Assembly (NCBI GenBank): GCA_963712115.1
Contig: CAVQGX010000031.1
Location: 256,001-320,000, forward strand
Length of the DNA: 64,000 nt
Source of the DNA: an uncultured delta proteobacterium
GTDB lineage: Bacteria > Desulfobacterota > Syntrophobacteria > BM002
Direction: 5' to 3'
In this document: in pieces, positions 1 to 64,000 of the stretch
How positions within the stretch are numbered: position 1 is the stretch's first letter
How the letters are laid out: every line of letters begins with the position of its first letter
The notes under the pieces: generated by a model
Databases searched by the model: none
Told to the model about the DNA's origin: nothing
The model's input: the letters and a program-made list of their open reading frames with translations, nothing else
Made by a program: the position numbers and the translations under genes

Positions 1-1292
1 GCAAACACCACATCGAAGTCGTGTTTGAGAAAAACGTCCTCTTTCCAGGCCAGCCATTCCTTGAACTCTCCCTTTATCTCTACCCCGATTTTGCCAAGAT
101 AATTCTGGAACGCCAGGACAACTCGCTTTACTCCTTCGCTCTCTTTCTCTATGGGAACTTTCAGAGCCAGCGATAGTTTCTTCCCATCTCTCTGCATTAT
201 ACCGTCGTCACCTTTGGTGAATCCGGCTTCCTCCAACAGACTAATCGCCTTTTGCGGTTCGAAAGGCAGAGGCTCAACATCAAGATTATAGGCCCAGCTT
301 CCTGGAGCAAAGGGACCGGAAATGATGGTGCCCTGGCCATTGAAAAATGATCCGAGCATTTCCTGCCGGTTTACCGCATAGGTGATTGCCTGCCGAACCC
401 GCTTGTCGGCCAGCAGCGGATTTCGGACGTTATAGCCAAAAAACGAATAAGACAAGGCGTTGTACGGCTGCAGGACCAATCGTTTGTCGCCCTGTATCTG
501 AGGTATATCTCGCGGGTTCACCAAGACAATCATATCGATGGCATTGAACATCAGAGCCTGGCTCATGATATTCTGGTCGGCGAAAGGTCGGGCCAAGATT
601 TTGTCAAGGTGGGGGCGACCACGGTAGTAATTCTCGTTTGCCACCAGTATGACTTCTCCGTCGGCGGTGATATTTTTGAGCATATAGGGACCGGTGCCAA
701 TGGGCTTGTGGACAAAAGGGTCTTCCCGCGTGAGAAATTCATGATTTTCGGGCCCATGCTGCGGAATTATCTTGAAACTGAATTTGGCAAGTCCATTTAG
801 AATTGGTCGTTTCAAAGTCAACTGCACGGTGTAATCATCAACCTTGACGACACTTTCGATAAACTCATAGCGGACCTTAAGTGGGGTAATGGTTTGAGGA
901 TGCATCATGATATTGTAAGTAAAGATGACATCGTCAGCGGTAAACGGTCGCGGCTCTTCTCCTTCCTTTGCATGCCAGGTCACGTCCTGGCGCAGGTAGA
1001 AAGTGTAGGTCAGGCTGTCATCGGAAATATCCCAGCGCTCGGCCAAATCCGGGACGATCTCCTGCTTTTCATCTATACCCACTAGACCGTTGAAAATGAG
1101 TTCGCTGATTCGCAATGAAATCATGTCGTTGCTGGTTATAGGATCCAATGTCGCCGGCCTGCCGTATTCACCGTAATTCAGCGAACCTCCCTGAGGAAAG
1201 CCGTCGTTTTTGAGAGCCGCCTTTCCTTGGGGCAGCAGCAAGACAAAAATGGCCAAAGAAACAATAAAAAAAACAGTCGCTAGCCTTCTCAT
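1..1292 (-). CDS. ABC transporter substrate-binding protein, family 5 (peptide/nickel); 3' end runs off the window
   Basis: Not in ORF track (truncated). Manual translation from ATG at 1292 (RBS GAGGAGG): MRRLATVFFIVSLAIFVLL...GGSLNYGEYGRPATLDPITSND...LIFNGLV...PDLAERWDISDDSLTYTFYLRQDVTW, the SBP_bac_5 N-terminal signature. Confidence 0.9.
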   Translation of the reverse strand, partial: MRRLATVFFIVSLAIFVLLLPQGKAALKNDGFPQGGSLNYGEYGRPATLDPITSNDMISLRISELIFNGLVGIDEKQEIVPDLAERWDISDDSLTYTFYLRQDVTWHAKEGEEPRPFTADDVIFTYNIMMHPQTITPLKVRYEFIESVVKVDDYTVQLTLKRPILNGLAKFSFKIIPQHGPENHEFLTREDPFVHKPIGTGPYMLKNITADGEVILVANENYYRGRPHLDKILARPFADQNIMSQALMFNAIDMIVLVNPRDIPQIQGDKRLVLQPYNALSYSFFGYNVRNPLLADKRVRQAITYAVNRQEMLGSFFNGQGTIISGPFAPGSWAYNLDVEPLPFEPQKAISLLEEAGFTKGDDGIMQRDGKKLSLALKVPIEKESEGVKRVVLAFQNYLGKIGVEIKGEFKEWLAWKEDVFLKHDFDVVF

Positions 1293-1399
1293 AATCGCCT
1301 CCTCAAGCGAGAAGCTTCCTTGTCTCGTTCTCAATTAAATGTTGCTCTTTTCGATATTTCTCTCCTCGGTCCGACCACAACAGTCATTGCCAACATAAG

Positions 1400-2899
1400 C
1401 TAAAAAAGTTTGGCATCCCCGGCACTCTTCTGTTCCATGGCATACACGCCCTGCATGGAGACCTGTATTTGGCGTACTGCCGGAAACTGATTACGCATGC
1501 CGAAATAGATCTCCAATGCCTCGGAGAATCTCTTGGAGCGATAATATGCCTCCGCCAAATTGATCAGCATGAGCGGATCATTATATTCGATCTTGTTCTT
1601 GTTGCTCTTGTCCCTTACCGTTTCCATACATGCTATAGCTTGTTCGTATTCGTGTGTCCGCAGATAATACCTGCCGAGGGCATAATGCAACGTTTCTAAT
1701 TTCTTTCCATCGATGACCTCAACCAGAGTGGTTGCCTTTCTAGCGATCTCTGAGCACTCGAGATTGAGTCTGTTGCATGCTAGTAAGGTATCTGCCAGAA
1801 GATGAGGCTCTTGTTGCTGCCCGGTAGAATCTTCCAAATGCATCTGTGACTGCCGTCCGCCGCTCTGCCAAAAACGAGCAACCCCATGAAGAAGCTCCGC
1901 CTTTTCTCTGTAGGGTGAAGGTAGTAGTCCCGATGCAAGAGCATCATCGAGAATCTCGATGGATTGGTCTATATGGCCGAATCTGGCCTCAGCTTCTGCT
2001 AGGTAGTACTGTGCCACTCCTTTTATTTTTTCATCTGTTGTTGCTTTTTCCAGATATTCCAGACTTGCTCTACCATAGAGAACTGCAAGATTGTCCAGCA
2101 AAGATGGATCGTAAAACCGGACAATCTTGTTCTTTCCTATGGTCTCTTCATGGAAAAAGCCACTCAGGTCTGTGCTTTTGATCAAGCGTAATCCTTTGTC
2201 TATTTGTCCTTCCCTGGCATAGACGGTGATGAGGTTGTTTGCCAGGCGAATTGATAAACCCTGTTGGATTTGCTTCATCACTTGCCTGATTTGCTCTCCC
2301 ATTGCCAAAGGTTTTCTCTCTGCAAGTCCTAGCCTGCTGTAGGCGGCGGCAAGTTCCGACATCACTTCCGGGTCGGTTGTATCCACACTGCTCCAGAGTT
2401 CATCAGCATTCTTGTTTTTGCCCTGGAGATAGTAAGCCCTTGCCAGAGCGATTTTCGCCAGGGATCTATCTCTCGGCTCAATTTTTTTATCCTCTATGCA
2501 TGTCCGCAATGAAACTGCTGCTTCAGCCGTTTTCCCCGTATCTAGAAGTGACCGGCCCAGATACAGCTTGGCATAGTGGCTGCCGTCTTCCTTGTCGGAT
2601 GCTAAGAGCTTGCTGAGATAGTCCACCTGCACAGAAAGTGCTGTCCGATGAAGCTCTTGGTAAACTTGAGCGCAGGCCAAAAAAGTCATTCCGAGGCCAA
2701 GATAGAGCTTTCCCTGCTGGCTTGGTTCGGCCAGCCTCATGTGGGCCAAAAGGGTGGCAGAAGCGTCTTCATAGTGGTGCCTGTTGTAGGACTGCATACC
2801 CTCCCGTATAGGGTCGGCTGCCGCGGACAATGAGGCTTCCAGCACCAACGCTACGAGGCAACAGACAAACAATCCCTTTTTTAGGTTTGCACACATCAT
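1400..2899 (-). CDS. Exported tetratricopeptide-repeat protein
   Basis: 499 aa; signal peptide; multiple TPR-like helices (KLYLGLG, KLYLGRS, HYALGRYY, INLAEAYY). Confidence 0.75.
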   Translation of the reverse strand: MMCANLKKGLFVCCLVALVLEASLSAAADPIREGMQSYNRHHYEDASATLLAHMRLAEPSQQGKLYLGLGMTFLACAQVYQELHRTALSVQVDYLSKLLASDKEDGSHYAKLYLGRSLLDTGKTAEAAVSLRTCIEDKKIEPRDRSLAKIALARAYYLQGKNKNADELWSSVDTTDPEVMSELAAAYSRLGLAERKPLAMGEQIRQVMKQIQQGLSIRLANNLITVYAREGQIDKGLRLIKSTDLSGFFHEETIGKNKIVRFYDPSLLDNLAVLYGRASLEYLEKATTDEKIKGVAQYYLAEAEARFGHIDQSIEILDDALASGLLPSPYREKAELLHGVARFWQSGGRQSQMHLEDSTGQQQEPHLLADTLLACNRLNLECSEIARKATTLVEVIDGKKLETLHYALGRYYLRTHEYEQAIACMETVRDKSNKNKIEYNDPLMLINLAEAYYRSKRFSEALEIYFGMRNQFPAVRQIQVSMQGVYAMEQKSAGDAKLF

Positions 2900-4480
2900 T
2901 TATTCTTTCAGCTCAGCAACATAAATACGGTCCCACTGCTCAACCTGGGCCCGATATGCCAGGATGCCATGTAATGAGCACACCACATCGTGGTTCATCT
3001 TGGTGCCGGTTTTTATGGCAAAGTTTGTCTTGGCCTCGATGTCAGCTATGTGTATGGGGTCAAATGCGTGTTCATCCTTTTTTACGTAGATGATTCTCTT
3101 GCTATCCGGCATCCAGGTGGGCCCTCTCTCAATATCCGGGACCACGTTGGTGGCCACAATCTTGTCAGCCAGAGTGTCCAAATCCCTTTGCCCCGACCCG
3201 TCGACTCCAATCACACCAATGGACCACACTTTGGGGTCGTTCTCGGTGTTGTAGTTGGTGTAAAAGGCTATTCTTTTGCCGTCCGGTGACCAAATGGGTC
3301 GCAGGTCATCATAGGCCCAACTCGTGAGGGGCCTCAAGGTCTCCATTGGTCTGCTGACGTCTTCCATGAGAAAAACGTCATGATTATCATTGCTTCCATA
3401 GATCATTACAATTTTCTTACCGTCTGGAGACCACTGGGGGTAAAGGTATGATTTCATCCCTCGAGTTAACTTTATGGTCTCCCCAGTTTCCAGCTTCAGG
3501 AGAAATAGATCAGCCTTACCCGTTCGACCGGAGACGAACACCAGCTCACTGGCAACGGGTGACCAGTGTGGGTGACTGTCTTTCTCGCTGTTCTCAGTCA
3601 GTCTTATGGTAGCCCCCTTTCCGAGTTCGGGAATTAGGTAGAGGTCATAGTTTCCTCGACCTCCATTGCTCATGAACACCAAACTGTTTTCATCGGGCGA
3701 CCAGGTGATGCCGGCGTTATAGCTCACCTCGTCAAAAACGCCGGGGAATAAGACATCCATTTCCTCAGCTTCCGGGGACGGACGGAAATAGATTCTTTGG
3801 ATAACGGTGCCATCCTTTCGGCAGACAATAATCTCCCTTCGGTCATTCGTACTCCGTTCAAAAGCCAGCAGTTCTCCCGAGGGGGACCACGAAGGATTTG
3901 AGTCATTGGCACCAAACTCCATGGCAGTAAGCGCTTGGACCCGCAATGGTTCAATTCCAGCCGGTTTCTTTTCTTTCACCTCCGGCTGGAAAAAGTCCTC
4001 TTCCACTGACCCTTCTTGAATATCGGTTTTTGCAACAACCTCTTCAGCCTGATCTCCTTCAGGTTCCGCCCCTTCAGGACTCTCCTTCACCTCGGAGTCT
4101 GCTGACAGGTTTGCTTGTCCACTAGAATCTTCTTCTGTCCGATTTCCTATCGACTCTCCGTCTACACCGGGATTTTCGGCTACCTGTTCCGGTTCCTCTC
4201 CCGATGACAGATCCGCCGGAGCGAAAGCATCCTCTCTACTGCTGGTCTCATCCTCCCTCTCGGAATCCACTTCCTTGCTTTCAACTTCCCCTCTATCTAG
4301 TTCAGTTTGCTCCGCCGTTGTTTTACCAGGCGGCCTTGACGGCTCGAAAACCTCTCCCTGTTGAGGATTCATCTCAGCGGCAGCATCAGATTGAGGAACA
4401 TTACCAGCCGAAACCCCGGTAGTCGCCAAAGCAAACATCACGAATACGAGGCCCAGACATCGGATTACCTTTGGTTGCAA
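2900..4480 (-). CDS. TolB-like PD40/WD40 beta-propeller protein with long acidic N-terminal linker
   Basis: 526 aa; signal peptide, ~150 aa Glu-rich low-complexity region, repeated PxWSPDG motifs (PSWSPSG, TWSPDE, PHWSP, PQWSPDG, PIWSPDG, PTWMPDS). Confidence 0.8.
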   Translation of the reverse strand: MQPKVIRCLGLVFVMFALATTGVSAGNVPQSDAAAEMNPQQGEVFEPSRPPGKTTAEQTELDRGEVESKEVDSEREDETSSREDAFAPADLSSGEEPEQVAENPGVDGESIGNRTEEDSSGQANLSADSEVKESPEGAEPEGDQAEEVVAKTDIQEGSVEEDFFQPEVKEKKPAGIEPLRVQALTAMEFGANDSNPSWSPSGELLAFERSTNDRREIIVCRKDGTVIQRIYFRPSPEAEEMDVLFPGVFDEVSYNAGITWSPDENSLVFMSNGGRGNYDLYLIPELGKGATIRLTENSEKDSHPHWSPVASELVFVSGRTGKADLFLLKLETGETIKLTRGMKSYLYPQWSPDGKKIVMIYGSNDNHDVFLMEDVSRPMETLRPLTSWAYDDLRPIWSPDGKRIAFYTNYNTENDPKVWSIGVIGVDGSGQRDLDTLADKIVATNVVPDIERGPTWMPDSKRIIYVKKDEHAFDPIHIADIEAKTNFAIKTGTKMNHDVVCSLHGILAYRAQVEQWDRIYVAELKE

Positions 4481-4495
4481 ACGAGTCGTCTCCTT

Positions 4496-7195
4496 CTACT
4501 TCAGGTCTTTTAGCTGGGCCCAGTATTTTCTCGACGATTGACGAATCTTGGTAAATTCACTCTTTCCCTCGAGCTCCTTGGGGAAAAAGTCGAAGTACTC
4601 TTTCCAGGCCAGATCGGCTCTATCGAGAATCGCTTTTTTCTGAGTAACTAAAAAGAGTTTATGATAGGAGATGGCCTGGTAGTAATAGGTGTCATGCACC
4701 GCCTCTTGGTAATAATTGTTCGGGAAAAACCGAGTGTTTTGCTTTGCTATTTTCAGTTTTTCAAGTGCTTTGGCGTAGTTCGCCGCGGCAGCTTGTTTGT
4801 CTGTGTGAATGAGTTGATTTGCTTTCTCGTAGTAGGCATGCCCCAAATTGGTGTAGGTTACAGCAAATTGCTTATAGATTATTTGCTTGTTTTCAGGGAG
4901 AGACAGCACGTTTTCGAACTCACGGATGGCCGCATCGTAATCCTCTTTTTCATCCAGGTAGAGCTGGGCGAGCCTGTGGCGAGCATCTGAGTAGTCCGGA
5001 TGACCTCTTTCTGTGCTGGCGTAAGCCGCAATGGCCGCATCGATATTTCCATTCTGCTCGGCCATTCTGCCAATGTTCAGATAATCTTTGACGAGAGCAA
5101 TCCTGTCTGTTCCCGTACGATCAACTGTCGATTGATTGAATTCCAACACTTCTTCCCAGTCGCGATATTCGCCGCCCGCCGAGAGCTTCACTTTACGGAA
5201 TCCGAAGTTTACCAGCGTGCCTTCGAGAAGCGGGGTTCTACCCACCTCAACACCATCAACAAAAACGGCCGCCCCGGGAGGTACAGAATCTACCTTAAAC
5301 ATAGCATTGGCCACGTCCAGGGAAAACTCTTTGACTTCATTGCTTGCCTCAACCTTGAGCTTGTCTTGGAGCGGTTCGTAACCATATCGAGAGAGGAGCA
5401 GATCGTGCTCCCTGGAAAGACGCACAGGTACGACCGCGGTACCATCCGAACCGGTGGTTCCTACCCAGGTGTTATCTAGGTAGACGTTCACTCCCCAAAG
5501 TGGTCGTGAATTAGTTGAGGATCCAGCCCTGGCTGCCAAGATAAATGAATCCCTTGCGATATCCTCGAGATATACACGTCTGACAAGTTTAGATCCCAGA
5601 TTTATTTTCTCATTGTCGCTCAAGTTCACCAGCTCGGCCCAGGATGAATTTTCATCATTTTCATTGACAACAAGCAACCCGGCTTCGTGGTAACCAAGTT
5701 CATTTTTGCTTGGAGCGGTTGGCTCGACAGTCATGTACTTGAACTCGTTGCCACGTCTTATCTTGTAGTCGAGTCTTCCCAAGTTTATTAGGTAACGATC
5801 TTTTTCAGTGGCGATAACAGTGCCTTCGAAAGGGAACTGCTCTATGATATTGTTGACCACCAATTTGATGGTGTCCTCTACCTGCTTTTTTTTCATGACT
5901 TTGTTTATTTGACTCAGAAGCGTGTTTCCATCAGAGAAGTTGACCGTGCTTTCTATGGTCATTCCTTGATCATTCTTGGTGACACTTCCTGAGATGACCA
6001 TATCCACCGTGTCGATCAGTTTCGTCTGTCGCCACCCTTTTGTTGACATGGTCTCTAAATCAAGGGAAGCATCCATCATTACTTGCCGGAGTTTTGCCTT
6101 TGGTACTTCGACAAAACTGCCGTAAATGAAAAGATTATCACCTATGGCCTTTTCGATCGTGCCCACTACATCCGCCAAATCCTCCTCGGGGGTGTTGTTG
6201 ACATAGCCGTAAAGACCCACCCTGATCGATTTGGGTTTAACGGGATAAAAAATTCTCTCGATGCCCTGCTTGCCTAGCAGCTTGACCGTTGTCTTCCACT
6301 CCGCCGGAACATGGCCCGGAGCAGTGAGCTTCATTCCCACCTCTCGACCCGATTCGCCCCGATAAACATAGGTGAACTTGCCTTCTCTATTGGTTTTGCC
6401 CACCTGCTTATCATCGACACTCACAACCACATTTGGAATTCCTTCAGCAATCCCATAGGCCTCAGTGAAAGCTGAGACAGAAACCCTCGCGGTTTTGCCT
6501 GTCCGTCCCGTTTGTGCTTCTTTCGTTGACCGGCTTGGACTGGCTGATGCGTCTGACCCAAGGGGCTGCTCTACAGAGGACAGCGCAGCTTCAGTTTTTG
6601 CCGCTTCTCTTTTTCTGGTAAGAGAAGCCACTATGGTCTGACCCGGCTTCACTCTCACTTTCTTGCTCCAGGTGGTGTATCCTTTCTTTGAAACTTTGAA
6701 ATTCATTCCCTTCTTGGGCATGCTCTCATAGGTATGGACATACTCTCCAGCCTCGTCTGTCTTGCCCCTCTCTTTGCCATTGATTATTACAGAGACATTC
6801 TCCAGTGGCTCCCCCTCGTCTGAAACAACCAGGGTAAAATACTTGCTGGCTTTCAGGGAAGCATCGATGGCATAGGCCTCCGCACTCCCATCCTTGGGCA
6901 ACCTCACCACAAACGAATCCTTCCAGGGCTCGACCTGATACCCGGGAGCCTCCAGTCGAATCTCCACTGAGACCTCTTCCCCAGGCCGTCTCCATATCTT
7001 CTGGGTCAGATTTCCCTTGTCGTCGGTTAGGCCGGCTTCCATCCCATCCACGAGCACCTTGGCCTGGGACGCCGGCTCACCATCCAGCGTAGCCTGTACC
7101 TTTACCTCAAGCTCCGCCTTCTTGCCCATACCGCAACCAAAGATGAGAATCGACAAACAAAGGAAGAACAACATTTTCAGCTTTTCTTTGACCAT
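4496..7195 (-). CDS. Large lipoprotein: carboxypeptidase-regulatory/Ig-like repeats, CsgG/FlgT-like segment, PEGA domain, C-terminal TPRs
   Basis: 899 aa; lipobox LIFGC; repeated V.VDG...G.TD..G units; PEGA motif VDSVPPGAAVFVDGVEVGRTP; TPR helices at C-terminus. Confidence 0.7.
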   Translation of the reverse strand: MVKEKLKMLFFLCLSILIFGCGMGKKAELEVKVQATLDGEPASQAKVLVDGMEAGLTDDKGNLTQKIWRRPGEEVSVEIRLEAPGYQVEPWKDSFVVRLPKDGSAEAYAIDASLKASKYFTLVVSDEGEPLENVSVIINGKERGKTDEAGEYVHTYESMPKKGMNFKVSKKGYTTWSKKVRVKPGQTIVASLTRKREAAKTEAALSSVEQPLGSDASASPSRSTKEAQTGRTGKTARVSVSAFTEAYGIAEGIPNVVVSVDDKQVGKTNREGKFTYVYRGESGREVGMKLTAPGHVPAEWKTTVKLLGKQGIERIFYPVKPKSIRVGLYGYVNNTPEEDLADVVGTIEKAIGDNLFIYGSFVEVPKAKLRQVMMDASLDLETMSTKGWRQTKLIDTVDMVISGSVTKNDQGMTIESTVNFSDGNTLLSQINKVMKKKQVEDTIKLVVNNIIEQFPFEGTVIATEKDRYLINLGRLDYKIRRGNEFKYMTVEPTAPSKNELGYHEAGLLVVNENDENSSWAELVNLSDNEKINLGSKLVRRVYLEDIARDSFILAARAGSSTNSRPLWGVNVYLDNTWVGTTGSDGTAVVPVRLSREHDLLLSRYGYEPLQDKLKVEASNEVKEFSLDVANAMFKVDSVPPGAAVFVDGVEVGRTPLLEGTLVNFGFRKVKLSAGGEYRDWEEVLEFNQSTVDRTGTDRIALVKDYLNIGRMAEQNGNIDAAIAAYASTERGHPDYSDARHRLAQLYLDEKEDYDAAIREFENVLSLPENKQIIYKQFAVTYTNLGHAYYEKANQLIHTDKQAAAANYAKALEKLKIAKQNTRFFPNNYYQEAVHDTYYYQAISYHKLFLVTQKKAILDRADLAWKEYFDFFPKELEGKSEFTKIRQSSRKYWAQLKDLK

Positions 7196-7284
7196 TGCTT
7201 ATACCTCCCAGCCAATCGACGGGATCACAGCTGACACCACCCCTATAATCTGATACATGCTCCTCAGTCTCAGATTCATTGGCA

Positions 7285-7734
7285 TTAGATCCCAGGCGGC
7301 TGTATGTTGACTTCTCCAGGATTAATGATTTTGTCCGCATCGGAGCTAGCACCAGCAATAGACCTACGCTTGCCTTCAGGAATTCTCTTGAGGGCAAACT
7401 CCAGCTTCTTGCTTGTGCTACCCCCTATCTCCACAGTCTGCGTTTCCGTCACATAACCAATCCTGCTGGCCTCAACCTTGTAGATACCTGGAGTTATTGT
7501 TTCTTCCTCAGACTCGAATTTGCCCTTCTCATCTGCTACGACCGAATGAGAGGCAGTCTCCACACTGACGGAGGTATTGATCATGTTTACCACGGTACCT
7601 TTAGGATTGTCGCCGGGGATTGGCTTCATGTCCTCATCCACGAGGTGTACTTTACCGTAGATCCTGGCGGAGCAGGCGGTGAGGAACAACAGCGCCAGGG
7701 CGATCAAAAACATTTGGGCTTTGCTGTAATTCAT
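7285..7734 (-). CDS. Carboxypeptidase regulatory-like domain lipoprotein
   Basis: 149 aa; lipobox LTAC; ADEKGKF...PGIYKVEASRIGY motif; RBS AGGAGAGG. Confidence 0.7.
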   Translation of the reverse strand: MNYSKAQMFLIALALLFLTACSARIYGKVHLVDEDMKPIPGDNPKGTVVNMINTSVSVETASHSVVADEKGKFESEEETITPGIYKVEASRIGYVTETQTVEIGGSTSKKLEFALKRIPEGKRRSIAGASSDADKIINPGEVNIQPPGI

Positions 7735-7856
7735 GTGTCCTCTCCTTCTTGGCTAAAATGGGAAAAACTCACGTGCACTTAAGTTTCATCATAGGAGGAA
7801 ATTTTCATGAAAAGCTTGCTGCTATATCTCGATTATTCTCCGGCAACCAGAAAGAT

Positions 7857-7890
7857 CAAGAAAAGAGGGTGCATCATATGTCACCCTCTT
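7857..7890 (-). terminator. Intrinsic terminator candidate after coiled-coil lipoprotein gene
   Basis: Minus strand AAGAGGGTG-loop-CACCCTCTT followed by a T-rich tail. Confidence 0.55.
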
Positions 7891-7953
7891 GTGCTAAAAT
7901 TGTTTATTGGTGAATCAAATGCCAGAAAGATGATCAGTTCCGTTTGTAGCGGT

Positions 7954-8475
7954 TTACCTGTTTTTGGCTAGTTGCGTCTTTCTCTCTTTTATTTCTTTTG
8001 CCAACTTTTTTATCTTCATGTCCAAAATGTCCAATTCAGCCTTAATTTGAATATTTTCAGACTCCACGCTGAGTCCCTGCTTCCTCAAATCGGCTATACG
8101 CTTTATATTCTCTTCCTTGTCGCCCAGATTGGAGTTGTCTACCGCTTCCAGCTTTTTTCTTTCCAGCTCCAATTCCGCCCCTTTGACGAGGGTTTCGGCC
8201 ATTTTCATCTCAAAGTCTGCATAGTTCTTCTCAAGAATGGCCATATCTTTTCGCATCTGGGCAAGTTTCACTTTCTCGGAGGACAAATCCACCTGCGCTT
8301 TTGCCTCTTTGAGGTCGTACTCCGCCTCTCGCACGCCGGCCTGCATTGCCGCTGGAACTTTGGTATATAAGCCCTGTTCTGTCTTTTTTGGTGAACTCTT
8401 GATCATTGGAAATTTGAGGCATCCGGAAAAAAGGGTAACTGCTATTAATAATCCGAGAAAGACGTATTTTTTCAT
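7954..8475 (-). CDS. Coiled-coil lipoprotein, unknown function
   Basis: 173 aa; lipobox FSGC; remainder K/E-rich heptad pattern. Confidence 0.7.
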   Translation of the reverse strand: MKKYVFLGLLIAVTLFSGCLKFPMIKSSPKKTEQGLYTKVPAAMQAGVREAEYDLKEAKAQVDLSSEKVKLAQMRKDMAILEKNYADFEMKMAETLVKGAELELERKKLEAVDNSNLGDKEENIKRIADLRKQGLSVESENIQIKAELDILDMKIKKLAKEIKERKTQLAKNR

Positions 8476-8636
8476 GATCTTTTCCTCTTCTTGCAGTTAG
8501 ACAAAATTTATGACAACCTTCATGCTTCTGGGAAGGGTTTGCAGCTCTCCTCTCCCTTTTATTGGGCTTCAATGAGGATCTGCCGTCTGTATGGATCCAT
8601 CAAAGCAGGATCCCAGCATTCAGCTTGAGAGGTTTA

Positions 8637-8651
8637 GCATGATCCATGCCA
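8637..8651 (-). promoter_or_regulatory. sigma54 (-24/-12) promoter candidate upstream of the coiled-coil lipoprotein gene
   Basis: Minus strand TGGCAT-GGATC-ATGC, with canonical GG-N10-GC spacing. Confidence 0.5.
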
Positions 8652-8990
8652 AACAATTGGGTGGGAGATTAGACCATCTGTTTGTGGCTGGCTGATGCTG
8701 ACTGAGAAGTGGACTGTGGATTTGCCAGACGAACCCGAAATCCACGGGCGCAAGGTGACTGATATTTGGTTGCCCGGGCTCAGTTCTCAGGCTATCTACG
8801 ATGGGGTGATTGACAAGTAAGGATATTTCATTCATTTCATGAGGGGCTCATCACTTGAGCACCCAGGGAGACTTGATCCATAGTTGAGATACAAGAGTTT
8901 CTAATGTCTAAATCCTTACAGGAAAACATATAGTCGATAGTATCAATCATCATACTTGGTGGGAGCAAGATTCTGCACTATGGAGTATGT

Positions 8991-9074
8991 GGGGTCAGAT
9001 CTTCATTCGTCAATTGGCTAACTATTATCGGCTCTCTGAGCCGACCTCAACTGAAAACTGAAGAACTGATCCCC
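8991..9074. repeat. REP-like imperfect inverted repeat (GGGGTCAG type) with inner hairpin
   Basis: GGGGTCAGATCTTCATTCGTCAATTG versus reverse complement of right arm GGGGATCAGTTCTTCAGTTTTCAGTTG; inner TCGGCTC..GAGCCGA. Confidence 0.55.
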
Positions 9075-9098
9075 TATCAAAGCGCGGTGGGTTTGGCA

Positions 9099-10034
9099 CT
9101 ACTTGACCTGGGCCAACTTGCCCTTGGCGATTTTTGCCTGATTGCTATTCGGATATTCCTTGACGACCTTCTTCAAAAGAATCTTCCCTGCAGTGCTATC
9201 CCCAAGTTCCAAAAAGGCCATGCCCTGCTTGAGTATAGCACTGCTCACCTTATCACTCTTGGGGTATTCCTTAATTGTCTTTTCATAGGAAGCTATGGCT
9301 TCCCCATAACTCTTCTCCGCATAATAGCACTCGCCCAGCCAGAATTGTGCGTTGTCGGCCAGGTCGGACTTTGGATATCCTTCGAGATAGCTCTTGAATT
9401 CATTTCTTGCTGCGTCGTACTGGCCACTGCGAAAAAGCTGAAGGGCATTGTCATAATGTTCTTCAGCACTTGAGGCTGGCTGCTTCTTAGCAGTTTGTCC
9501 GGTGTCAGAAGAGGACTTAGCCTTGGCAGCTTGTTTTTCTGTTTGGCTGCTCGGCTTGGAGCTAACTGCCAGTTCCTGCAGTCCAAGGTAGCCGGCCATC
9601 GTATTCAGAGCTCGCTGGAGATCCTCCACATTTTTGCGAATCTCCAGCATCGACTCCATTTGATTTTGCTGAACCTCACTAATGCGTTCCCCGTTTCGAG
9701 TGTACATTGCAGTGGCTTCTTCCATCTGACCGGTTAACCGCCCCAGTTCTAATTCTATCCGATCCAACTGCGCCCCTACCTCTGCTTGATTCTTGCGAAG
9801 TGGCTGCCGGTCAGCATCAAGGGCTGCCAATTTCTCATCTAATGTTTTTTCCATTTCAGCCATCTGGGCTTTGCTCTTGTCCAGGTCACGGCGGGCAGTC
9901 CAGATTTGCCTCTGGAGCAAGGATACATCTTTCTGGGTGGCGCACCCTCCAAGGAAAAAACACACCAGCAGCAATTTTAGCAATCCAAGACCCAAGAACC
10001 TCTTCCCGATGTCAGTGGATGCAATCCTATTCAT
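9099..10034 (-). CDS. cpoB: Tol-Pal system protein CpoB/YbgF
   Basis: 311 aa; lipobox, coiled coil, C-terminal TPR YPKSDLADNAQFWLGECYY...SAILKQG; directly downstream of pal. Confidence 0.92.
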   Translation of the reverse strand: MNRIASTDIGKRFLGLGLLKLLLVCFFLGGCATQKDVSLLQRQIWTARRDLDKSKAQMAEMEKTLDEKLAALDADRQPLRKNQAEVGAQLDRIELELGRLTGQMEEATAMYTRNGERISEVQQNQMESMLEIRKNVEDLQRALNTMAGYLGLQELAVSSKPSSQTEKQAAKAKSSSDTGQTAKKQPASSAEEHYDNALQLFRSGQYDAARNEFKSYLEGYPKSDLADNAQFWLGECYYAEKSYGEAIASYEKTIKEYPKSDKVSSAILKQGMAFLELGDSTAGKILLKKVVKEYPNSNQAKIAKGKLAQVK

Positions 10035-10534
10035 CTCCTATCCTCCTCATTGCCGTCAATGCTCTCCTATCTGCTTCGATTAAAATATTTCTAAGTTTAC
10101 TGGCAGCGAGAAGGAGAGAGAACCGCAGTATGAGTTTAGCCATTCTCTGCAGCGCCGGGATGGTGTTAAAAATACGAAACGGCAGATAGTGTGGAATGGA
10201 TTTTTGGAAAGTTCAATCTCTGATCTAAGCAACCTCCGGCAAGGCGGGCAAACATATGCGCTCTGGTGTGCATTGCTGCACACTTCTGCGTATAAAATAG
10301 TATCCCCCAACCTCGATCCCTTGAAAGATCGAAAGCGAGTTCAGACCTATTATCTCTCTGCTCAGGCGATGAACTAAGCCGTCTGGTTCAGCCTGGTGAA
10401 ATCAGCTTATGCTTTGTGCAAGACTTTCAATTTCACCAAATAGGGGTCAGCGTTGGCCTCATATCCTTCGAGCCGAAGCTGACCCCATGGCTGTCTTATC
10501 CTGGCAAATTGAGAAAATAGATCCAGGAAGGTAT

Positions 10535-11122
10535 TTATCGAACCTGGAACTGCGCCCGTCGGTTCTTCCACCAACAGGACTCTGCATGGTCCATGCATAG
10601 GGGTTGCTCTTCACCATAGGAAATAGTGGTGATTCGACTCTCCGCCACCCCCGACTTGACTAAATAAGTCTTCGCACTATTGGCGCGTCGGTCACCCAAA
10701 GCAAGGTTATACTCGTTGGTTCCTCGCTCGTCGCAGTGTCCCTCAACCAGGACACGCACTTCGGGATGCTCGCGCAGGTATGCCGCTTTCTCATCCAGAA
10801 TCATCATGGCCTTTGGGGTGAGAACGTATTTATCAAAGTCAAAGTGGATGTTTTCTTCCACAAAAGCACGCATCCTGGCATCTTCAGCCATCATGGCCGC
10901 CTCTTGGCGCTGTCTGTCTGCCTCGCTCATCTTGGCCATTTCTGCCGCCCTGCGAGCTGCTTCAGCCTCAGCGGCCTGCTGTGCTGCTGCGTCCTCTACA
11001 ACCCTCTCCTCTTCCATGGGTTCGGCTTCCATTGTCACCTTTTTCTTGGCGCATGAAACACCCAGCACCAAGAGCATCGCCAACATTAATGCTCCCAAAA
11101 TCCACGCTCTGCTCTTTCGCAT
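10535..11122 (-). CDS. pal: Peptidoglycan-associated lipoprotein Pal
   Basis: Lipobox GVSC; OmpA-like domain IHFDFDK...EGHCDERGTNEYNLALGDRRA...KNRRA. Confidence 0.96.
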   Translation of the reverse strand: MRKSRAWILGALMLAMLLVLGVSCAKKKVTMEAEPMEEERVVEDAAAQQAAEAEAARRAAEMAKMSEADRQRQEAAMMAEDARMRAFVEENIHFDFDKYVLTPKAMMILDEKAAYLREHPEVRVLVEGHCDERGTNEYNLALGDRRANSAKTYLVKSGVAESRITTISYGEEQPLCMDHAESCWWKNRRAQFQVR

Positions 11123-11209
11123 GCCTCCCTAACCTCCTCTCCTTGTCAACGGTTTTTAATGCCCAATGCAAAAACCTAACCAAATTCAACCTAATGAGCG
11201 GCTGGACTA

Positions 11210-11389
11210 GTCCGGATATTTGATGAATCACCTGCTGCGACCACGGATATGGCCGTCCTTCCTGGCGTCCTCAGGTGTCGGCCCCTGCGACGTACCGTTC
11301 AGGTACGCCTCGGGCCCAACACCCTGTGGTTGCCCGGTGGCCCGCCCATCTTCGTGGTCTCGCGACAGCAATTCATTAAATATCCGGAC
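11210..11389 (+). mobile_element. 180-bp MITE-like element, copy 1
   Basis: 19-bp terminal inverted repeats GTCCGGATATTTGATGAAT / ATTCATTAAATATCCGGAC (1 mismatch); homologous inverted copy at 17213-17392. Confidence 0.8.
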
Positions 11390-11441
11390 AAATCTAAAAA
11401 GATTTCAGCCAGCCTTTTTTCCGTTGGGTCCCTTTATACTA

Positions 11442-12791
11442 CTAAGGAGCCGTTCTCGTCAATCGCGGAGACCAGTCCGGCTCTGTGTGGGAGCCACCGA
11501 GACCAAGACGCAACCTCCTCTGGTCCCTACCATTTGCCTGCATAACCCAGAGGGTTTTGGTGCCGTGGCGGTCTGACTGGAAAAGGATCAACCTTCCATC
11601 AGGAGACCAGCATGGATCTTCGTTGTTGCCCTCACCCCCGGTCAGCTGACTCAGTTCTCTACCATCCGGACTTATCATAAAAATATCAAAATTTCCATCA
11701 TGTAGGCCAGCATATAGTATCCGATCCCCCCTGGGGGACCAAGCCGGTGAAGTGTTGTAGTCCCCCTCAAAGGTCAGCCTGGTAGTGGTCTCCTTGTCGA
11801 CATCCAACAAATAAATCTGGGGTTTGCCGGCTCGATTGGAGACAAAGGCGAGCTTGCTGCCATCTGGGGACCAAGACGATGAGACATCAATGGCCCAACT
11901 GAGGGTCAGTTGCTTCAGTATTTGACCCCGTACATCCAAAAGGTAGAGTTCAGGATTTCCAGTAAAGCTCAAGGTGGCGGCCAGCTTGCCTCCATTGGGG
12001 TGGTGAGCAGGGGCGATATTCAAACCTGGTCGCATGCTGATGCGCTCTGTGGCCTTACTAATCAGATCAACTGTGTAAAGATCCGGATTTCCACGCTTAT
12101 AACCCACAAAGGATATTTGCTTTCCGTCCGCTGACCAGTTAGGCGAGAGATTCATACTGCTGCTATTGGTCAGCTGGCGAATATTTGAACCATCAAAATC
12201 AGCCAGGTAGATTTCTTTCTGTCCCGTTGCATCACCAACAAAGGCCAGCTGCGTATGGAATATCCCGAGCTCGCCAGTGAGCTCCAGCATCAACTCGTCT
12301 GCAAATCTAAGAATAGTATCCCTGGCAGACGCTATTGAATTTTCATAAGTCCTACTGAGCAAGAGCTTCTGGTTAATCACGTCAAAAAGATTAATTATCA
12401 GCGCAAACCGCTCCCCCTGAATTCGGTAACTCCCTCGCACCAAAAGATCTGCACCAAGAAATCTCCATTCGGAGAACTTAATTTCCTCTTTTTCGATTCC
12501 CATTTTGTCAGGATCCTGAAGAAATACTGCTGGATCTAAGAGCTGAAACAAGCCGCTGAAAGACAAAGCATTGCTCAATATATCCGCCATATTCTTTGCC
12601 AAGGGCTGGTTTGCAACATCACCTGCCTCATAGCGAAAAGCTGGTACGGCTATGGGAATCTTTTCTTGCAGGGGTGAGTTGATATCGATGTAAATCCGGC
12701 CTCCAGCGGGTCTGACCTGGAAGATGGTGAGAAAAAGGATCAATAAACCAAGAAGACTTATAGGTCGGTTGCGAAAATAGCGAAAATTCAT
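11442..12791 (-). CDS. tolB: Tol-Pal beta-propeller protein TolB
   Basis: TolB_N (PIAVPAF...LSFSGLF) plus PD40 repeats; between tolA and pal. Confidence 0.95.
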   Translation of the reverse strand: MNFRYFRNRPISLLGLLILFLTIFQVRPAGGRIYIDINSPLQEKIPIAVPAFRYEAGDVANQPLAKNMADILSNALSFSGLFQLLDPAVFLQDPDKMGIEKEEIKFSEWRFLGADLLVRGSYRIQGERFALIINLFDVINQKLLLSRTYENSIASARDTILRFADELMLELTGELGIFHTQLAFVGDATGQKEIYLADFDGSNIRQLTNSSSMNLSPNWSADGKQISFVGYKRGNPDLYTVDLISKATERISMRPGLNIAPAHHPNGGKLAATLSFTGNPELYLLDVRGQILKQLTLSWAIDVSSSWSPDGSKLAFVSNRAGKPQIYLLDVDKETTTRLTFEGDYNTSPAWSPRGDRILYAGLHDGNFDIFMISPDGRELSQLTGGEGNNEDPCWSPDGRLILFQSDRHGTKTLWVMQANGRDQRRLRLGLGGSHTEPDWSPRLTRTAP

Positions 12792-12795
12792 GGTC

Positions 12796-13620
12796 TTAGG
12801 AGCTCACTTTTTCAGGTGCAAACCGGATGACGATCTCTTCTTCCTTGGGGCTGTAGATGTCAGGGAAAGGCGGAAATGGCTTAGATTTGAGAACGGCCTT
12901 CAGCACCGAGTCATCGAAGTAAGAATCCCCAGACTTCTGTTCAAATTGAATATCGAATACGGTGCCATCTCTGCGAACTCGAACAACCACCACTGCCTCG
13001 AGCTTGCCTTGTCCCCGACTCAACCGCTCGGGAAGCGCCCAATTGCTTTCAATTTTCTCGTTTACCAGGGCCCGGTAGAGCATTAAGGCCTGACTGAGTT
13101 CACCCCCTTTCATCTCACCAACCTTCACTAGAGAGACTGTCTTTTTACTCGCTCCAGGCTGTCGTTCCGGCTCTTCGTTTATTGCCGACACCTCTGCTTG
13201 AGCTGGGGGTGGGCGGCGCTCAATTTTGCTCAAAACCTCTTCAGCCAGCTTTACTTCTTCCGGTTCGCTCACAACCGCTGAAGTACGCTGTTTCTTTTTC
13301 AAGGACAAAGATTCTTCTCTAGGGCTGAAACGTTTGATAGGGATGGCTTGGTTGCGAGCAACTGCTCTTGTCTTGCGGCCAAAAGCTGGATATTTTTTTG
13401 TTTTGGCCTCAGGTAGACTCACCAGTTCCACCGAATAGACGGGTGCTAGAGGAAATTTGCTTCTGGAAAAACCCCACTCGCTCAAGGCAACCAACACCAC
13501 TCCGCCATGCAGGACTAACGAACAAGCCAGCATTACAAACATAAGTTTTTTATCGGAATAAGTCCGCAATCTGGTGCGGTAAACCGCATCTGCAATCATG
13601 ATTGACTCTTGGAAAGTCAA
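12796..13620 (-). CDS. tolA: TolA/TonB-family energy transducer (start may be ATG 13599)
   Basis: TM helix with SLVLH motif; TonB_C domain (IESNW..P...SGDSYFDDSVLKAV..SKPFPPFP); tolQR-tolB context. Confidence 0.85.
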   Translation of the reverse strand: MTFQESIMIADAVYRTRLRTYSDKKLMFVMLACSLVLHGGVVLVALSEWGFSRSKFPLAPVYSVELVSLPEAKTKKYPAFGRKTRAVARNQAIPIKRFSPREESLSLKKKQRTSAVVSEPEEVKLAEEVLSKIERRPPPAQAEVSAINEEPERQPGASKKTVSLVKVGEMKGGELSQALMLYRALVNEKIESNWALPERLSRGQGKLEAVVVVRVRRDGTVFDIQFEQKSGDSYFDDSVLKAVLKSKPFPPFPDIYSPKEEEIVIRFAPEKVSS

Positions 13621-13624
13621 GAAT

Positions 13625-13682
13625 TAGACGGCAGAGTAAATCCGCCTGCGGCGGACAGATGGACTTTTTACTAATCCGTCAA
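13625..13682. repeat. Short inverted-repeat element with nested TCCGCC-NNN-GGCGGA hairpin
   Basis: TAGACGGCAGAGTAAA ... TTTACTAATCCGTCAA arms; inner TCCGCCTGCGGCGGA at 13641-13655, same hairpin type as 18213-18227. Confidence 0.6.
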
Positions 13683-14096
13683 TCACTTCATCTCTACCAA
13701 CGGTTCAGTGACCATCCCTATGCTTTTCATGCCGCTCTGCCGCAACGCCGCCATCACTTCCATGACGAATCCATAGGGTAGGGCCTCGTCAGCACGGAGG
13801 AACACAGCCCTATCTGGACGGTTCTGATAGATTGTTTCTAGTTTTCTCTGCAATGTGTCCAGGGAGATCTTGTATTCGTTCAAGTATATTTCTCGCTTTC
13901 CTGTAATAGAGATCACTAACCGCTCTTCTTCAGCGGCGATTGGCTGAGTCGTAGTATGTGGCAGATTAACATCTACACCTTGCATCATCATGGGCGCAGT
14001 CACCATGAAGATGATGAGAAGCACCAACATTACATCAACAAAGGGTGTAACGTTTATTTCAGACATCAACCTGCGGCTGCCACGGTTTAGTTCCAT
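13683..14096 (-). CDS. tolR: TolR
   Basis: MSEINVTPFVDVMLVLLIIFMVTAP motif; ATG start MELNRG at 14096 preferred over GTG 14123. Confidence 0.95.
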   Translation of the reverse strand: MELNRGSRRLMSEINVTPFVDVMLVLLIIFMVTAPMMMQGVDVNLPHTTTQPIAAEEERLVISITGKREIYLNEYKISLDTLQRKLETIYQNRPDRAVFLRADEALPYGFVMEVMAALRQSGMKSIGMVTEPLVEMK

Positions 14097-14113
14097 TAGA
14101 CATCCTTGGATTA

Positions 14114-14188
14114 AAGTCACCACACTTCGCGCAGGTGCGCTTCGTTGTTACTCATAGTCATTTGGCCACTAAAAGTGGCCTAATGACC
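14114..14188. repeat. GTCATT/AATGAC mini-hairpin array, locus 1 (short)
   Basis: AAGTCACCACACTTCGCGCAGGTGCGCTTCGTTGTTACT (near-copy of 15176-15214), then GTCATT-TGGCCACTAAAAGTGGCCT-AATGAC. Confidence 0.65.
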
Positions 14189-14194
14189 CTCAAC

Positions 14195-15007
14195 TCAATC
14201 GTCAATCTCCACGCTGTCTGCTGCCGGCTGCTCGCTGTGCCCCATTCGGCCGGCCCGTCTTACCATATCTCTCTTGACGATATTTAGAAAATCATTGGAG
14301 AAATTGACCATTTCCGTCTCTTGGTTGCGCACCTTGTTGGTAAAATGGTTATAGGCCACTACGGCAGGAATGGCTGCAGCCAGACCGGCAGCAGTAGCTA
14401 TGAGCGCCTCGGAAATACCAGGGGCCACAACAGCCAAAGTTGCCGATCCTTTTAGGCCAATGCCTTGAAAGGCAACCATTATACCCCACACCGTACCAAA
14501 AAGGCCGATAAATGGGGCAGCATTTCCCGTAGTGGCCAACAATGACAGGGCTTTCTCCAGTCTTTGCAGTTCACCATTTACAGCACTGCGCAGAGCGCGC
14601 TCCATATTGTCGATCCATACCATCTGCAGCTCGAGATCACCGGGATTATCACTTTTTTCACGATCACTTGATTTGCTCAGCCGGCCGAGCTCCATGTAGC
14701 CCACCCGGAAGATCTCGGCTAGGGGGCTGTCCACCATTTTCTTTGCTTCGCGAAATACCGCAACCAGACTCTTGCTGTTCCAAAATAGATTGAGAAAGCG
14801 AGAGCTCTCTTTGGAAACTCTCCTGAATAGTCGATGTTTTAGGAAAATAGTGGCCCAACAAGCGATTGAAAGTAGAACCAGTATTATCAGCACCAGTTTT
14901 ACTACCGTTCCGGCACCGAATACCATATGAATGATGCTACTACCGGGATTGCCGCCAGCAGGAGCGGCCCATGCTGTTGATACTGCCGCAAGCATCAACG
15001 ATTTCAT
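14195..15007 (-). CDS. tolQ: TolQ
   Basis: MotA/TolQ/ExbB motif LATTGNAAPFIGLFGTVWGIM...VAPGISEALIATAAGL; RBS GGAGG. Confidence 0.95.
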   Translation of the reverse strand: MKSLMLAAVSTAWAAPAGGNPGSSIIHMVFGAGTVVKLVLIILVLLSIACWATIFLKHRLFRRVSKESSRFLNLFWNSKSLVAVFREAKKMVDSPLAEIFRVGYMELGRLSKSSDREKSDNPGDLELQMVWIDNMERALRSAVNGELQRLEKALSLLATTGNAAPFIGLFGTVWGIMVAFQGIGLKGSATLAVVAPGISEALIATAAGLAAAIPAVVAYNHFTNKVRNQETEMVNFSNDFLNIVKRDMVRRAGRMGHSEQPAADSVEIDD

Positions 15008-15175
15008 CTTTTGTAGTCCTCCCCCCTTTTTACATTAAGACACGGATGATCTATAAGGGTTCCCGTTACATCAGCCCACGACTGCTACAGGTAAGTTCCT
15101 TTGGAGATTCTTCCATCAATAGACACTAAGCACTTATTTCAACTAGGCACTAGGAACTATGCACTAGGCACCTGT

Positions 15176-15314
15176 AAGTCATTACACTTCGCGCTTGCGC
15201 GCTTCGTTGTCACTTGGGCTGGCGCCCGTCATTTATGGTCACTCATTGTTTAAAGACAATAAATGACAGCGAAGCATAGTGACGGCGAAGCCGAATGACG
15301 CGAAGCAAATGACC
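15176..15314. repeat. GTCATT/AATGAC mini-hairpin array, locus 2
   Basis: Left arm GTCA(T/C)T at 15178, 15209, 15228, 15238; right arm A(A/G)TGAC at 15262, 15278, 15294, 15308 separated by GCGAAGC-type hairpins; preceded by CACTAGG heptamers at 15124-15170. Confidence 0.8.
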
Positions 15315-15420
15315 TCACTACCTTCTGCCCTTTGTACTTTCCTCTCTATGTCCGGCCTGGTCTCCATGGTTCAGAGTCTTTACCTTGAGAATACCTGATT
15401 TGTCCCCGCCAATCCTTCGC

Positions 15421-15449
15421 TTGAATCACACCTCACATCCTGCTAAAAT
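15421..15449 (+). promoter_or_regulatory. sigma70 promoter candidate for the DjlA-like gene
   Basis: TTGAAT-17 bp-TAAAAT with extended TG. Confidence 0.45.
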
Positions 15450-15485
15450 CCCCTTTGATTTCAAAGGCTTCAAATTTTCTTGCGC

Positions 15486-15514
15486 AAGCTAACATCGCCT
15501 CGAGACAGTGTCAA
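15486..15514 (-). promoter_or_regulatory. sigma70 promoter candidate for the tol-pal operon
   Basis: Minus strand TTGACA-17 bp-TAGCTT with extended TG. Confidence 0.5.
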
Positions 15515-15562
15515 GCAAATTTGACCTTAGCTTTTCATTATACACTGGCTTAAGAAAACTAA

Positions 15563-15849
15563 ACCACAATGTCCACAAAGGGAATAGCGCAGAGCGCATA
15601 AAGAGGAGTTAGAAGTCAGGAGTCAGAATCCAGGAGGCAAAGAGCATGGGGCATGGAGCTTCACAGTTGGAGGTAAGAGGACCTCTCAGCAGGCTTCGCT
15701 CAAGGTTTGATGCAAAGAGATCTTCAGCAATTCTCTGCCTCAAACCTACAACCTCAATCCTCTAACTGCATTTCAATGCCTTGTGCCTTGCGCCCTATGC
15801 CTCGTGCCATTAATTCTATGCGCTCTGCGTTTAGTGTTTCCTCTGTGGT
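15563..15849. repeat. Nested inverted short-tandem-repeat structure
   Basis: Four concentric arm pairs, e.g. AGCGCAGAGCGCATA (15586) / TATGCGCTCTGCGTT (15817). Confidence 0.7.
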
Positions 15850-15897
15850 AAAATCTTCCTACTGTAAACAGGAGTTTTTTAGGATTCGAGGTTACTA

Positions 15898-16629
15898 ATG
15901 AAAGGTTGGTCGAAGGCAGTGGGTGCCGGCCTGGGATATGTAGTTGGGGGCCCTATCGGCGCGGTGCTCGGCTATATGGCAGGCCACAAGTTGGCCCCCA
16001 AACTTAAGGCTCAAGAGGGTCATCTACTTATAGCTAACCTCCTGGGGTTTACCACTCTCTTGTTAAAAGAAAGCCTCACTCCGCCTTCCGAGGAGCGGAG
16101 AGAAACCGTGCTTTTTTTATCTAGACTTTTCAGATTTGATAGGGAAGACGAACAGCTGGCGGATGAACTTCTTCAGAGACTGTTAGAAGTGGAACTGGAT
16201 ATTCTTGCCATGGCAAAAACTTTTAAGGGCCACTCCGATACCCAGATGCGCGAGCGTCTCATGGAAATCCTGGCAACCCTCTCTTTACTCATTAACGGTC
16301 CCCTAGAAATAGGGCAACTTGCGCTTTTAGACGAAATTGCCGAGGCCTTGAACCTGACCCCGGCTCATTGGCAGACTATAAAATCCCGCTATCGGGGCCC
16401 ATCACCCCAACTAGATACACCCTTTTGTTATGCTATACTCGAGCTTTTCCCCGAATCCTCGGAAGAGGAAATCAGAGCCGCCTATCGCCGACTGGCAAAA
16501 AAGTACCATCCCGATCGCTTTGCCTTTAAGGAGCAAGCCACACAGCGGCGACATGCCGAGAGGATGACCCTCATCAATGCGGCCTATGAGACCATCCGGG
16601 CAGATAGGGGCCTCAGGCATAGGGCATAG
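15898..16629 (+). CDS. DjlA-like co-chaperone (TM, TerB-like, J domain)
   Basis: GAGLGYVVGGPIGAVLG N-terminal anchor; J domain EIRAAYRRLAKKYHPD...INAAYE. Confidence 0.85.
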   Translation: MKGWSKAVGAGLGYVVGGPIGAVLGYMAGHKLAPKLKAQEGHLLIANLLGFTTLLLKESLTPPSEERRETVLFLSRLFRFDREDEQLADELLQRLLEVELDILAMAKTFKGHSDTQMRERLMEILATLSLLINGPLEIGQLALLDEIAEALNLTPAHWQTIKSRYRGPSPQLDTPFCYAILELFPESSEEEIRAAYRRLAKKYHPDRFAFKEQATQRRHAERMTLINAAYETIRADRGLRHRA

Positions 16630-16899
16630 CGTAAAGCGCACCGCGCTTCGCGTTGCGAGACGGGATGTCGAGCTAAAAAATATTTAATCTTTCCCGTCTC
16701 GCTCGTCTCGCCCGACCTCATGTCTCGCTTTACTTCAGGCCCCATGCCCTGTCACAAATCACTGGTCCTTTTGTAAGAGCCGGGTTATAATAGCTTGTTA
16801 ATTTTATCTCAAACTAAATGTTTGCGCTTGTCCGTTGGACGAGCGCTTTATGTTACCAAATAGTTGCAAATTTACTTCATGAATTACAGCTGAGGAGAG

Positions 16900-17181
16900 A
16901 TGAAGATGAGCGACACTTCCAAGGATACGGACTCTGCGGCACTCGGTGCCTTTTACGCTTACCTCGAAGATGGCCAACTGGTCATGGAGCCCTACTGTTC
17001 ATGTGGTAATCTACTTGACGAGTATTACAATTGCGAGAAGTGCAAGAGATACTGTCGTTGCACCGACATTTTGTGCGAGGATCAGGCCACTTTGAATCTG
17101 GTGGAGAAGTACATCCGCACCAGTCCCAGACTCCGCAATTTCAATGCCATGCTCGGCAAGAGAAAATCCACTGAAGATTAA
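16900..17181 (+). CDS. Cys-rich hypothetical protein (putative metal binding)
   Basis: 93 aa; RBS GAGGAG; 7 Cys in PYCSCGNLLDEYYNCEKCKRYCRCTDILC. Confidence 0.7.
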   Translation: MKMSDTSKDTDSAALGAFYAYLEDGQLVMEPYCSCGNLLDEYYNCEKCKRYCRCTDILCEDQATLNLVEKYIRTSPRLRNFNAMLGKRKSTED

Positions 17182-17212
17182 GCGGTCACCCCAGCGGTGG
17201 CTCAAGCCTTTA

Positions 17213-17392
17213 GCCCGGATGTTTCATGAATTGCTGTCACGAGACCACGAAGATGGGCGTGCCACCGGGCAACCGCAGGGTGGGGGTCCCGAGACCTACC
17301 TGAATGGTACGTCGCAGGGACCGACACCCGAGGACGCACGGAAGGACGGCCATATCCGTGGTCGTAGTAAGCGATTCATGAAACATCCGGGT
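17213..17392 (-). mobile_element. 180-bp MITE-like element, copy 2 (inverted relative to copy 1)
   Basis: Perfect 18-bp TIR CCCGGATGTTTCATGAAT; body is the reverse complement of 11210-11389 (both yield the spurious peptide LLRPRIWPSF.ASSGVGPCDVPFR). Confidence 0.8.
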
Positions 17393-17439
17393 TCGACTAT
17401 CTGAATTAAAAAACCAGACAGGAAAAAAGAGACTTGCTT

Positions 17440-18144
17440 ATGAGCGAGAACCCAAAGACACTGGATCTTGAAGACACCTTTCACTTCAGTTGTAACCCTG
17501 GGATTGATTGTTTTACCCAGTGCTGCCAGGATGTGAACATTCTGCTCACACCTTACGACATTATCCAGATGAAGAATCGTCTGGGAATTTCCAGCACTGA
17601 GTTCCTCGAGAAATACACCAAAAGACTATTAGCACCAAACACCTTCCTCCCGGCTGTTCAATTCAAAATGGACGAAGAAAATAAGAAAAGGTGCTACTTC
17701 GTGGGAGAGAAGGGTTGTGGGGTATATGAGCAACGTCCCTGGTCTTGCCGGATGTACCCCATGGATAATAGTGCAGATGGGACAGGTTTTGCGCCCATAG
17801 TTGACTCAAGCCGTTGTCTGGGCCTCAATGATGATAAAGTCTGGCGATTGCGAGACTGGTTTGAAGATCAGGGTCTTCAACCATATGATGAGTGGAACCA
17901 GCGATTTGCAGAACTCACTGAAGACGAAGATCTGACAAGATGGAGAAAAGAATATCCTGGGGGTGTGGACATCTTCTATCTTGCTTGCTACGACATGGAT
18001 CGCTTCAGAGAGCAGGTTTTCAAGGAAAAACTTTTCGAAATGGTAGAAGAGGTTCCAGTTGATCAGGATAAATTGAAAACCGACGATCTTGCCCTCTTGG
18101 AATTTGCCTTCACCTGGCTGAAAACTGTGGCTCGACTAAAATGA
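17440..18144 (+). CDS. YkgJ family cysteine-cluster protein (paralogue 1)
   Basis: F.C.PGI.CFTQCC...LTPYD...C.F....C.VY..RP..CR.YP motif. Confidence 0.88.
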   Translation: MSENPKTLDLEDTFHFSCNPGIDCFTQCCQDVNILLTPYDIIQMKNRLGISSTEFLEKYTKRLLAPNTFLPAVQFKMDEENKKRCYFVGEKGCGVYEQRPWSCRMYPMDNSADGTGFAPIVDSSRCLGLNDDKVWRLRDWFEDQGLQPYDEWNQRFAELTEDEDLTRWRKEYPGGVDIFYLACYDMDRFREQVFKEKLFEMVEEVPVDQDKLKTDDLALLEFAFTWLKTVARLK

Positions 18145-18238
18145 GCTAAAGTGCCTAAAGTGTCTAGAATGCCTAAAATGTCTAAAGTCATTATAAAGTA
18201 GGTCGGGTGGTTTCCGCCTCCGGCGGAGTTCACCCGAC
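18145..18238. repeat. 9-bp tandem repeat followed by GTAG-type REP hairpin
   Basis: CTAAAGTGC-like unit x5 (18147-18187); GTAG-GTCGGGTG...CACCCGAC (18198-18238) with nested TCCGCCTCCGGCGGA. Confidence 0.65.
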
Positions 18239-18259
18239 AACGATTACTAAGGCAAACCA

Positions 18260-19072
18260 ATGACAGAAAACATTTTGGATAGGAACGAATTAGAAAAAAG
18301 CAGCATGGAGCCCATTAAGGACGGCAAATTCTCTTTCGCTTGCCACCCTGGTGTTCCCTGCTTCACTAGATGCTGCTCCGATCTTGACCTTGCCCTTACC
18401 CCATACGATGTTTTGCGTCTTAAAAACAGGTTGGGTATCTCCTCTAGTGATTTCTTGGATCGATACACCACTGAAGAGGTTAGACACAATTGCGGCTTAC
18501 CCATGTTGATGCTCAAGATGAAAAACGATTCCAAGAGGACTTGCCCTTTTCTAGGGCCCGAGGGGTGTACTGTTTACCAGGATCGACCTGGAGCCTGCCG
18601 TCTTTACCCTGTGGCGCGAGCTGCTAAATACGTTGGCGGCAGAGTGAAGGAACGACACTATCTGCTGAAAGAGCCACACTGTCTTGGCTTCCAGGAAGAA
18701 AAAGGGTGGACGGACAAGGAGTGGCTCGAGGACCAGGGTCTCGAGCTTTACAACGAGATGAACGGTCTGTGGATGGCGATAAATCAGTCCAGTAAAGAAA
18801 ACAACACCCCTCCTCCCATAACTGATGAAAAGCTCAAGATGTACTTCATGGCCTGCTACAACCTGGATATGTTCAAAAAGTTTGTCTTCGAAAGCAGACT
18901 GCTGAACCTCTTCCAGATCAACAAAAAAACCGTTTCACAAATTCAATCTGATGAAAGGGAGTTGCTCAAATTTTCCTTCCGCTGGTTACAATTTGCCATC
19001 TTCGCCAAGAATACCATGAAGCCCAAAAAGGGTGTAATCAAGGCAAAAAAAAGAGCAATGGGAAGAAGATGA
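18260..19072 (+). CDS. YkgJ family cysteine-cluster protein (paralogue 2)
   Basis: FACHPGVPCFTRCC...LTPYD...CPFL...CTVYQDRPGACRLYP. Confidence 0.9.
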   Translation: MTENILDRNELEKSSMEPIKDGKFSFACHPGVPCFTRCCSDLDLALTPYDVLRLKNRLGISSSDFLDRYTTEEVRHNCGLPMLMLKMKNDSKRTCPFLGPEGCTVYQDRPGACRLYPVARAAKYVGGRVKERHYLLKEPHCLGFQEEKGWTDKEWLEDQGLELYNEMNGLWMAINQSSKENNTPPPITDEKLKMYFMACYNLDMFKKFVFESRLLNLFQINKKTVSQIQSDERELLKFSFRWLQFAIFAKNTMKPKKGVIKAKKRAMGRR

Positions 19073-19178
19073 TTCCCACTACTTTTTTGGGGGCTCAAGC
19101 CAACAGGCTCAGGGCGTAAGGCTATTGATCTTAAACTATATTCCTTGTACCTTATACCTTGCGCCTTGTGCCTTTTCT

Positions 19179-19445
19179 TTATTCAATAATCCCGTCCTTC
19201 AAATCATGCTTGGTCCACACGGGAATGGGGTCACATAACTTATTTCTCGGGTTGTAGCGACACCTGTATGAGGTCTTTGACTCCCGGGTTTTCTCCATAT
19301 ATTCCCAACCCTCTACATAGTATTCACAGTCATCATTGAAACAAACGTATTGATATGGTTCGCTCCAAGTGTTTTCAGGCGGCGGCTGCCACTTGAGCAT
19401 CGGTTCCCCACAGTGCGGGCAGTTGGGCTGTTCTTCTTTGCTCAT
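19179..19445 (-). CDS. Small zinc-finger protein (Ogr/Delta-like)
   Basis: 88 aa; CPHC...YVCFNDDC; RBS AGGAG. Confidence 0.7.
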   Translation of the reverse strand: MSKEEQPNCPHCGEPMLKWQPPPENTWSEPYQYVCFNDDCEYYVEGWEYMEKTRESKTSYRCRYNPRNKLCDPIPVWTKHDLKDGIIE

Positions 19446-19486
19446 TACTTAACTCCTTGATATATTGATTACCCAATCTTTCAGGA

Positions 19487-19810
19487 TTAGCGATTTTTCA
19501 GATATATATTGGAAAATTCCTCTAAGGTCTCTTTCATGATTACCTCGGCATCAGGTACACCGTCTGCGAAAATCTCCCCTATCTTCTCGAAGCTGAGCTG
19601 ATCTAAGTCCCTAGTGATCGCCATATATTTAGCTTGTTTGTCCTCTGGCAAGGCCTCCACCATTCTTCGACCAAGCATGGCTTCGTAAAGATTGTACATC
19701 CTCTCGAGCTCTTTCTCTTGGTTCTCTTCGCTTAATTCGAGCCCTCTTTTCTTTATCAGCGCTTCACAAAAGTTGAGGATGAACGGATTTCTTGGCTTGT
19801 CATCATTCAT
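19487..19810 (-). CDS. Small acidic helical hypothetical protein
   Basis: Coherent amphipathic helical ORF; ATG at 19810 after GAAAGGAAAAG (alternative GTG 19837). Confidence 0.65.
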   Translation of the reverse strand: MNDDKPRNPFILNFCEALIKKRGLELSEENQEKELERMYNLYEAMLGRRMVEALPEDKQAKYMAITRDLDQLSFEKIGEIFADGVPDAEVIMKETLEEFSNIYLKNR

Positions 19811-20430
19811 ACAACTTTTCCTTTCACCTTCAGTCACGGGATAGATTTTTGAACACCTTTTAATATAAGCATCGTCCAGGCTGTTTTCTACCCTAATTAT
19901 CCTGCATTGTAAAGTAATGTGGAAGGGATGAACATTGGAACGAGTTCAGAAAGAAGCTGATTATCGGTTGAAGCAGGCAGACAATGATCTATCCCTGACC
20001 CAGTGAAGAATCCTGGCCTTTCGAAGATCACGCTGTGCGGGGGGGAGGACCAGACTTCGCCCAGGCTATGACGCGGCAGGGGATTTGAGCCAGCCCCAGA
20101 GGCATTGTGGATTGTGATCTTAAATTTCGAAATCCGAATTGTACCCTATGCCCCATGCCCTTTGCTCTTTGCCAACTTAGCTTTGGATGCGCCAGGATTA
20201 CATACCTCAATACGCTGGACTTTTTTCATCTTTCAGCAAAATAGGTTGACGAACCTTTTCCTTGAGTTATAAGTTGGGCATTGTCCGTCGCTGATGCTAT
20301 GTGAACTGTACTTTTGTCTTTTGGTGAGTAGTTATATCTGAGCCCGGTTGTTCCACTGGCTCCAAGCTCAATATCTGCCAGAAGACATCGCTTCAAGGAG
20401 GAGGGGTGTAATGAGAGAGGAGACTGTTGT

Positions 20431-21159
20431 ATGGACAAGAAAGATCTAGAACAGACGCTGGTGCTCATCAAACCGGATGCCCTTAAGAATTCATTGACAG
20501 GATATGTGCTTTCTCAACTTTCCCAATTCCACACGGGCCTGCGCTTCGCTGGAGCAAAGATCGTTTGTGTCAGCAGGATTCTTGCCGAGGAACATTATGC
20601 TGAGCATCGAGGCAAAATATTTTTCCCTCCGCTTATAGATTACCTCATGGGACTCATACATTATGCCAATGAATCTTGGAAAAGAAGAGTGATCGCATTT
20701 GTCTATCACGGTCCGGGGGCAATTAAGAAGATCCGAGATATTGCCGGCCCGACCAACCCACACATTGCCAGAGAGCAAAGTCCAGGATGCATTCGCGCCC
20801 TGGGCACAGTTGTCCCCCTCAAGGATGCTGCAGGAAATGAGATCGGAGAGCGCATGGACAATCTCATCCATGCCTCCGCCACAAGTGGTGAAGCTGAACG
20901 CGAAATCAAGCTCTGGTTCAAGCCCAACGATATCCCGCCCTTGATGCATGCCTACCCTGTTGAGGTAAGCAAGGATCATTTCTATTACAAGGACGGCAAA
21001 CTTTATGTGACCTACGAACCGGACAGCATTTGCCTTATAGCACCTGGTGATGTTGCCTGGCAGTCTGATCTGGATACACTCCGCCTGTTATACCAGGGAT
21101 TGCCTGCACCATGCTCTCTTGAGTCAGTGATCGCCAAGTATCTCATTAATGTGAAATAG
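20431..21159 (+). CDS. ndk: Nucleoside-diphosphate kinase family protein with C-terminal extension
   Basis: EQTLVLIKPDA, AEEHYAEH, RDIAGPTNP, NLIHAS, AEREIKLWF; 242 aa versus ~140 typical. Confidence 0.82.
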   Translation: MDKKDLEQTLVLIKPDALKNSLTGYVLSQLSQFHTGLRFAGAKIVCVSRILAEEHYAEHRGKIFFPPLIDYLMGLIHYANESWKRRVIAFVYHGPGAIKKIRDIAGPTNPHIAREQSPGCIRALGTVVPLKDAAGNEIGERMDNLIHASATSGEAEREIKLWFKPNDIPPLMHAYPVEVSKDHFYYKDGKLYVTYEPDSICLIAPGDVAWQSDLDTLRLLYQGLPAPCSLESVIAKYLINVK

Positions 21160-21330
21160 GGGAGCCATCAGACAATTTTTCCTTTTTAAATCAATATAAT
21201 AGAATATTTGTTATCCTGTTACATCATCAGAAACATCTGAGCAGTAAAAAATTTGTGGATTGAGGGATTTGGGGATTGAAGAACTCGTAGGCTACCGTTT
21301 CAATTCCTGAATTGCCTTTGGAGATCAGCA

Positions 21331-22635
21331 ATGACTACTCCGGGAAATGAGCAAGGCCCCAACAAAGAGATAATGGACGCCATACTCCAGGTTCTGGAGG
21401 GAGGCAACCCGGAAGAGATCGCCCAAAACCTGGGTATGAGCCCTGAACAGTTGGTCGCTCTCAGCGAATCTTTTGCGCAGCAAACCTACCAGCAGAGTCT
21501 GCTGGGTGAAGCAGCCAAGCGCAAGATTGGTCGTAATCAGCCTTGTCCCTGTGGCTCTGGTAAGAAGTACAAGAAATGCTGTCTGCGGAAGCATGAGAAG
21601 ATCAAGGACCTTTTGCGCTCCAGTATGGATTTTCAGGAACCGGAGGTTGAAGAGGAGGGGCCGCCTGAATACGTGGTAAAAGGATTCGATCTTCTGGCCG
21701 CAAACAATTACGAAGAGGCAATCAGTTATGCCAGCGATCTCCTCTCAACCTATCCCGAAGATGACCGAATCCATGACACCCTAACCACTGCCTACCTGGC
21801 TACCAGTCAACATGACGAGGCTGTTGCTATCTGCCGTAGCCGCTGGGAGGTGGCAAAAGAGGAAAAAGACTTCTTCATCGAACATGGTCGTCACAAACGC
21901 TTGCCAGAGGGTGACGATAGTGGAGCACCTCACTTTTATGCCCCTGATACCTGGCTGGAGAAATACTGGATAGCATTAAAGGCCAAGGACTACAGCAACC
22001 TGCTGCCCGAGCCACAAGATCCTCAGATTAGCCGTCTGATTGCTGAACTACAAACCGCCAATGATTTGAACCGTTTTCCCGAACAGCAAGAAAAGGGTCT
22101 GGAGCAAAGGAGGGAGGCTCTGACCCCTACAATAGAACAACTCAAAACGGCTGGACCTGACGCTCTTCCCTACCTACTCCAGATTATGAGCCAATTTTCC
22201 TGGGCTACCCTGTTCGTGCCTGAGATAATTGCCCATTACCCCGCCGAGTTAGCCATCCGCAGCCTCATGGACATCACCATGTTCAACTACCACTACGTGT
22301 CTGAGGCATGCCTCAAACATCTAGAGGGGCTGGGTGCTGATGTGCTTCCCCATATCCGCGAGGTGTTTAGCCGTGATCAGGAATTTGATCCACTTAAGGT
22401 AGGCTTTATCAATATGCTGAGCAAATTTGACGTGGCCGGGGTGGACGAACTACTGGTGGAATTCCTGGAGTCTGAGGAAACTGCGGTGGTGGATTGGACT
22501 GGTTTGGTTATTGGCAAGCGGAATCGAACAGATTTGCTACCCGCTCTGGAAGAAGCAAATTCCCGGATTGGTAATAAAACCCGAATCGGTTGGGCAATCA
22601 ATCATCTAAAGGAACTCAAGGAAGCCAAGGACTAA
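21331..22635 (+). CDS. SEC-C motif protein with TPR/HEAT-like repeats
   Basis: KIGRNQPCPCGSGKKYKKCC near the N-terminus, then helical repeats. Confidence 0.8.
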   Translation: MTTPGNEQGPNKEIMDAILQVLEGGNPEEIAQNLGMSPEQLVALSESFAQQTYQQSLLGEAAKRKIGRNQPCPCGSGKKYKKCCLRKHEKIKDLLRSSMDFQEPEVEEEGPPEYVVKGFDLLAANNYEEAISYASDLLSTYPEDDRIHDTLTTAYLATSQHDEAVAICRSRWEVAKEEKDFFIEHGRHKRLPEGDDSGAPHFYAPDTWLEKYWIALKAKDYSNLLPEPQDPQISRLIAELQTANDLNRFPEQQEKGLEQRREALTPTIEQLKTAGPDALPYLLQIMSQFSWATLFVPEIIAHYPAELAIRSLMDITMFNYHYVSEACLKHLEGLGADVLPHIREVFSRDQEFDPLKVGFINMLSKFDVAGVDELLVEFLESEETAVVDWTGLVIGKRNRTDLLPALEEANSRIGNKTRIGWAINHLKELKEAKD

Positions 22636-22970
22636 AGTCCACTAGGCAGTAGGCACTAGAAGCAAGAAGTCAGGAGCCAGAAGGAAGAAATGAAAATTGA
22701 ATTCCTCTCAACCACTGGCTACTTGCTGCTGGATTCTATGCCTAGTGTAGCACTCTTCGTGCCTGAGGATTTTCATGCGGAAACTGGCTGGCTTTCAGGG
22801 AGGTCCCTTTTTCAGCCAACAGTAACTGAACCTCGTTTATTATAACGCTCTCGCGATCGTTTTCCCTGCCACTGGTCAAGCTTTTGTCCCCCGGATGTAA
22901 TGTTTCGACCAGAACAGCCGACAACACTTTCCCCCCAAAGAGTAACCGTTAATCTAAGCAAGAGATTATC

Positions 22971-23819
22971 TCAAGCCTCATTCTTATCTCGATATACCAG
23001 CACCGGTCTGGTAGTTAAGCGTACCAGGTTGAGGGCCTCGTCGCTTATGACTTTCAAATACTTGGGACGTTTATGTCCGTAAGCGCTCAGCACCAACAGG
23101 TCATATCTTTCCACTGCCACCGCTTTGAGGAGTTCGTCTACAAAATCGCCCTTCGCTGTTTTCTTGATGGGAGTGAACCCCAATTTTTTTAAGGTCTCTT
23201 CCCCGGTCAACACACAGGCTTGGGCGAATTCCTCGCTTTCCCCCAGTGCGGTTTCCTGGACGTGCATAATGGTAATATCTGGCTTTTTCTTGCCAAACAG
23301 CGCGCCGATATACTCCAGCGCCCCCTGGTCACACTGCGAGCCGCGATAGGCCACCAAAATTTTCTGGATCGGGCGGAAATCGCGCAGGATCAGCACCGGT
23401 TGCTGGGCATGATGAAGAATTTTGGCATGAACCGCACCCAGGAGAAAACCCCTTAAGGAGGAGCGACCATGGGAACCTAGGACAATCATGTCATACTTGC
23501 CGGTTTCGGCTGCATGAAGGATTTCATCGGCCGGTTCACCTACGGCCACCTTTGGTTCACAAGGTATTCGGCCACCGATGCATACCTCACAAGCTTCGAT
23601 TATCTCATCCAACACCTGTTTCGCTTCTGTTTCCACGGCCTCTTCTACATCTTTCTTGGTGGTGAAAGGTGCATAAGAACTTTCTGCCACTATCTCCACC
23701 AAATCGGGCTTGACAAAGAGGGCATCCACTTCTGCGCTAAAATGTTCCAGCAAATGGCAGCTATAGCGCAGAGCCAGTTGGGATTCTTCGCTTTTATCGA
23801 CTGCGACCAGAATTTTCAT
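22971..23819 (-). CDS. Universal stress protein (tandem USP)
   Basis: MKILVAVDKS; DMIVLGSHGRS...GAVHAKILHHAQQPVLIL; second domain ends RPVLVY. Confidence 0.9.
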   Translation of the reverse strand: MKILVAVDKSEESQLALRYSCHLLEHFSAEVDALFVKPDLVEIVAESSYAPFTTKKDVEEAVETEAKQVLDEIIEACEVCIGGRIPCEPKVAVGEPADEILHAAETGKYDMIVLGSHGRSSLRGFLLGAVHAKILHHAQQPVLILRDFRPIQKILVAYRGSQCDQGALEYIGALFGKKKPDITIMHVQETALGESEEFAQACVLTGEETLKKLGFTPIKKTAKGDFVDELLKAVAVERYDLLVLSAYGHKRPKYLKVISDEALNLVRLTTRPVLVYRDKNEA

Positions 23820-23893
23820 AAGATCACCTCTTGGTAGATAGGGAGTGTAACTTCCCGATCGTTGAAATTCGGTTTAAGTTTAGGGTCAACCGA

Positions 23894-24772
23894 TTAGCGC
23901 ATTATCAGAACCGAGGTCTGACATTTGCTGGCAAATCGCCCCACCCAATCCCGTGGGAAAAAGCGATCCAAAAGAGATTTCTTTCCCATCCAGAGTGCCA
24001 GCAGATTCTGCTTCAGTTCCTGGGCCACGAAGCTCTCGAATTCGGAGATCTCGGTCAGGGTGGTCTTCACCTCTATCTGGCGATCCTCATAGTAGTCGCC
24101 GATCTCGATCAAGCGTCGATAAACATCCTTTTTCATCGCCCCTTCCTGGCTGAGACCGATCAATTCCAACTTGGCCCCATGGATGGTGGCCATCTGATTG
24201 ATCATCTCCAGGGAATCCTGGCTTATATAGCTCTGGTCCAAGCAGGCGAGAATCCCCGTTATGGGCTGTTCTTCCTTGACCAGCAACACCGAGCACTCCG
24301 CCTCATTCAACACCCCCTGCGGCACGGGAGAAGAACCTTCCCAATGGCACTTACCGCCTTTAGTACAGCCAAGGACGATGAGATCGGCTTCTTCTTCCCC
24401 AGCTTCAACCAAGATTTCTTGGGCAATGTTCCCAGCTCGCAAGCGGACTTTCAGATCTTTCTTGGCGCTACGGCAGACAAGCATCTCTTCCCAAAGGCCG
24501 TTTTTGACGGGAATCCATCTATAGTCCCAGTTTTTCATGGCATAGGGTGATTCATCCCCATCACCGCTTTTTAGAAAATCCTCCCGATAGCGGTGCAGGG
24601 CCTGATTCAGTGGGTGATTCAGCGGCCACGGGTCATTCTCCTCCTTGCCAGACTCCGTGGTCCGGACCCCAAAGAGAGTCACATCAGCCCAGGTGTTTAT
24701 TGCCAACTTGGCAGCTTCATGGACCGCAAAGTCGCTGTATGGGTTTTCGTCAACTGCAACAAGAATTCGCAT
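23894..24772 (-). CDS. Universal stress protein (tandem USP)
   Basis: MRILVAVDE; DLIVLG; CSVLLVK; TSVLIMR. Confidence 0.85.
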   Translation of the reverse strand: MRILVAVDENPYSDFAVHEAAKLAINTWADVTLFGVRTTESGKEENDPWPLNHPLNQALHRYREDFLKSGDGDESPYAMKNWDYRWIPVKNGLWEEMLVCRSAKKDLKVRLRAGNIAQEILVEAGEEEADLIVLGCTKGGKCHWEGSSPVPQGVLNEAECSVLLVKEEQPITGILACLDQSYISQDSLEMINQMATIHGAKLELIGLSQEGAMKKDVYRRLIEIGDYYEDRQIEVKTTLTEISEFESFVAQELKQNLLALWMGKKSLLDRFFPRDWVGRFASKCQTSVLIMR

Positions 24773-24805
24773 GGTATCCTCCCTTCATATCTTCACCTAC
24801 GCCCT

Positions 24806-25612
24806 TCACCAGCTAATAAGAACGGGCGATGAAATCCGATCAAACAATGCCAGGAGCTGGCTCTTTTTGCTGAAACTCCGGTCAATGGCCGCCAGCACCA
24901 AGCCGTATTCCTGAAGATGTTCGACAAGTTCCGCTGGTGGCCCTTGAGCCACTCGACTCTGACCAGGAGTCCACCCTTCAGAACCGAGCAGTCTTCCTGC
25001 CTCTTTGATTCTCCCATCCAATTCTTCCTCTCCTTGCGACAAGGTTAAGCCGGTTTGTTGAAACCTGTAGGAGAGCAGATCAATCCCGATCTTCGCCCCT
25101 CTAAAGATACGCAAAAAGGTTGAGATAAGGCGGTGGGGATCGGCCTCATCACTTAACAGCAGCAACACTTTTTGCAGCGGCAAGAGATTCTTGACCAGAA
25201 TAAACGGGCAGCCCATCTGCTGGTATAGGCTAGAATGAATCTTCTGGTAGAGTTTCGCAGAGAAAGAGACTGAGGCAATTCCTTCCACGAAAAGGTCATA
25301 CGCTCCCCTTTTCAGCTCATTAAGGATCTCCTCTTCGCGGTCCCCGATGAAGATGAGAGGCTTGTTTAAAACAGGACAAAAACTGCTCTCTGCTTTGAGA
25401 AGTTGGGCGATCTCGTCCTTCCCCTTCTGCAGCAATTCTTTTTCCCAGGTACGACGTGCCCAGCCGGCACCAGTGGCAGGTCCCTCCAGGCCTGGTTCCT
25501 TTACATGGATGGTCTGGAGTTCCACTTCCATCAGGTTTGCCAGTTGGCAACCATATCTGAGTGCGATGCTGGATGCCAGGTCTGATTCGACGGCAACAAG
25601 AACCTTTATCAT
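24806..25612 (-). CDS. Universal stress protein (tandem USP, divergent)
   Basis: MIKVLVAVES; CPFILVK; SPVLISW. Confidence 0.8.
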   Translation of the reverse strand: MIKVLVAVESDLASSIALRYGCQLANLMEVELQTIHVKEPGLEGPATGAGWARRTWEKELLQKGKDEIAQLLKAESSFCPVLNKPLIFIGDREEEILNELKRGAYDLFVEGIASVSFSAKLYQKIHSSLYQQMGCPFILVKNLLPLQKVLLLLSDEADPHRLISTFLRIFRGAKIGIDLLSYRFQQTGLTLSQGEEELDGRIKEAGRLLGSEGWTPGQSRVAQGPPAELVEHLQEYGLVLAAIDRSFSKKSQLLALFDRISSPVLISW

Positions 25613-25683
25613 AGTTATCTACCCTCTTTCGGTAGGTTGACCGAAGGCCACCCCGGGAGACGTTGCCGGGGCAAAAGTCCTCC

Positions 25684-26079
25684 CTACCTAGATCGATTCT
25701 CCCGCACCTTCATCTCCGCCTTCCTGACAATCTCCTGAATTTCTCCCATTTTGAATGGTTTGGCGATGAAGTCGAACACACCTTTCTGGAAGGATTCCTT
25801 GGCGGTCTCCATGGTGGCGAACCCGGTGATGACGATCACCTCGGTTGTCTGAGAGCGGCTCTTCACTTCGGTGAGGAATTGCATACCGTCAAATCCTTCC
25901 ATTTTCAGATCGGTGATGACGATATCGAACTCCTTTTCCTTGATCCGCTCCATGGCATCAACGCTATGGGTGAAAGCCTCCACCTCGTAGCCAACTTTTT
26001 CCAATCCCGGTTTTAGACGCTTGCACACAATTGGCTCATCGTCCAGAATGATTACCTGCGTTTTTTTCTCAGTGTTCAT
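25684..26079 (-). CDS. Single-domain response regulator
   Basis: IILDDE, IVITDLKM, ITGF, IAKPF. Confidence 0.92.
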   Translation of the reverse strand: MNTEKKTQVIILDDEPIVCKRLKPGLEKVGYEVEAFTHSVDAMERIKEKEFDIVITDLKMEGFDGMQFLTEVKSRSQTTEVIVITGFATMETAKESFQKGVFDFIAKPFKMGEIQEIVRKAEMKVRENRSR

Positions 26080-26090
26080 AATGCCTCCCT

Positions 26091-28673
26091 TCAGATCTGT
26101 CCAACCGCGTTAGGGGCTTCCGCTAACGCGAGAAAATCTTCCATGTATTTGGTCATGTGCTCATCGCTGATCATTTTCACATCCAGTTGGCGGGTGAATG
26201 CCACCAGTCGTCCGAGAATGCGCATCTTGCCAACCATGCCCTGGGCAGGAAGCTTCTTGATCCGCGCTACAACCAGATCCCCGCGCACATCAACACGGAA
26301 GTCATACCTTCCAAGGACCTCGGCGAGAAAGTTCGCCCTCCGCGACCTGCGGGTAATGTCCGTAACTCCGCCAAGAAATCGAAAGTAAGCGTAGTTGTCA
26401 TTGGGTTTTTCGCTTATGTAGGAATCAATAATGTTGAAGTGATACCCGAGCCTAAGACTGAGATTGAGATATTCTTTGCTTATAACCGCCAGATTCAGAC
26501 CCAAATACCGGGGACTAGCCATGGCAGAAGAAAAAGTCCGGGTAAGACTTGACATGAAACTGCCAAAATCTACAGACATGGGTTCCGTCGCCCACATTCC
26601 CGGCTCGGCCATTCCTTCCAAAAGAGCACGCATGGGCACCGAGATAACCTGGCTTTGCTCGATCTCATTCGAGTTTGCCTGTTCAACCAGGCCACCACCG
26701 ATATCAATGATCACCAGCCCCAGAGGAATAGGGAACTTCAACTTTCGCAATGCGGTTTCCGAGCGGTGGTCATACTTCAGCTCGATTAATTCCTCCACAG
26801 CCCTTTCGTGGACAAAACGGGTGATGTCGTGAAAGGTCTTGCAGGAGGTGGGATTGAAGTTCTTATCATGCGGATCCACCAGATTTAGTGGGGCGATTTT
26901 TTTAAGCACCCGGCGGAGTAGCCTGTATTCATATGTTTCTTCAATGGCTTCTTCGGTAAACTCATAGTAGCACAGCTCCTTGACCGTCCCCTGGTAGACC
27001 ACATTCTGTTCGGCGTCCAAGGTGATCTCCTGGCCTGTGTGCAATAGCCTTGTTGCCACCCCGGTATTTACGATGGTTGGTACTCTGAATTCACGGGCAA
27101 TGGTGGCCATGTGTCCGGTAGCTGAACCTACATCGGTAAGGATGGCATTGGCCCTCTTGATCACCCTTGCAAGGCGAGGCGAGGTGTACTTGGTGACTAG
27201 AATGGCACCCTGGGGAAAATCGTCCAAATCTTCGTCGCTTTTGACTACAAAGACCTTTCCGGTGCCGACGCCCCGTTGAGCAATCACCCCTTTCCCTGCA
27301 AAAATGATCGGGTAACTCTCGAGAACCGAGGAGATATCACAGACTAGCTGGTCAATCTGGGCTTTGATCTTAAGCGGTCTGGCTTGCAAGATGAAAACGG
27401 CGCCATCCTGATCCAGCACCCATTCAATGTCCTGCGGTCTCTTGAAGTATCGTTCGATAGTGAAAGCCATGTTCACCAAGCTCAGCGCCTGTTCTTCGGT
27501 CAGGCACGATCTGGTCTGGAGATCTTCAGGGACCGGGCGAATCTCGGTTCCCCCGCTCTCCCTCGTGGTGAGCATCTCGCTCTTGCGCACGATGTTGAGT
27601 GCTGTTATGGGGTAAGGAGCCTCACGGCTCACGGTGTAGTTGTCCGCCACTATTTTACCGGCCACAAGTGGAGCACCGAGACCCCAGGTAGCGGTGATTA
27701 TCATGACTTCCTGCTCAGGAGATTGTGGGTCCAGCGAATAGAGAACACCGCTGACTTTGGCATCCACCATCAGCTGGCAACCGACAGCCATAGCCACCTC
27801 AGTTTCTGAAAACCCTGTCTGGAGCCGGTATTCCATGGCCGAACTTGAATAGGTACTGGCAAGAACGTCCTTGTAGCGATCCAGGATATTCTCTGGGGGT
27901 TCATTGAGAAAGCTTGTATATTGACCGGCAAAAGTGTGCTCGCCGTCCTCACCCCAAGCGCTGCTGCGGATGGCAAGAGAGGGCTTCACAGTCTCCGCTG
28001 ACAGGTAGAGCTGATCCATGGCGTTACCTATGGCTTTCTCCAGGGCTGGCGGGATCTTCCCCTCTATGATTAGACCTTGAATTCTTGCTGCAGCCTCCTC
28101 GCTCGAGTACTCTTTTTCTTCTCGCCAACCGGTGATAATAGCTTCAATCTGATCCCAGAGCTGATTGTGCTCTATGTAAGACTGGAATGTTCTGGTGGTA
28201 ATGGCGAAGCCGTCCGGAACAGCCAGGTGGAGTAGATTTTTCACCTCCGCAAGGTTAGCGTTCTTGTTGCCGACCACATCGCTGAAATCCCGAGAGATCG
28301 CCGTGTAAGGCATGGTATAATCTGTCTTAGGAATGACCAGCCTGCCGGCCAGTTCTTCTCTAATGTCAGCGTTGATCCGCTCATAGCTTTCATAGAGCGG
28401 TAGGTATTTTTTTGGGGCGATGGTGTTCAGATTGTAGATGATGTTGTAGACCAGCTCAGCCGCTTTCTCACAGGTAGAGATAATGTACTGCCGGTCGAAC
28501 ACGTAATCCCCCCCCAGTTTGTCTCCCATATCAGCAATCAACTCAAGAATCTGGTTGTTTTTCTCCAAGATTTTCTGGAACCTGCCAAAGAGAACTCCAA
28601 ACGGGACCTTTTGTGCGGCTTGCCGTCGAAAGTTGAGTAGCTTTTTAACTCGGCTTAATAAACTCATCTGCAT
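26091..28673 (-). CDS. PEP/pyruvate-binding (PPDK_N) plus His-swivel protein; PEP-synthase-like dikinase lacking the PEP barrel
   Basis: VGNKNANL, VPDGFAIT, AIRSSAWGED..FAGQY, QDIEW..ILQARPL, GSATGHMATIAREF; ATG at 28673 chosen to avoid overlap with the upstream gene. Confidence 0.85.
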   Translation of the reverse strand: MQMSLLSRVKKLLNFRRQAAQKVPFGVLFGRFQKILEKNNQILELIADMGDKLGGDYVFDRQYIISTCEKAAELVYNIIYNLNTIAPKKYLPLYESYERINADIREELAGRLVIPKTDYTMPYTAISRDFSDVVGNKNANLAEVKNLLHLAVPDGFAITTRTFQSYIEHNQLWDQIEAIITGWREEKEYSSEEAAARIQGLIIEGKIPPALEKAIGNAMDQLYLSAETVKPSLAIRSSAWGEDGEHTFAGQYTSFLNEPPENILDRYKDVLASTYSSSAMEYRLQTGFSETEVAMAVGCQLMVDAKVSGVLYSLDPQSPEQEVMIITATWGLGAPLVAGKIVADNYTVSREAPYPITALNIVRKSEMLTTRESGGTEIRPVPEDLQTRSCLTEEQALSLVNMAFTIERYFKRPQDIEWVLDQDGAVFILQARPLKIKAQIDQLVCDISSVLESYPIIFAGKGVIAQRGVGTGKVFVVKSDEDLDDFPQGAILVTKYTSPRLARVIKRANAILTDVGSATGHMATIAREFRVPTIVNTGVATRLLHTGQEITLDAEQNVVYQGTVKELCYYEFTEEAIEETYEYRLLRRVLKKIAPLNLVDPHDKNFNPTSCKTFHDITRFVHERAVEELIELKYDHRSETALRKLKFPIPLGLVIIDIGGGLVEQANSNEIEQSQVISVPMRALLEGMAEPGMWATEPMSVDFGSFMSSLTRTFSSAMASPRYLGLNLAVISKEYLNLSLRLGYHFNIIDSYISEKPNDNYAYFRFLGGVTDITRRSRRANFLAEVLGRYDFRVDVRGDLVVARIKKLPAQGMVGKMRILGRLVAFTRQLDVKMISDEHMTKYMEDFLALAEAPNAVGQI

Positions 28674-28725
28674 CGCGATCTCTTCCGCTCGCCTTGAGCC
28701 GGGTGCAAAGCACCCGGTCGAAAGG

Positions 28726-29511
28726 CTAATGAGCCCCTTTGCTCCCCCTGAACAAAAACCCCGTGAGCAGACCTGCGGCAATGGCAATCAGGCTGGCCAG
28801 TACCCCGTAGAGGCCGCCATGCTCAAAGGCAAGAGTTGACAGCATTGCGGGCAGACCAACCTCATCAACCTTCAGATGGTCGGTGGTCCTCGCCACAATA
28901 TTCCCCTGGTTGAGGGCGAAGATCTCCACACTGTAATCCCCGGGAGGGAGGCGAGGAGGCATGGAGAGGGTTGCAGCAAAAGGTTTGGTGGAACCCTGAC
29001 TTTCACCGTAGTGAACGGCGTCGTTTCGAACCCCGTATAGACCTTCACTTCTCTTCAGCTTCAGCAATTCCTCCAGGAGAGCGTGCTTGTCCGCGGGGGT
29101 TGGGGTGATATCCACCTGACTCTCAAGAGAATTGAGGCTGACCTCTTGAACTCCCGGCTCCCCTGGGTTCAACCGCGCCATATCTTCGAAAGACTTTGCG
29201 GTAAAGAGCAAATAGACATTAGGCAGCTGATGGAAGGTCACGGTTTCGAGATTCATCCACAAGATGCCTAGAACCCTGCCTTTTTTCTGGAATTCCAGGT
29301 CTTGCCGCTTTCCCTTAACCCTGATCACCACTTCGCTTTTGCCAGGTATCTCCCCGGTGACAGAGACTCGCTCGCCATTGTAGAAAGCGCCAATGTGAAT
29401 CACCGATGGATCTAGCTTTACCTTGAAGTTCACGGCTGTCCCGGCAAGGGTTGGACTGCACAGCAGGCCAGCAAGCAAAAGAAACATTCCGGTGATGAGT
29501 GGTCTGAACAC
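28726..29511 (-). CDS. TIGR02186-like TauE-associated membrane-anchored protein
   Basis: GTG at 29511 coupled to the TauE stop; I.IGAFYNG, KKGRVLGILWMN, C-terminal TM YGVLASLIAIAAG. Confidence 0.78.
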   Translation of the reverse strand: MFRPLITGMFLLLAGLLCSPTLAGTAVNFKVKLDPSVIHIGAFYNGERVSVTGEIPGKSEVVIRVKGKRQDLEFQKKGRVLGILWMNLETVTFHQLPNVYLLFTAKSFEDMARLNPGEPGVQEVSLNSLESQVDITPTPADKHALLEELLKLKRSEGLYGVRNDAVHYGESQGSTKPFAATLSMPPRLPPGDYSVEIFALNQGNIVARTTDHLKVDEVGLPAMLSTLAFEHGGLYGVLASLIAIAAGLLTGFLFRGSKGAH

Positions 29512-29512
29512 C

Positions 29513-30442
29513 TTAATGCCCTCCTTTATAAGCCAGCATAACATGGGGGGTGACGAGCAGGTCAAATAGCATTTTGACCATTACCAGGAGAACGAGTGAC
29601 GCCAGGAAGATCTTTAACTGATCACCTTTCAACCGCTTGCTTATTTTCGCGCCGAATTGCGCCCCTAGGGTGGAGCCCAACAGCAGGATGAGCGCCAAAA
29701 TAAAGTCCACGGTATGATTGGTATAGGACTGCATAATGGTCACATCAATGCAGGTAAAGAGAATTTGAAAGAGACTGGTGCCGACCACCACGTGCATGGG
29801 CATTCTCAGAAGGTACACCATCACGGGCACCATGATAAAACCGCCTCCGACGCCCATGATTGCCGCAAGAACTCCGACAAAAGTCCCCAGGACCAGGGGC
29901 ATCAGGATAGAAAGCCGAATGCCCGACTTGTCAAAATCAACCTGCCAGGGAAGTTTATTTACCAGCCGGGCATACTTTGATTCCTTCTTTGCTGCAACCA
30001 CAGCCACCTTGTCTTTCTTCAGCGCCTGCAGACTCTCAACGAACATGTAGAAACCAACAAATCCCAGCATCAGAACATAGGTCACTTTAATCAGGAAATC
30101 AGCATTACCCAGCTGACGCAGTATCTTGATGACCTGCACCCCCATGGTGCCGCCTATCACTCCACCTATTAGCAGGACAATGCCCATTTTGAAATCGACG
30201 TTGCCCAGTCGATAGTGGGCCAGAGTGCCTGAGGTTGAGGCTCCAACGATCTGGTTTGAATCGGAGGCTGCCGCAACTGTGGGAGGAATACCGGCCATAA
30301 TCAACAGGGGTGTCATCAAGAAGCCACCCCCCACCCCAAAGATTCCTGAAAGGATGCCGACCATCCCGCCCATGGCAAAAATCAAAAGTACGTTCACACT
30401 ATTTCCGGCGATGGGTAAGTACAGGTGCCAGAGCATGCTCAT
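29513..30442 (-). CDS. Sulfite exporter TauE/SafE family protein (1)
   Basis: GILSGIFGVGGGFLMTP; second repeat AAIMGVGGGFIMVP; VVGTSLFQI. Confidence 0.92.
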   Translation of the reverse strand: MSMLWHLYLPIAGNSVNVLLIFAMGGMVGILSGIFGVGGGFLMTPLLIMAGIPPTVAAASDSNQIVGASTSGTLAHYRLGNVDFKMGIVLLIGGVIGGTMGVQVIKILRQLGNADFLIKVTYVLMLGFVGFYMFVESLQALKKDKVAVVAAKKESKYARLVNKLPWQVDFDKSGIRLSILMPLVLGTFVGVLAAIMGVGGGFIMVPVMVYLLRMPMHVVVGTSLFQILFTCIDVTIMQSYTNHTVDFILALILLLGSTLGAQFGAKISKRLKGDQLKIFLASLVLLVMVKMLFDLLVTPHVMLAYKGGH

Positions 30443-30879
30443 CTCCTTTTTGGTTTCGTCGCAACAGCTCTTTCATGAACCACCTCTATTCGGCAGTTGA
30501 TCCTGTGTCGAATATTCTCCAGCACATCAACAAACTCTCCCCCACTACCCTTCTCCTTGGCCAAGGGAAAACCGACCACGAGCAGGGTAATTCCGTTCTC
30601 TTCTATGAACTTTATGAGCTCTCCTTCATAGGTGCCGTGGGTAATGTAGTAGTCCACCACAACACCTTCCGAACGGCCTTCATCAATAAGTGCCTCGACT
30701 TTTTTCCTTGCCGCTGCCTCCATTTCTTCCTGGAGGTCCTCCTGGGTCGCGGCCATACCCGGGTTGATCACCAGGAGAATATAAACCTTGGCCTTTATCC
30801 GCTTCCCCAGGTTTATCGCATGGATGGGAGCCCACAAGGTCATGGCGCTGGCATCCATCCCAACTAGAATTTTCTCCAT
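30439..30879 (-). CDS. USP-like protein, first gene of TauE operon 1
   Basis: ATG at 30879 (RBS GGAGG) MEKILVGMDAS; LLVVG; CRIEVV. Confidence 0.8.
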   Translation of the reverse strand: MEKILVGMDASAMTLWAPIHAINLGKRIKAKVYILLVINPGMAATQEDLQEEMEAAARKKVEALIDEGRSEGVVVDYYITHGTYEGELIKFIEENGITLLVVGFPLAKEKGSGGEFVDVLENIRHRINCRIEVVHERAVATKPKRR

Positions 30880-30911
30880 TAGTTCCTCCAAAACGGTAGA
30901 AAGTACTATGG

Positions 30912-30926
30912 GCAAGATTGGTGCCA
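30912..30926 (-). promoter_or_regulatory. sigma54 promoter of TauE operon 1
   Basis: Minus strand TGGCAC-CAATC-TTGC, consensus. Confidence 0.85.
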
Positions 30927-30943
30927 AAAATTATTTAACATAA

Positions 30944-30956
30944 TATCAATAGCTTA
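30944..30956 (+). promoter_or_regulatory. IHF site
   Basis: TATCAA-TAGC-TTA matches WATCAANNNNTTR; lies between the sigma54 promoter and the enhancer boxes. Confidence 0.6.
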
Positions 30957-30987
30957 GAGTTTTTCAGGCGAGAAAATAACTGTCCCA

Positions 30988-31087
30988 GTTTCATAATGAA
31001 ACGACAAGGGAAAGCCAGGGGTTAAAGAATCATGGATATTGGTATTGATGGCTCTTCGGACGGTAATGGGATGTTTCATTATGAAAA
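30988..31087. promoter_or_regulatory. Paired enhancer (UAS) palindromes for a sigma54 activator
   Basis: GTTTCATAATGAAAC (30988-31002) and GTTTCATTATGAAAA (31073-31087). Confidence 0.7.
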
Positions 31088-31125
31088 ACAGGTGGTGCCC
31101 AGAGGGGACGGTGTGAGGAAAGGTT

Positions 31126-32478
31126 TTACTTTTCTTCCTGGAGGCCGTAGTGTTTCATTTTCCTCCACAGGGTGGTGCGCGGCAGGTTCAGGATCCTGGC
31201 ACTCAGGCTCTTGTTGTGGCCGGTCTTGGCGAGAACCCTGGCAATATGCTGTTTCTCAATTTCCTCGAGGGTCAGCAATCCTTCACCCTCAAAGGTTCTG
31301 AATTCCAGTTTTTGCATGTCCGGAGGGAGGTCCCTTAACTGGATAACTTCATCTTCACTAAGTGCGACGGCCCGTTCGATGATATTCTCCAGTTCGCGGA
31401 CATTCCCTGGAAAGCTGTAGTTCATCAGAATATCCATGGCCCGGTCGGCAATGCGACTGATTTTTTTGCCAAAAGCACGGCTGTACTTCTCGATGAAGTA
31501 GGAAACTAGCAAGGGGAGATCCTCCTTTCTGTCTGCTAGCTTGGGAATATACAAGGTCACCACATTGAGGCGGTAGAAGAGGTCCTCGCGAAAGGAGCCC
31601 GCGGCAACGGCTTTCTTGATATCTTTATTGCTGGCGGCAATTAACCGAATGTCCAGGTCGATTGACCGAGTGCCGCCAACCCGCAGGATTCGTTTTTCCT
31701 GAATGACGTGTAGCAGTTTTACCTGCATTGACTGTGGCATTTCGCCAATTTCGTCAAGAAAGACAGTGCCACCGGCTGCGGTTTCGAACAGGCCGATCTT
31801 GGTGGCCACCGCTCCTGTGAATGCCCCCTTTTCGTGGCCGAAAAGTTCGTTGCTGATTAACTCCTCGGTGAATCCCCCACAGTTGAAGGAGACGAAAGGG
31901 TGCCTATTCCTTGGGCTAAGGGCATGAATGGATCTAGCGACCAACTCCTTGCCGGTTCCACTTTCTCCCTGGATGAGCACGTTGCAATCAACCACTGCAA
32001 CCTTCTTGATCATGGCAAACACTTCTTGCATGGCCGGACTGTTGCCAATGAAGTCTTTGAGAACGTCTCTCTTTGCCAGAGTTTCCCGGAGACGCCGGTT
32101 CTCTTGACGGAGCTGTGTCTTTTCCAGGGCGCCCCTGGCCAGCAACCGTATCTCTTCTAATCTGATTGGTTTGGTGACATAGTGGTAGGCCCCCCCCTTG
32201 ATTGCTTCGATTGCCGAGTCGATAGCTCCGTGCCCTGTGATAACCACTACCTCAGCATCCACATGCTGTCTTTTGATCCTTTTCAGGATTTCCATGCCAT
32301 CCACATCGGGGAGACGGAGGTCGGCAAAAACCAGATGGAAGGGTTCCTGGTCCATGCGTTCCAGAAAGGGATTCCCGGCTAGGAAACACTCAACCGTGTA
32401 ACCCTCCTTGCTCAATGCCTTCTGGAGATGCTTGCACACCGTCACTTCATCATCGATGATCGCTACTCGCATACTCAT
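31126..32478 (-). CDS. sigma54-dependent response regulator (REC-AAA+-HTH), EBP1
   Basis: REC; GESGTGKE; [13 protein letters not shown]; FLDEIG; FREDLFYRL; Fis-type HTH. Confidence 0.95.
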
Positions 32479-33902
32479 GAATCACCCTGGACTTGGCGCT
32501 CTCCCACCGGCAGGAAAACCGAAAAGGTGGTGCCCACATTCACCTCGCTTTTTACCTCGATGTAGCCCCCATGTGTCTTGACAATGCTGTAGGTAACAGA
32601 CAGACCGAGCCCGGTTCCCCGCCCCACTCCCTTGGTAGTAAAGAAAGGGTCGAAGATATGCTCCAGGTCTTCCGGCTTGATTCCTATGCCTGTATCCCTG
32701 ACATCGGCCCTGAGGTAATCTGGCAAATCTTGGCTTGCCGCAACCTCAATGGAGCCACCCCCGGGCATGGCTTGGATAGCATTGAGGAGAAGGTTGAGAA
32801 ACACGTGCTGAAGGTTGCGCAGGTTGCCTCTGATGGCGGGCATGTCGCCCGGGATCTTCCTCTCCAGGCTTATCCCGGCCAGCATGATCTGATTTTTCAC
32901 CAGCTTGACCGTGCTGTCGATCACCGCAGCGATGCTCAGATCTGTAAAGGATGGTCGTTCATTCCGGGAAAAATCCAGGAGGTTTTTCACAATATCACCC
33001 GCTCTGTCCGCCTGATTGAGGACATCAAGGATGAGTTCATTCGCTTCGGCGTCGGAGAGGGTGGTATATTCTTCTAGCAAGGTCTCGGCGGTCAGGTAGA
33101 TGTTATTGATAGGATTGTTAAGTTCATGGGCAATGCCTGAGGTAAAGGTGCCTATGGCCGCAATTTTGCGCGATTGCACCACTTCCTCCTGCCTCGACTC
33201 AATCTCGCCAGCCATCTTGTTGAAGGCAGCGGTGAGCTCGGAGATCTCGTCCTTTCTGCTTGCCTCATAGGGGATGGGCGTGTAGTTGCCCCTGGCGACA
33301 TCTTCGGTGGTGCGTTGAATCAGGGCCAGGGGTTTGAGGATGTTTTTTACCACTAGCCGAAAGATCAGGGCAATGAGTAAGACTAGACTGCCCGCGAAGG
33401 CTATGGGAATACTGAGCGTACGTTTCAGCGCTCGGTGGATTCTCTCACGTTTGATTCTAAGAAGGTTCTGGGAAAAAACAACCAGCTCTTTTCCTTTTGC
33501 CCGAATCTTTGCCACCTCAATCTGACTGGCCTTCCCCTCTATTCGGTTTAGGTTTTCTTCCATCATGCCCTTATAGCTGTCCAGATTACTCCTAAACCTC
33601 TGAAGTTGCTCTTCACCGATAACTGTAGCTATATCCACAGCAAGTTTGGCAGTTAGCTCTTTGGTTTCACCGATGTAGGATATGTTTTGGTTGAGACTGT
33701 CCCTATCCCTATAGAAGAGGAAGTTCTTCTCGTAGCGTCGGATCTCAAGAATATCATTGAAGAGATCCTCAAAATTCTCGGCGATAGCCAATCTCCTCTC
33801 AATGGAGAAAAGATTCCAATAATAGAAAGCGGTAAGGATGACCACAAAGGCCAAGCAGGCGACAAAAACGGCAACAATCCTCCCCCTGATGGTGTTCAGC
33901 AT
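32475..33902 (-). CDS. HAMP-domain sensor histidine kinase, HK1
   Basis: Two TMs, LEIRRYEKNFL periplasmic motif, HAMP, AHELNNP, FDPFFTTK..GTGLGL; ATG at 33902. Confidence 0.93.
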   Translation of the reverse strand: MLNTIRGRIVAVFVACLAFVVILTAFYYWNLFSIERRLAIAENFEDLFNDILEIRRYEKNFLFYRDRDSLNQNISYIGETKELTAKLAVDIATVIGEEQLQRFRSNLDSYKGMMEENLNRIEGKASQIEVAKIRAKGKELVVFSQNLLRIKRERIHRALKRTLSIPIAFAGSLVLLIALIFRLVVKNILKPLALIQRTTEDVARGNYTPIPYEASRKDEISELTAAFNKMAGEIESRQEEVVQSRKIAAIGTFTSGIAHELNNPINNIYLTAETLLEEYTTLSDAEANELILDVLNQADRAGDIVKNLLDFSRNERPSFTDLSIAAVIDSTVKLVKNQIMLAGISLERKIPGDMPAIRGNLRNLQHVFLNLLLNAIQAMPGGGSIEVAASQDLPDYLRADVRDTGIGIKPEDLEHIFDPFFTTKGVGRGTGLGLSVTYSIVKTHGGYIEVKSEVNVGTTFSVFLPVGERQVQGDS

Positions 33903-34175
33903 CTTTCCTGCTCCTGTCTCATTTCCAGGCAAGTTTGATCTTAGCAAAGGGTATAGAAAGATACAAGCGAGGCACAATTGCTCAATATTTCGGTCCCGCT
34001 GATTTTTACATTTGGGGATACTGTGAGCCCGGATGAAATCTGGCTAAATTGGCTCGGATCTATAGCGGAATGCTCGTTAGTTCGAAAAAACCATAAGAGC
34101 GTGACAAACGAATGAACATTAACATTGCGCCCGCTTTTTTCACTGGATCGAAGAACGAATCTCTAGTTTTTCTCC

Positions 34176-35534
34176 CTAGCGGACAATGTATTTCAGAAAG
34201 AAGGTGGAGATGGACAGGTAGATGAGAATCCCGGTTATGTCATTTGCAGTGGTGACAAAAGGCCCGGAGGCCACTGCTGGATCGACTCCCAAGCGCTTGA
34301 AGATGATGGGTACCAGGGTACCCATTAGTGAAGCAACCACGATGGCCGCTGCCATGGCACTGCCCACGGCAAATCCCAAAAAGGGATTGTGATGCCAGAT
34401 TTCGGCAATGGCTCCCAGGGTAAAACCACAGGCCAGGGCCATGAGCAGACCCACCCTGACTTCCTTGAAGATAGTACGGCCAAGCCTTTGCAGGTCAACA
34501 TCACCTGTGGCCAGACCCCTTACGGTGATGGTGGATGACTGGATGCCCACATTACCCCCCATGCCGGTGATTACCGGGACGAAGGTAATGAGGACTATGG
34601 CATCGTGCAGGGCGACCTTAAAGATCCAGAGGAGGTAGCCGGTCAACAAGCCCCCGAATAGGTTGGTGATAAGCCAGGGTAACCGGAGTCTGGAAATTTT
34701 CCAGATCTTATCTCCGTAGACCAGCTCATCTTCATGGCTGCCAACCATGCGGAGAATATCCTCGGAGACCTCTTCCTCAATGATATCCATGATGTCATCA
34801 ATGGTGATACGGCCAACCAGAGTGCCATCCTCTTCCACCACCGGAGCCGAGAGCAGGTCATATTTCTGGAATATGCGGGCCACATCTTCCTGATCCATAT
34901 CTACAGGAATGGACTGGAAATTTGTCTCCATGACCTGGGAGACTTTATCCCCGGGCTTTGCCAGGATGAGCCTCTTCAGGCTCAGTTGTCCAAGAACTCT
35001 AGACTGGGAATCGATAACGAAGACGTTGGTCAAGTAGTCGAGGTCCTCACCCAAGAGACGGACTCGATCAATAGCCTCAGCAACAGTTGCCTCCTGCGGC
35101 GCAGCCAAAAGCTCTGCCTGCATGATGCCACCGGCCGTTTCTTCCCCGTGAACGAGGAGCCGCCGCACGTGCTCCGAGTCCTCGGCGTCGATGCGAGCCA
35201 GCACTTTCTCGACCACTTCCTCAGGCATGCCGGTAAGAAGGTCAGCAGCATCATCCGAGTCCATCTCGTCCACGATTTGGCCGAGACGTCGATGAGATAG
35301 GTCAGAAAGAATCTGCTCTCGGGAGAATTCCGAGAGGTGAGCAATCACCTCTGAGGCGACCTCGGTATTTAACTTTTGGAAAACTGCTCTCTTTTCTTCT
35401 TCTTCAAGTGATTCTAATAGATCGGCTATGTCAGCGGAGTGGAACTGGGCGAGCATCTCCACCGCAGCATCAATCTGCTGTTGGTTCAGATATGAATTGA
35501 GTCTGGCTATGGTCTCAGTGCGATCTGGGATCAT
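34176..35534 (-). CDS. mgtE: Magnesium transporter MgtE
   Basis: MgtE_N, CBS pair, RLPWL, GMGGNVGIQS, DPAVASGPFVTTAND. Confidence 0.95.
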   Translation of the reverse strand: MIPDRTETIARLNSYLNQQQIDAAVEMLAQFHSADIADLLESLEEEEKRAVFQKLNTEVASEVIAHLSEFSREQILSDLSHRRLGQIVDEMDSDDAADLLTGMPEEVVEKVLARIDAEDSEHVRRLLVHGEETAGGIMQAELLAAPQEATVAEAIDRVRLLGEDLDYLTNVFVIDSQSRVLGQLSLKRLILAKPGDKVSQVMETNFQSIPVDMDQEDVARIFQKYDLLSAPVVEEDGTLVGRITIDDIMDIIEEEVSEDILRMVGSHEDELVYGDKIWKISRLRLPWLITNLFGGLLTGYLLWIFKVALHDAIVLITFVPVITGMGGNVGIQSSTITVRGLATGDVDLQRLGRTIFKEVRVGLLMALACGFTLGAIAEIWHHNPFLGFAVGSAMAAAIVVASLMGTLVPIIFKRLGVDPAVASGPFVTTANDITGILIYLSISTFFLKYIVR

Positions 35535-35566
35535 GATTGTATCACCCTTCCATCAATTGCCGCGCT

Positions 35567-35595
35567 AATGTACGCCTTTTGCGAAACGTCGTCAA
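35567..35595 (-). promoter_or_regulatory. sigma70 promoter candidate for mgtE
   Basis: Minus strand TTGACG-17 bp-TACATT. Confidence 0.5.
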
Positions 35596-35727
35596 GAAAG
35601 AGTTAAGTGAATATTTCTCATCAATTGTGACCTAGTCGTCGTCCCGCCGTTGGCGCTACTCCTCAGAATGACAACCGATAAGCGGGGGTTCCGGATGGTC
35701 AATAGTTAATCCGGGGGGCAGTAAATC

Positions 35728-35830
35728 GTTACAATTTGCAACTATTTTTTCTCCCGGAGCAACAACTGGTAAGATATTGATATAAATTAATAATATTATA
35801 TAATGACATGCCATCGTTACAATATGTAAC
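35728..35830. promoter_or_regulatory. Paired enhancer (UAS) palindromes upstream of TauE operon 2
   Basis: GTTACAATTTGCAAC (35728-35742) and GTTACAATATGTAAC (35816-35830). Confidence 0.7.
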
Positions 35831-35909
35831 ATTATATAAGTTTTGTCCAAGGCCATGAAATCGATCGATAATCAAATGATATCGATAGTATAGAGCTATT
35901 CTCCCACAT

Positions 35910-35924
35910 TGGCACGGTTGTTGA
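35910..35924 (+). promoter_or_regulatory. sigma54 promoter of TauE operon 2
   Basis: TGGCACG-GTTG-TTGA (-12 GA variant), correct spacing. Confidence 0.75.
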
Positions 35925-35981
35925 ACTGTTGTTAGGGCAAAGAGCAGGATAAAACACTTGAAGATAAGAGGAGGATAGAAA

Positions 35982-36155
35982 ATGAGTATCAGAGAAAAGC
36001 TTGAAAGGATCATGATGGCGATTACCTTCGCCGAGGCAGGGCAGAGTGAAACAGCCAGGGAGTTTCTCAAAGAGGAAAAGCGGCCCCGTTTGAGCAAGCG
36101 CACCGACAAAAGAACAAAGCCCCGCGCGCAAATGCGCTCCCCATCGATGAATTAA
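35982..36155 (+). CDS. 57-aa small protein with AITFAEAG motif (below the ORF-track cutoff)
   Basis: Strong RBS GAGGAGG; MSIREKLERIMMAITFAEAGQSETAREFLKEEKRPRLSKRTDKRTKPRAQMRSPSMN; first ORF after the sigma54 promoter. Confidence 0.8.
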   Translation: MSIREKLERIMMAITFAEAGQSETAREFLKEEKRPRLSKRTDKRTKPRAQMRSPSMN

Positions 36156-36210
36156 ACAGCCGGATGAGATTTAGCTTGTCAGAATATTGCCCATTTAAGG
36201 AAGGAGGACT

Positions 36211-36519
36211 ATGGTGTCCAAGAAAAGGAATAAGCAGGTAGGGAAAACACTTCTTTTCGGTTTGTTGTCAATAACCCTTTACGCCGCCGTATTTTCTCAT
36301 GGGACTGCGGTGGCGCACTTCTTTGCTCGGGGGGCGTGGTATGCCATTCTCCCGATCATAACAGTTTTTCTATTCTCCTTTGTCCATGGATCATTTGCCA
36401 GTCATGTCTGGACCCTACTGGGCATTGAAGCCAGGAAGACTGCACAGCATCGGCCCGAGAAGCGAAAGGCTCCCTCCAAGAGGAAGCAGCCCAGGCCTCG
36501 ACTTCAACTCCGTGCTTAG
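36211..36519 (+). CDS. Small membrane protein with basic C-terminal tail
   Basis: RBS GGAGG; two hydrophobic segments, FSFVHGSFA motif; tail KRKQPRPRLQLRA. Confidence 0.8.
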   Translation: MVSKKRNKQVGKTLLFGLLSITLYAAVFSHGTAVAHFFARGAWYAILPIITVFLFSFVHGSFASHVWTLLGIEARKTAQHRPEKRKAPSKRKQPRPRLQLRA

Positions 36520-36676
36520 TATTAGAATTCTAGCAGATTCTCCATGAGGGAGATGACGGGGGTCCCAGACGGAACCCATTCATCTCCCTCCCGTTTGGTC
36601 AAGTCGGCCTTGACAGCTTCGGAGGATTTTCGGGCTAGCACTAACCCCTATCAATACATTCAGGGAGGAATGGTAA

Positions 36677-37753
36677 ATGCATGATATAGCAGCGAATTTT
36701 ATCCACTTGAACTGGCTATCCATTGTTTTCCTCTTTCTCGTGGGCTTCGTCGGTGGTCTGGTGAGTGGTTTTATTGGATCCGGCGGGGCCTTTGTCTTGA
36801 CGCCCGGAATGATGAGCCTGGGTGTCCCCGGAAACGTCGCTGTGGCCAGCAATATGTGTCATAAATTTCCGAAAGCCCTGGTGGGCGCCTACAAGAGATT
36901 CAAATACGGCCAGGTCGACCTCAAGTTGGGACTAATCATGGCCGTATCTGCCACGGTGGGCGTCCAGGTTGGCATCCAGATTCAACACTGGATTCTCGCA
37001 AAATGGGGGCCGGCCGGCTCGAATCTTTATGTAAGTCTTGCCTTTGTGGTCGTACTGGTGGTCATTGGCGGTTATGTTTTCTACGACGCTTGGAAGCTGG
37101 CAAAAACGGGCGAGGCAGCGAAAGTTTCCATTTTGGCTCTCAAGCTGCAGAAGATTAATCTCCCACCAATGATTTATTTCAAGACCGCCAATCTGAGAAT
37201 ATCCCTCTGGTTTACTGTTCCAGTCGGATTTGCCACGGGGATGCTTGCTGCCACCATAGCTGTGGGTGGTTTTATTGGGGTCCCGGGCATGATCTACGTC
37301 GTTGGCGCCTCGGGGCTGGTTTCCTCGGCAACAGAGCTGGTAGTGGCTTTTGTTATGGGGTTGGGGGGTACGGTAAATTGGGCTTGGCATGGCATGGTTG
37401 ATATAAGGCTCACTTTAATTATTCTTGCCGGCTCTCTTTTTGGTGTGCAGCTAGGGGCCATCGGCACTACTTACGTGAAAGATTACATGATCAAGATAGT
37501 CATGGGATCTATTATGCTTATTGTCGCTGTCAGCAGGGGACTTGCCATACCGAAATATTTGACCCAGCTCAACCTTCTGACTTTGAAGGACCAGGTCACA
37601 GCAATGCTCACCAAGGCGAGCTTTGTCCTGATGTGCGTGGCCCTATCTACCGGTGCAGTAATTATCCTCGGCGCCATGTGGAAAGGAAGGCGGGCGGCAT
37701 CCTCTGCGGCAGTTGAAGAGGTGGGAACTGCGTCTGAAGTGGCGACTCACTAG
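36677..37753 (+). CDS. Sulfite exporter TauE/SafE family protein (2)
   Basis: GLVSGFIGSGGAFVLTP, AVASNMCHKFPKA, AATIAVGGFIGVP. Confidence 0.9.
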   Translation: MHDIAANFIHLNWLSIVFLFLVGFVGGLVSGFIGSGGAFVLTPGMMSLGVPGNVAVASNMCHKFPKALVGAYKRFKYGQVDLKLGLIMAVSATVGVQVGIQIQHWILAKWGPAGSNLYVSLAFVVVLVVIGGYVFYDAWKLAKTGEAAKVSILALKLQKINLPPMIYFKTANLRISLWFTVPVGFATGMLAATIAVGGFIGVPGMIYVVGASGLVSSATELVVAFVMGLGGTVNWAWHGMVDIRLTLIILAGSLFGVQLGAIGTTYVKDYMIKIVMGSIMLIVAVSRGLAIPKYLTQLNLLTLKDQVTAMLTKASFVLMCVALSTGAVIILGAMWKGRRAASSAAVEEVGTASEVATH

Positions 37754-37795
37754 GCAATAAGTCATAGATGGAATAAAAGTCTTTAGGAGATTTCA

Positions 37796-38651
37796 ATGGC
37801 AACTTTTGAGAGTATTCTGGTTTACGTTGACGGCTCGGAAGCGAGTTTAAATGCCTTGCGAGAATCGCTGCACCTTGCCCGAGCGGAAAAAAGTAAAATA
37901 ATGGCGGTATCTGTTGTCCCTCCTTATCAGGGGGATCTCAGGTTCGCCGGTCTAAGAGATATCAAGAGCTTACTGAAGGAACCTTGTGAAACCGCTCTTG
38001 ACAGAGGCAATGAAATTAGCAGAGGAAGAGTCCACTTTACTCACCACAGCGTGTATGGAGGGCGAACCTCATGAGGAGATTGTAGATCTCGCAGAGGCCG
38101 AAGGCTGTGATCTTATTGTCATGGGGATAGGCTCAGAGTCTATGGAAAAGGTCTTCGTTATGGGCAGCACCACTGCCAGAGTAATAGGCTACAGCCAGGT
38201 CGACGTCCTTGTTGTCCCGGAGAAGGCGACTATTGGCTGGCAAAATCTCCTCCTCGCTACTGACGGTTCCAAACACAGTGAAAAAGCGGCTGCACGGGCA
38301 GCGGCTATTGCTAAGTCCAACGGCGCAGAACTCAACATCGTCTCTGCCACAGATTTTGTCTGCGAGCTTTACGCTCAAGCACCGGAAGTGGGTGAAGCTT
38401 TAATCAAAAAGGCCAGGAAAACCTTGGATGCCAGCAAGAAGCGAGCTGATCTCGAAGGGTTGAATACAGAGTGTTTTGTGCGAGAAGGAGAGGCATACAA
38501 GGCAATAATTGACCTGGCGAAAGAAAAGAAAACTGAGATGATTGTCATTGGCTCCCATGGAAAGACGGGTTTAAAAAGGCTTCTTATGGGAAGTGTTGTG
38601 GAAAAAGTCATCGGTCATTCCCACTGTCCTGTACTCGTGGTCAAAGGGTGA
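37796..38651 (+). pseudogene. Tandem universal stress protein split by a +1 frameshift near 37997-38000
   Basis: ORF 37796 (MATFESILVYVDGS...PCETAL) continues in another frame as TEAMKLAEE...ATDGS...GSHGKTGLKRLLMGSV; removing one base gives one ~284-aa tandem USP. Confidence 0.8.
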
Positions 38652-38759
38652 ATGCAGTAGTTCTAACTTAAGACCAGCGATGAGGACGGCTGGAAAAATC
38701 CCGGGCAGATCAAACATAGATGTGATAATCGAGGAGCTGGCCGGGAGATCTTGCCTAAC

Positions 38760-39362
38760 ATGGCCAGAGAAACAGGAGCCGCGGCTGTGATCAAGAGTTT
38801 GATAGACCGGCTTTTCAAGAAAAAACCCGGACACAAGCGAGTAAATATCAGCGGCAGAAAGCGGCTGGGTTTAGCCAGACGCTTGGAAAGATATGGTGAG
38901 GCTGCAGCCCTGGCACAGGCAGGGTTGCAGGATGTAGCCCAAGAGATAATCCGTCGCGAGATTCAGGAACGTCCAAGAATCCTGGTGGTGGGAAGTGAGG
39001 ACGGGTTTTCCCGGCCCCTGGTTGATTACGCCATAGGGCTAGCCAAGCGCATGAAATATGAGATTGTCGCCCTGAACTGGGCGGACATCGCTACTGAGGC
39101 TCCCGAAAAGCTCAATCCCTATCGGGAGGAATTACTCGAGGAGTTCAAGGCAAGAGCGGCTAAGGCAGTCGAGCTACTAGCCTCGCGCGCCGCTGAAGAA
39201 GGTGTACCCCTTCGGCATGTGGTCAAGTCAGGTGGGCTGAGCACTAGCGTTCGTGAGCTGGAAAAGGAGGTTAGCCGCTTAAGCTTTGTCCTAACTGAAT
39301 CGGAGCCAACCCGAGAGTTGGGATTGGAGACATCGATTCCGGTCTTCTGTATCAACAAGTAA
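38760..39362 (+). CDS. USP-like protein with AxxLAQAG motif (start may be GTG 38787)
   Basis: EAAALAQAG..VAQEI followed by RILVVG..FS..LVDYAI USP-like fold; ends IPVFCI. Confidence 0.72.
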   Translation: MARETGAAAVIKSLIDRLFKKKPGHKRVNISGRKRLGLARRLERYGEAAALAQAGLQDVAQEIIRREIQERPRILVVGSEDGFSRPLVDYAIGLAKRMKYEIVALNWADIATEAPEKLNPYREELLEEFKARAAKAVELLASRAAEEGVPLRHVVKSGGLSTSVRELEKEVSRLSFVLTESEPTRELGLETSIPVFCINK

Positions 39363-39691
39363 AGAATCCAGGCCCGGCTTAGAAGGCCTTTCGTTCGCTG
39401 TTATTTGTGCCAGCTCACTTCGTTCGCCACCAGGCTCAAGGCTGAAGGCACAGGGCACAAGGCAAGAAAAATCAAATAAAACCTATCTTCTCCTTATGCC
39501 TTGCGCCTTATCTAAATCCGCAATCCGCAATCCGAAATTCGCAATGCTCTTCATCCAGCCAAATCCATTTCTCCAACAACAAGACCATACAGAGTCATTT
39601 TGACAAAACTTCTGCATGTAAGTGCGGTTCCTAAATGTGCTATACTGCGGCTACCAAATAATTCCTGGGTTACTTGCTGCAGGGGATAAAC

Positions 39692-41689
39692 ATGGCATTT
39701 TTTCGCAAGTCAGAAGAAAAGCAACAGTTTGAGGACCTTGAGCTGCTGCGCCAGGAAATCCTCAAGGCGAAGATGGCTCCTTCGGTAGAGGGTTACGCTG
39801 TCAAAGAACTGGATAAGCTCGAAAAGACTCCGGCGGAAGCAGCCGAATACGCCATCGGCATCAACCATCTGGAATACCTGGTGTCACTCCCATGGAATGT
39901 CCATACTGAGGACAACCTCGATCTCCATCATGTTGAAAACGTTCTCAACAGAGAACACGCAGGTCTCCCCCTGGTGAAAGAGCGAATCCTTGAGTACCTT
40001 GCGGTTCGCACTCTGAAAATCCAAAGGGATTTTCGCCTCCTGGTGGTGGACGACGAAGAAATCACTCGAGCCAATCTGCAACACATCCTGGAGAAGGAAG
40101 GCTACCAGGTGGCCGCTGCTACAAATGGTGCTGAAGCCTTGGAGAAAATGGAGAAGGCTTCCTTCGATCTCGTTCTCACCGACCTGCTGATGCTAAAGGT
40201 CGGAGGGATGGAGGTTCTCCAGCAGGTGAAGGATCGATATCCCCAAACCGACGTGGTTATCATTACCGGATTCGCCACGGTGCCATCCGCAGTGGAAGCG
40301 CTACAAAAAGGTGCCTACCACTACCTGGCCAAGCCGCTCAAGATCGATGAGGTAAGGAGCACGGTGAGCCAAGCGCTGGCCAAAAAACAAAAGGCGCACA
40401 GACCTAAAGGTCCAGTGCTCTGCTTTGTGGGGCCGCCGGGCACAGGCAAGACCTCCTTAGGAAAATCTATTGCCTCAGCCATGGGGAGAAAATTTATTCG
40501 CTTGGCTTTGGGTGGGATGAAAGATGAAGCTGAAATCAGGGGACATCGTCGCAGTTACGCCGGAGCCATGCCCGGACGGATCATAGATGCCGTCCGTCGG
40601 GTCGGGTCCAAGAACCCGGTTTTTATGCTGGATGAGATCGACAAGGTGGGCCAGGACTTCCGGGGCGACCCGGCCTCCGCCCTTCTCGAAGTATTGGACC
40701 CCGAGCAGAACGAGCACTTCCTGGATTATTACCTGGATGTGCCCTTTGACCTTTCCGGCGTGATGTTTATCGCCACCGCCAATCTGGTGGACCCTATCCC
40801 CAGGCCTCTGCTCGACCGGATGGAGCTCTTGGCTCTGCCCGGATATACCGATGAGGAAAAGAAACGCATTGCTCTCGAGTTCCTCGTCCCCCGGCAAATC
40901 GAAACCTCGGGCCTTTCCACCTCTCCCCCCGAGTTTACCCCGGAGGCGGTGCTGAAAATTATCAGAGAGCACACCAGGGAGGCCGGGTTGAGGAATCTCG
41001 AGCGGGAGATCGGCTCGATTTGCCGCAAGATCGCTCGAAAAGTTTTGCAACAAGGAGGAAAACAGAAATCGCTGATCGTCACTCCCGAGTTGGTGGAGGA
41101 ATATCTCGGGCCAAGGAAGTTCTACTACGAGGTTGCCGAGGCCAAAGATCGGATCGGAGTGACCACTGGCTTGGTCTGGACTGAAACAGGTGGGGATATC
41201 GTCTTTGTTGAGGCCACCAAGATGAAAGGAAATAATAAGTTGATCCTCACCGGCTCCCTGGGAGAGGTCATGCAGGAATCGGCCCAGGCTGCCTTAAGTT
41301 ACATCCGGAGCAACGCCGACCACTTCAAAATTGACCAGGATTTTTTCTCCGAGCATGACATCCACATACATGTACCTGCCGGCGCCATTACCAAGGATGG
41401 GCCCTCGGCAGGGCTCACCATAGCCATGGCCCTGATCTCGCTTTTGGCAGGCAGGCCTGCAAAGAGGCAGGTGGCCATGACCGGCGAACTGACCCTGACT
41501 GGCAGGATTCTCCCGGTTGCCGGGACCAGGGAAAAACTGCTGGCAGCTCGCCGGGCAGGAGTAAAGACTGTTGTCTTTCCTGAGAAAAACAGAGTTGATC
41601 TCGATGACCTTGGCGCTGATATTCGTGCGGATATTGAGGTGATTCTCACCGGTAGTGTCGAGGAGGTGGTAGATCTCGTATTGCGATAG
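39692..41689 (+). CDS. lon: Lon protease (S16) lacking the N-domain, with a receiver domain inserted before Walker A
   Basis: H.GL..VKERILEYLAV, inserted REC, GPPGTGKTS, GHRRSYAGAMPG, LDEIDK, KDGPSAG, REK. Confidence 0.92.
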   Translation: MAFFRKSEEKQQFEDLELLRQEILKAKMAPSVEGYAVKELDKLEKTPAEAAEYAIGINHLEYLVSLPWNVHTEDNLDLHHVENVLNREHAGLPLVKERILEYLAVRTLKIQRDFRLLVVDDEEITRANLQHILEKEGYQVAAATNGAEALEKMEKASFDLVLTDLLMLKVGGMEVLQQVKDRYPQTDVVIITGFATVPSAVEALQKGAYHYLAKPLKIDEVRSTVSQALAKKQKAHRPKGPVLCFVGPPGTGKTSLGKSIASAMGRKFIRLALGGMKDEAEIRGHRRSYAGAMPGRIIDAVRRVGSKNPVFMLDEIDKVGQDFRGDPASALLEVLDPEQNEHFLDYYLDVPFDLSGVMFIATANLVDPIPRPLLDRMELLALPGYTDEEKKRIALEFLVPRQIETSGLSTSPPEFTPEAVLKIIREHTREAGLRNLEREIGSICRKIARKVLQQGGKQKSLIVTPELVEEYLGPRKFYYEVAEAKDRIGVTTGLVWTETGGDIVFVEATKMKGNNKLILTGSLGEVMQESAQAALSYIRSNADHFKIDQDFFSEHDIHIHVPAGAITKDGPSAGLTIAMALISLLAGRPAKRQVAMTGELTLTGRILPVAGTREKLLAARRAGVKTVVFPEKNRVDLDDLGADIRADIEVILTGSVEEVVDLVLR

Positions 41690-41716
41690 GGACCTTGGCT
41701 TTGGGCTTCATTCACC

Positions 41717-43093
41717 CTACGGAGACGCCTCCTCGGAGTTTTCTTCCAATCCCCAGCGCTTTAGCTTACGCCACAGAGAAACCCTATCGATCCCCAGTAC
41801 TTCGGCAGCCCTCGTCTTATTCCCGTCCACCTGTTTCAAAACCCAGCTGACATATTCCACCTCATTCTCCTCCAAGGTGGGGAAACGCAGGCTGGCTTGC
41901 CGGTAGACCTTGAGGGAATACTGCCCTAGTTCCTGGGGGAGGTGCTTCGCCAGAATTTCCTCTTCGTTACAAAGGACAACAGCCCGCTCAACTATGTTTT
42001 CCAGCTCACGAATGTTCCCCGGGTATTCGTAGTTCATCAGGACTTCCATGGCTTCATCCGAGAAACCCTTGATGGATTTTCCCTGCGCCTCGGCATAACG
42101 TGCCAGAAAGTGATGCGCCAGCAGCGGGACGTCGTCCCTTCGCTCCGCCAGCGGAGGAAGGTGGAGACTGACCACATTGAGACGGTAGAAAAGATCCTTG
42201 CGGAATCCGCCTGTTTCCACCTCTTTATTCAAATCCTTGTTGGTGGCGGCAACAAGGCGGATGTCAACTTTGATAGGTTGGGTTCCCCCCACGCGAAGTA
42301 AGGACTTCTCCTCTATAACCCGCAGAAGTTTTACCTGCATGGAGGCAGGCATATCGCCAATCTCATCAAGAAAAACAGTACCCCTGTTTGCCGCCTCCAG
42401 AAGACCTATTTTGGTGGTGGTAGCCCCGGTAAAGGCATCTTTCTCGTGACCGAAAAGTTCATTGCTGAGGAGCTCCTCAGTGAAAGCCCCGCAGTTGAAA
42501 GCGACAAAACGCTCGTCGGCGCGGCTACTCTGGCGATGAATCGCCCGGGCGAACAGCTCTTTGCCCGTACCTGTCTCGCCAAAAATGAGGACATTACAGT
42601 CGGTGGGCGCAATCTGGCCTACCAGCGCGACAAGCTCTTGCATCTTCCTGCTCTTGCCTATGATAAAGGGGATTCCCCCTCCTCTGTGGTAATCCCGCTT
42701 GAGTACCCGAAGCTCGTCTTTGAGAGCCTTTTTTTCCAGGGCTCTCTTGGTGATCATCCGCACTTCATCTATCTTGTAAGGTTTGGGTATGTAGTGATAG
42801 GCTCCCTTTTGCATTGCTTCAATGGCGGTGGCCACCGTGGCGTATGCGGTGAGCATAACCACCTCGGTATCGGGATACTGCTCTTTTGTCCTGGCCAGAA
42901 CCTCCATGCCATCCACCTGCTTCATTTTCAGGTCGGTCATGACCAAGTCGAATTCAGTATTCGACAGCTTCTTGAGGGCACTAATTCCACTATCCGCCGT
43001 TGCAACATCATAACCATCTTTTCTCAGAATGTGTTCGAGGTTCTCCCTGGCGATGGCCTCGTCGTCTACGACAAGTATCCGGCTTTTGTTCAT
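41717..43093 (-). CDS. sigma54-dependent response regulator (REC-AAA+-HTH), EBP2
   Basis: REC; GETGTGKE; ELFGHEKDAFTGA; FRKDLFYRL; HTH GNKTRAAEVLGIDRVSLWRK. Confidence 0.95.
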   Translation of the reverse strand: MNKSRILVVDDEAIARENLEHILRKDGYDVATADSGISALKKLSNTEFDLVMTDLKMKQVDGMEVLARTKEQYPDTEVVMLTAYATVATAIEAMQKGAYHYIPKPYKIDEVRMITKRALEKKALKDELRVLKRDYHRGGGIPFIIGKSRKMQELVALVGQIAPTDCNVLIFGETGTGKELFARAIHRQSSRADERFVAFNCGAFTEELLSNELFGHEKDAFTGATTTKIGLLEAANRGTVFLDEIGDMPASMQVKLLRVIEEKSLLRVGGTQPIKVDIRLVAATNKDLNKEVETGGFRKDLFYRLNVVSLHLPPLAERRDDVPLLAHHFLARYAEAQGKSIKGFSDEAMEVLMNYEYPGNIRELENIVERAVVLCNEEEILAKHLPQELGQYSLKVYRQASLRFPTLEENEVEYVSWVLKQVDGNKTRAAEVLGIDRVSLWRKLKRWGLEENSEEASP

Positions 43094-43099
43094 CTGACT

Positions 43100-44557
43100 T
43101 TAGTCTCCCAAGTGCTTTTGGTCTCTGAGCGGGAGCCGGATGGTGAAGACGCTGCCCTCGCCTACCCTGCTCACCACGCTAAGGGTGCCACTATGCTGTT
43201 CGACGATTCCGTGGGCCACCGATAAGCCGAGTCCAGTACCATACCCAACCTCTTTGGTGCTAAAGAATGGGTCAAAGATGTGTGGCAAGTGATCTTCGGG
43301 GATACCGCAACCGGAATCCTTGACCAGGATTTCCACCTGTTTCGCTCTTTTATCCTCTACGGCGGTTATGGTGATGCGACCCACCTCGTTGGGCATGGCC
43401 TGAGAGGCGTTCACCAAGAGGTTGAGGAGGACTTCTTGCAGCTTTTGAGCATCTACATAGATATCCAACTCCTCGGGAATCTCGGTGAAGATTTCCACTC
43501 CTGCCGGCAACTGGCTGGAAATCAGTCTGGTGGTCCTGATTACCAGGTTTTCAAGGTTCACCCAATTCTCCTGGAATTCCCGCTCCCGGGAAAATTCCAG
43601 CAGACCCTTAACGATGTCGCGGGCTCTATCCACCTCTTGATCAATGTTGTTGAGGAGTTTTCTAATAAACTCTGAATTGCCGTCAGCGATTTCCTCCTGC
43701 AGAATCTGGCAAGAGGTGGAGATATTGTTCAAGGGGTTATTGAGCTGGTGGGCGATTCCGGATGTCAGAACTCCCAGGGAGGAAAGCTTCTGAGCCTGTA
43801 CGAGTTGATCCTGCCGCTTCTGAAGTTCGCTGATCATCTTGTTGAATGCCTCCACCACAGACTGGGTCTCATCCCTAGTCTGCACCACCGGCAGCGGTTT
43901 GAAATCTCCCTTGGCGATCCGCTGAGTGGTCCTCTCAATAACCGTGAGCGGCCCGACAATTTTCCGACTGACCAGCACAATCAGAAACAAGCCGAGAAGC
44001 AGGAGGATAGAAGCGGAGAAGAGAATCTTGGTCTTCAGGGATTTGACAATTTGCTGAACCCGGGTGTGCTCGAAGTCGGATAATCGCAAAGACAAATCAA
44101 CCAGATCCTTGCCGACTTGCCTGATCTCTGCCTCGATCTCTTCTTTAGATCGTGGGCTTGGATTGTCCTTGCCTTTTTCGGCCACAAGCTCCCGCAGAAG
44201 CTGACCATAACGCTCCATCTCGTTCTCGAGTCTTTCCAGATAGGTAACGCCCTTCAAACCCCTGACGTCAGGGTGTATGCGCAGATAGACCTCCTTTCCT
44301 CTTTCAAGGTAGGCAAGGGCCTCTTCATGGTTATCTCTTTGGCCGTAGAGAAGGAAATTTTTTTCATAACGCCTGGCTTCCAAGAGGGTATCGTGGAGTT
44401 CATGGCCTTTAACCACAAATTCAATTTTGCGCTCAATTGTTAAAAGGTTGCGGTAGGCAATGATTCCCACACCCACAAAGGCAATAATGGACATGAAAAA
44501 GCCCAAAATAACTTTCTGTCGAATGGAGAGATGTATCTTGGAGATGAATTTCACCAT
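43100..44557 (-). CDS. HAMP-domain sensor histidine kinase, HK2
   Basis: LEARRYEKNFLLY, HAMP, AHQLNNP, FDPFFSTK..GTGLGL. Confidence 0.93.
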   Translation of the reverse strand: MVKFISKIHLSIRQKVILGFFMSIIAFVGVGIIAYRNLLTIERKIEFVVKGHELHDTLLEARRYEKNFLLYGQRDNHEEALAYLERGKEVYLRIHPDVRGLKGVTYLERLENEMERYGQLLRELVAEKGKDNPSPRSKEEIEAEIRQVGKDLVDLSLRLSDFEHTRVQQIVKSLKTKILFSASILLLLGLFLIVLVSRKIVGPLTVIERTTQRIAKGDFKPLPVVQTRDETQSVVEAFNKMISELQKRQDQLVQAQKLSSLGVLTSGIAHQLNNPLNNISTSCQILQEEIADGNSEFIRKLLNNIDQEVDRARDIVKGLLEFSREREFQENWVNLENLVIRTTRLISSQLPAGVEIFTEIPEELDIYVDAQKLQEVLLNLLVNASQAMPNEVGRITITAVEDKRAKQVEILVKDSGCGIPEDHLPHIFDPFFSTKEVGYGTGLGLSVAHGIVEQHSGTLSVVSRVGEGSVFTIRLPLRDQKHLGD

Positions 44558-44737
44558 AGCACCCCTGCGCTGGTTTCTTCTGAACGATTTGTTTTCATAA
44601 TGATAGTTTACAAGGGCCTAAATAGCAAACGTCTAGATTGACCCCTTTCGGGTCAAAAGATGAGGTAGATCTTTAGGAAGAGAAAAGATTCAATCTCTTT
44701 ATTAGAACAATTCGTTTTTGCAGTGCTCAGTGCCTTT

Positions 44738-44973
44738 GGCCACTAGAGGTGGCCGTCATAACGCTGCGCTGTCATTATGCCTTCGGCGTCATTTATGTCA
44801 TTAGGTCAAGTATCGCTTCGCTGTCTCCATGCTCGTCCCCATGCGGGTAACCTAATGACGGCCGCGAGGCCAAATGACGGGCTTCAGCCCAAATGACGCC
44901 GAAGGCAAATGACCATTAATGACGGGCGCCAGCCCTATTGACGGCGCAGCCGAATGACGCGGAGCAAATGACC
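44738..44973. repeat. GTCATT/AATGAC mini-hairpin array, locus 3 (longest)
   Basis: GTCAT(T/A) at 44755, 44771, 44788, 44797; A(A/T)TGAC at 44854, 44873, 44892, 44908, 44918, 44937, 44953, 44967, mostly separated by different short palindromes. Confidence 0.85.
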
Positions 44974-44990
44974 TGTTAGTGCCTAGTGTA

Positions 44991-45380
44991 TTACTCTTCG
45001 TGCCCCAGGAGCTTCATGCGGAAACTGGCTGCCTCCTGTCTTTTAAGATCCAGTTCTTGCCACTCTTCCCGCAATGTCGCCATTAGCTGCCTCTGTTCCA
45101 GCCATAGCGCTTGGTCATTGCTGACTCTGTCGCTTTCTTGCCCTTCTCTGGGGGCCTGGAAGCCATTTTTGCCTTCAATTTCCTTTAGTCGTTTCTTTAC
45201 CGCGGCCACCTCTGCCTTCACTTCTCTCATCCGCGCCAGTATTGCTTCCTCATCGCGGGTTAAAGGCACGTAGTTCCCCTCGCATTCATCTTTTTTGTCG
45301 AAATATTGGTGACAAGCTGTGCAAGATTCGCCATTCTCAGTCACAGAAATGGTGCCATTTTTCTTGACGTCACTACTCAT
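44991..45380 (-). CDS. Hypothetical coiled-coil protein with N-terminal CTACH motif
   Basis: 129 aa; RBS GGAGG; CTACH..C then helical hairpin; no signal peptide. Confidence 0.75.
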   Translation of the reverse strand: MSSDVKKNGTISVTENGESCTACHQYFDKKDECEGNYVPLTRDEEAILARMREVKAEVAAVKKRLKEIEGKNGFQAPREGQESDRVSNDQALWLEQRQLMATLREEWQELDLKRQEAASFRMKLLGHEE

Positions 45381-45421
45381 TAAAATCCCTCCCTATCTAG
45401 AGCGCCCATGGCGTAAATACC

Positions 45422-45571
45422 AATATCGAATATCGAAATACGAAACAAATCCGAAATTCTAATTTCCAAATGCTCAAAACAACTTCCGGAAAAATTGACG
45501 ATCAGGTTTTGGTCATTTGAGTTTTGAAAATTCGAATTTGTTTAGGATTTAGTGCTTGGGATTTCGGATTT
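45422..45571. repeat. ~150-bp AT-rich imperfect inverted-repeat element, copy 1
   Basis: AATATCGAATATCGAAATACGAAACAAATCCGAA ... TTCGAATTTGTTTAGGATTTAGTGCTTGGGATTTCGGATTT; related copy at 59816-59975. Confidence 0.7.
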
Positions 45572-45664
45572 CAGGCTTTCGCTAATTACACTTCCCATAT
45601 CATCAGCACTTGATCAATCCCTATTGGTAATATAGTAACACCATAGATATTTTGCAAACACCCC

Positions 45665-45695
45665 AAAAAAAAGACCCGGCCCATTGGGCCGGGTC
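45665..45695 (-). terminator. Rho-independent terminator after qmoC
   Basis: GACCCGGCCC-AAT-GGGCCGGGTC followed by T8 on the minus strand. Confidence 0.9.
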
Positions 45696-45720
45696 GTGCA
45701 TTACGGGATGACTGTTGGAA

Positions 45721-47082
45721 TTACTCTTTCTTCTCCTCTTCCTCTTCAGCCGGTTTCTCTTCTTCAGCTTCCGCCGGAGCTTCAGCTGCATTTTCCGCCT
45801 CTTCTGCGACCTCTTCGGCGGCGGCTTCTTCAGCTACCGGTTCTTCCACAGCCGGAGCAACCACAGCGGCTGGAGCTGCCACCGGGGCAGCCGCAACTAC
45901 CTCCACTCCAAAGGGACGATTGATGTAAGCCGCATAGCCCATGGCCACCGTCCGGTAGACCAAGTGGGCCAGCTTGCTATAGGGCAGATAACCGATAATG
46001 TAAAAAACGCACACCAGGTGGATGAAGTAGATGAAGTAAGCGAACCAGCCAGCGTCTGCCACCCGAGAAAGCCAAGTCAAAAAGCCGGTGACCACAATGC
46101 CCAGGATGGCAAGAATTAGAGACCAATCCAGGTAGGTTGTAGTGCTCTCAGCACCCTTGTCTTTGTAGCGGTTTGAGATCACCAGAGCGATGCCTATGAG
46201 CAGGGCCGACCCCGAAGCCAAGGCGAGCAACTTCACCGGGTTGATAAGACTGTAGGGAGGTGCCAAAAAGTCAACCCGGACAATGTAGAGGGCGAGAAAG
46301 CCTATGTTGGTCACAATGAACAAACCAATGAAGCCCAGGAAAACCAGAAGGTGTGATTGATAGCGATCCCGGTTGGTAATGCACAGCTTGAACTTGTCGT
46401 GAAAGAGAATGGTGGGAATCGCCGAGATCAGGCTCTTTACATAGTCTGCCATAACCAAAGGCTTGTCTTCCGCATAACCCTCCCTGATGGAATTGGTGTG
46501 GATGCCCTGGAGGAAGTTCCACACTCCGAAACCCAGAGAGACTGCGGCCAAGGCCGTGAAGGTAATGAAGATTACATCCACCAAGTAGAGGGGGAAGAAC
46601 TCCCGCAATTCTACCGGCCCTTCAGGAATGTGAAGATGCCCGGTCATCAGGAGTCCCAACAAGAGGACCACCACCGGAATGGCCAGCATGATTGGCCAAT
46701 ACTTCGCCTCACCCACGACTTTCCCCATGAAGTTGGGAAAGGCAAAATGCCTGAAGCTCATGGCTCGAATTGCCCGCAGAGTGTCTCCGGGACGGGCACC
46801 TCTGGGGCAGTGGGCGGAACAGTCATTGCAGTAGTGGCAAAGCCAGACATCAACACTGTTAACCAGTCTGTCCTTGAGGCCCCACTGTGAATAGATCATC
46901 TCTTTCCGTGGATAAGGTTTTTGCTCAGGAGCAAGCTCGCAAACCACCGAGCAGGTGGCACACTGAAAGCACTTTTTTAGTGTGTCTCCCCCTGCCGCTT
47001 TGAGTTCCCGAACGAAATCCAGATCGGGCTCCACCAGGGTCGCAGCTTTGCTCTCTACTTGCACTGCGGATTCCTCTGCCAT
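45721..47082 (-). CDS. qmoC: Quinone-interacting membrane-bound oxidoreductase subunit C
   Basis: HdrC-like CFQCATCSVVC / WLCHYCNDCSAHCP plus HdrE-like TM domain (PYSKLAHLVYR); acidic C-terminal tail. Confidence 0.95.
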   Translation of the reverse strand: MAEESAVQVESKAATLVEPDLDFVRELKAAGGDTLKKCFQCATCSVVCELAPEQKPYPRKEMIYSQWGLKDRLVNSVDVWLCHYCNDCSAHCPRGARPGDTLRAIRAMSFRHFAFPNFMGKVVGEAKYWPIMLAIPVVVLLLGLLMTGHLHIPEGPVELREFFPLYLVDVIFITFTALAAVSLGFGVWNFLQGIHTNSIREGYAEDKPLVMADYVKSLISAIPTILFHDKFKLCITNRDRYQSHLLVFLGFIGLFIVTNIGFLALYIVRVDFLAPPYSLINPVKLLALASGSALLIGIALVISNRYKDKGAESTTTYLDWSLILAILGIVVTGFLTWLSRVADAGWFAYFIYFIHLVCVFYIIGYLPYSKLAHLVYRTVAMGYAAYINRPFGVEVVAAAPVAAPAAVVAPAVEEPVAEEAAAEEVAEEAENAAEAPAEAEEEKPAEEEEEKKE

Positions 47083-47094
47083 GTTATCTACCTC

Positions 47095-49332
47095 CTAGAA
47101 ACCCTTATAAGGATTGGGACCAACTTCATCCAGCCTTTCTGAGAACTCATTTATAGCCCTGGGCAGGTCGGGATACTCGCTGATCTGCAGCTGAATCAGC
47201 TGCACCCGGTCGGACTCGAGGGCCAAGCGGTTCAGGGTTTCCGCCACCTTGGACAACCGAATCTCTGCCAGCTCGCTCCCCTTCATAAAGTGGCACTGGT
47301 AATTATCCCCATGACGGCATCCTAGGAGCAAAATACCATCGATGCCCTTGGAGAGGGAGTCGGCGACCCAGATGAGGTTCAAACCTCCCAGGCAGCGCAT
47401 GGGAATGACCCGGGCCCAGGGACTGATTTGCTGCCGGGTGATCCCCACCATATCCAGAGCCGGATAGGCGTCGTTTTCGCAGGCCAGGATGATAAATCTC
47501 GGCTTCTCGTCCCATTCGTCCGGCACGTTGATGCTCTTGATGATGCTACCGATCATCCTAACCGAATAATTCTTGAAGGAGATGATCCGTTCCGGGCAGG
47601 CACCCATGCAGACTCCACACCTGCGGCAGCGGGTAGGGTTCGGTAGAGGATTGGCCTTTTCGTCTTCATTGATGGCGCCGAATGGACATTCAACTGTGCA
47701 ACGCTTGCACTGGGTGCACCGGTCCATGAAGAAATCAGGATAGCTCAGGTCTCCGGAACGTGGATGGACGGCCATACCCTGGGAGGTGAGCTCCACACAC
47801 TGGATTGCCTTTAGGGCGGCTCCGGTAGCATCATCGATGGTGCTGGGCCCGTCCAGGGGAGCCCGCACGCTGCCGGCATAGTAAATGCCGGTGCGCCGCG
47901 ACTCGTAAGGGAAGCAGACGAAGTGTGAGTCCGGGAACCCATTGTGCAAAGGTGGCGCCTCGGGACCCTGGCGGTATTCCAGGTTGAGCATGTTGGACTT
48001 GATAATAGTGTCGGCGGGAACCGCCACTTCTTCCGCAGCAGCACCTTCTTCTTCCAGGTCCAGACCCAGGTCGATCTCCTCACCGATGGCGGCTCTTGTC
48101 ACCATACCGGTTGCCAGAACCAGCATGTCCACCTTCAGCTGAATTTTCTCACCAAGTAGGGTGTCATTTACCTCGAGAACCACATTCTTGTTCTCATCCT
48201 CGCTGATTGAGCCCACCTCGCCTTTGGTGAGAAATAAACCTTCATCCTCTTGCATACTCTTGTAAAAAAACTCATAGTGCCCAGGAGTTCGCATATCCTT
48301 GTAGATGATGTAGGCCTTGGCGTCTTTATCCTGAAGCCGCAAATATTTGGCCTGCTTTAGAGACTCGATGCAGCAGGTCGAAGAGCAATACGGTAGATGG
48401 TTCTCATCCCTGGAGCCAGCGCAGAGGATAAAGGCGGCTGATTTCACCGGCCGGCCGTCAGAAGGTCGCACTATGGTACCTTTTAAGGCGAGCTCTTCTA
48501 TTGTTTCATTGGTAACCACATTTTTGCAGGTCCCATAGCCAAGATGCCCAAGGTTCTTGGCCTCATATGGCTTGGCGCCGGTGGTCACCACAATGGCTCC
48601 GACTTTTTCGCTGACCACATTGCCGTTCTGCTTGATGTGTGCGGTATAGAGACAGGGTGCACCTTCTATCTTCTCCATGGTGGCCCCGGTATAGATCTTG
48701 ATATTATCCTGCCCTTCTACCGCCTTGATCCGCTCGGCAATATCCACATCTTCCAAGTCAGTGTAAGGGTGCTTCAGGGGAGCCTGTTTAAACACTTTAT
48801 TCATCCAGCCCCCCAGCTGGGCTGCCTTCTCCACCAGCACCACCTCGTAACCGGCCTTGGCCGCTTCAGCAGAGGCGGTGATCCCGGCCAGGCCGCCTCC
48901 CACCACCAGCAGCCTTTTAGACATTTCCTCTTCCGGCTTGAAAGGCTCGAGGGGCTCCATGTTTTGCGCCTTGGTTATTCCCATCCTCATGTAGTCTTCG
49001 GCCAACATCTGGGTGTCTTCTTCCCCCGCGGGCTGGCACCAAACCACTTGCTCCCTGAGATTTACCCGGTCAAGCACCACACTCAGCCCGAAGTCAAAAA
49101 CATCCTGCATGACCCGGGGGGAGCAGGCAGCAACCACTACTGTGTTTACCCCATCATCACCAGCCAAATCTTCCTTGATGACCTGTACTCCCTCTTTGCT
49201 GCAAAGGAACTCGTGGTCCTTGCACACCGCCACACTGAATTCGTCGTTGGCAACCGTAGCCAGGGCTTCCACATCCAAGGAGTCCCCGATGCCACAGCCC
49301 TTGCATATATAAACTCCTATCTTCTTCTCCAT
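47095..49332 (-). CDS. qmoB: Qmo subunit B (HdrA-like FAD domain, ferredoxin, MvhD domain)
   Basis: GVYICKGC, GGGLAG, CAGSRD, CTQCKRC / CRRCGVC, ACENDAYPA..RCLG..GCRHG..CHF. Confidence 0.95.
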   Translation of the reverse strand: MEKKIGVYICKGCGIGDSLDVEALATVANDEFSVAVCKDHEFLCSKEGVQVIKEDLAGDDGVNTVVVAACSPRVMQDVFDFGLSVVLDRVNLREQVVWCQPAGEEDTQMLAEDYMRMGITKAQNMEPLEPFKPEEEMSKRLLVVGGGLAGITASAEAAKAGYEVVLVEKAAQLGGWMNKVFKQAPLKHPYTDLEDVDIAERIKAVEGQDNIKIYTGATMEKIEGAPCLYTAHIKQNGNVVSEKVGAIVVTTGAKPYEAKNLGHLGYGTCKNVVTNETIEELALKGTIVRPSDGRPVKSAAFILCAGSRDENHLPYCSSTCCIESLKQAKYLRLQDKDAKAYIIYKDMRTPGHYEFFYKSMQEDEGLFLTKGEVGSISEDENKNVVLEVNDTLLGEKIQLKVDMLVLATGMVTRAAIGEEIDLGLDLEEEGAAAEEVAVPADTIIKSNMLNLEYRQGPEAPPLHNGFPDSHFVCFPYESRRTGIYYAGSVRAPLDGPSTIDDATGAALKAIQCVELTSQGMAVHPRSGDLSYPDFFMDRCTQCKRCTVECPFGAINEDEKANPLPNPTRCRRCGVCMGACPERIISFKNYSVRMIGSIIKSINVPDEWDEKPRFIILACENDAYPALDMVGITRQQISPWARVIPMRCLGGLNLIWVADSLSKGIDGILLLGCRHGDNYQCHFMKGSELAEIRLSKVAETLNRLALESDRVQLIQLQISEYPDLPRAINEFSERLDEVGPNPYKGF

Positions 49333-49336
49333 CGGA

Positions 49337-50599
49337 TTACCTCCTCACCGTAGATTGAATGGCTTTGAGCGCTGCAGCAGTTGCATCCCGGTTGGCAGTT
49401 GCCACATCTAGCGGCTTTCTGGTGCATCCAGCAGCATAGATCCCAGGTTTTTCACTGACAACAAAGCCGCTTTCGTCGTAGGCTACATCAGTTGGCACCT
49501 TAGCGGTGGCTGTACTGGGCTCCATGCCAGTGGCCAGCACCACCAGATCCACCTTTGCCTGGCTCTTGCTACCGCCGTAAATGTCTTCGGCCGTTACCAC
49601 GATCTTGTCGCTGGCCGGATCTGCCTCAACCTTGGCAACCTTTCCCTTGATGAGGGTGACATTATCTTCAGCTGCAACTTTGGTGTAAAACTCCTCATAT
49701 TTGCCCAAAGCTCGAATATCAATGTAGAAGATGGTAACCTTGGCATCGGGGAGCTGCTCCCTGATGTAAGTGGTCTGCTTCAGCGATGCCAAGCAGCAAA
49801 TGTGAGAGCAAAAGGCCATGTAGTTCTCGTCCCGCGAGCCGGCGCACTGCACAAAGGCAACGCTTTCCACCGGCTTGCCATCGGCGGGGCGGACGATCTT
49901 CCCTTTGGTGGGACCATCAAAGGCTGCCAGCCGCTCCATCATCACGTTGGTGATCACATTGGGGACCTTGCCGAATCCCAGATTCTCTATCTTGCTGGCA
50001 TCGTAAGGATTCCAACCAGTGGCCCAGACAATGGACGCCACTTTGAGGCTCACGCTCTCAGGCTGCATCTCCAAATCCACCGCGTCGTACTTACAGGCCT
50101 CTTTGGCCTTGGTTGCCTCGTCCGTACCGATTATCTCCGGGGCAATCACATAGCGCATGGGGTAAGCCATGTCGTGGGGGAGATAGGCGGCTTTGATCTT
50201 GTCCATGTTGTAATTGTAATCGTTTGGAATTTCCGTGGTGACCACCTCAGCGCAGGCTCCACATGCAGTACAGTTCTCATTCACGTACCGCGGCTTGAGT
50301 TTGATGGTCACATCTAAGTTTCCTTCCTCTCCGGATATACTTTCCACCTCAGCCATGGTGAAAGTCTTTATCCGGGGATTCTGTCTTATGCGACGGAAGT
50401 TGATTTCCAAGCCGCAATTGGGCGGGCAGAGTTTGGGAAAGTATTGGTTCAACTGCGCCACCCGACCGCCAAGGTACGGCCGCTTTTCAACAATAAAAAC
50501 ATCGCGGCCCGTCTCGGCCGCCTCCACCGCTGTGGTCAGGCCGCTGATGCCGCCGCCGACCACCAGGATACTTTGGGTCAAACCTTTTTCCTCAGCCAT
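49337..50599 (-). CDS. qmoA: Qmo subunit A (HdrA-like)
   Basis: GGGISG, YFPKLCPPNCG, CAGSRD..CSHICC. Confidence 0.95.
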   Translation of the reverse strand: MAEEKGLTQSILVVGGGISGLTTAVEAAETGRDVFIVEKRPYLGGRVAQLNQYFPKLCPPNCGLEINFRRIRQNPRIKTFTMAEVESISGEEGNLDVTIKLKPRYVNENCTACGACAEVVTTEIPNDYNYNMDKIKAAYLPHDMAYPMRYVIAPEIIGTDEATKAKEACKYDAVDLEMQPESVSLKVASIVWATGWNPYDASKIENLGFGKVPNVITNVMMERLAAFDGPTKGKIVRPADGKPVESVAFVQCAGSRDENYMAFCSHICCLASLKQTTYIREQLPDAKVTIFYIDIRALGKYEEFYTKVAAEDNVTLIKGKVAKVEADPASDKIVVTAEDIYGGSKSQAKVDLVVLATGMEPSTATAKVPTDVAYDESGFVVSEKPGIYAAGCTRKPLDVATANRDATAAALKAIQSTVRR

Positions 50600-50959
50600 C
50601 GCATTCCTCCAAGGTATTTGGTTTTACTTTGGGGCAGGTTAGAGAAGATATACGACTAAACTCTTTGGAGGTTGCCCGGCGCATTTGAGCATTTCACCAC
50701 CACAACAATCTGCACGAACATTTCACGCCACTAAGCCGGGCAATCACCATAGGGTTCAACTCTTGTCAAAGACAGGACTCTCCGTCCCTTAATATTCCCG
50801 GAAAGGATCTTGGACCAGCCTCAGCTGTTCCTCAATATCGGCTTGGTTTTCTCTTCTTCCCATCTAGTGGGTTGGTATTCACCTTAATTTTATCTCAGTC
50901 CCACGGGGATAATAAGAAGTTATTTCAACGAGATGCAGCTGACAAACCACTGGAGACAG

Positions 50960-50995
50960 AAAATTGCTCCAGGCGCCCGCTCGGCGCCTGGAGCA
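50960..50995 (-). terminator. Hairpin/terminator after aprA
   Basis: TGCTCCAGGCGCC-loop-GGCGCCTGGAGCA followed by ATTTTCT on the minus strand. Confidence 0.7.
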
Positions 50996-51014
50996 GAATC
51001 ACTCAAGTTTCACT

Positions 51015-52904
51015 TTAGGCCTGCAACCAATTCTGTACGGGCTCCTTGCGAATAGACCACTTTCTGGTGGCGGGATCCCACTTGGAGATGGTGAAGACCT
51101 TCCAGTTGGCCTCGTCAAGGACCTCTTTGAAGTCAGCGCGGTAGTAGTAACCCGGGTAACGGGTCTCCTCGCGGAACATGAGGTGCCGCACGTGAATCTC
51201 GGAGGTCCACAACCGATGGTAGTTCTCCCAGGCCCGCAACAACTCGTGGAGACCATTGGCGCCCAGCAGCTTGGAGTCTTCATAGAGCATCCTGAGCTCC
51301 TCCAGGGCCCGCTGCAGCATGGCCTTGTTGGTGGTGTACCACATGGAGGTACCACCGGCGTACTCGTCCATGATCTTGTTCAAGCGGAACAAGAACATCT
51401 TGGGCCGGATGTAGTTGGGAGTAATATCGTCTGTGACCGTGTAACCCTTGCCCTCTTCATAGGTCTTCAGGGGCTTGAGGATCTCGGCCTTGATCTCCTC
51501 GAACTTTCCGCTATCGAGGTTCACATCCCCGGGGTTTTCCACCAGGAACTTGATGGCGGCCTTACCGGCGATGCGGCCTTCGGCGTGGGAGCCGGAGGAG
51601 AACTTGTGCGCGGAGCAGCCCACCCCGTCACCGGCGGTGAACAGACCCTTGATCGTGGTCATGCGGTTGTAGCCCCAGTTCCACTCGGGCGGTGCCAGGT
51701 CTGCCGGTCCGCTAACCCACATACCTGCGTGGGAGGCATGAGAGCCGATAAAGTAGGGCTCAGCTGCCATGATCTCGGACTTCTTCTCTTCTGGGAAGAT
51801 ATTCTGGCCTGCCCAGAGGAGCGCCTGTGAGATGGTCATGTCCAGGAAGTCTTCCCAGGCCTCGGACTCCAGCTCTTTCATCTTCTTCTTGTAGGCCTTG
51901 GGGTCATCCTTGTACTTTTCGGCCAGGGCGGCGATGGCCCGCTCAGTCCGCATGAACACTGGGCCCCTACCCTCCATGGACTCCAGCATCATCTGGTGGT
52001 TACGCAACGGCGTGGGCACTGGCTTGGCGGTGTTATACGGTGCCCAGGGCTTGAGCACGTCCAAATTGTGGATGTACTCCTCATCGAAAGCGTTGGTGGC
52101 AGACGCCTTGAAGAACAGGAACCAGGCGCCCACCGGGCCGTAGCCGTCCTTGAACCGGGTGGGGATGAAGCGGCTTTCCATCTGGGCCAGCTCAGCCCCG
52201 ACCTGAGCCATCATGGCGTAGTTGGAGCCGGCGTTCCAGGGTGGATACCAGGTGCGGCCCAGACCCTCGCCCACAGAGCGGGGACGGAAGATGTGCACCG
52301 CGCCACCGCAGACACAGACAATCGCCTTGGCCTTGATGAAATAGACCTTGTTCTCGCGGACGCTAAAGCCCGCGGCGCCGGCAATCCGGCTGGGGTCATT
52401 GGCATCGGTCATCAGCTTGACGATAAACAGACGCTCGATGATGTTGTCCACACCCAGGGCGTTTTTGGCGGCCTCAGCCACGATCACCTTGTAAGACTCG
52501 CCGTTGATCATGATCTGCCAGCGGCCGGCCCGCTGATAGTTGCCCTCGGCATCCTTCCAAATGGGAAGTCCCCATTTCTCGAACAGGTGCACCGAGGAAT
52601 CCACATGGCGGGCAATATCATAGACCAGGTCTTCACGGACGGTGCCCATCTGGTCCATTTGAACGTACTTGACGAAATCCTCGGGGGTGTTCTCGTTGCG
52701 GTCAATACCTATGTAAGTGTTGATGGCGGAAAGACCCATGGCCACCGCACCACTGCGGTCCACGGCAGCCTTGTCTACCATGAGCACCTTGAGGTTGTTC
52801 TTCTTGGCCCAGTAAGACGCCTCGAAGGCCGCACCGCAGGCGGCCATGCCGCCGCCGATGATCAGAAGATCAGTACTCATTTCTACGGTTTCAAAAGCCT
52901 CCAT
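51015..52904 (-). CDS. aprA: Adenylylsulfate reductase alpha subunit
   Basis: RSGAVAMGLSAINTY, WQIMINGESYK, RFKDGYGPVGAWFL, HKFSSGSHAEGR; ATG at 52904 with RBS GGAGGTG. Confidence 0.97.
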   Translation of the reverse strand: MEAFETVEMSTDLLIIGGGMAACGAAFEASYWAKKNNLKVLMVDKAAVDRSGAVAMGLSAINTYIGIDRNENTPEDFVKYVQMDQMGTVREDLVYDIARHVDSSVHLFEKWGLPIWKDAEGNYQRAGRWQIMINGESYKVIVAEAAKNALGVDNIIERLFIVKLMTDANDPSRIAGAAGFSVRENKVYFIKAKAIVCVCGGAVHIFRPRSVGEGLGRTWYPPWNAGSNYAMMAQVGAELAQMESRFIPTRFKDGYGPVGAWFLFFKASATNAFDEEYIHNLDVLKPWAPYNTAKPVPTPLRNHQMMLESMEGRGPVFMRTERAIAALAEKYKDDPKAYKKKMKELESEAWEDFLDMTISQALLWAGQNIFPEEKKSEIMAAEPYFIGSHASHAGMWVSGPADLAPPEWNWGYNRMTTIKGLFTAGDGVGCSAHKFSSGSHAEGRIAGKAAIKFLVENPGDVNLDSGKFEEIKAEILKPLKTYEEGKGYTVTDDITPNYIRPKMFLFRLNKIMDEYAGGTSMWYTTNKAMLQRALEELRMLYEDSKLLGANGLHELLRAWENYHRLWTSEIHVRHLMFREETRYPGYYYRADFKEVLDEANWKVFTISKWDPATRKWSIRKEPVQNWLQA

Positions 52905-52921
52905 AATTTTCACCTCCTCAA

Positions 52922-53362
52922 TTACTTCTTGGTTGGCAGCGCAGCAACTCCCAATGATGCCGGCTCAGTCCACAGGTTCTGGTCGTTGAGGTCACCAGGG
53001 CCGTCGGCAAAGCCGCCAGCGGGCACAGCACTGCCTTCCGCGGTGGTGCGGATGGGGAACTTGAAGCGCTTGATGGTGCCGTTTCTGAACTTGACCGTCC
53101 ACATGATGTCCTCGGAACCACGCAGAGGCACAACGCTGGCGCCCATGGGCACGAAGTCGGCATAACCGCGAACGTCAACCGCCTGTTGGGGACAGATCTT
53201 TACGCAGTTGTAGCACTCCCAGCAGAACTCGGGCTCCTGGTTGTAACCTTTCATGGCCTCGGCGTCCAAGACCATCAGATCGTTGGGGCAGATGTACATG
53301 CAGGCTGTCCTGTCCTGCCCCTTGCATCCGTCACATTTTTCATCAATGACGTAACTTGGCAT
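52922..53362 (-). CDS. aprB: Adenylylsulfate reductase beta subunit
   Basis: MPSYV..KCDGC..ACMYICP..CWECYNCVKICP; KRFKFPIRTT; ATG at 53362 with RBS AGGAGG. Confidence 0.97.
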   Translation of the reverse strand: MPSYVIDEKCDGCKGQDRTACMYICPNDLMVLDAEAMKGYNQEPEFCWECYNCVKICPQQAVDVRGYADFVPMGASVVPLRGSEDIMWTVKFRNGTIKRFKFPIRTTAEGSAVPAGGFADGPGDLNDQNLWTEPASLGVAALPTKK

Positions 53363-53608
53363 TGATTTCCCTCCTAAAGTTTTTTGACCAAAAAATCGTA
53401 AGTAAACAATCAACACAGCCCCGGAGTTCCCTACTCCGGAACCTAGCTAGAAATAGCCTGCTAATCACCTCCCTTCCAGTGCGTGCTGTTTAGCTGTTAA
53501 ATGGTCATAGAAAGCAGTAACTTCTATGCCGTTAGTAAAATCGGCGGGATATAACCTCCGCCCTAGCCAGTTGACTTTTGGTCGGCTTCGACCAATCTTA
53601 TGAATTGA

Positions 53609-54850
53609 CTATCTCTTGATGTCCTTCTCGGCGTCTCCGGTGGCGTGGCCGTGGAGCTTGATTTCCACCTTCTCCTCGAGACCAGCGTAGTAGGCCTGGA
53701 GAATCTTTACCACTTCCGGCCTGGAGAATTCCTTGGGCAGCTCACCGCCCTCTGACAGGGTCTTGCGAACCAGGGTGCCGCTCAGAAGCAAACGGTCTTC
53801 CTTGCCGTGAGGGCAGGTCTTCATGGAACACATACCACCGCACTTGAAACAGTGGAAGGTCCAGTCAATGGGAAGCGGCTTGAGTTCCAATGAGCCCTCA
53901 GGGATCTTAAAGAAAATCTTCTGGGCGTCAAAAGGACCGTAGTAGTCGCCGACACCGGCATGATCGCGGCCGACGATCAGGTGACTACAGCCGTAGTTCT
54001 GACGGAAACATGCATGGAGCAATGCCTCCCGGGGACCGGCATACCTCATTTCCATGGGGTAGCCGCCCTGGATGACCGAATCCTTGACGAAATAGTAATC
54101 CACCAGAGCCTGGATCGCCTTTACCCGGACATCAGCGGGGATATCACCGGATTTCAGTTTGCCCAGCAGTTGATGGATGTAGAGGCCGTCGCTTACCTCC
54201 AGGGCGATCTTGGCCAGGTACTCGTGGGAGCGGTGCATGGGGTTACGGAGCTGTAAGGCTGCCACCGTGCGCCAGCCCTTCTTCTCAAACATTGCTCGGG
54301 CCTGGGCCGGTGTTTGATAGAGGCCGGGAAATTCCTTGGGATAAAAACTCTCGCTCAGCACCTTGATGGGGCCGGCCAGGTTGATCTCTTCCTGGCCCAT
54401 GACCTTTTGGACGCCGGGATGGCCTTCAGCATCATCGGTCCAGAAAACCGACTTGCACTCGTGGACCTTGTCGATGGCGTATTTCTCCGTTACCTTCATG
54501 GTGGCCAGGATCTCTTTAGTCTCGGCGTCAAGGAGTGCAACTTCCTCTTTGGCGCCGATGCTGCCGGCCACATCTTTGCTCGCTGACAGGGTGATGGGAA
54601 TTGGCCAGAAGGTGCCATCGGTCATCAGATATTCATCGCAGACACCTTTCCAGTCCTCATAGCCCATGAACCCCTCCAGCGGGGTGAAGGCACCGATTCC
54701 CAGCATCAGAACGTCAGATGCCTCCCGGGAAGTCATGGGAACCTGCTTTAGCTTCTTGGCCTTTTCTTTTTCCGCCTTGAGTTCTTTACCTTCCAACAAC
54801 AGCGGTTTCAGCTTTTTCTCTTTTCCATGTGGAGGTACTAACTTCGACAT
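53609..54850 (-). CDS. sat: Sulfate adenylyltransferase
   Basis: [45 protein letters not shown]. Confidence 0.97.
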
Positions 54851-55622
54851 TTCCTGTTCTCCCTTCTTCAATGAATATCCATTTCACCAAAAACTGTAAG
54901 AACTCGGGCACTTTTCCTAAAGGTGGACTTTACTGGATTCGACCTTCTTTAAACTCAGTACAAAAAGCACAAATTTATCCTGCCCCGCCCGATGTTTGTG
55001 AAAATTTGTTCTAATTTCAATGGATAAAATCTCTCTTGTCCCTGCAGTGGTATGGTTTGGAAGTCTTTTCCCTTTCAGGTGGCGGGGAAAATCCATTCAC
55101 GCAACCGCAGGTCTGCTCGTCCTTCCACTATCCCGGTGCAAGAAACGGCTGGTTTTCGTTTCGCAAAACCGGAAAGTTTCATTAAAAACAGGCTCAAGGA
55201 GGAGACATCCTCTAACGCAACCCCCTCATGCAAGACTCAGCTTTAAGCTGAGCACTACCCCGGTGAGAGGGGGAGAGAAAAACGCTTGGCTGGGTGATTT
55301 TGTACTATCTTTAACAATGTTAGAGGCAATATACCCTGTAAAATAGAAATCTGCAAGCATTTTTTTTCACAAATTTGTCGCCTTGGGAACAGATCGTGCA
55401 GGAACCCGAAAGTTGTTGACTTTATAACAAAAAATCGATAATTCAATACAAATTTCGGAATGCGGAATTCGGATTGCGGAACGGGGATTTCAGACTGAGA
55501 TAAGCAGCAAGAAGTGACTTGGCATCTCCAGTCAGCTTTGTACCCTACTGGCGCATTACACCACTCCGAAGAAGCATTTCTTAAATCTACAATCCGAAAT
55601 CCGAAACCCCCAATGACGAGAG

Positions 55623-56588
55623 GTGAGAACCTTGTCGAGTAGTCGGCCCTTTCCTCTGTACGGTTGGGTAGCTCTTTGTGCGCTGGTCACTGCCCAAGTT
55701 CTCCTTTTTGCCGGCATAGAGGTAGTGCGGTATTGGTTTTTTCCCCTAGCCTGGTGGCCTTACATCCTGCTGACAGACGGGCTTGTTTATCGGCGCAAAG
55801 GATCGTCCCTCCTTACCCACCATCCCCGGGAGTTTCTCCTTCTTCTTCCCTGGTCGGTCTGTTTCTGGCTCATCTTTGAATTGTTCAACCTGGCTTTGAA
55901 CAACTGGCACTATGTTTTGGTTCCCGAGAACATAGTGGAGCGGTGGGCTGGCTATGCAGTCTGCTATGCCACCGTGCTGCCCGGTCTTTTTGAGACTACG
56001 GAGCTCTTGGAAAGTTATGGTCTTTTCTCCAAAAGACGAATTAAGCCTATCCCTGCCTCCAACCGATGGTATCTTCCCTTTGTAGCCACTGGTATCCTCT
56101 TTTTTATCCTGCCCCTAATCTGGCCTCATTCCTTTTTTCCCCTGGTCTGGGGAACTTTCGTTTTTCTGCTTGAGCCGCTTAATCACCGACTGGGTTTGCG
56201 GTCTCTAATGAGGGAGTGGCAGCAAGGATCTCTTCGCACCTTTTGTCTGCTCCTTGTAGCAGGAGCAATTTGTGGTCTTCTGTGGGAATTCTGGAACTTC
56301 TGGGCTCTAACCAAGTGGGAATACACAGTGCCCTATGTCGGCTGGCTCAAGGTTTTTGAAATGCCTATCCTTGGTTTTTTCGGATTTCCCCCATTTGCAG
56401 TGGAATGTTATGTCATGATGAGTACTGTCACTATGCTTCGCCAGAAACGAGGATGGAAAGATCCGACCCTACCAATTAGCAAAGTCCGGGCACATATAAT
56501 TTTAATGGTGTATGGGTTGCTCGTCATTTTCTGCCTTTTTGCCTTCCACCAGATCGACCTTCACACCGTCGCTTCTTATCGGCCGTAG
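55623..56588 (+). CDS. Aromatic-rich multi-pass membrane protein, unknown function
   Basis: 321 aa; ~8-9 TM; RBS GAGG; duplicated E..N.....W.Y motif; KVFEMPILG. Confidence 0.75.
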   Translation: MRTLSSSRPFPLYGWVALCALVTAQVLLFAGIEVVRYWFFPLAWWPYILLTDGLVYRRKGSSLLTHHPREFLLLLPWSVCFWLIFELFNLALNNWHYVLVPENIVERWAGYAVCYATVLPGLFETTELLESYGLFSKRRIKPIPASNRWYLPFVATGILFFILPLIWPHSFFPLVWGTFVFLLEPLNHRLGLRSLMREWQQGSLRTFCLLLVAGAICGLLWEFWNFWALTKWEYTVPYVGWLKVFEMPILGFFGFPPFAVECYVMMSTVTMLRQKRGWKDPTLPISKVRAHIILMVYGLLVIFCLFAFHQIDLHTVASYRP

Positions 56589-56632
56589 TTCAGCAATCAG
56601 CAGACAGCTGGCAGCGAATAGGAGATACCTCT

Positions 56633-56721
56633 GGTCATTTGCTCCGCGTCATTTGGGCTGACGCCCGTCATTCGGCCTTACGGCCGTCATTATGTTGTTA
56701 CAATGAATGACCATGAATGAC
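56633..56721. repeat. GTCATT/AATGAC mini-hairpin array, locus 4
   Basis: GTCATT at 56634, 56648, 56667, 56686 separated by GCTCCGC, GGGCTGACGCCC, GGCCTTACGGCC; AATGAC at 56706, 56716. Confidence 0.82.
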
Positions 56722-57002
56722 AGCGGAGTGGAACTAGGGACCCGCTTGCGGGCCTGAGCGGAGGGAAGCGAGGGCAAAGAAATGAAAAATGGGAAATTAG
56801 AATTGTGCCTAGTGCTTAGTGCATAGTGCCTAGTGTAGTGCTGCCTGTTGCAATCTGCCTGCTGACCTCTGACCTCCGATCTCTGCCTTCTCACCCTATG
56901 CTCTATGCCCTATGCTCCATGCCTGCTTTTCAGTGCACTCCTTGACGCTCCTCCTCCCACAGGTTAAAAGATAGGCTCCCACAAGCAGAAAGGAATATTT
57001 CA

Positions 57003-58376
57003 GTGGAGCCGACAACAGTCTATCTAACAAGCCTGGGTTGTCCTAAAAATAGAGTTGATAGTGAGGTTATCCTTGGCTCTCTCATCAATGCTGGCTACAA
57101 ACCGGTGGAAGAGCCACTTGATGCCCAGCTTATTGTAGTGAACACCTGCGGATTTATTAGAAGTGCCACCGAGGAATCCATCGAGACAATTTTGGAGCTG
57201 GCTCAGGCGAAAAAATTGGGCCGCTGTGAGTTCCTCGTAGTGGCAGGGTGCCTGCCCCAACGTTATGGTCGTAAATTGGTCAAGTCCATGCCTGAGGTGG
57301 ACCTATTCGTGGGCACCAGCTCTTTTGTCCATTTGGTGGAGATCCTTGCTCGCTATCAGAAGGATGATCTGGAAAGGCTCAATCTTGAGCCACCCAGATT
57401 CCTCATGAACTCGAAAACTCCAAGAACTCTTTCGGCCCCTTTTTACAGTGCCTACCTAAAGGTTGCAGAGGGCTGCAGTAATCGCTGCTCCTTTTGCACC
57501 ATCCCTGCTATCCGTGGTCCCTATCGCAGCAGACCTCTGAACGACTTGCTCCAAGAAGCCGAGTGGCTAGCCTCTCGGGGTGTGATTGAACTCAACCTGG
57601 TGGCCCAGGATACGACTGCTTATGGAACAGATCTGGACGCTACGCTCCGTCTGCCCGACCTTCTGGAGGCCCTGGCAAAAATTGGCAAGTTTCCTTGGAT
57701 CCGGGTTCTTTATGGCTATCCCCAAAAGATCGATGGTAAACTGTTGGAGACCATGGCCTCATATGAGTCCATCTGCAATTACCTTGACCTGCCTCTGCAA
57801 CATGTGTCCGGCCACCTGCTCAAGGCCATGGGTCGAACCGGCTCTGCCGAGGAATTCCTTGAGCTCGTCGCCCTGATCCGGGAGTATCTTCCAGAGGTCA
57901 CCTTGCGGACCACACTAATAGTTGGATTTCCTGGAGAAAGGCAAGAGGATTTCCAAGAACTTTACGAGTTTGTTGAGCAGGCCAGATTCCAGCGACTGGG
58001 ACTTTTTGCCTATTCACCCGAAAAGGGGACTCGGGCAGCCTTATTAAGTGATCCAGTGGAGGAATCCGTTAAAATACAGAGAGTGCAAGTTCTAGCGGCT
58101 CTCCAGGAGAAAATCAGTCTGGATTATAACAGCCGCCTGGTGGGAACAGCCCAACCGGTTCTTATTGAAGGTGTGAGCGACGAGAGCGACTTGCTGCTGC
58201 AGGCCCGTCTTGCCTCGCAGGCACCGGAGGTAGACGGCTGTGTGCTCATAAATAAAGGCTTCGGCAAGGTGGGTGAGATAGTAGCAGCGCGCATAACTGA
58301 AGCTCACCCCCATGATCTGATTGGTGAAATCGCTGAGTCCCCAAATCCACCGTCTAATATGGTTATCAGGAATTAA
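57003..58376 (+). CDS. rimO: Ribosomal protein S12 methylthiotransferase RimO
   Basis: SLGCPKN.VDSE, NTCGFI, AEGCSNRCSFC.IP.IRG, APEVDG TRAM domain. Confidence 0.95.
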   Translation: MEPTTVYLTSLGCPKNRVDSEVILGSLINAGYKPVEEPLDAQLIVVNTCGFIRSATEESIETILELAQAKKLGRCEFLVVAGCLPQRYGRKLVKSMPEVDLFVGTSSFVHLVEILARYQKDDLERLNLEPPRFLMNSKTPRTLSAPFYSAYLKVAEGCSNRCSFCTIPAIRGPYRSRPLNDLLQEAEWLASRGVIELNLVAQDTTAYGTDLDATLRLPDLLEALAKIGKFPWIRVLYGYPQKIDGKLLETMASYESICNYLDLPLQHVSGHLLKAMGRTGSAEEFLELVALIREYLPEVTLRTTLIVGFPGERQEDFQELYEFVEQARFQRLGLFAYSPEKGTRAALLSDPVEESVKIQRVQVLAALQEKISLDYNSRLVGTAQPVLIEGVSDESDLLLQARLASQAPEVDGCVLINKGFGKVGEIVAARITEAHPHDLIGEIAESPNPPSNMVIRN

Positions 58377-58395
58377 ATCAGTTTCTTATGGAGTA

Positions 58396-58587
58396 TTCCT
58401 GATCGCCAGCAAGGTATTAGATGCGAGGCGCCGAGGAGCGACTATTGAGGCGTATGGAGCAATACGGTGCAAGCATGCCCCCGCGCAGGCGGGGGGAGAA
58501 GCGATCGAAGGCAACGCCGCCCTTCGACTTTGCTCAGGGCCGTGAGCCTGTCGAACGGCAAATGGTGCCTTGCTGGTGGATCAGGGA
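58396..58587. mobile_element. ~190-bp MITE-like element with nested REP-type hairpins
   Basis: Imperfect TIR TTCCTGATCGCCAGCAAGG / CCTTGCTGGTGGATCAGGGA; internal GAGGCGTAT..ATACG; nested CCCCCGC-GCAG-GCGGGGG and CCCTTCGACTTTGCTCAGGGC. Confidence 0.6.
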
Positions 58588-58679
58588 GTCCGAATTGTTT
58601 TGACAACTAACCCAATTTGGGCTATTAAGAAGTGTTCTATAGTTTTTCCAGCCTCAACTTTAGCTAAGGAACCCCAACA

Positions 58680-59687
58680 TTGTCCCTCAAGAGTACCGCA
58701 GAAGACCTGATTCACCAGCAGTACCCTCTTTTCGCCCAGCTGGATGAAGATCTGCAGCGCATCGAGGAAGAGATTAACAAGAATCTCCAATCCAGTGTGC
58801 CCCTCATCGCCCTGGTTACCCGCTACATTATGCGGAGCGGGGGAAAACGATTGCGCCCCTTGTTGACGGTCCTGGCAGCAAGGCTTTTGAACTATCAAGG
58901 TAACGACCACTACGGACTCTCCATTGTCTTCGAGTACCTGCACGCAGCCACCCTCCTCCACGATGATGTGGTGGACAATGCCGAACTGCGCCGTGGCAGG
59001 CCATCGGCCAACACTCTCTGGGGTAATGCGGCGGTAGTTCTTGTAGGGGATTTCCTTCTCGCCACATCTTTTTTTCTTTCCGTAATGAGTGGCAACTTAA
59101 ACATTCTCAGGATCCTCTCGGAGACTACCACCTCTATGGCCGAAGGCGAGGTTCTACAATTGATCAACAGTGACAATTTGGAGATTTCCGAGGAGGAATA
59201 TATTGAGGTTATAAAGCGCAAAACGGCCATTCTTATTTCGGCGGCATGTCAGATTGGCGCCATTCTTGGTCAGGCGGACGAAGAGCAAGAAGAGGCCATG
59301 CGTCGTTTTGGGCTCAACTTGGGTATCGCTTTCCAGCTCAGAGATGACTTCCTAGACTATGCCGGCAGCGAGGAGGAGTTTGGTAAGCCGGTGGGAAAAG
59401 ATCTCCAGGAGGGCAAGATTACCCTGCCCTTAATTCACGCTCTGCAATCGAGTAATGATGGTGACCGCCAGCGTCTGGTAGAACTCATCATCTCGGACCG
59501 CGATTACGAGCAGATCTTTGGCAAGGTCAAAAAAGTCATCCAAGATTATCAGGGACTCGACTACACTGATAAGCTTGCCAACCACCACATAACCGAGGCC
59601 AAATCGGCACTGTCAATTTTCCCGGAATCACCCACCCGACAATCCTTACTCGAGATCGCTGAATACGTGGTCACCCGCCGTATTTAG
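58680..59687 (+). CDS. ispB: Polyprenyl (octaprenyl-type) diphosphate synthase
   Basis: GGKRLRP, LHDDVVD..RRG, FQLRDDFLD, GKPVGKDLQEGKITLP. Confidence 0.88.
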   Translation: MSLKSTAEDLIHQQYPLFAQLDEDLQRIEEEINKNLQSSVPLIALVTRYIMRSGGKRLRPLLTVLAARLLNYQGNDHYGLSIVFEYLHAATLLHDDVVDNAELRRGRPSANTLWGNAAVVLVGDFLLATSFFLSVMSGNLNILRILSETTTSMAEGEVLQLINSDNLEISEEEYIEVIKRKTAILISAACQIGAILGQADEEQEEAMRRFGLNLGIAFQLRDDFLDYAGSEEEFGKPVGKDLQEGKITLPLIHALQSSNDGDRQRLVELIISDRDYEQIFGKVKKVIQDYQGLDYTDKLANHHITEAKSALSIFPESPTRQSLLEIAEYVVTRRI

Positions 59688-59815
59688 TTCCCCACGCCAC
59701 CATTCTTCCTAACCGGACCACTGTATTTCTGGTCTAAGTTTAGCTTTCCAACTAGGCACTAGGCAGTAAGCGCTAAACACCGAGAATGAGAATTCGGAAT
59801 GCGGAGCTTGCAGAT

Positions 59816-59975
59816 AAATTCGAAATCCTAATATCTAAATCCTAAACAAATTCAAATTTTCAAAATCGCAAATGGCCGAAACTTCCAATTCATTGTTTAA
59901 TTCGATTTTGTTTTGAACATTGGAAAATTTGGAATTCGGATTTGTTTCGTGCTTCGGATTTAGGATTTCGGATTT
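59816..59975. repeat. ~160-bp AT-rich imperfect inverted-repeat element, copy 2, nested in CACTAGG-type arms
   Basis: AAATTCGAAATCCTAATATCTAAATCCTAAACAAATTC ... GGATTTGTTTCGTGCTTCGGATTTAGGATTTCGGATTT. Confidence 0.7.
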
Positions 59976-60121
59976 GATATTGAGCGCTTACTACTCCCCG
60001 TTCCGAGTTAGAATGCATAGTCCTTAGTGCGTAGTGTAGTTGTCACTTGGGTACGAGGTTTGCATAAGAATCCTATCTACTTTGACATGTGCTTGGAAAG
60101 GTTCGGTAGATTTCGGCCCAC

Positions 60122-62353
60122 ATGATCAACCAATGGCGAGGAAAATCTGTTATGTCCAAGGTTTATAAATGGTTGGCTGCAATCTTGGGTGGTCTGCTCT
60201 TGTTGTTTTTGGTGCTAGTTCTATTTGTCCGCTTCTACCTTACGGGTGAACTTATCGCCGCTTGGATTGAGCCTCCCATGGAAAACTATCTACACCGCAA
60301 TGTGACGCTTGCTGATGCCAGGATTGGATTCCGCGGCTTTCGAGTAGATGGCCTGGAGATCCACGAACAAGGCAGCAGTGCTCCGTTGCTAAAGGGTGAA
60401 AAGTTAGAGCTCCGTTGGAGATTCAAGGAACTTATAAAAGGTAGAATCGTAATCCACACCCTGGTGTTCACCAAGCCGGAGATTAATCTCATCCGCTATG
60501 AAGACGGAAAACTGAACATCGCCGACCTGTTACCGGAGCATGCAGATCCAAATATTCAGGAATATTCCAGCAAGCATGCCGGTGTCCCACTGCTTATTTC
60601 ATTACTTTCTATGGAAAATGGTCACCTTAGCTTTGTGGATCGTTCCCAGAAGCCCCAAGCAACATTGGAAATAAGAAACCTCAAATCGCGGATAAATGAC
60701 TTTTCCGCCAGCGCACCCATTCCCTTTCAGATAGAAGGCCAGATTGTGGGCACGGGTCAAGGTTCTTTGGCTGTGAATGGCACTTACAACCCGGTAGGTG
60801 AAAACCTCGAGGGGAATTTGAGTCTCAAAGAAGTTGATCTGGTAAGGATTAGTCCCTTCATAGCTCGAAATCACTCACATGTTATCCAGCAAGGCAACCT
60901 GACTTTGGAAACATCCCTGTCCACAGAGGGATTTGACCACTTTGTGGCTCAAGGCAGTCTGAATCTGGATAAACTGAAGGTAAAAAATGGTGAAAAGCTG
61001 TCTGACACCCTCCAGGTGGAAGGCGATTTCCAACTTGATGCTTTACTCTCCAAGGAAACACTTAAAGTGAACTCTCTCAACCTGGTTCTCAATGGGCAAA
61101 TGGCCGAGATCCAGGGAACGCTTACTAAGTGGCAGCAAAAACCTCTTTTTGATTTTACTCTCACCTCCCATGAAATTAAATTGGACGAACTCTTGGCCCT
61201 CCTACCCAAAGCTCCACCTGCAACTGAGACCATTGAAGCCCCAACTGATCAATCAGCACCCGTTAAGGAGAGCTCGTCGACTCCTGAGGTTGAGGAAAAA
61301 GCCAGTTCTGAGGTGGTTTCTCTGCCTTCGTCAACGAAGACGGAAGAAAAGTTGGTTGAACAACTCAAGACTCCCGAGACTGCCCCAGAATCAACCGCTG
61401 TTGGTGGTAAGGCTGGTGGAGACTCCGGCGAGTCAGTTGTACTGCCCACAGGACCAGCTTCTGAAGGTGGAAGGGAAGAGTTGGAGGGGAATAAACCCTT
61501 TAATCTGGATGCTCAGGCAACTATTCATCTTGACTGGCTTCATTATAAAAAATTGGTTGCCAGCAATGTTGACTGCCAGGTGAATTTTCAAGAAGGAAAA
61601 TTGCGAGTACAACCTCTGTCAGCGTCTCTTTATGGCGGCACATTAGGGGGTAATGCAAGAACGGACACGAAATCGGTCGGTCCCCCTTTCCATTCTATTG
61701 TTTACACAGAAAATATCCTGCTTGACGAAATAGTTGGAGTCATTTGGCCCGAAACCGGCGGGCGCTGGTCCGGCAATGTGAACCTCTTCTTTAGAGGCAA
61801 TGGTAGCGGATCAGACCTGAGTGCCCTGCAATCCCGCATTGATTTGAATATCAACGAAGCCGAGTTTTCTGGGCACCCTCTTTTCACAAAGCTTGCAGAG
61901 TTGTTTCAAGCCGAAAACCTTAAACAACTCCGATTTTCCCAAGTAACTGCAAGGGTTCTCACAAAGGAAGGGATAGCTACTATTAAAAGGCTGCATTTAG
62001 TTGGTCCCATAGTGCAAGCGGAAGGAAGTGGAACCGCGGGTCTCTTGGATAAAAATCTCGACTTACATCTACTCCTCCAGATCCGAGCTCAGTATGTAGG
62101 TAAAATCGGGCCTTTAAGGGACATAGTCACCAAAATCTCAGATAAACACGGCTTTGTTCAACTACCCTTGACGGTGCAGGGTACCTTTGATGAGCCAGTG
62201 TATGGGCTGAATCAGAGCTGGCTGGAGAAAACTGCCAAAAGAGTCGGGGTTCAGCAAGTGAAAAAGCCTGATAAGAAACAGCTGCCCAAGCAGCCTATTA
62301 GCGAGCAAAAGCAGAAGCAACTCAAAGAGGGATTAGAAAAGCTTGTCCAGTGA
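60122..62353 (+). CDS. AsmA family protein
   Basis: N-terminal TM; P.I.L.R...G.LNI.DL; repeated beta-taco-like segments; LPL.V.GT...P C-terminus. Confidence 0.82.
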   Translation: MINQWRGKSVMSKVYKWLAAILGGLLLLFLVLVLFVRFYLTGELIAAWIEPPMENYLHRNVTLADARIGFRGFRVDGLEIHEQGSSAPLLKGEKLELRWRFKELIKGRIVIHTLVFTKPEINLIRYEDGKLNIADLLPEHADPNIQEYSSKHAGVPLLISLLSMENGHLSFVDRSQKPQATLEIRNLKSRINDFSASAPIPFQIEGQIVGTGQGSLAVNGTYNPVGENLEGNLSLKEVDLVRISPFIARNHSHVIQQGNLTLETSLSTEGFDHFVAQGSLNLDKLKVKNGEKLSDTLQVEGDFQLDALLSKETLKVNSLNLVLNGQMAEIQGTLTKWQQKPLFDFTLTSHEIKLDELLALLPKAPPATETIEAPTDQSAPVKESSSTPEVEEKASSEVVSLPSSTKTEEKLVEQLKTPETAPESTAVGGKAGGDSGESVVLPTGPASEGGREELEGNKPFNLDAQATIHLDWLHYKKLVASNVDCQVNFQEGKLRVQPLSASLYGGTLGGNARTDTKSVGPPFHSIVYTENILLDEIVGVIWPETGGRWSGNVNLFFRGNGSGSDLSALQSRIDLNINEAEFSGHPLFTKLAELFQAENLKQLRFSQVTARVLTKEGIATIKRLHLVGPIVQAEGSGTAGLLDKNLDLHLLLQIRAQYVGKIGPLRDIVTKISDKHGFVQLPLTVQGTFDEPVYGLNQSWLEKTAKRVGVQQVKKPDKKQLPKQPISEQKQKQLKEGLEKLVQ

Positions 62354-62529
62354 CATTCAACTGGAATGGTGGAATAATGGAATACTGGAATATTGGAAAT
62401 TATGGTCATGGTCTTTGTCTTGGTAGACGCGTAAAACTCTGAAACTTCGCGGACTATACTCGCCTTACTTCTAGGCTTTTGTCCCCCCAATGTATTTGAA
62501 GACTAGACCCAACTTTCCAACATTCCTAA

Positions 62530-62686
62530 GAGAGAAACCCCGACAAACCCTCGCGCTGCCTGACTCACCGCCCCCTACCGTCCCTTCCAGTTGTTCTGGG
62601 AGCTCAACTGGCCTTACGTTTAGTCCGTAAGCGGATTCATAGGTTGGTCTCTTGGAGCCAAGTCCCCGCACGCGGCTTATCGGGGT
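62530..62686 (-). ncRNA. Putative ~150-nt structured ncRNA
   Basis: 13-bp closing helix ACCCCGAUAAGCC/GGUUUGUCGGGGU with G-U pairs, further helices and two apical hairpins; promoter ATGAGA-17-TAAGAT (extended TG) places +1 at the first paired base. Confidence 0.6.
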
Positions 62687-62782
62687 CATCTAATCTTAGC
62701 ACAATTTGTGTTTGCTCTCATAGATTTTTTTCTGGTCTTTCTGTCCCCCATGCCTTCCCACTCTTTTCTTAATTCAGCCCCT

Positions 62783-63048
62783 CAGTTGTCCGTAGTCCGT
62801 TGTCAGTTGCTCAAAACGTTGAAACCGTTTAAATAACTTCAAATTGGATATGAGATGTGAGATCTGAGATGTGGGGTGCTAAATCTCCGGGTAAATGTTG
62901 AATCTCACATCACACATCACACATCGCACATCTGCTCCTTTGGATTTTGCTTTTTTTAAATCCGAAATCCGCAATCCGAAATCCGCAATGCCCTTCCATG
63001 CTCCATGCGGCGAACGGAGTGAGCAACAACGAACCACGGACTACTGAC
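62783..63048. repeat. Nested inverted heptamer-array structure
   Basis: Outer CAGTTGTCCGTAGTCCGTTGTCAGTTGC / GCAACAACGAACCACGGACTACTGA; inner GATGTGA-type (62847-62873) / TCACATC-type (62902-62932); AATCCG(A/C) x4 at 62958. Confidence 0.7.
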
Positions 63049-63172
63049 CAGGTAGAAATACCCTAGCCTTTGAGGCGAAAAAATGGTAAGCATTCTAACG
63101 TGTGGCACAGGTGGCGGGCCAAGGCTTTGACTTTAGCCGACTAGATTTTCAGGAGCCCTAAATGCAAGTTTT

Positions 63173-63284
63173 CTGGAGTACTGGAGTAGTGGAGTACTGG
63201 AGGAATATCGAAATCAGACTGCCGTCTTCGAACAGACTCTAATGTATTTGCAACACTCCAATACTCCATCACTCCATCACTCCA
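63173..63284. repeat. Inverted octamer arrays
   Basis: TGGAGTA(C/G) repeats at 63173-63202 versus ACTCCA(A/T)-type repeats at 63251-63284; related TGGAATA array at 62382-62415. Confidence 0.65.
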
Positions 63285-63304
63285 ATTAAGAGGAATCTTT
63301 TCCC

Positions 63305-64000
63305 ATGAAAGAAAGGACTCCCTTCTTTTGCATCTTAACTCTCGTGTTTCTGGCCATGGTCGCCGGGCTGATCGTCTGGCAGTGGGATACCCTGGTTGAG
63401 AAAATTGCAGGAGAAAAACTCGAGGAGGAACGCCAGGGTTGGATGGAACGAACTCAAGAGCTCGAGTCCATCATTCTGGAGTTGCAGCAGGGTAAAGAAT
63501 TTAAACCGCTCCTGCCAGCGGAAAGATTAAGTCAAGCCTTTGGTCCTACTTCACCTTTAGTGAAGGGGGCGTCACCAAGAAGCATGAAGTGCGAAGAACT
63601 GGAGGCCTCCCTCCGCGCCTTTTGCCAGTATCTGGACGCCGGTGAAACTTTTCGCTCTCAAAAGACTCACCGTGACAGTTGGGCACTTTTTACCAGCATT
63701 CTTCAGTCCCTGGAACGGCGACCTCCAGTAATGAGCGCGGAAGCTTATAGACCCTCGGTAATAGTTGAAAATAGCTTTTATTTCATCAGGTTACTCGGCA
63801 AAGAGAAGATCGACATTCTGCGCGAGGTGATCAAATTCGAGTCAGATCTTGCTGAACCCCTTATGGGCATCATCTACTACTGGCTAATGACTGGCAGGAG
63901 TTGTGACAAGTTACCATCTCCCTCTTCTGCTTTAAAGTTTATGTATAATTACGCTGGCTTCTTCCTGAACACCCTGGGGGGCCATTCGTATTTGTACCGC
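63305..64000 (+). CDS. Membrane-anchored hypothetical protein; runs off the window
   Basis: Manual translation MKERTPFFCILTLVFLAMVAGLIVWQW...; same frame at the window end reads YAGFFLNTLGGHSYLYR; RBS GAGGA. Confidence 0.75.
   Translation, partial: MKERTPFFCILTLVFLAMVAGLIVWQWDTLVEKIAGEKLEEERQGWMERTQELESIILELQQGKEFKPLLPAERLSQAFGPTSPLVKGASPRSMKCEELEASLRAFCQYLDAGETFRSQKTHRDSWALFTSILQSLERRPPVMSAEAYRPSVIVENSFYFIRLLGKEKIDILREVIKFESDLAEPLMGIIYYWLMTGRSCDKLPSPSSALKFMYNYAGFFLNTLGGHSYLYR

What the first reader, a model, noticed from the sequence alone, without database searches (positions are those of the whole stretch)
39692..41689. Lon protease with an intact receiver domain spliced into the AAA+ module and no N-terminal domain
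Seen: between EYLAVRTL and GPVLCFVGPPGTGKT, a short linker in canonical Lon, lies a full REC domain (about 40031-40390) with DDE, phospho-acceptor D (LTDLLM), T and KP. Walker A/B, the pore loop and the Ser-Lys dyad are intact, and the substrate-binding N-domain is absent. The REC closely resembles that of the convergent EBP2 (ENLEHILRKDGY versus ANLQHILEKEGY). REC-containing Lon genes are annotated in some sulfate reducers, but I know of no mechanistic study. Inference: a phosphorylation-gated protease controlled by the same kinase as EBP2.
Basis: partly seen in the sequence, partly recalled or inferred. Interest (0 to 1): 0.7.

Follow-up and report, generated by a model that had tools for sequence, protein, structure and literature searches.

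The report
Lon protease with inserted receiver domain
This gene encodes a Lon protease that has lost its usual substrate-binding head and carries a phosphorylation-receiver domain spliced into its ATPase; the design is conserved, was already noted in sulfate-reducing bacteria, and its mechanism has never been tested biochemically.

Summary
Window 39692-41689(+) encodes a 665-aa LonA-derived protease. A complete receiver (REC) domain (res ~113-236) sits where canonical Lon has 2-9 residues, between the 'EYLAV' helix and the Walker-A strand. The LON N-domain is absent. All phospho-acceptor, ATPase and Ser-Lys residues are invariant in 70 family members.

It is not new. It is the same gene family and module as Desulfovibrio vulgaris DVU3303 in the DVU3303-3305 'three-component system' (Rajeev 2011; Trotter 2023), where phosphorylation-dependent protease activity was already proposed.

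Here I show:
- The family has a single origin inside LonA.
- It occurs in 45 of 401 sampled genomes of the phylum.
- It is usually linked to a histidine kinase plus sigma54 activator (31 of 45 loci) and to a small-TM/TauE/Usp operon.
- The window carries the DVU3305-type palindromic enhancer pair and a sigma54 promoter with the conserved geometry.
- The Lon REC and the partner activator's REC are sister lineages. The activator's REC is the closest of 88 other RECs in the genome on the kinase-facing helix.

This supports one kinase feeding both outputs. Gating of proteolysis by phosphorylation remains inference; I found no biochemical study. Verdict: real, interesting, a new member of a known but mechanistically unstudied kind.

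The parts
39692..41689 (+). REC-Lon CDS (665 aa, P0001)
   Evidence: start supported by family consensus
39692..40024 (+). N-terminal helical region (res 1-111): the end of the LonA long helix, the helical bundle and the 'EYLAV' helix. It replaces a ~250-aa N-terminal region that includes the LON domain.
   Evidence: aligns to E. coli Lon 249-342; five helices in the AF2 model; canonical Lons have a median of 253 residues before this point, REC-Lons 14
40028..40399 (+). Inserted receiver (REC) domain, res 113-236; phospho-acceptor D164 codon at 40181-40183
   Evidence: Pfam PF00072; complete (beta-alpha)5 fold in the AF2 model, beta1 115-119 to alpha5 218-235; best solved relative is the Aquifex NtrC1 receiver 1zy2, E 1.2e-24
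40403..41062 (+). AAA+ module (alpha/beta subdomain plus Lon lid); Walker A 40430-40453, Walker B 40631-40636
   Evidence: Pfam AAA and Lon_lid; invariant residues
41078..41683 (+). S16 protease domain; catalytic S572 (41405-41407) and K615 (41534-41536)
   Evidence: Pfam Lon_C E 9e-82; alignment to E. coli S679/K722; invariant
41717..43093 (-). Partner sigma54 enhancer-binding response regulator (REC-AAA-HTH_8), DVU3305-type
   Evidence: Pfam; REC is sister to the Lon REC; found near REC-Lon in 36 of 45 loci
43100..44557 (-). Membrane histidine kinase (HAMP-HisKA-HATPase_c), upstream of and co-directional with the EBP
   Evidence: Pfam; found near REC-Lon in 31 of 45 loci
35728..35830 (.). 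Pair of 15-bp palindromes (GTTACAATTTGCAAC at 35728, GTTACAATATGTAAC at 35816), 88 bp apart: candidate EBP enhancer (UAS)
   Evidence: consensus GTTGCA-N3-TGCAAC found in 45 of 58 REC-Lon upstream regions at <=2 mismatches (shuffled mean 1.26); matches the DVU3305 site GTTGCGATATGCAAC of Rajeev Table S7
35910..35925 (+). sigma54-type promoter TGGCACGGTTGTTGAA, with A instead of C at -12
   Evidence: the same element sits 80-96 nt beyond the distal palindrome in 30 of 36 loci; 95 nt in the window
35982..36155 (+). 57-aa ORF, the first gene after the sigma54 promoter; a conserved small-protein module of these loci
   Evidence: tblastn matches in 27 REC-Lon loci; no Pfam/NCBIfam family
36211..39362 (+). 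Target operon: small 2-TM protein (36211-36519), TauE/SafE anion exporter (36677-37753), tandem Usp (37796-38651, apparently frameshifted), Usp-like protein (38751-39362)
   Evidence: Pfam; synteny with REC-Lon: smallTM 28/45, TauE 27/45, Usp-like 27/45; frameshift

Best explanation
REC-Lon is a LonA-derived ATP-dependent serine protease. It has lost the N-terminal substrate-binding domain, and an NtrC1-like receiver domain is inserted in the loop between the helix that precedes the Walker-A strand and that strand. It is one of two outputs of a branched two-component pathway. The membrane histidine kinase at 43100-44557 phosphorylates both the sigma54 activator (41717-43093) and D164 of the Lon REC. 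The phosphorylated activator binds the palindrome pair at 35728/35816 and fires the sigma54 promoter at 35910, driving the small-ORF/small-TM/TauE/Usp operon; here Lon lies downstream on the same strand. Phosphorylation of the Lon REC switches the protease, most likely on. The REC's alpha5 helix runs with only about 6 residues into the Walker-A strand, and the preceding helix leads straight into REC beta1, so a change at the alpha4-beta5-alpha5 face can reach the nucleotide site or subunit packing. What is shown: the architecture, residue conservation, single origin, gene linkage, the enhancer/promoter and the REC sisterhood. What is inferred: phosphotransfer from this kinase, the direction of the switch, and the substrates.
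For: Architecture and intact catalytic and phospho-acceptor residues. AF2 model (mean pLDDT 82, pTM 0.74) with a complete REC and alpha5 218-235 leading to AAA+ beta1 242-246. Top structural matches are LonA hexamer chains. On a tree built without the REC columns, REC-Lon (59 rows) is one side of a branch with support 100. The Lon REC plus partner-EBP REC form one group of 28 (SH-aLRT 83) apart from 32 other RECs. An AU test does not reject Lon-REC monophyly (p 0.905). The partner EBP is the best REC paralog genome-wide (141 against 105 bits). It is also top of 88 on alpha1 (9/14; others median 4, max 7) and beta5-alpha5 (7/9). Linkage in 45 surveyed loci: EBP 36, HK 31, TauE 27. Enhancer palindromes and a fixed-distance sigma54 element. 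The palindrome is identical in type to the DVU3305 site in Rajeev 2011 Table S7. D. vulgaris genetics give DVU3303:3305 pairwise cofitness >0.9 (Trotter 2023 passage). [quoted passage not shown]
Against: No phosphotransfer, ATPase or protease measurement exists for any member. The cofitness evidence may be partly polar: in the Desulfovibrio-type locus L024 the order is Lon, HK, EBP on one strand, so insertions in Lon could silence the kinase and activator. In 14 of 45 loci no HK was found within 8.5 kb, although some of those contigs are short. The direction of the switch is unknown. I could not inspect model coordinates or PAE, so the REC's position relative to the ring is not established. 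The alpha1 and beta5-alpha5 segments as kinase-contact surfaces are recalled from the two-component literature and were not tested here.
Confidence: 0.62

Rival explanations
1. Feedback or sink device. The Lon REC competes with the activator for the kinase's phosphoryl groups, or the protease degrades the phosphorylated activator, the kinase or the induced Usp/small proteins. REC-Lon would then terminate or dampen the response instead of being a parallel positive output.
For: Two sister RECs with near-identical alpha1 must compete for one kinase. The near palindrome lies only 31-61 nt from the Lon start codon in 6 of 36 loci, which suggests the activator may occlude rather than activate Lon transcription. 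The sigma54 element points toward Lon in only 1 of 36 loci.
Against: In D. vulgaris, mutants in Lon, HK and EBP show the same fitness pattern (cofitness >0.9; Trotter 2023 passage), not opposite ones. Polarity could mask this.
Confidence: 0.18
2. Assembly switch. As in NtrC1/DctD-type activators (recalled), unphosphorylated REC dimers hold the AAA+ modules in an inactive dimer or open form, and phosphorylation releases them to form the active hexamer. On this reading the REC also substitutes for the missing N-domain's ring-organising role.
For: The REC's best solved relative is the Aquifex NtrC1 receiver (E 1.2e-24). Alpha5 is long (18 residues) and joins the AAA+ core directly. The N-domain, which helps organise LonA rings (recalled), is absent.
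Against: There are no oligomer data. The REC is inserted in a loop rather than fused at the N-terminus through a coiled coil as in NtrC1. This is a sub-mechanism of the best explanation, not an exclusive alternative.
Confidence: 0.15
3. Phosphorylation-independent REC. The inserted domain is a structural or substrate/adaptor-docking module, for example heterodimerising with the activator's REC, and is never phosphorylated.
For: The N-terminal recognition domain is missing, so something else must select substrates. The alpha4-beta5-alpha5 region is highly conserved in both REC lineages.
Against: D120, D121, D164, T192 and K214 are invariant in 70 of 70 family members and in 15 of 15 Lon RECs from independent loci. 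Pseudo-receivers typically lose some of these (recalled).
Confidence: 0.05

Closest known systems
DVU3303 of Desulfovibrio vulgaris Hildenborough (DVU3303-3305 'three-component system'; Rajeev et al. 2011, Trotter et al. 2023, Kazakov et al. 2015)
   Same: A response regulator containing a Lon protease, next to a histidine kinase and a sigma54 response regulator. A divergent or adjacent operon holds membrane, hypothetical and UspA proteins. The activator binding motif is the same type: GTTGCGATATGCAAC against the window's GTTACAATTTGCAAC and GTTACAATATGTAAC.
   Different: Gene order differs. In the window HK-EBP are convergent with Lon and the target operon is co-directional upstream of Lon. 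In D. vulgaris and L024 the order is Lon-HK-EBP with a divergent target operon. I did not fetch the DVU3303 sequence itself, so orthology rests on architecture, synteny and the motif.
Canonical LonA (E. coli Lon 6u5z, B. subtilis LonA 3m6a, Meiothermus LonA 4ypl/7fd4)
   Same: The AAA+ and S16 protease modules align end to end (E 1e-160 to 1e-168; Foldseek TM up to 0.88 on the target). Walker A/B, pore-loop Tyr and the Ser-Lys dyad are present. The protein passes the NCBIfam 'lon' equivalog cut-off (720 against 608 bits).
   Different: There is no LON N-domain: about 250 residues are missing. A 120-128-residue REC is inserted where LonA has 2-9 residues.
NtrC1/DctD/NtrC-type sigma54 activators (REC-regulated AAA+ ATPases)
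   Same: A receiver of the same subfamily sits directly upstream of an AAA+ core (1zy2, 1ny5, 4l4u). The likely logic is that phosphorylation controls an AAA+ ring.
   Different: The AAA+ belongs to the Lon clade and feeds a protease rather than sigma54. The REC is an internal insertion flanked on both sides by Lon sequence.
RssB and CpdR (receiver-domain adaptors that control ClpXP proteolysis; recalled, with RssB papers seen only in search listings)
   Same: Two-component phosphorylation is coupled to AAA+ proteolysis.
   Different: Those act in trans as adaptors. Here the receiver is part of the protease polypeptide.

Membership tests
LonA (endopeptidase La, MEROPS S16) | AAA+ module with Walker A, Walker B, sensor and Arg-finger motifs of the Lon clade | tested here: met
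   Pfam AAA and Lon_lid; alignment to E. coli and B. subtilis Lon; invariant G247-T254, D314/E315, N364, R376
LonA (endopeptidase La, MEROPS S16) | S16 protease domain with Ser-Lys dyad | tested here: met
   Lon_C E 9e-82; S572 and K615 align to S679 and K722 and are invariant
LonA (endopeptidase La, MEROPS S16) | N-terminal LON substrate-binding domain (PF02190) | tested here: not met
   No Pfam hit. The protein starts at the equivalent of E. coli residue ~235-250. The family median is 14 residues of open frame before residue 1, against 253 in canonical Lons.
LonA (endopeptidase La, MEROPS S16) | Scores above the curated NCBIfam equivalog cut-off (TIGR00763) | tested here: met
   719.9 bits against a cut-off of 608.05, matched in 2 stretches
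LonA (endopeptidase La, MEROPS S16) | ATP-dependent hexameric protease activity | not testable with these tools
   Only a monomer model was made
Response regulator receiver (PF00072) | (beta-alpha)5 fold with acidic pair, phospho-acceptor Asp, Thr/Ser and Lys | tested here: met
   Pfam 100.9 bits against 30.2; fold in the model; D120, D121, D164, T192, K214 invariant
Response regulator receiver (PF00072) | Phosphotransfer from a cognate histidine kinase | not testable with these tools
   Indirect only: sister REC, alpha1 match, synteny
DVU3303-type REC-Lon three-component module | REC-containing Lon adjacent to an HK and a sigma54 response regulator | tested here: met
   Window genes at 39692-44557; the same linkage holds in 31 of 45 surveyed loci
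DVU3303-type REC-Lon three-component module | DVU3305-type palindromic binding site and sigma54 promoter in front of the membrane/Usp operon | tested here: met
   Window sites at 35728 and 35816 with the promoter at 35910; motif given in Rajeev Table S7
DVU3303-type REC-Lon three-component module | Direct sequence orthology to DVU3303 | not tested
   The D. vulgaris sequence was not fetched. L024, labelled Desulfovibrio sp., is 49% identical and falls in the same clade.

The most novel reading that the evidence does not exclude
The REC insertion makes Lon an on-demand protease. Unphosphorylated REC pairs would keep the AAA+ ring open or the nucleotide site blocked, and phosphorylation by the shared kinase would close an active hexamer. 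With the N-domain gone, the REC (or REC-REC contacts with the sister activator) would also choose the substrates. Candidate substrates are the unannotated 57-aa protein module and the Usp-like proteins that the same signal induces. This would be the first AAA+ protease directly gated in cis by two-component phosphorylation.
Probability: 0.2. Interest if true: 0.7.

Novelty: new member of a known kind. Interest (0 to 1): 0.4.

Why it matters
Lon is normally treated as a constitutive quality-control and regulatory protease, controlled through its substrates, adaptors or small ligands. A Lon whose ATPase carries its own receiver domain would link a membrane sensor directly to proteolysis, in parallel with sigma54 transcription from the same kinase. 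The family is conserved (45 of 401 sampled genomes of the phylum) and sits in a stress/anion-export module that has a genetic phenotype in D. vulgaris. Databases label it simply 'endopeptidase La', and no biochemistry exists. The insertion point, the invariant residues, the partner kinase and the enhancer defined here give a ready experimental system. The idea itself, however, is not new.

Tried and rejected
1. Recent gene conversion between the Lon REC and the neighbouring EBP REC. The quick tree placed the window's Lon REC outside the starred Lon-REC clade, nearest its own EBP. However, the AU test favoured Lon-REC monophyly (constrained tree better by 21 lnL, p 0.905), and identity to orthologous Lon RECs (up to 57%) equals that to the EBP (58%). 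Rejected.
2. A canonical sigma54 consensus (TGGCAC-N5-TTGCW, GC fixed) in Lon upstream regions gave almost nothing. The real element has a non-C at -12 and was found only after locating the palindromes.
3. A sigma54 promoter or palindromes directly upstream of the window's Lon (39363-39691) or of the HK: none found.
4. Family size from the 50%-identity representative library. The count at E<=1e-30 (861) is inflated by multi-REC proteins. Only 17 of the best 150 span the junction, so no reliable total is given.
5. The search for related loci with the whole protein returned mostly canonical Lons. About 14 of 80 loci were REC-Lon, so the survey was redone with a junction-spanning query.
8. Rfam scan of 35400-45600: no family matched.
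9. Model coordinates and PAE were not available to me, so the REC's position on the hexamer could not be mapped.

Full report
OBSERVATION. The ORF at 39692-41689(+) is real and translates without stops to 665 aa (P0001). Pfam finds, in order, Response_reg (117-225), AAA (243-378), Lon_lid (405-457) and Lon_C (463-664), and no LON N-domain. phmmer against all PDB chains aligns residues 15-108 to B. subtilis Lon 3m6a 9-102 and E. coli Lon 249-342. It aligns residues 234/238-664 to E. coli Lon 343-771. The receiver therefore occupies exactly the junction between the '...VKERILEYLAV' helix and the 'KGPxLC...GPPGxGKT' strand. In an alignment of 59 REC-Lons and 65 canonical Lons, the REC columns hold 119-128 residues in the former and 2-9 (median 2) in the latter. 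The catalytic Ser (S572 = E. coli S679) and Lys (K615 = K722), Walker A/B and the pore-loop Tyr are present. Together with the receiver's D120/D121/D164/T192/K214, they are invariant in 70 of 70 aligned family members. The window's pore loop is Y-A where the family consensus is Y-V. The ATG at 39692 is the conserved start. An AlphaFold2 model built on the 70-sequence alignment (mean pLDDT 82.1, pTM 0.74) shows five N-terminal helices and a complete (beta-alpha)5 receiver (beta1 115-119 to alpha5 218-235). It then shows the AAA+ beta1 at 242-246, about six residues after alpha5. Foldseek's best matches are LonA hexamer chains.

FAMILY. The 120 best database relatives of residues 1-260 all carry REC plus AAA; the full-length ones are about 665 aa, also carry Lon_C, and are named 'endopeptidase La' or 'ATP-dependent Lon protease'. 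The protein passes NCBIfam's generic Lon equivalog (720 against 608 bits), which explains the uninformative name. The window's genome also has two full-length canonical Lons. A junction-spanning query (residues 60-300) against 401 genomes of the phylum gave 46 full-junction matches in 45 genomes, G000 included, plus two matches cut by contig ends. On a FastTree of 124 Lons built without the REC columns, the 59 REC-Lons are one side of a branch with support 100. The nearest canonical Lons are three full-length LonAs from Geobacteraceae/Desulfuromonadaceae-labelled MAGs. This fits a single insertion event inside LonA together with loss of the N-domain. It is a FastTree result without an AU test or a secure root.

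CONTEXT. In 13 named loci and 45 surveyed loci with 8.5-kb flanks, REC-Lon is linked to a sigma54 activator and a histidine kinase. The activator is present in 36 of 45 loci (33 at 50% identity or more to the window's), the kinase in 31 of 45, and both in 31 of 45. REC-Lon is also linked to a small 2-TM protein (28 of 45), a TauE/SafE exporter (27 of 45), a Usp-like protein (27 of 45) and a tandem Usp (14 of 45). Several loci without these genes are short contigs. An unbiased k-mer count led to a 15-bp palindrome, GTTGCA-N3-TGCAAC. It is present in 38 of 58 Lon-upstream regions at up to 1 mismatch (shuffled mean 0.08) and in 45 of 58 at up to 2 (shuffled mean 1.26). It usually occurs as a pair about 88 bp apart (36 loci). 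In 30 of those 36, a sigma54-type element (GGC-N8-TTG) lies 80-96 nt beyond the distal palindrome and points away from Lon toward the Usp-like/small-TM/TauE operon. Only 1 of 36 has such an element pointing toward Lon, and 2% of shuffled 140-nt segments match. The window has the same parts with the same spacing: palindromes at 35728 and 35816 and TGGCACGGTTGTTGAA at 35910 (95 nt). Here, however, the operon is co-directional with Lon and lies upstream of it.

LITERATURE. Rajeev et al. [quoted passage not shown] They call this a three-component system. It regulates its own operon and DVU3302-3298 (membrane, hypothetical and UspA proteins) and is induced by several stresses. [quoted passage not shown] Their DVU3305 site upstream of DVU3303 is GTTGCGATATGCAAC at -89, the palindrome I found independently. 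They also note orthologous pairs in other Desulfovibrio, Thermodesulfovibrio, Thioalkalivibrio and Dechloromonas. Trotter et al. 2023 (PMC10102598, passages) report that DVU3303:DVU3305 have pairwise cofitness >0.9 and are detrimental in chlorate, and that the target DVU3299 (putative anion transporter) is important in chlorate. Kazakov et al. 2015 (PMC4641369, one table passage) list the same regulon. Six full-text searches found no biochemical or structural study of a receiver-containing Lon. The library lacks most subscription journals.

SAME KINASE? The window's Lon REC is 59% identical to the neighbouring activator's REC. Among the other 98 REC domain hits in the genome, that activator is the best (141 bits, next 105). 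In a 60-row REC tree, 15 Lon RECs and 13 partner-activator RECs form one group (SH-aLRT 83) apart from 32 other RECs. Fourteen Lon RECs form a starred clade and the window's sits unresolved beside it. An AU test does not reject monophyly of all Lon RECs. Within-locus identity between the two RECs is 39-58% across 13 loci. On the alpha1 helix and the beta5-alpha5 segment, the partner activator is first of 88 RECs: 9/14 and 7/9 identical, others median 4 and maximum 7 on alpha1. I recall these two segments as the main kinase-contact surfaces of receivers; that role was not tested here. Alpha1 is nearly the same in both lineages across loci. This is what one expects if an old duplication produced two receivers that stayed matched to one kinase.

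MECHANISM. Most likely (0.62) this is a branched pathway in which one kinase drives a transcriptional output and a proteolytic output, and phosphorylation of D164 modulates Lon. The short, probably rigid links on both sides of the REC put it next to the Walker-A strand. I recall that the segment preceding AAA+ beta1 helps hold the adenine. A change at the alpha4-beta5-alpha5 face could therefore act on nucleotide binding, on subunit packing, or, as in NtrC1/DctD (recalled), on ring assembly. The D. vulgaris cofitness suggests the phosphorylated form is the active one. That inference is weakened because Lon is the first gene of a Lon-HK-EBP string in Desulfovibrio-type loci (L024), so insertions may be polar. 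Rival readings are a sink or feedback protease, a phosphorylation-independent docking domain, and the assembly switch as a sub-mechanism. They are scored separately. Substrates are unknown. Without the N-domain, recognition must come from elsewhere. The co-induced 57-aa protein module and Usp-like proteins are candidates only by association.

VERDICT. The gene is a new member of a known, genetically characterised but biochemically unstudied family. What this analysis adds:
- the exact insertion topology;
- evidence for a single origin within LonA;
- a prevalence estimate;
- the sister relationship and kinase-surface match of the two receivers;
- the conserved enhancer/promoter geometry, which points away from Lon;
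- several side observations.

Noticed in passing
window 35910-35925 and 30 related loci: The sigma54 promoter of this module has a conserved non-canonical -12 box. The base after TTG is A in 16, T in 8, G in 3 and C in only 3 of 30 loci, where the textbook consensus (recalled) is TTGC. The window has TTGA.
   Followed up: partly
window 35982-36155 (+): A 57-aa ORF with a good RBS lies directly after the sigma54 promoter. Its motif (IREKLERI..A.TFAEAG) gives tblastn matches in 27 REC-Lon loci, often several per locus. It weakly resembles residues 39-77 of the window's Usp-like protein (33% over 39 aa, E 0.27). No Pfam or NCBIfam family matches.
   Followed up: partly
window 37796-38651 (+): The tandem-Usp gene is split over two reading frames. 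The intact 274-aa ORF of relative L010 aligns to the window in frame 3 (residues 3-70) and frame 1 (residues 88-273). This is either a frameshift or an assembly error.
   Followed up: partly
proteins P0138, P0148, P0152, P0207: These 375-382-aa relatives keep the N-helices and an intact REC. Their Walker A and B motifs are degenerate, and the proteins end after the AAA+ alpha/beta subdomain, with no lid and no protease. They look like a pseudo-ATPase offshoot of REC-Lon. Genomic context was not examined.
   Followed up: partly
window 36211-39691 against relatives: In most relatives the Usp-like/small-TM/TauE/Usp operon is divergent from Lon, with the Usp-like gene first. In the window the operon is co-directional with Lon and the Usp-like gene is last, next to Lon. 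This is a rearrangement that could place Lon under read-through from the sigma54 promoter.
   Followed up: partly
window 39518-39548 and 39638-39646: The 330-nt spacer before Lon contains four CGCAAT-like repeats and an extended -10-like TGCTATACT 46 nt before the ATG. No sigma54-like element or palindrome is present there.
   Followed up: no
window 44748-44973: The spacer upstream of the histidine kinase is rich in repeats. There are direct repeats of 28-41 nt built on AATGACG units, and a perfect 17-nt inverted repeat (44778-44794 / 44891-44907). No Rfam family matches.
   Followed up: partly
G061 (L120 and L121): One genome carries two REC-Lon paralogs. One has the full HK/EBP/TauE/Usp neighbourhood. 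The other has only a distant EBP (42% identity) nearby.
   Followed up: no
36 related loci: The proximal palindrome lies only 31-61 nt from the Lon start codon in 6 of 36 loci (L007, L119, L131, L142, L143, L154). Activator binding there may overlap Lon's own promoter.
   Followed up: no

Follow-up and report, generated by a model that had tools for sequence, protein, structure and literature searches.

STRRs and related tandem heptamer repeats have been on record since 1990, to our knowledge without an accepted origin or function. The STRR heptamers were reportedly described by Mazel in 1990, and Elhai et al. are said to have described in 2008 the SDRs of Nostoc punctiforme, which measure about 20–27 nt, nest in tandem heptamers and in each other, and are present or absent at orthologous sites. 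BOX elements of Streptococcus are modular, with a boxA-boxB-boxC build and modules of 40–60 nt, and the stems of the intervening sequences (IVS) of 23S rRNA are substrates of RNase III. STRR-like heptamer repeats occur in cyanobacteria, Beggiatoaceae and some Bacteroidetes (MacGregor 2015, PMC4679880, citing Mrazek 2007); neither AATGAC nor GTCATT appears in MacGregor 2015. The NTS reads CGTCATTCCCGCGMAVGCGGGAATCYRG and the SRM pattern begins with HGTCWY, according to sections of Chenal et al. 2025 (PMC11893778). Among the literature matches listed for AATGAC/GTCATT hairpin repeats, none was relevant.

At positions 44735–44977 of the window (the whole 64,000-nt stretch of contig C31 that was analysed) lies a non-coding insertion of 243 bases in which the word AATGAC alternates with tiny GC hairpins. 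Its borders were set by empty orthologous sites and by metagenome contigs, and the whole block, to which no strand is assigned, is present or absent between species. The two-arm grammar described in the earlier note is indeed seen here, with GTCATT units on the left and AATGAC units on the right. The left (alpha) arm at 44738–44802 is assigned to the minus strand, with GTCATT on the plus strand. It has a GGCCAC-N5-GTGGCC hairpin outermost, then ACGCTGCGCT, ATGCCTTCGGC and a TAT spacer. Up to the AGGT of the centre, the left side reads GGCCACTAGAGGTGGCC-GTCATA-ACGCTGCGCT-GTCATT-ATGCCTTCGGC-GTCATT-TATGTCATT-AGGT. Within C31:300755-300972 this arm is written as the tokens s t c a, and the g hairpin falls outside. 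The centre (44803–44853, no strand) is 51 nt long including AGGT and ACCT, with 43 nt between the two, and is made of AGGT, a degenerate GTCAAG-TATCGCTTCGCT unit, a 27-nt filler and ACCT. There is no ORF in this stretch between the arms, which aligns with the family centre GTCATT-CATAGTTAACT-GTCATT-GTGGCGTTGAAACAACTT-AATGAC of other copies. The right (beta) arm at 44854–44973 on the plus strand consists of eight NNTGAC units with the cassettes e f c t f b d. The AATGAC units carry GGCCGCGAGGCC, GGGCTTCAGCCC, GCCGAAGGC, C-ATT, GGGCGCCAGCCC, GGCGCAGCC (here after ATTGAC), GCGGAGC and C, and the loops are GCGA, TTCA, GAA, GCCA, GCA and GGA. A two-unit stretch of arm is written AATGAC-GGCGAAGCC-A-AATGAC. 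The cassette string of the right arm looks as if two subfamilies had been joined. The element is held by a run of AGTGCTC/AGTGCCT heptamers (44716–44734, plus strand), and the AGTGCCT run resumes at 44978–44992 on the same strand, as judged from the sequence and from orthologous sites.

The three further loci and the common terminal unit reported previously could be recognized on reading the sequence. A minimal copy, GTCATT-T-GGCCACTAAAAGTGGCC-T-AATGAC, lies at 14157–14187. The second two-armed element (15178–15314; C31:271178-271313) has its beta arm on the left, with a long palindrome followed by GGGCTGGCGCCC, and its right arm terminates in AATGACGCGAAGCAAATGACC. In the third two-armed element (56633–56721), the beta arm (d, f, e) is again on the left, followed by the centre ATGTTGTTACAATG and a short alpha arm; these three copies carry no strand assignment. 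The terminal unit AATGACGCG(G/A)AGCAAATGACC is found at 44953–44973 and 15294–15314, and its reverse complement at 56633–56653. After the last cassette of the arm of the 56633 element, an insert of approximately 52 nt (AACTAGGGACCCGCTTGCGGGCCTGAGCGG...) is nested at about 56730–56781 on the plus strand. This insert has 14 copies in the genome, at least nine of them between a cassette and the next NNTGAC.

The window contains 55 copies of AATGAC against 32.7 expected, a number reached in none of 100 shuffles, and the genome-wide regex scan for triple hexamers proposed in the earlier note gave 157 matches against 2 in the reversed control. Thus, chance is excluded. Genome-wide unit counts bear out the modular grammar of a constant hexamer and a small library of mini-hairpins: 225 arms hold 1080 units, 697 of them AATGAC, and the arms make up 56 two-armed elements and 113 single arms, dispersed at 164 places in 4.9 Mb. 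Among the 855 cassette-bearing units, 123 measure 8 nt and nine measure 7 nt, and the hairpin-bearing units measure 16, 19 and 24 nt. Pure tandem arrays of AATGACNN are present at C52:9026-9055 and 9545-9574 and also in genomes G031 and G034. The pattern occurs in all 17 congeners, and the same grammar is found at no fewer than 123 loci in other phyla, in Bacteroidota, Calditrichia, Cloacimonadota and Nitrospinota. The polarity of the arms, 5'-GTCATT units ... AATGAC units-3', holds 56:0 in this genome and 57:0 among the 123 cross-phylum loci. Single arms in inverted orientation show near-perfect mutual matches 2.4–74 kb apart; large composite elements may lie behind these matches, but dispersed copies of one repeat explain them equally well.

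A perfect stem of at least 3 bp was found in 323 of the 613 cassettes of 7–26 nt, compared with 19.6% (maximum 23.5%) in 100 shuffles of the cassettes; this figure leaves out 143 AGCGNAGCGT cassettes, which have a 2-bp GC stem and a GNA loop. The bias towards G..A loops on the AATGAC strand, which had been noticed before, holds for 239 of the 323 stem-bearing cassettes. Folding as a single strand is as strong as had been supposed, at −63 kcal/mol for DNA (z −6.3) and −117 kcal/mol for RNA (z −7.8). The RNA fold favors a reading in which the arrays, once transcribed at gene ends, work at the RNA level: AAUGAC units together with hairpins that have GNRA/GNA loops would form processing sites, stabilisers or docking platforms of an RNA-binding protein, and the arrays would be kept for this function. 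The location of the two-armed elements is in line with this. None of the 56 lies inside an ORF, and with the crude gene calls used here and for the bracketing statistics below (longest ORFs of at least 100 aa), their neighbor genes are convergent in 16 cases, divergent in four and tandem in 34, a bias towards gene 3'-ends (binomial p = 0.0004 for convergent versus divergent, against intergenic length). The loop bias and polarity are kept across phyla, RNase III cuts 23S IVS stems, and an upstream GTCATT arm free of ATG with an AATGAC arm containing ATG and TGA would suit cassettes with a central ORF. However, the orientation relative to the flanking genes (14 vs 7) is taken as no bias, Rfam gave no match in the whole window at the gathering threshold, and the orthologous sites of congeners have neither the array nor a visible substitute. 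The pieces in RNA run X20 that span 44735–44796 and 44850–44914 are assembled contigs, which cannot tell repeat copies apart and may derive from other members of the family. We consider a function as RNA possible but doubtful. Such a function would be compatible with a selfish origin.

At the orthologous site, the element is missing in G002, G004, G006 and G012, where only AGTGCCT-type heptamers are present; the heptamer run of the left flank also fills the empty sites of G012, G004 and G006. In G007, this site holds a related array that shares some of the cassettes. Metagenome contigs join 44734 to 44977 and 44689 to 44978 with heptamer filler between, and such empty alleles were seen in two runs. 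The internal joints in contigs (e.g., 44796 to 44917) most likely represent other family copies and not alleles of the locus at 44735–44977. Comparing orthologous arrays, as had been suggested, revealed whole units gained or lost between species. The element itself is present or absent as one block. A target-site duplication is unreadable within the heptamer run. As no transposase, target-site duplication or autonomous partner was found, the term mobile refers to presence and absence only.

The order of the cassettes is close to fixed. The ordered-neighbor entropy is 3.93 bits, compared with 4.74 bits in 1000 within-arm shuffles (minimum 4.59), and the directional counts are 12:1 for e>f, 13:0 for b>d, 20:1 for a>g and 13:0 for f>b. 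In alignments, most copies fall into two colinear arm types. The earlier note had set a single colinear ancestral order against its idea of a system that actively adds, shuffles or templates cassettes. Because the order is close to fixed, the former largely describes what we see, although colinearity is imperfect and there are two arm types. The near-fixed order, presence or absence in blocks and the failure to find a partner enzyme speak against the active system: the HUH or reverse transcriptase partner that was sought did not appear, nor did a RAYT or Ssn partner. A machine that adds, shuffles and templates cassettes at the hexamer, possibly based on a retro-element with Avd-like four-helix-bundle proteins, would account for orthologous arrays that differ by units and for the 52-nt insert nested at the hexamer. 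PF05635 proteins are homologues of Avd (PMC10053308, in part), and DGR targets require a hairpin rich in GC whose G..A loop is strand-specific (Guo et al. 2011, PMC3240598, in part). Nevertheless, no RVT_1 gene was found in the 94%-complete genome, the tetraloops are mostly GYNA (GTAA, GCCA, GCAA) and not GRNA as in DGR targets, the stems measure 2–6 bp compared with 7–10 bp, and growth polarity is not visible. We regard such a machine as extremely unlikely. The element behaves like a small selfish palindromic repeat and not like an array-building machine.

Two known kinds of single-strand nuclease were weighed as the factor behind the arrays. In the first reading, a single-domain GIY-YIG ssDNA nuclease of the Ssn type has the arrays as its tandem targets, which would be a variant of NTS/SRM. 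NTS and SRM also begin with GTCATT and a hairpin (PMC11893778, excerpts), the genome has two small GIY-YIG genes, and array-bearing Fibrella and Mucilaginibacter have such small genes with GTCA-hairpin repeats of their own on the flanks. However, the published SRM pattern, scanned as HGTCWY-N0-2-YYVSBRH-N0-5-WNVSBRG-N0-2-RNCYNB, has 38 matches in the genome, none on the arrays, and 19–29 in five mononucleotide shuffles. The genuine NTS-like copies (13 × CGTCATTCCCGC) are a separate family in the genome, and relative to the hexamer, the G..A loop is on the strand opposite to that of NTS as given in the excerpted text (PMC11893778). Both small GIY-YIG genes are more than 700 bp away from any array, and homologues of the two genes are found in just 13 and 10 of the 17 congeners. 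Only UvrC was found in G011 and G001 (62% and 80% complete), and the same is true of G031, which is 99% complete and has 180 octamer-array matches. GIY-YIG genes and arrays showed no co-variation among 41 relatives. The protein P0001 matches only UPF0213 proteins and UvrC in the PDB and has no match above the cut-off in NCBIfam, which places it neither inside nor outside the Ssn clade. A role as Ssn targets is therefore very unlikely.

In the second reading, the element is of the REPIN/BIME or the IS200/IS605 (PATE) type, and a RAYT or TnpA (Y1 HUH) would move it in the form of ssDNA. The inverted doublet, the extragenic location, the unequal hairpin-bearing ends and the lack of a visible target duplication would all fit, and one of the four Y1_Tnp genes (C56:7625-7981) is 185 bp from an array. 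Against this, the C56 gene encodes a TnpA of the classical IS200 kind, two other Y1 copies have their own CCCCGCAGC..GCTGCGGGG ends, and the RAYT-like gene at C20:238078-238593 has another inverted repeat, GGGTTTATCCCCGCCC (four copies), on its flanks. Because of the number of array loci in this genome, finding an array next to one of the four genes is close to what chance would give (a rough estimate is a few percent per gene). We find movement by a Y1 enzyme highly improbable.

A further association concerns genes of the PF05635 family (23S-rRNA-IVS/Avd-like). Inspected by eye, each of the 13 such genes in the genome has inverted runs of heptamers or octamers on its two sides. When shared inverted 8-mers are counted strictly, 9 of the 13 pass, compared with 76 of 3983 crude genes (Fisher p = 1.4e-13), and under strict criteria 12 of 29 loci pass in relatives and 15 of 27 in other phyla. 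As intergenic DNA is full of heptamer runs, some bracketing is expected, but the control with crude genes argues against this being the full explanation. GTCATT/AATGAC arms are found around two of the 13 genes (C3:31652-32145 and C52:9026-9574), at the G031 copy and at three of 27 copies in Fibrella, Mucilaginibacter and Calditrichia. Most PF05635 genes are bracketed by other heptamers, and G029, G020 and G024 have PF05635 genes and no AATGAC arrays; the gene is thus not specific to the AATGAC family. The numbers of PF05635 genes and arrays correlate weakly (rho 0.53, 19 genomes), which is no usable evidence because genome size gives the same rho of 0.53. The orthologous C3 cassette in G007, G014 and G005 has kept the gene, with arms that differ by whole units, and its absence in G002 and G013 is deduced from BLAST gaps only. 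The inner junctions of gene-less copies (..ACAACNT-AATGAC, 22 of 56) resemble that of the C3 cassette. In the relative G024, the 23S rRNA gene contains both a PF05635 gene and a GIY-YIG gene. Among the titles and opening lines of abstracts listed for four-helix-bundle or IVS proteins with heptamer or inverted repeats, none mentioned such bracketing.

These observations would fit a broader proposal, in which the arms and heptamer arrays are the cis-acting shell of cross-phylum, hairpin-seeking mini-cassettes whose cargo is an Avd-like bundle protein or a GIY-YIG or GxxExxY nuclease. The cassettes would be the makers of ORF-bearing 23S intervening sequences, the gene-less arrays would be empty shells, STRR-type heptamers would be made, extended or maintained by the system, and the polarity and G..A loops would be read by a conserved factor. 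We think it unlikely that this proposal as a whole is correct.

Our preferred explanation, which we hold to be probable, is a non-coding, non-autonomous palindromic mosaic repeat akin to the STRR-like heptamer and octamer repeats that fill the gene spacers of this genome. Its basic unit is AATGAC plus one or two filler bases; in most units, a GC-rich mini-hairpin whose loop reads G..A takes the place of the filler. Each element combines two unlike arms with opposite hexamer polarity, always as 5'-GTCATT ... AATGAC-3', and as a single strand of DNA or RNA the whole could fold into a long stem with side hairpins. Blocks are gained or lost inside intergenic heptamer runs, with copies following a few colinear master orders, and the number of units may change through slippage or unequal exchange between the repeated hexamers. 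Gene-less elements and gene-carrying cassettes may be two states of one structure, the gene having been either lost from the centre or inserted into it. When transcribed, the arms could form an IVS-like stem that RNase III might cleave or that might stabilise RNA ends. Spread could proceed via a single-stranded hairpin intermediate or via recombination between arrays, with the help of a host or trans-acting factor. Neutral selfish spread alone hardly accounts for a hexamer, a polarity and a loop bias that distant phyla have in common; their sameness points to a conserved factor or function, and none was found.

Any mechanism has to satisfy three constraints: one hexamer across phyla, an invariant polarity in 113 two-armed copies and a strand-specific G..A loop. 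In addition, inverted heptamer arms enclose Avd-like four-helix-bundle genes, which are known to reside in 23S rRNA IVS, at a much higher rate than other genes. If this link is causal, it would tie together STRRs, rRNA intervening sequences and stand-alone Avd-like paralogues, and it could be tested in culturable Fibrella or Mucilaginibacter. If it is not, the arrays are ordinary selfish repeat DNA and mainly a source of assembly breaks and spurious start codons.

CRISPR arrays likewise alternate a constant short word with variable inserts. As the earlier note had held, the AATGAC family differs: the constant part has 6 nt and not the direct repeats of at least 23 nt with unique spacers, and the spacers are about ten recurring hairpin types in a near-fixed order, in palindromic arrays dispersed through the genome. 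DGR target hairpins have a 7–10-bp GC stem and a 4-nt GRNA loop, beside a VR/TR pair and a reverse transcriptase; the cassettes have shorter stems and GNA or mostly GYNA loops, and no RVT_1 gene was found. NTS/SRM repeats, which accompany and flank a single-domain GIY-YIG (cd10448) gene, have in common with the arrays a GTCATT word with a GC hairpin behind it, copy numbers in the hundreds and a cross-phylum distribution (Chenal et al. 2025, PMC11893778, excerpts), but the arrays fail the SRM pattern, have the loop bias on the other strand and neither flank nor co-vary with the GIY-YIG genes. REP/BIME/REPIN elements are extragenic, form long hairpins as inverted doublets and are mosaics of few motifs in hundreds of copies (Bertels and Rainey 2011, PMC3116915, in part). 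The 56 elements are likewise extragenic inverted doublets that fold as one hairpin, but their constant part is 6 nt and their hairpins vary, and we found no cognate RAYT flanked by the same repeat. MITEs are marked by terminal inverted repeats, a target-site duplication and a related autonomous transposon; in the element here, the inversion of the arms extends only to the hexamers, and the ends differ (the g hairpin versus d or h). BOX elements, too, are intergenic mosaics built of modules, the inner ones varying in number, but have no constant hexamer and belong to another phylum. In the 23S rRNA IVS with a PF05635 ORF, a small ORF is enclosed by a stem of inverted arms, and inverted arms likewise surround the gene at the C3 and C52 cassettes. 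The element at 44735–44977 has no ORF and lies outside rRNA, and its arms are repeated hexamer-hairpin units. SDRs as reportedly described share very small units nested in heptamers, whereas taxon, hexamer and the palindromic two-arm layout may differ. The closest likeness is to STRRs, which are intergenic tandem units of 7–8 nt with a patchy cross-phylum spread and a mechanism that is not known. Head-to-tail intergenic units of this size are present here, including the pure AATGACNN arrays, and AATGAC plus C is presumably a rotation of the complement of STRR2 (TTGGTCA). The hairpin-bearing units exceed the STRR definition; in the AATGAC family, most units have a GC mini-hairpin in place of the filler, and the arrays are two-armed with a fixed polarity and a near-fixed cassette order.

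The copy at 44735-44977 reads exactly as the earlier note described it. The left arm opens with the hairpin GGCCACTAGAGGTGGCC, and GTCATT-type words set ACGCTGCGCT and GCCTTCGGC apart. The centre is limited by GTCATTAGGT and ACCTAATGAC; in the right arm, eight NNTGAC words stand between GGCCGCGAGGCC, GGGCTTCAGCCC, GCCGAAGGC, a short C-ATT filler, GGGCGCCAGCCC, GGCGCAGCC, GCGGAGC and C. On re-reading, the same words were also present at 14157-14187, 15178-15314 and 56633-56721, and the terminal unit AATGACGCG(G/A)AGCAAATGACC was common to three loci, as had been claimed. AATGAC occurs 55 times in the window against 32.7 expected (at least 55 in 0 of 100 shuffles) and is thus over-represented. 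The element lies between two minus-strand genes, starting 14 nt past the stop of a 129-aa ORF and ending 178 nt ahead of a sensor kinase start. A nested insert of approximately 52 nt (AACTGGGAACCCGCTTGCGGGMCTGAGCGGAGCGCAGCGAGCGCGAAGA) was seen at about 56730-56781 and at 13 other places in the source genome (G000), mostly with a hairpin cassette on one side and the following AATGAC on the other. A different repeat of approximately 158 bp, with AT-rich heptamer-like arms around a core, occupies 45414-45571; it has about 70 BLAST matches in the source genome and many in each congener.

The source genome, in which the window is C31:256001-320000, comprises 4.9 Mb in 70 contigs with 48.9% G+C. It was scanned for arms, defined as TGAC runs spaced 7-32 nt with at least two AATGAC each. 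The scan gave 225 arms and 1080 units, the unit words including AATGAC (697), AGTGAC (151) and ATTGAC (63); unit lengths peak at 8, 10, 16, 19, 24 and 31 nt. The cassettes sort into about ten types: AGCGNAGCGT, GGCGNAGCC, GCCGNAGGC and GCGNAGC, the stem-loops GGCC-loop-GGCC, GGGC-loop-GCCC and GGCCAC-N5-GTGGCC, a 25-nt palindrome, and 2-nt and 4-nt fillers. Among the 613 cassettes 7-26 nt long, 323 have a perfect stem of at least 3 bp; after shuffling, 19.6% have one. In 261 of these 323 the stem begins right after the hexamer, and 239 have a G..A loop on the AATGAC strand. One-armed 46-bp arrays, AATGAC-AGCGNAGCGT-A[AG]TGAC-CT-AATGAC-GGCGAAGCC, occur at 44 places (for example contig C14:33781-33849 and C20:168092-168167). 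They adjoin a conserved word, TACCNNTTACAAYA, followed by a GGTCAGA-type heptamer run of the same GTCA polarity, and near-identical copies lie 2.4-74 kb apart in both orientations.

Two-armed elements, with a GTCATT arm and an AATGAC arm no more than 130 bp after it, number 56 in the genome, and none has the opposite order. The two arm types, alpha and beta, are not mutual copies. From the centre outward, alpha reads a-s-t-c-a-g (letters denote cassette types) or a shortened form, and beta reads e-f-h, e-b-d or c-t-t-e-f-b. Clear alpha plus beta was found in 37 of the 56, alpha plus alpha in one and beta plus beta in none. Set in a common orientation, most align to one master, 130-260 bp long, from which they differ by absent or extra whole units. 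The earlier note had proposed a system that adds or shuffles cassettes at a fixed hexamer, and had named colinear order as grounds for refuting it; the neighbour order largely bears out that refutation. Ordered neighbour pairs take 29 distinct forms, whereas 1000 within-arm shuffles gave 41.6 on average and no fewer than 37. The order entropy is 3.93 bits against 4.74, and counts are directional (e>f 12:1, f>h 8:0, b>d 13:0, a>g 20:1, a>b 44:4). The colinearity is imperfect: in the window copy, the right arm (e f c t f b d) resembles the two beta subfamilies joined together. Most of the apparent shuffling is explained by descent from a few colinear masters and by whole units being lost, gained or exchanged at the repeated hexamer. 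An active array-builder is highly improbable.

The genes flanking the window copy are conserved across the genus. The orthologous spacer lacks the array in four relatives (G002, G004, G006 and G012), where only AGTGCCT-type heptamers are present, and holds an unrelated repeat in G013. In G007 (80% identity overall) it holds a related array, whose first three right-arm cassettes are those of the window copy while the outer parts and the left arm differ. Contigs from two sediment metagenomes, matched at 90% likeness and possibly from related species, carry empty alleles (joins 44734>44977 and 44689>44978) with heptamer filler between. Together with the absences in congeners, these alleles indicate that the element is gained or lost as a block within a heptamer run. 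No target duplication is readable in this heptamer-run setting.

None of the 56 elements lies inside a crude ORF call. Their gene context is tandem in 34, convergent in 16 and divergent in 4 (background intergenic length 63%, 15% and 22%, respectively; convergent versus divergent, p = 0.0004), and orientation relative to genes has no clear bias (14 versus 7). The window copy is predicted to fold into a long stem with GGCC and GGGC hairpins as side branches, at -63 kcal/mol as DNA (shuffles -39.3 +/- 3.8) and -117.2 kcal/mol as RNA (shuffles -80.0 +/- 4.8). Rfam gave no family match. A role of the arrays at the RNA level, which is compatible with selfish palindromes, is possible but unlikely.

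All 17 genomes from the genus have the triple-hexamer pattern, and so does one other genus of its family. Three more genera of the family gave no match, and a reversed control gave 0-2 matches. Matches in G038 were ruled out as a different 25-nt repeat. In two genomes from another family of the class (G031 and G034), the arrays consist purely of AATGACYY octamers and lack hairpins. Those of G031 are long AATGACTY arrays with 180 pattern matches, often at contig ends (for example its C1:1-216 and C16:2-39), and one four-helix-bundle gene (L217) lies between octamer arms. A cross-phylum scan for AATGAC-NGCGNAGCNN-AATGAC, one genome per species, gave at least 123 loci. The matches listed include Bacteroidota (Fibrella, Mucilaginibacter, Bacteroidales, Saprospiraceae and others), Calditrichia, Cloacimonadota, Nitrospinota, Balneolaceae and deltaproteobacterial MAGs, as well as one Halieaceae record with a single site that may be chance. 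Among these matches the layout is the same as in the source genome: GTCATT comes first in 57 two-armed cases and the reverse order in none, and hairpins occur in 79 of 172 cassettes outside the search pattern, 51 of them with G..A loops.

A co-occurring HUH or reverse transcriptase partner, suggested earlier, did not emerge. There are four Y1/HUH genes in the source genome. Three are IS200-type, two of those with their own hairpin ends; one Y1/HUH gene is separated by 185 bp from an array at a contig end. The RAYT-like Y1 gene C20:238078-238593 has its own flanking inverted repeat, GGGTTTATCCCCGCCC, in 4 genome copies, and no RVT_1 match was found. We consider mobilization by RAYT or IS200 enzymes very unlikely. 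The NTS repeat of the Ssn GIY-YIG nucleases begins with GTCATT (Chenal et al. 2025, PMC11893778). The SRM pattern published there has 38 matches in the source genome, 0 within arrays, and a genuine NTS-like family, CGTCATTCCCGCGAAAGCGGGAAT, is separate from them. No array is close to either of the two small GIY-YIG genes, and their homologues in relatives do not track arrays. There is scant probability that the arrays are Ssn targets. The separate NTS-like repeat is near-identical to the Neisseria NTS (CGTCATTCCCGCGAAAGCGGGAATC), with examples at C31:112740, C15:649 and C56:3517. Its word CGTCATTCCCGC has 13 occurrences, many of them with a CGTCATCCCCGCGTAGGCGGGGATC unit as partner.

Listing the genes between two arrays led to the four-helix-bundle family PF05635. 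On C52, a 122-aa protein of this kind lies between (GTCATTNN)4 and (AATGACNN)4. The source genome has 14 PF05635 matches in 13 genes (C46:138682-138999; C30:121568-121864, 122777-123091 and 124478-124795; C20:78459-78773 and 192533-192817; C59:7316-7630; C18:8263-8577; C3:31748-32062; C52:9194-9508; C42:157608-157787 and 159487-159780; C14:38459-39044). The last is split into two matches by a single-domain GIY-YIG gene (84 aa, C14:38616-38870) inside it. By eye, inverted runs of 7-8-nt repeats bracket 13 of 13, with a heptamer that varies from copy to copy; GTCATT/AATGAC arms occur at 2 of 13, with hairpins at C3. A strict count, which asks for at least 7 inverted 8-mers common to the 200-nt flanks, was passed by 9 of 13, compared with 76 of 3983 crude genes. 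Of 29 loci in relatives, 12 pass this count and about 21 do by eye, the 29 including one with a masked flank and one in 23S rRNA. Of 27 from Fibrella, two Mucilaginibacter species and a Calditrichia MAG, 15 pass when at least 5 inverted 7-mers must be shared; by eye about 25 do, and 3 have GTCATT/AATGAC arms. Orthologues of the C3 cassette are present in G007, G014 and G005, with the gene retained at approximately 77% identity and arms that differ by whole units and loop bases. Short inverted heptamer runs, of CACGAAG or CCGCAGAGAA type, were also seen by eye at both ends of 3 of 5 GxxExxY (PDDEXK_3) genes (C31:167808-168158, C31:229316-229666 and C46:9416-9766). A literature search at title and abstract level found no description of heptamer bracketing of PF05635 genes.

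The window copy carries no gene and belongs to a class of structures with inverted arms composed of short tandem repeats; its flavour, AATGAC with G..A mini-hairpins, is widespread and strictly polar. We lean towards regarding the family as selfish palindromes, a reading that does not account for why hexamer, polarity and loop bias agree between distant phyla. PF05635 proteins are homologues of Avd, a DGR protein (PMC10053308). In a relative of another family (G024, contig C79, loci L155 and L227), the 23S rRNA gene contains both a PF05635 gene and a GIY-YIG gene as ORF-bearing intervening sequences.

Follow-up and report, generated by a model that had tools for sequence, protein, structure and literature searches.

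6S RNA is nearly universal, and raiA, OLE and HEARO are orphan structured non-coding RNAs of bacteria that are held in Rfam and come from comparative genomics. Here, we describe a 150-nt RNA encoded on the minus strand (62686-62537) of a 64,000-nt window, i.e. the whole stretch of DNA analysed, which belongs to a metagenome-assembled genome (MAG) of 94.4% completeness. Like 6S RNA (SsrS, RF00013), it is a stand-alone and abundant-looking RNA in the range of 150-190 nt with paired ends and a long irregular rod, and it would probably act through its shape and not through a seed; it differs in the absence of an RF00013 match and of a large central bubble, in an apex modelled as a three-way junction, and in being confined to one family. 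With the Y RNA/YrlA and Ro (Rsr) system it would share a closing stem formed by both ends, a branched apical module and a protein-bound, non-seed mode of action, but no TROVE/Ro gene was found (0 matches to PF05731 in the source genome at 94.4% completeness), no Rfam model matched and ARAGORN detected no tRNA-like arm (0 genes in 62000-64000). The likeness to SRP RNA (4.5S and large; RF00169, RF01854) lies in a hairpin-like RNP RNA with self-closed ends and conserved internal loops; however, the SRP RNA gene of this genome is located elsewhere (C31:48560-48820, 156.8 bits, the sole match for each of the two models) and our candidate gives no match. Orphans of the raiA/OLE/HEARO type are likewise known by covariation and conservation only, restricted to lineages and better conserved than the neighbouring genes, whereas the present RNA occurs in uncultured Syntrophobacteria, has another architecture and is matched by no model of Rfam 15.

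At gathering score, the 4227 models of Rfam 15 gave no match in the whole window or in seven related loci, and the novelty proposed on reading the sequence alone therefore stands. When the threshold was relaxed to E<=10 between 62300 and 63350, the candidate itself drew only BSR1350 (15.7 bits, cut-off 216) and Six3os1_2 (12.8 bits), and neighbouring repeat hairpins drew microRNA models, all of which we rejected as noise. The earlier observation that hallmarks of tRNA, SRP, tmRNA and RNase P are lacking agrees with the class searches, which placed tmRNA (RF00023) at C13:27194-27549 and RNase P RNA (RF00010) at C30:165059-165455. A suggested 6S-like identity is not supported: at E<=10, RF00013 had six matches in the source genome, namely the canonical 6S gene (C2:41852-42034, 81.3 bits) and five paralogues, none of them at the candidate, and the largest loops in the consensus folds measure about 7x3 and 8x0 nt, with no large two-sided central bubble. 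Nor does the RNA look like a sponge of the CsrB/RsmZ type, as the GGA in the loop of hairpin 1 is unconserved and no CsrA gene was found. Full-text literature searches on small RNAs of Syntrophobacterales/Desulfobacterota and on asmA-linked RNA motifs turned up no account of it. The RNA is the first described member of an RNA family whose range, as known to date, is a single uncultured family of Syntrophobacteria (Desulfobacterota).

Table 1. Coordinates of the RNA, its promoter, its helices and the flanking genes in the 64,000-nt window
Feature	Position	Strand	Basis or pairing
AsmA/DUF748-family gene, convergent neighbour	60122..62353	+	Pfam DUF748 3.4e-34, AsmA 6.2e-20
U-rich tail UUCUCUCUU, resembling a terminator when combined with P1	62528..62536	-	directly after U62537
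RNA body, 150 nt	62537..62686	-	predicted +1 (A62686) to end of closing helix (U62537)
P1 3' strand GGUUUGUCGGGGU	62537..62549	-	pairs with 62674-62686
Hairpin 2: CCAGUUG, 11-nt loop AGCUCCCAGAA, CAACUGG	62587..62611	-	invariant stem
Hairpin 1: CUUACG, variable loop, CGUAAG	62613..62631	-	covariation
P5 UCC, closes the three-way junction	62633..62635	-	predicted pairing with GGA at 62581-62583
P4 5' strand ACC-A-ACCUA	62640..62648	-	pairs within 62567-62577 (UAGGG..GGU)
P3 5' strand CUUGG-C-UC	62655..62662	-	pairs with 62559-62566 (GA-G-UCAGG)
P2 5' strand CGUG	62669..62672	-	pairs with CGCG at 62552-62555
P1 5' strand ACCCCGAUAAGCC	62674..62686	-	pairs with 62537-62549
Extended -10 box TGCTAAGAT	62693..62701	-	conserved in homologues
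-35-like hexamer ATGAGA, weak	62716..62721	-	4/6 match to consensus
A7 tract preceding the promoter, resembling an UP element (putative role)	62725..62731	-	sequence
P0001, 302-aa membrane-anchored protein, divergent neighbour, continues past the window end	63305..64000	+	no Pfam family

Promoter, ends and expression

We regard it as very probable that this locus is a real, separately transcribed gene whose stable, highly structured and non-coding product measures about 149-150 nt. The minus strand has a folding energy of -70 kcal/mol (z -3.72), equalled by none of 200 shuffles, whereas the plus strand reaches z -0.04 with 90 of 200 shuffles equally good. This difference confirms that the G-U pairs fix the strand as minus, as had been argued earlier.

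Conservation among homologues runs from the -10 box to the U-rich tail. In their alignment the extended -10 box is almost invariant, and in 38 of 40 distinct sequences the motif TGnTAnnnT lies 8-9 nt upstream of CCCGAU, which forms the conserved core of the first helix; it is from this conservation that the promoter draws its support, and not from a simple promoter scan, which did not call it. The first helix starts at A62686. An A/T-rich run occupies the position of the A7 tract in nearly all homologues. The promoter read from the sequence alone is thus present as described, with a 17-nt spacer between ATGAGA and TGCTAAGAT on the minus strand, and the claim of an own promoter with an extended -10 box holds, but the -35 hexamer varies among homologues and is unconserved. 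The pyrimidine tail noted at the same time is indeed U-rich, and GGGGAUUUUUUU takes the place of UUCUCUCUU in a more distant clade. We propose that transcription would proceed from a sigma-70-type promoter dependent on the extended -10 box, would start at the first base of the 13-bp helix that joins the RNA's own 5' and 3' ends, and would stop at the U-rich tract just past this helix. P1 and the U tract enclose about 125 nt, unlike a classical terminator.

Is the RNA present in the environment? In a soil metatranscriptome (X17), contigs are confined to 62543-62683 with a summed word depth of 72-218, while in the flanks the depth falls to 3.1 at 62709-62735 and to 0 farther out; these are assembled contigs, blind to strand, level and true ends. 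One of them passes at 62538 straight into 21 foreign letters, which we take to be sequencing-adapter sequence, and this junction would therefore place the end of the molecule at the last pairs of P1. The RNA is thus represented in an RNA library, and its ends there agree with the predicted molecule. Two further libraries (X15, X16) hold contigs of low depth (2.2-3.9) that start within the RNA and pass over the promoter as far as 62792/62793, and a fourth (X18) reaches a depth of 3-8, with one contig of depth 5.3 linking the end of asmA to the RNA. Part of the RNA-library cover may stem from DNA carry-over or read-through; the cover in X15, X16 and X18 speaks neither for nor against a transcript, and stretches lacking cover carry no weight.

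Predicted structure and its covariation

The RNA is modelled as a rod of five helices (P1-P5) separated by small conserved internal loops, with a predicted three-way junction at its apex that bears one variable and one invariant hairpin (Table 1). The outer helix P1, which the sequence-only reading had placed correctly, comprises 13 pairs including two conserved G-U pairs; its outer two pairs covary (AU/GC, CG/UA) and its inner 11 pairs are almost invariant. P2 has four pairs with CG/UG variation. Double changes occur at four of the seven pairs of P3, e.g. UA/CG in 15 sequences, and P4 shows compensatory changes from ACCUA/UAGGU to CCUG/CAGG, AUCUA/UAGAU and GCCU/AGGC, with a register of its outer two to three pairs that differs between alignments A1 and A4. 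P5 is almost invariant, which puts its predicted pairing beyond the reach of a covariation test.

Both apical hairpins had also been seen correctly from the sequence. Hairpin 1 carries double changes in its stem (CG/UA in 15-17 and AU/GC in 9-10 sequences) below a freely variable loop. The stem of hairpin 2 never varies: it is the same in all 18 genome sequences, which were found without using the stem as a pattern, whereas in the set of 33 metagenome loci it was imposed by the search pattern and its invariance there is uninformative. The loop of hairpin 2 retains A..UC....AA and, with about five fixed bases, is the exception among the long unpaired stretches, all others of which are variable. 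P1 and hairpin 2 are fixed in sequence on both strands, whereas the other helices covary. The two inner helices of the sequence-only reading stand in a register that is less well supported. In GACUUG/UGAGUC and GCUCC/GGGGC, 80.3% of the cells are paired and the changes are mostly one-sided; the better register CUUGG-CU/AG-UCAGG with ACCUA/UAGGU has 88-92% paired and 9 double-change pairs over three helices, a comparison made on alignment A3, which was itself fitted to the favoured structure.

Two alignments built blind to structure, of 18 and of 41 sequences (MAFFT with RNAalifold), each gave 9 double-change pairs. The structure-fitted alignment A3 (45 sequences) has 95.4% of its cells paired, compared with 35-44% for slid partners, and contains 15 pairs with double changes; none of 500 shuffles reached any of five measures, a control that overstates significance, as all aligned sequences come from one family and hold few independent compensatory events. 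In a search of A3 for pseudoknots by mutual information, the only signal was at the level of clades, and none of the additional pairs was convincing.

Distribution and genomic neighbourhood

The RNA is present in a single copy in the source genome. Of the 21 other genomes of the family, 19 have it by blastn, as against 0 of 19 genomes from outside; the covariance model detected it in 18 of these 21 but in none of 100 genomes from the rest of the class, and each genome that has the RNA has it once. In named genome records there are 17 matches, and every one comes from a MAG that bears the label Syntrophobacterales, Syntrophobacteria, Deltaproteobacteria, Desulfobacteraceae or Desulfobacterota. 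Among 150 other genomes of the phylum, the covariance model R1, which scores 178.1 bits on 62530-62690, retrieved only G014, a member of the family, and a marginal match in G127 (22.1 bits, E 0.034 per genome). The latter was rejected, as it lies inside a 389-codon frame and folds at the level of chance (z -1.30). Phage and plasmid collections contained no match. The RNA remains 75-95% identical where the flanking AsmA protein falls to 32-35%.

The asmA gene adjoins the RNA in 18 of 19 genome loci and 28 of 33 metagenome loci. The distance varies: in several genomes the tail of the RNA lies about 10-15 nt from the asmA stop codon, and in the source window a 184-nt insert separates the two. The next gene downstream in the window is convergent, in agreement with the sequence-only reading, which had seen no downstream gene for a riboswitch, and the RNA thus does not occupy the position of a riboswitch or cis-leader. 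One genome (G018) retains the RNA without an adjacent asmA; some 340 nt downstream of the RNA it carries a gene that runs in the same direction.

The divergent side, with P0001, is shared by every locus that could be assessed (18 of 18). P0001 heads a cobO-cobU-cobT gene row in relatives, as in genus g1, and is followed in G018 by an Lcl_C protein and cobO; the spacing from the RNA to the gene on the cob side is about 270 to 930 nt. The whole region is syntenic, with polyprenyl synthase, asmA, RNA and cob genes. An AlphaFold model of P0001 is all-helical (mean pLDDT 67.6), and Foldseek found nothing similar to it in the PDB at E<=0.001. P0001 has the same distribution as the RNA (19 of 21 family genomes, 0 of 100 outside), and the two family genomes that lack both are incomplete MAGs. 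However, the RNA also occurs in six metagenome loci of a GC-rich clade in which P0001 is absent although the sequence extends at least 1 kb upstream, and we therefore do not claim a dedicated pair of RNA and P0001. In one of these six loci, L083, cobO stands next to the RNA on the divergent side, where a 149-codon frame looks spurious.

Taken together, the absence of an Rfam match, the conserved promoter, body and tail, the covarying helices and the library cover confined to the RNA body, the last from unstranded contigs, bear out the novel stand-alone small RNA envisaged in the sequence-only reading. Its further suggestion of an IS110 bridge RNA or mobile guide RNA is not supported: the neighbours of the RNA are asmA and the P0001/cob genes, the 14 genome matches to the IS110-type transposase (PF01548) all lie off contig C31, and the RNA is single-copy in a neighbourhood fixed across genera with no phage or plasmid match.

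Possible roles of the RNA

We speculate that the RNA would act in trans as a protein-bound structural RNA, i.e. as an RNP scaffold or a decoy. As a mechanism this is tentative, with a little less than an even chance of being right; the combined explanation, an independent structured-RNA gene with such a role, we hold to be somewhat on the probable side. The protein-bound reading is based on the fixed sequences of P1 and hairpin 2, on an RNA that outconserves AsmA, on open stretches that are mostly variable, on a 5' end locked in P1 and on the failure to find an Hfq, ProQ or CsrA gene in the source genome, which is weak evidence given an incomplete MAG (94.4%). A seed-pairing small RNA or a cis element is less likely than a protein-bound RNA. 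A small RNA that base-pairs in trans, with the hairpin-2 loop (C/U-rich core) or another open stretch binding the ribosome-binding sites of its targets and the remaining fold serving stability only, would agree with a stand-alone gene, an own promoter and a U-rich 3' tail, and the UCC and flanking A's of this loop are kept in all sequences; CUCCC would moreover be complementary to Shine-Dalgarno sites of the GGGAG type. We nevertheless consider it unlikely, because no more than about five loop bases are fixed among variants such as GAGCUCC-CAG, GAAAUCC-AGA and GACUUCCAAAA, because the 5' end is buried and the best conservation falls on paired regions and small junction loops, and because neither Hfq nor ProQ was found in a genome of 94.4% completeness. 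As for features of an Hfq-dependent RNA, the U-rich tail follows the long-range P1 and the sole candidate seed is a partly conserved loop.

The neighbouring genes invite two further readings. The RNA could be a cis or antisense element of the convergent asmA, working as a two-way terminator and pairing with read-through asmA transcripts and thereby controlling their 3' end or stability. The adjacency persists even at an AsmA identity of 32-35%, the short distance to the asmA stop in several genomes leaves no space for a separate terminator, and one X18 contig spans the asmA end and the RNA; yet G018 keeps the RNA without asmA, an insert separates the two in the source window, a terminator needs no conserved three-way junction, invariant hairpin or dedicated promoter, and adjacency says little where a whole region is syntenic, which together make this reading improbable. 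Even less probable is a ligand-sensing or otherwise regulatory RNA tied to corrinoid metabolism, to which the divergent cob genes in genus g1, G018 and L083 would point, together with a conserved junction whose fixed unpaired bases may resemble an aptamer and the failure to find a cobalamin riboswitch, or any further Rfam family, in the window and seven loci. The RNA lies on the strand opposite to the cob genes and points away from them, the Rfam cobalamin models are silent over it even at E<=10, and the wide cob-side spacing and the regional synteny can account for the adjacency. A divergent 6S-type decoy of RNA polymerase could draw on the rod closed by its own ends, the length of 150 nt, the strong-looking promoter and the apparent abundance, but the same RF00013 search that recovered 6S and its paralogues passed over the candidate, which has a three-way junction in place of a terminal stem and no large central bubble, and the chance that it is one appears very small. 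Hardly credible, finally, is a mobile-element RNA of the guide or bridge type, against which copy number, context and the transposase and phage/plasmid searches speak, or a short protein-coding gene: an ATG at 62689 does open a 72-codon frame (62689-62471) over the RNA, but this ATG is missing in several homologues, indels of 1-2 nt break the frame and the substitutions compensate within pairs.

In summary, an RNA with promoter, both ends, five helices and junction mapped stands apart from all known Rfam 15 families. Orphan bacterial non-coding RNA families turn up regularly, and in kind this one is unsurprising; its value is that of a clean and testable new family, a candidate for an Rfam seed, for pull-down and for probing. 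A structured RNA under tighter conservation than the surrounding proteins usually has a specific job, such as protein binding, ligand sensing or catalysis. We see a rather low probability that this RNA serves uncultured Syntrophobacteria as the RNA subunit of a new, lineage-specific RNP or as a sensor RNA that acts in trans. If so, it would be a fifth stable RNA of the housekeeping style, in addition to 6S, SRP, RNase P and tmRNA, a dedicated partner would recognise its sequence-fixed closing helix and its three-way junction, and a link to the flanking asmA (envelope lipid transport) or corrinoid genes would be possible. For its hosts, uncultured Syntrophobacteria of sediment, estuary and soil, the RNA provides a marker and a handle on regulation.

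A separately promoted, conserved RNA gene

The 150-nt minus-strand candidate lies in a 950-nt spacer, convergent with an AsmA/DUF748-family gene, and is a separately promoted, structured and conserved RNA gene. Comparison of homologues places the start of sequence conservation at the -10 box and its end at the tail. Of 40 distinct sequences, 38 have the pattern TGnTAnnnT 8-9 nt ahead of a CCCGAU core; in one of the two exceptions the box is shifted by one base and in the other, from the related genome G018, it lies about 13 nt further upstream. The -35 hexamer varies from lineage to lineage, with an A/T-rich run upstream. Since the promoter went undetected in a simple consensus scan, the case for it is one of conservation. 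At the other end, a U-rich tail follows helix P1 in every lineage (GGGGAUUUUUUU in a distant clade), and P1 plus tail looks like a terminator, though the 'loop' enclosed would be the whole RNA.

Coordinates of the RNA gene, its neighbours and other RNAs of the same genome (C, contigs; plain numbers, window)
Feature	Position	Strand	Remark
A7 tract	62731-62725	minus	read from sequence
-35 hexamer ATGAGA	62721-62716	minus	followed by 17-nt spacer
Extended -10 box TGCTAAGAT	62701-62693	minus	read from sequence
First base of P1	A62686	minus	7 nt past TGCTAAGAT
Closing base of P1	U62537	minus	150 nt on; then UUCUCUCUU
AsmA/DUF748-family gene	60122-62353	plus	convergent with RNA
P0001 gene	starts 63305	plus	302 codons; divergent from RNA
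Short tandem 7-8-nt units	62362-62398, 62782-62809, 62847-62932, 62958-62989, 63173-63285		spacer repeats
Long hairpins from two repeat pairs	62846-62933, 63181-63276		weak microRNA-model matches
Canonical 6S RNA	C2:41852-42034		81.3 bits
6S-like paralogues	C44:13967-14144, C18:1992-2171, C46:149003-149182, C11:77088-77267, C4:57-236		about 180 nt; 30-40 bits
Large SRP RNA	C31:48560-48820		156.8 bits; small-SRP model matches same place
RNase P RNA	C30:165059-165455		326 bits
tmRNA	C13:27194-27549		207 bits

The 24 public runs listed include six recorded as RNA that contain parts of the window; contig cover was examined in four of these, X15-X18. In the soil metatranscriptome X17, several contigs fall within 62543-62683; their summed word depth reaches 72-218 across the body and drops to 12-23 in the two edge bins, to 3.1 at 62709-62735 and to 0 further out. 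At 62538 one contig passes into 21 letters that we take to be sequencing-adapter sequence, which would place the end of a library molecule at the last pairs of P1. The X17 cover is consistent with a discrete RNA of the size expected, contigs giving no strand, level or true ends. Low-depth contigs in X15 and X16 (3.9 and 2.2) run from inside the RNA over the promoter to 62792/62793, and in X18 a contig of depth 5.3, from a relative without a 184-nt insert, connects the end of asmA with the RNA; these contigs, which do not fit the simple reading, may reflect DNA carry-over or read-through. The insert (about 62352-62535) bears short tandem repeats of the kind that fills the spacer, and words of two repeat arrays are so abundant in X18 (depth about 830 and 1070) that such repeats must be widespread.

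Fold and covariation

The minus strand folds at -70 kcal/mol (z -3.72), with 0 of 200 shuffles as good, versus z -0.04 and 90 of 200 for the plus strand. The structure is strand-specific because of its many G-U pairs, as the sequence-only reading had proposed. From 18 genome copies, MAFFT and RNAalifold predicted 47 pairs, of which 9 show compensatory double changes. Realigning 41 distinct full-length copies afresh with MAFFT gave a near-identical fold of 41 pairs, and 9 of these likewise carry double changes. In a larger alignment fitted to, and thus biased towards, the covariance model (52 rows, 45 distinct), 95.4% of cells were paired versus 35-44% with partners slid by 1-3 columns, pairs with double changes numbered 15 versus 3-9, and none of five measures was reached in any of 500 shuffles. 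Since all the sequences are related, the double changes represent few independent events.

The overall fold is a rod of five helices separated by small loops: P1 (13 bp, from both RNA ends), P2 (4 bp), P3 (5+2 bp), P4 (about 5+3 bp) and P5 (3 bp). It is capped by a three-way junction with two hairpins, the first with a freely varying loop and the second with 7 bp and an 11-nt loop. The hairpin-2 stem was required by the patterns used to scan named genomes and metagenomes, yet the 18 genome copies recovered independently of those patterns also keep it unchanged. P1 and both hairpins had been drawn correctly from the sequence alone; the two inner helices drawn there are 78-80% paired with mainly one-sided changes, versus 88-92% for our P3/P4 register, which has 9 double-change pairs across the two helices. 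A mutual-information scan gave no convincing pseudoknot.

Distribution and neighbourhood

The genome itself carries a single copy of the RNA. Homologues were recovered by blastn across the family, one copy each in 19 of 21 other genomes (one a contig-end fragment), and in none of 19 genomes from other families of the class. A covariance model, R1, was built from 18 full-length copies, leaving out G015 (5' half replaced) and G012 (cut by a contig end); it detected the RNA in 18 of the 21 genomes of the family and in none of 100 others of the class. In 150 other genomes drawn across the phylum it matched only one family member and a marginal site, rejected because a long reading frame covers it and its folding z-score is -1.30. 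Scanning named genome records with a pattern gave 17 loci, all in MAGs, with the labels Syntrophobacterales, Syntrophobacteria, Deltaproteobacteria, Desulfobacteraceae or Desulfobacterota. Metagenome contigs yielded 33 further loci, every one confirmed by R1 at 99-191 bits; these include a more distant, GC-rich clade that scores 123-134 bits. The locus in G015 (C339, 1511-1659) holds only the 3' half of the RNA (58.4 bits), with unrelated sequence in place of the 5' half and promoter; this MAG is 7% contaminated, and the locus reflects either a genuine disruption or a chimeric assembly.

In one genus of the family, the order is polyprenyl synthase, asmA, the RNA, P0001, an Lcl_C protein, cobO, cobU and cobT, the row from P0001 to cobT being divergent from the RNA. 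Every genome locus but that of G018 has asmA next to the RNA (18 of 19), as do 28 of 33 metagenome loci; in the remaining five, the sequence downstream extends for about 800 nt at most. The adjacency holds even where AsmA identity is 32-35%. P0001, a 302-aa protein, is adjacent and divergent in all 18 assessable genome loci and is distributed as the RNA is (19 of 21 family genomes, 0 of 100 outside). Six GC-rich-clade loci contain the RNA but no P0001, although 1 kb or more of upstream sequence is available, and in one metagenome locus, L083, cobO stands directly next to the RNA. P0001 has no Pfam family and no fold match, and its predicted model is all-helical (mean pLDDT 67.6). The protein is membrane-anchored; the divergent row was noted at 63305-64000 of the window, at L001:2286-3194 and at L065, L067, L068 and L083.

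Relation to known RNAs and possible mode of action

At gathering score none of the 4227 Rfam 15 models matched the window or any of seven related loci, and at E<=10 only noise was found over the candidate. The absence of tRNA, SRP, tmRNA and RNase P hallmarks noted earlier was borne out: ARAGORN found no tRNA, and the genome's SRP, tmRNA and RNase P RNAs lie elsewhere. In shape and likely mode of action the candidate comes nearest to the 6S, Y and SRP RNAs, all of them rod-like RNAs of RNPs in which the RNA ends close the rod; none of the membership tests run for these classes placed the candidate in them. Searches with Pfam models found no Ro/TROVE gene in the 94.4%-complete MAG, which argues against a Y RNA. 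Separately, the five 6S-like paralogues are 94-100% identical to one another and 76-78% to the canonical copy, score under the Rfam cut-off of 46.4 bits, and may be a multi-copy 6S paralogue carried on a repeated element.

We tentatively favour a trans-acting role for it as a stable structural RNA bound by protein. In P1 and in hairpin 2 both strands have a fixed sequence, whereas the other helices covary, which points to sequence recognition within helices. The RNA is also 75-95% identical where flanking proteins have strongly diverged, its 5' end is buried in P1, and its longer unpaired stretches are variable, apart from the partly conserved hairpin-2 loop. That loop could be the seed of a base-pairing sRNA, which we consider unlikely; Pfam models found no Hfq, CsrA or ProQ/FinO gene in the same MAG, which likewise speaks for the protein-bound reading. 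A two-way terminator or antisense element linked to asmA, suggested by the convergent arrangement, appears quite improbable; because the whole region is syntenic, adjacency singles out no partner.

The same synteny bears on a corrinoid-linked sensor RNA, to which the cob genes would point, no recognisable cobalamin riboswitch having been found for their divergent row in the window or seven related loci, and to which we give a slim chance. No gene follows on the RNA's own strand, as had been stated from the sequence alone. A 6S-like decoy, which the rod shape recalls, is very improbable in a genome with a canonical 6S RNA. Scarcely credible, finally, is a mobile guide RNA or a coding gene. The IS110 bridge-like option of the sequence-only reading was rejected: none of 14 IS110-type transposase matches (on 13 contigs) lies on this contig, the RNA is single-copy, and phages and plasmids gave no match. 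A 72-codon frame opening at 62689 is not conserved, its ATG being absent in several homologues and 1-2-nt indels breaking the frame.

Literature searches found no description of this RNA, and in status it resembles the orphan structured ncRNAs from comparative genomics. We regard it as a new family of RNA, though of a generally familiar kind, whose worth lies in offering a clean, strongly conserved and testable RNA from an uncultured lineage.
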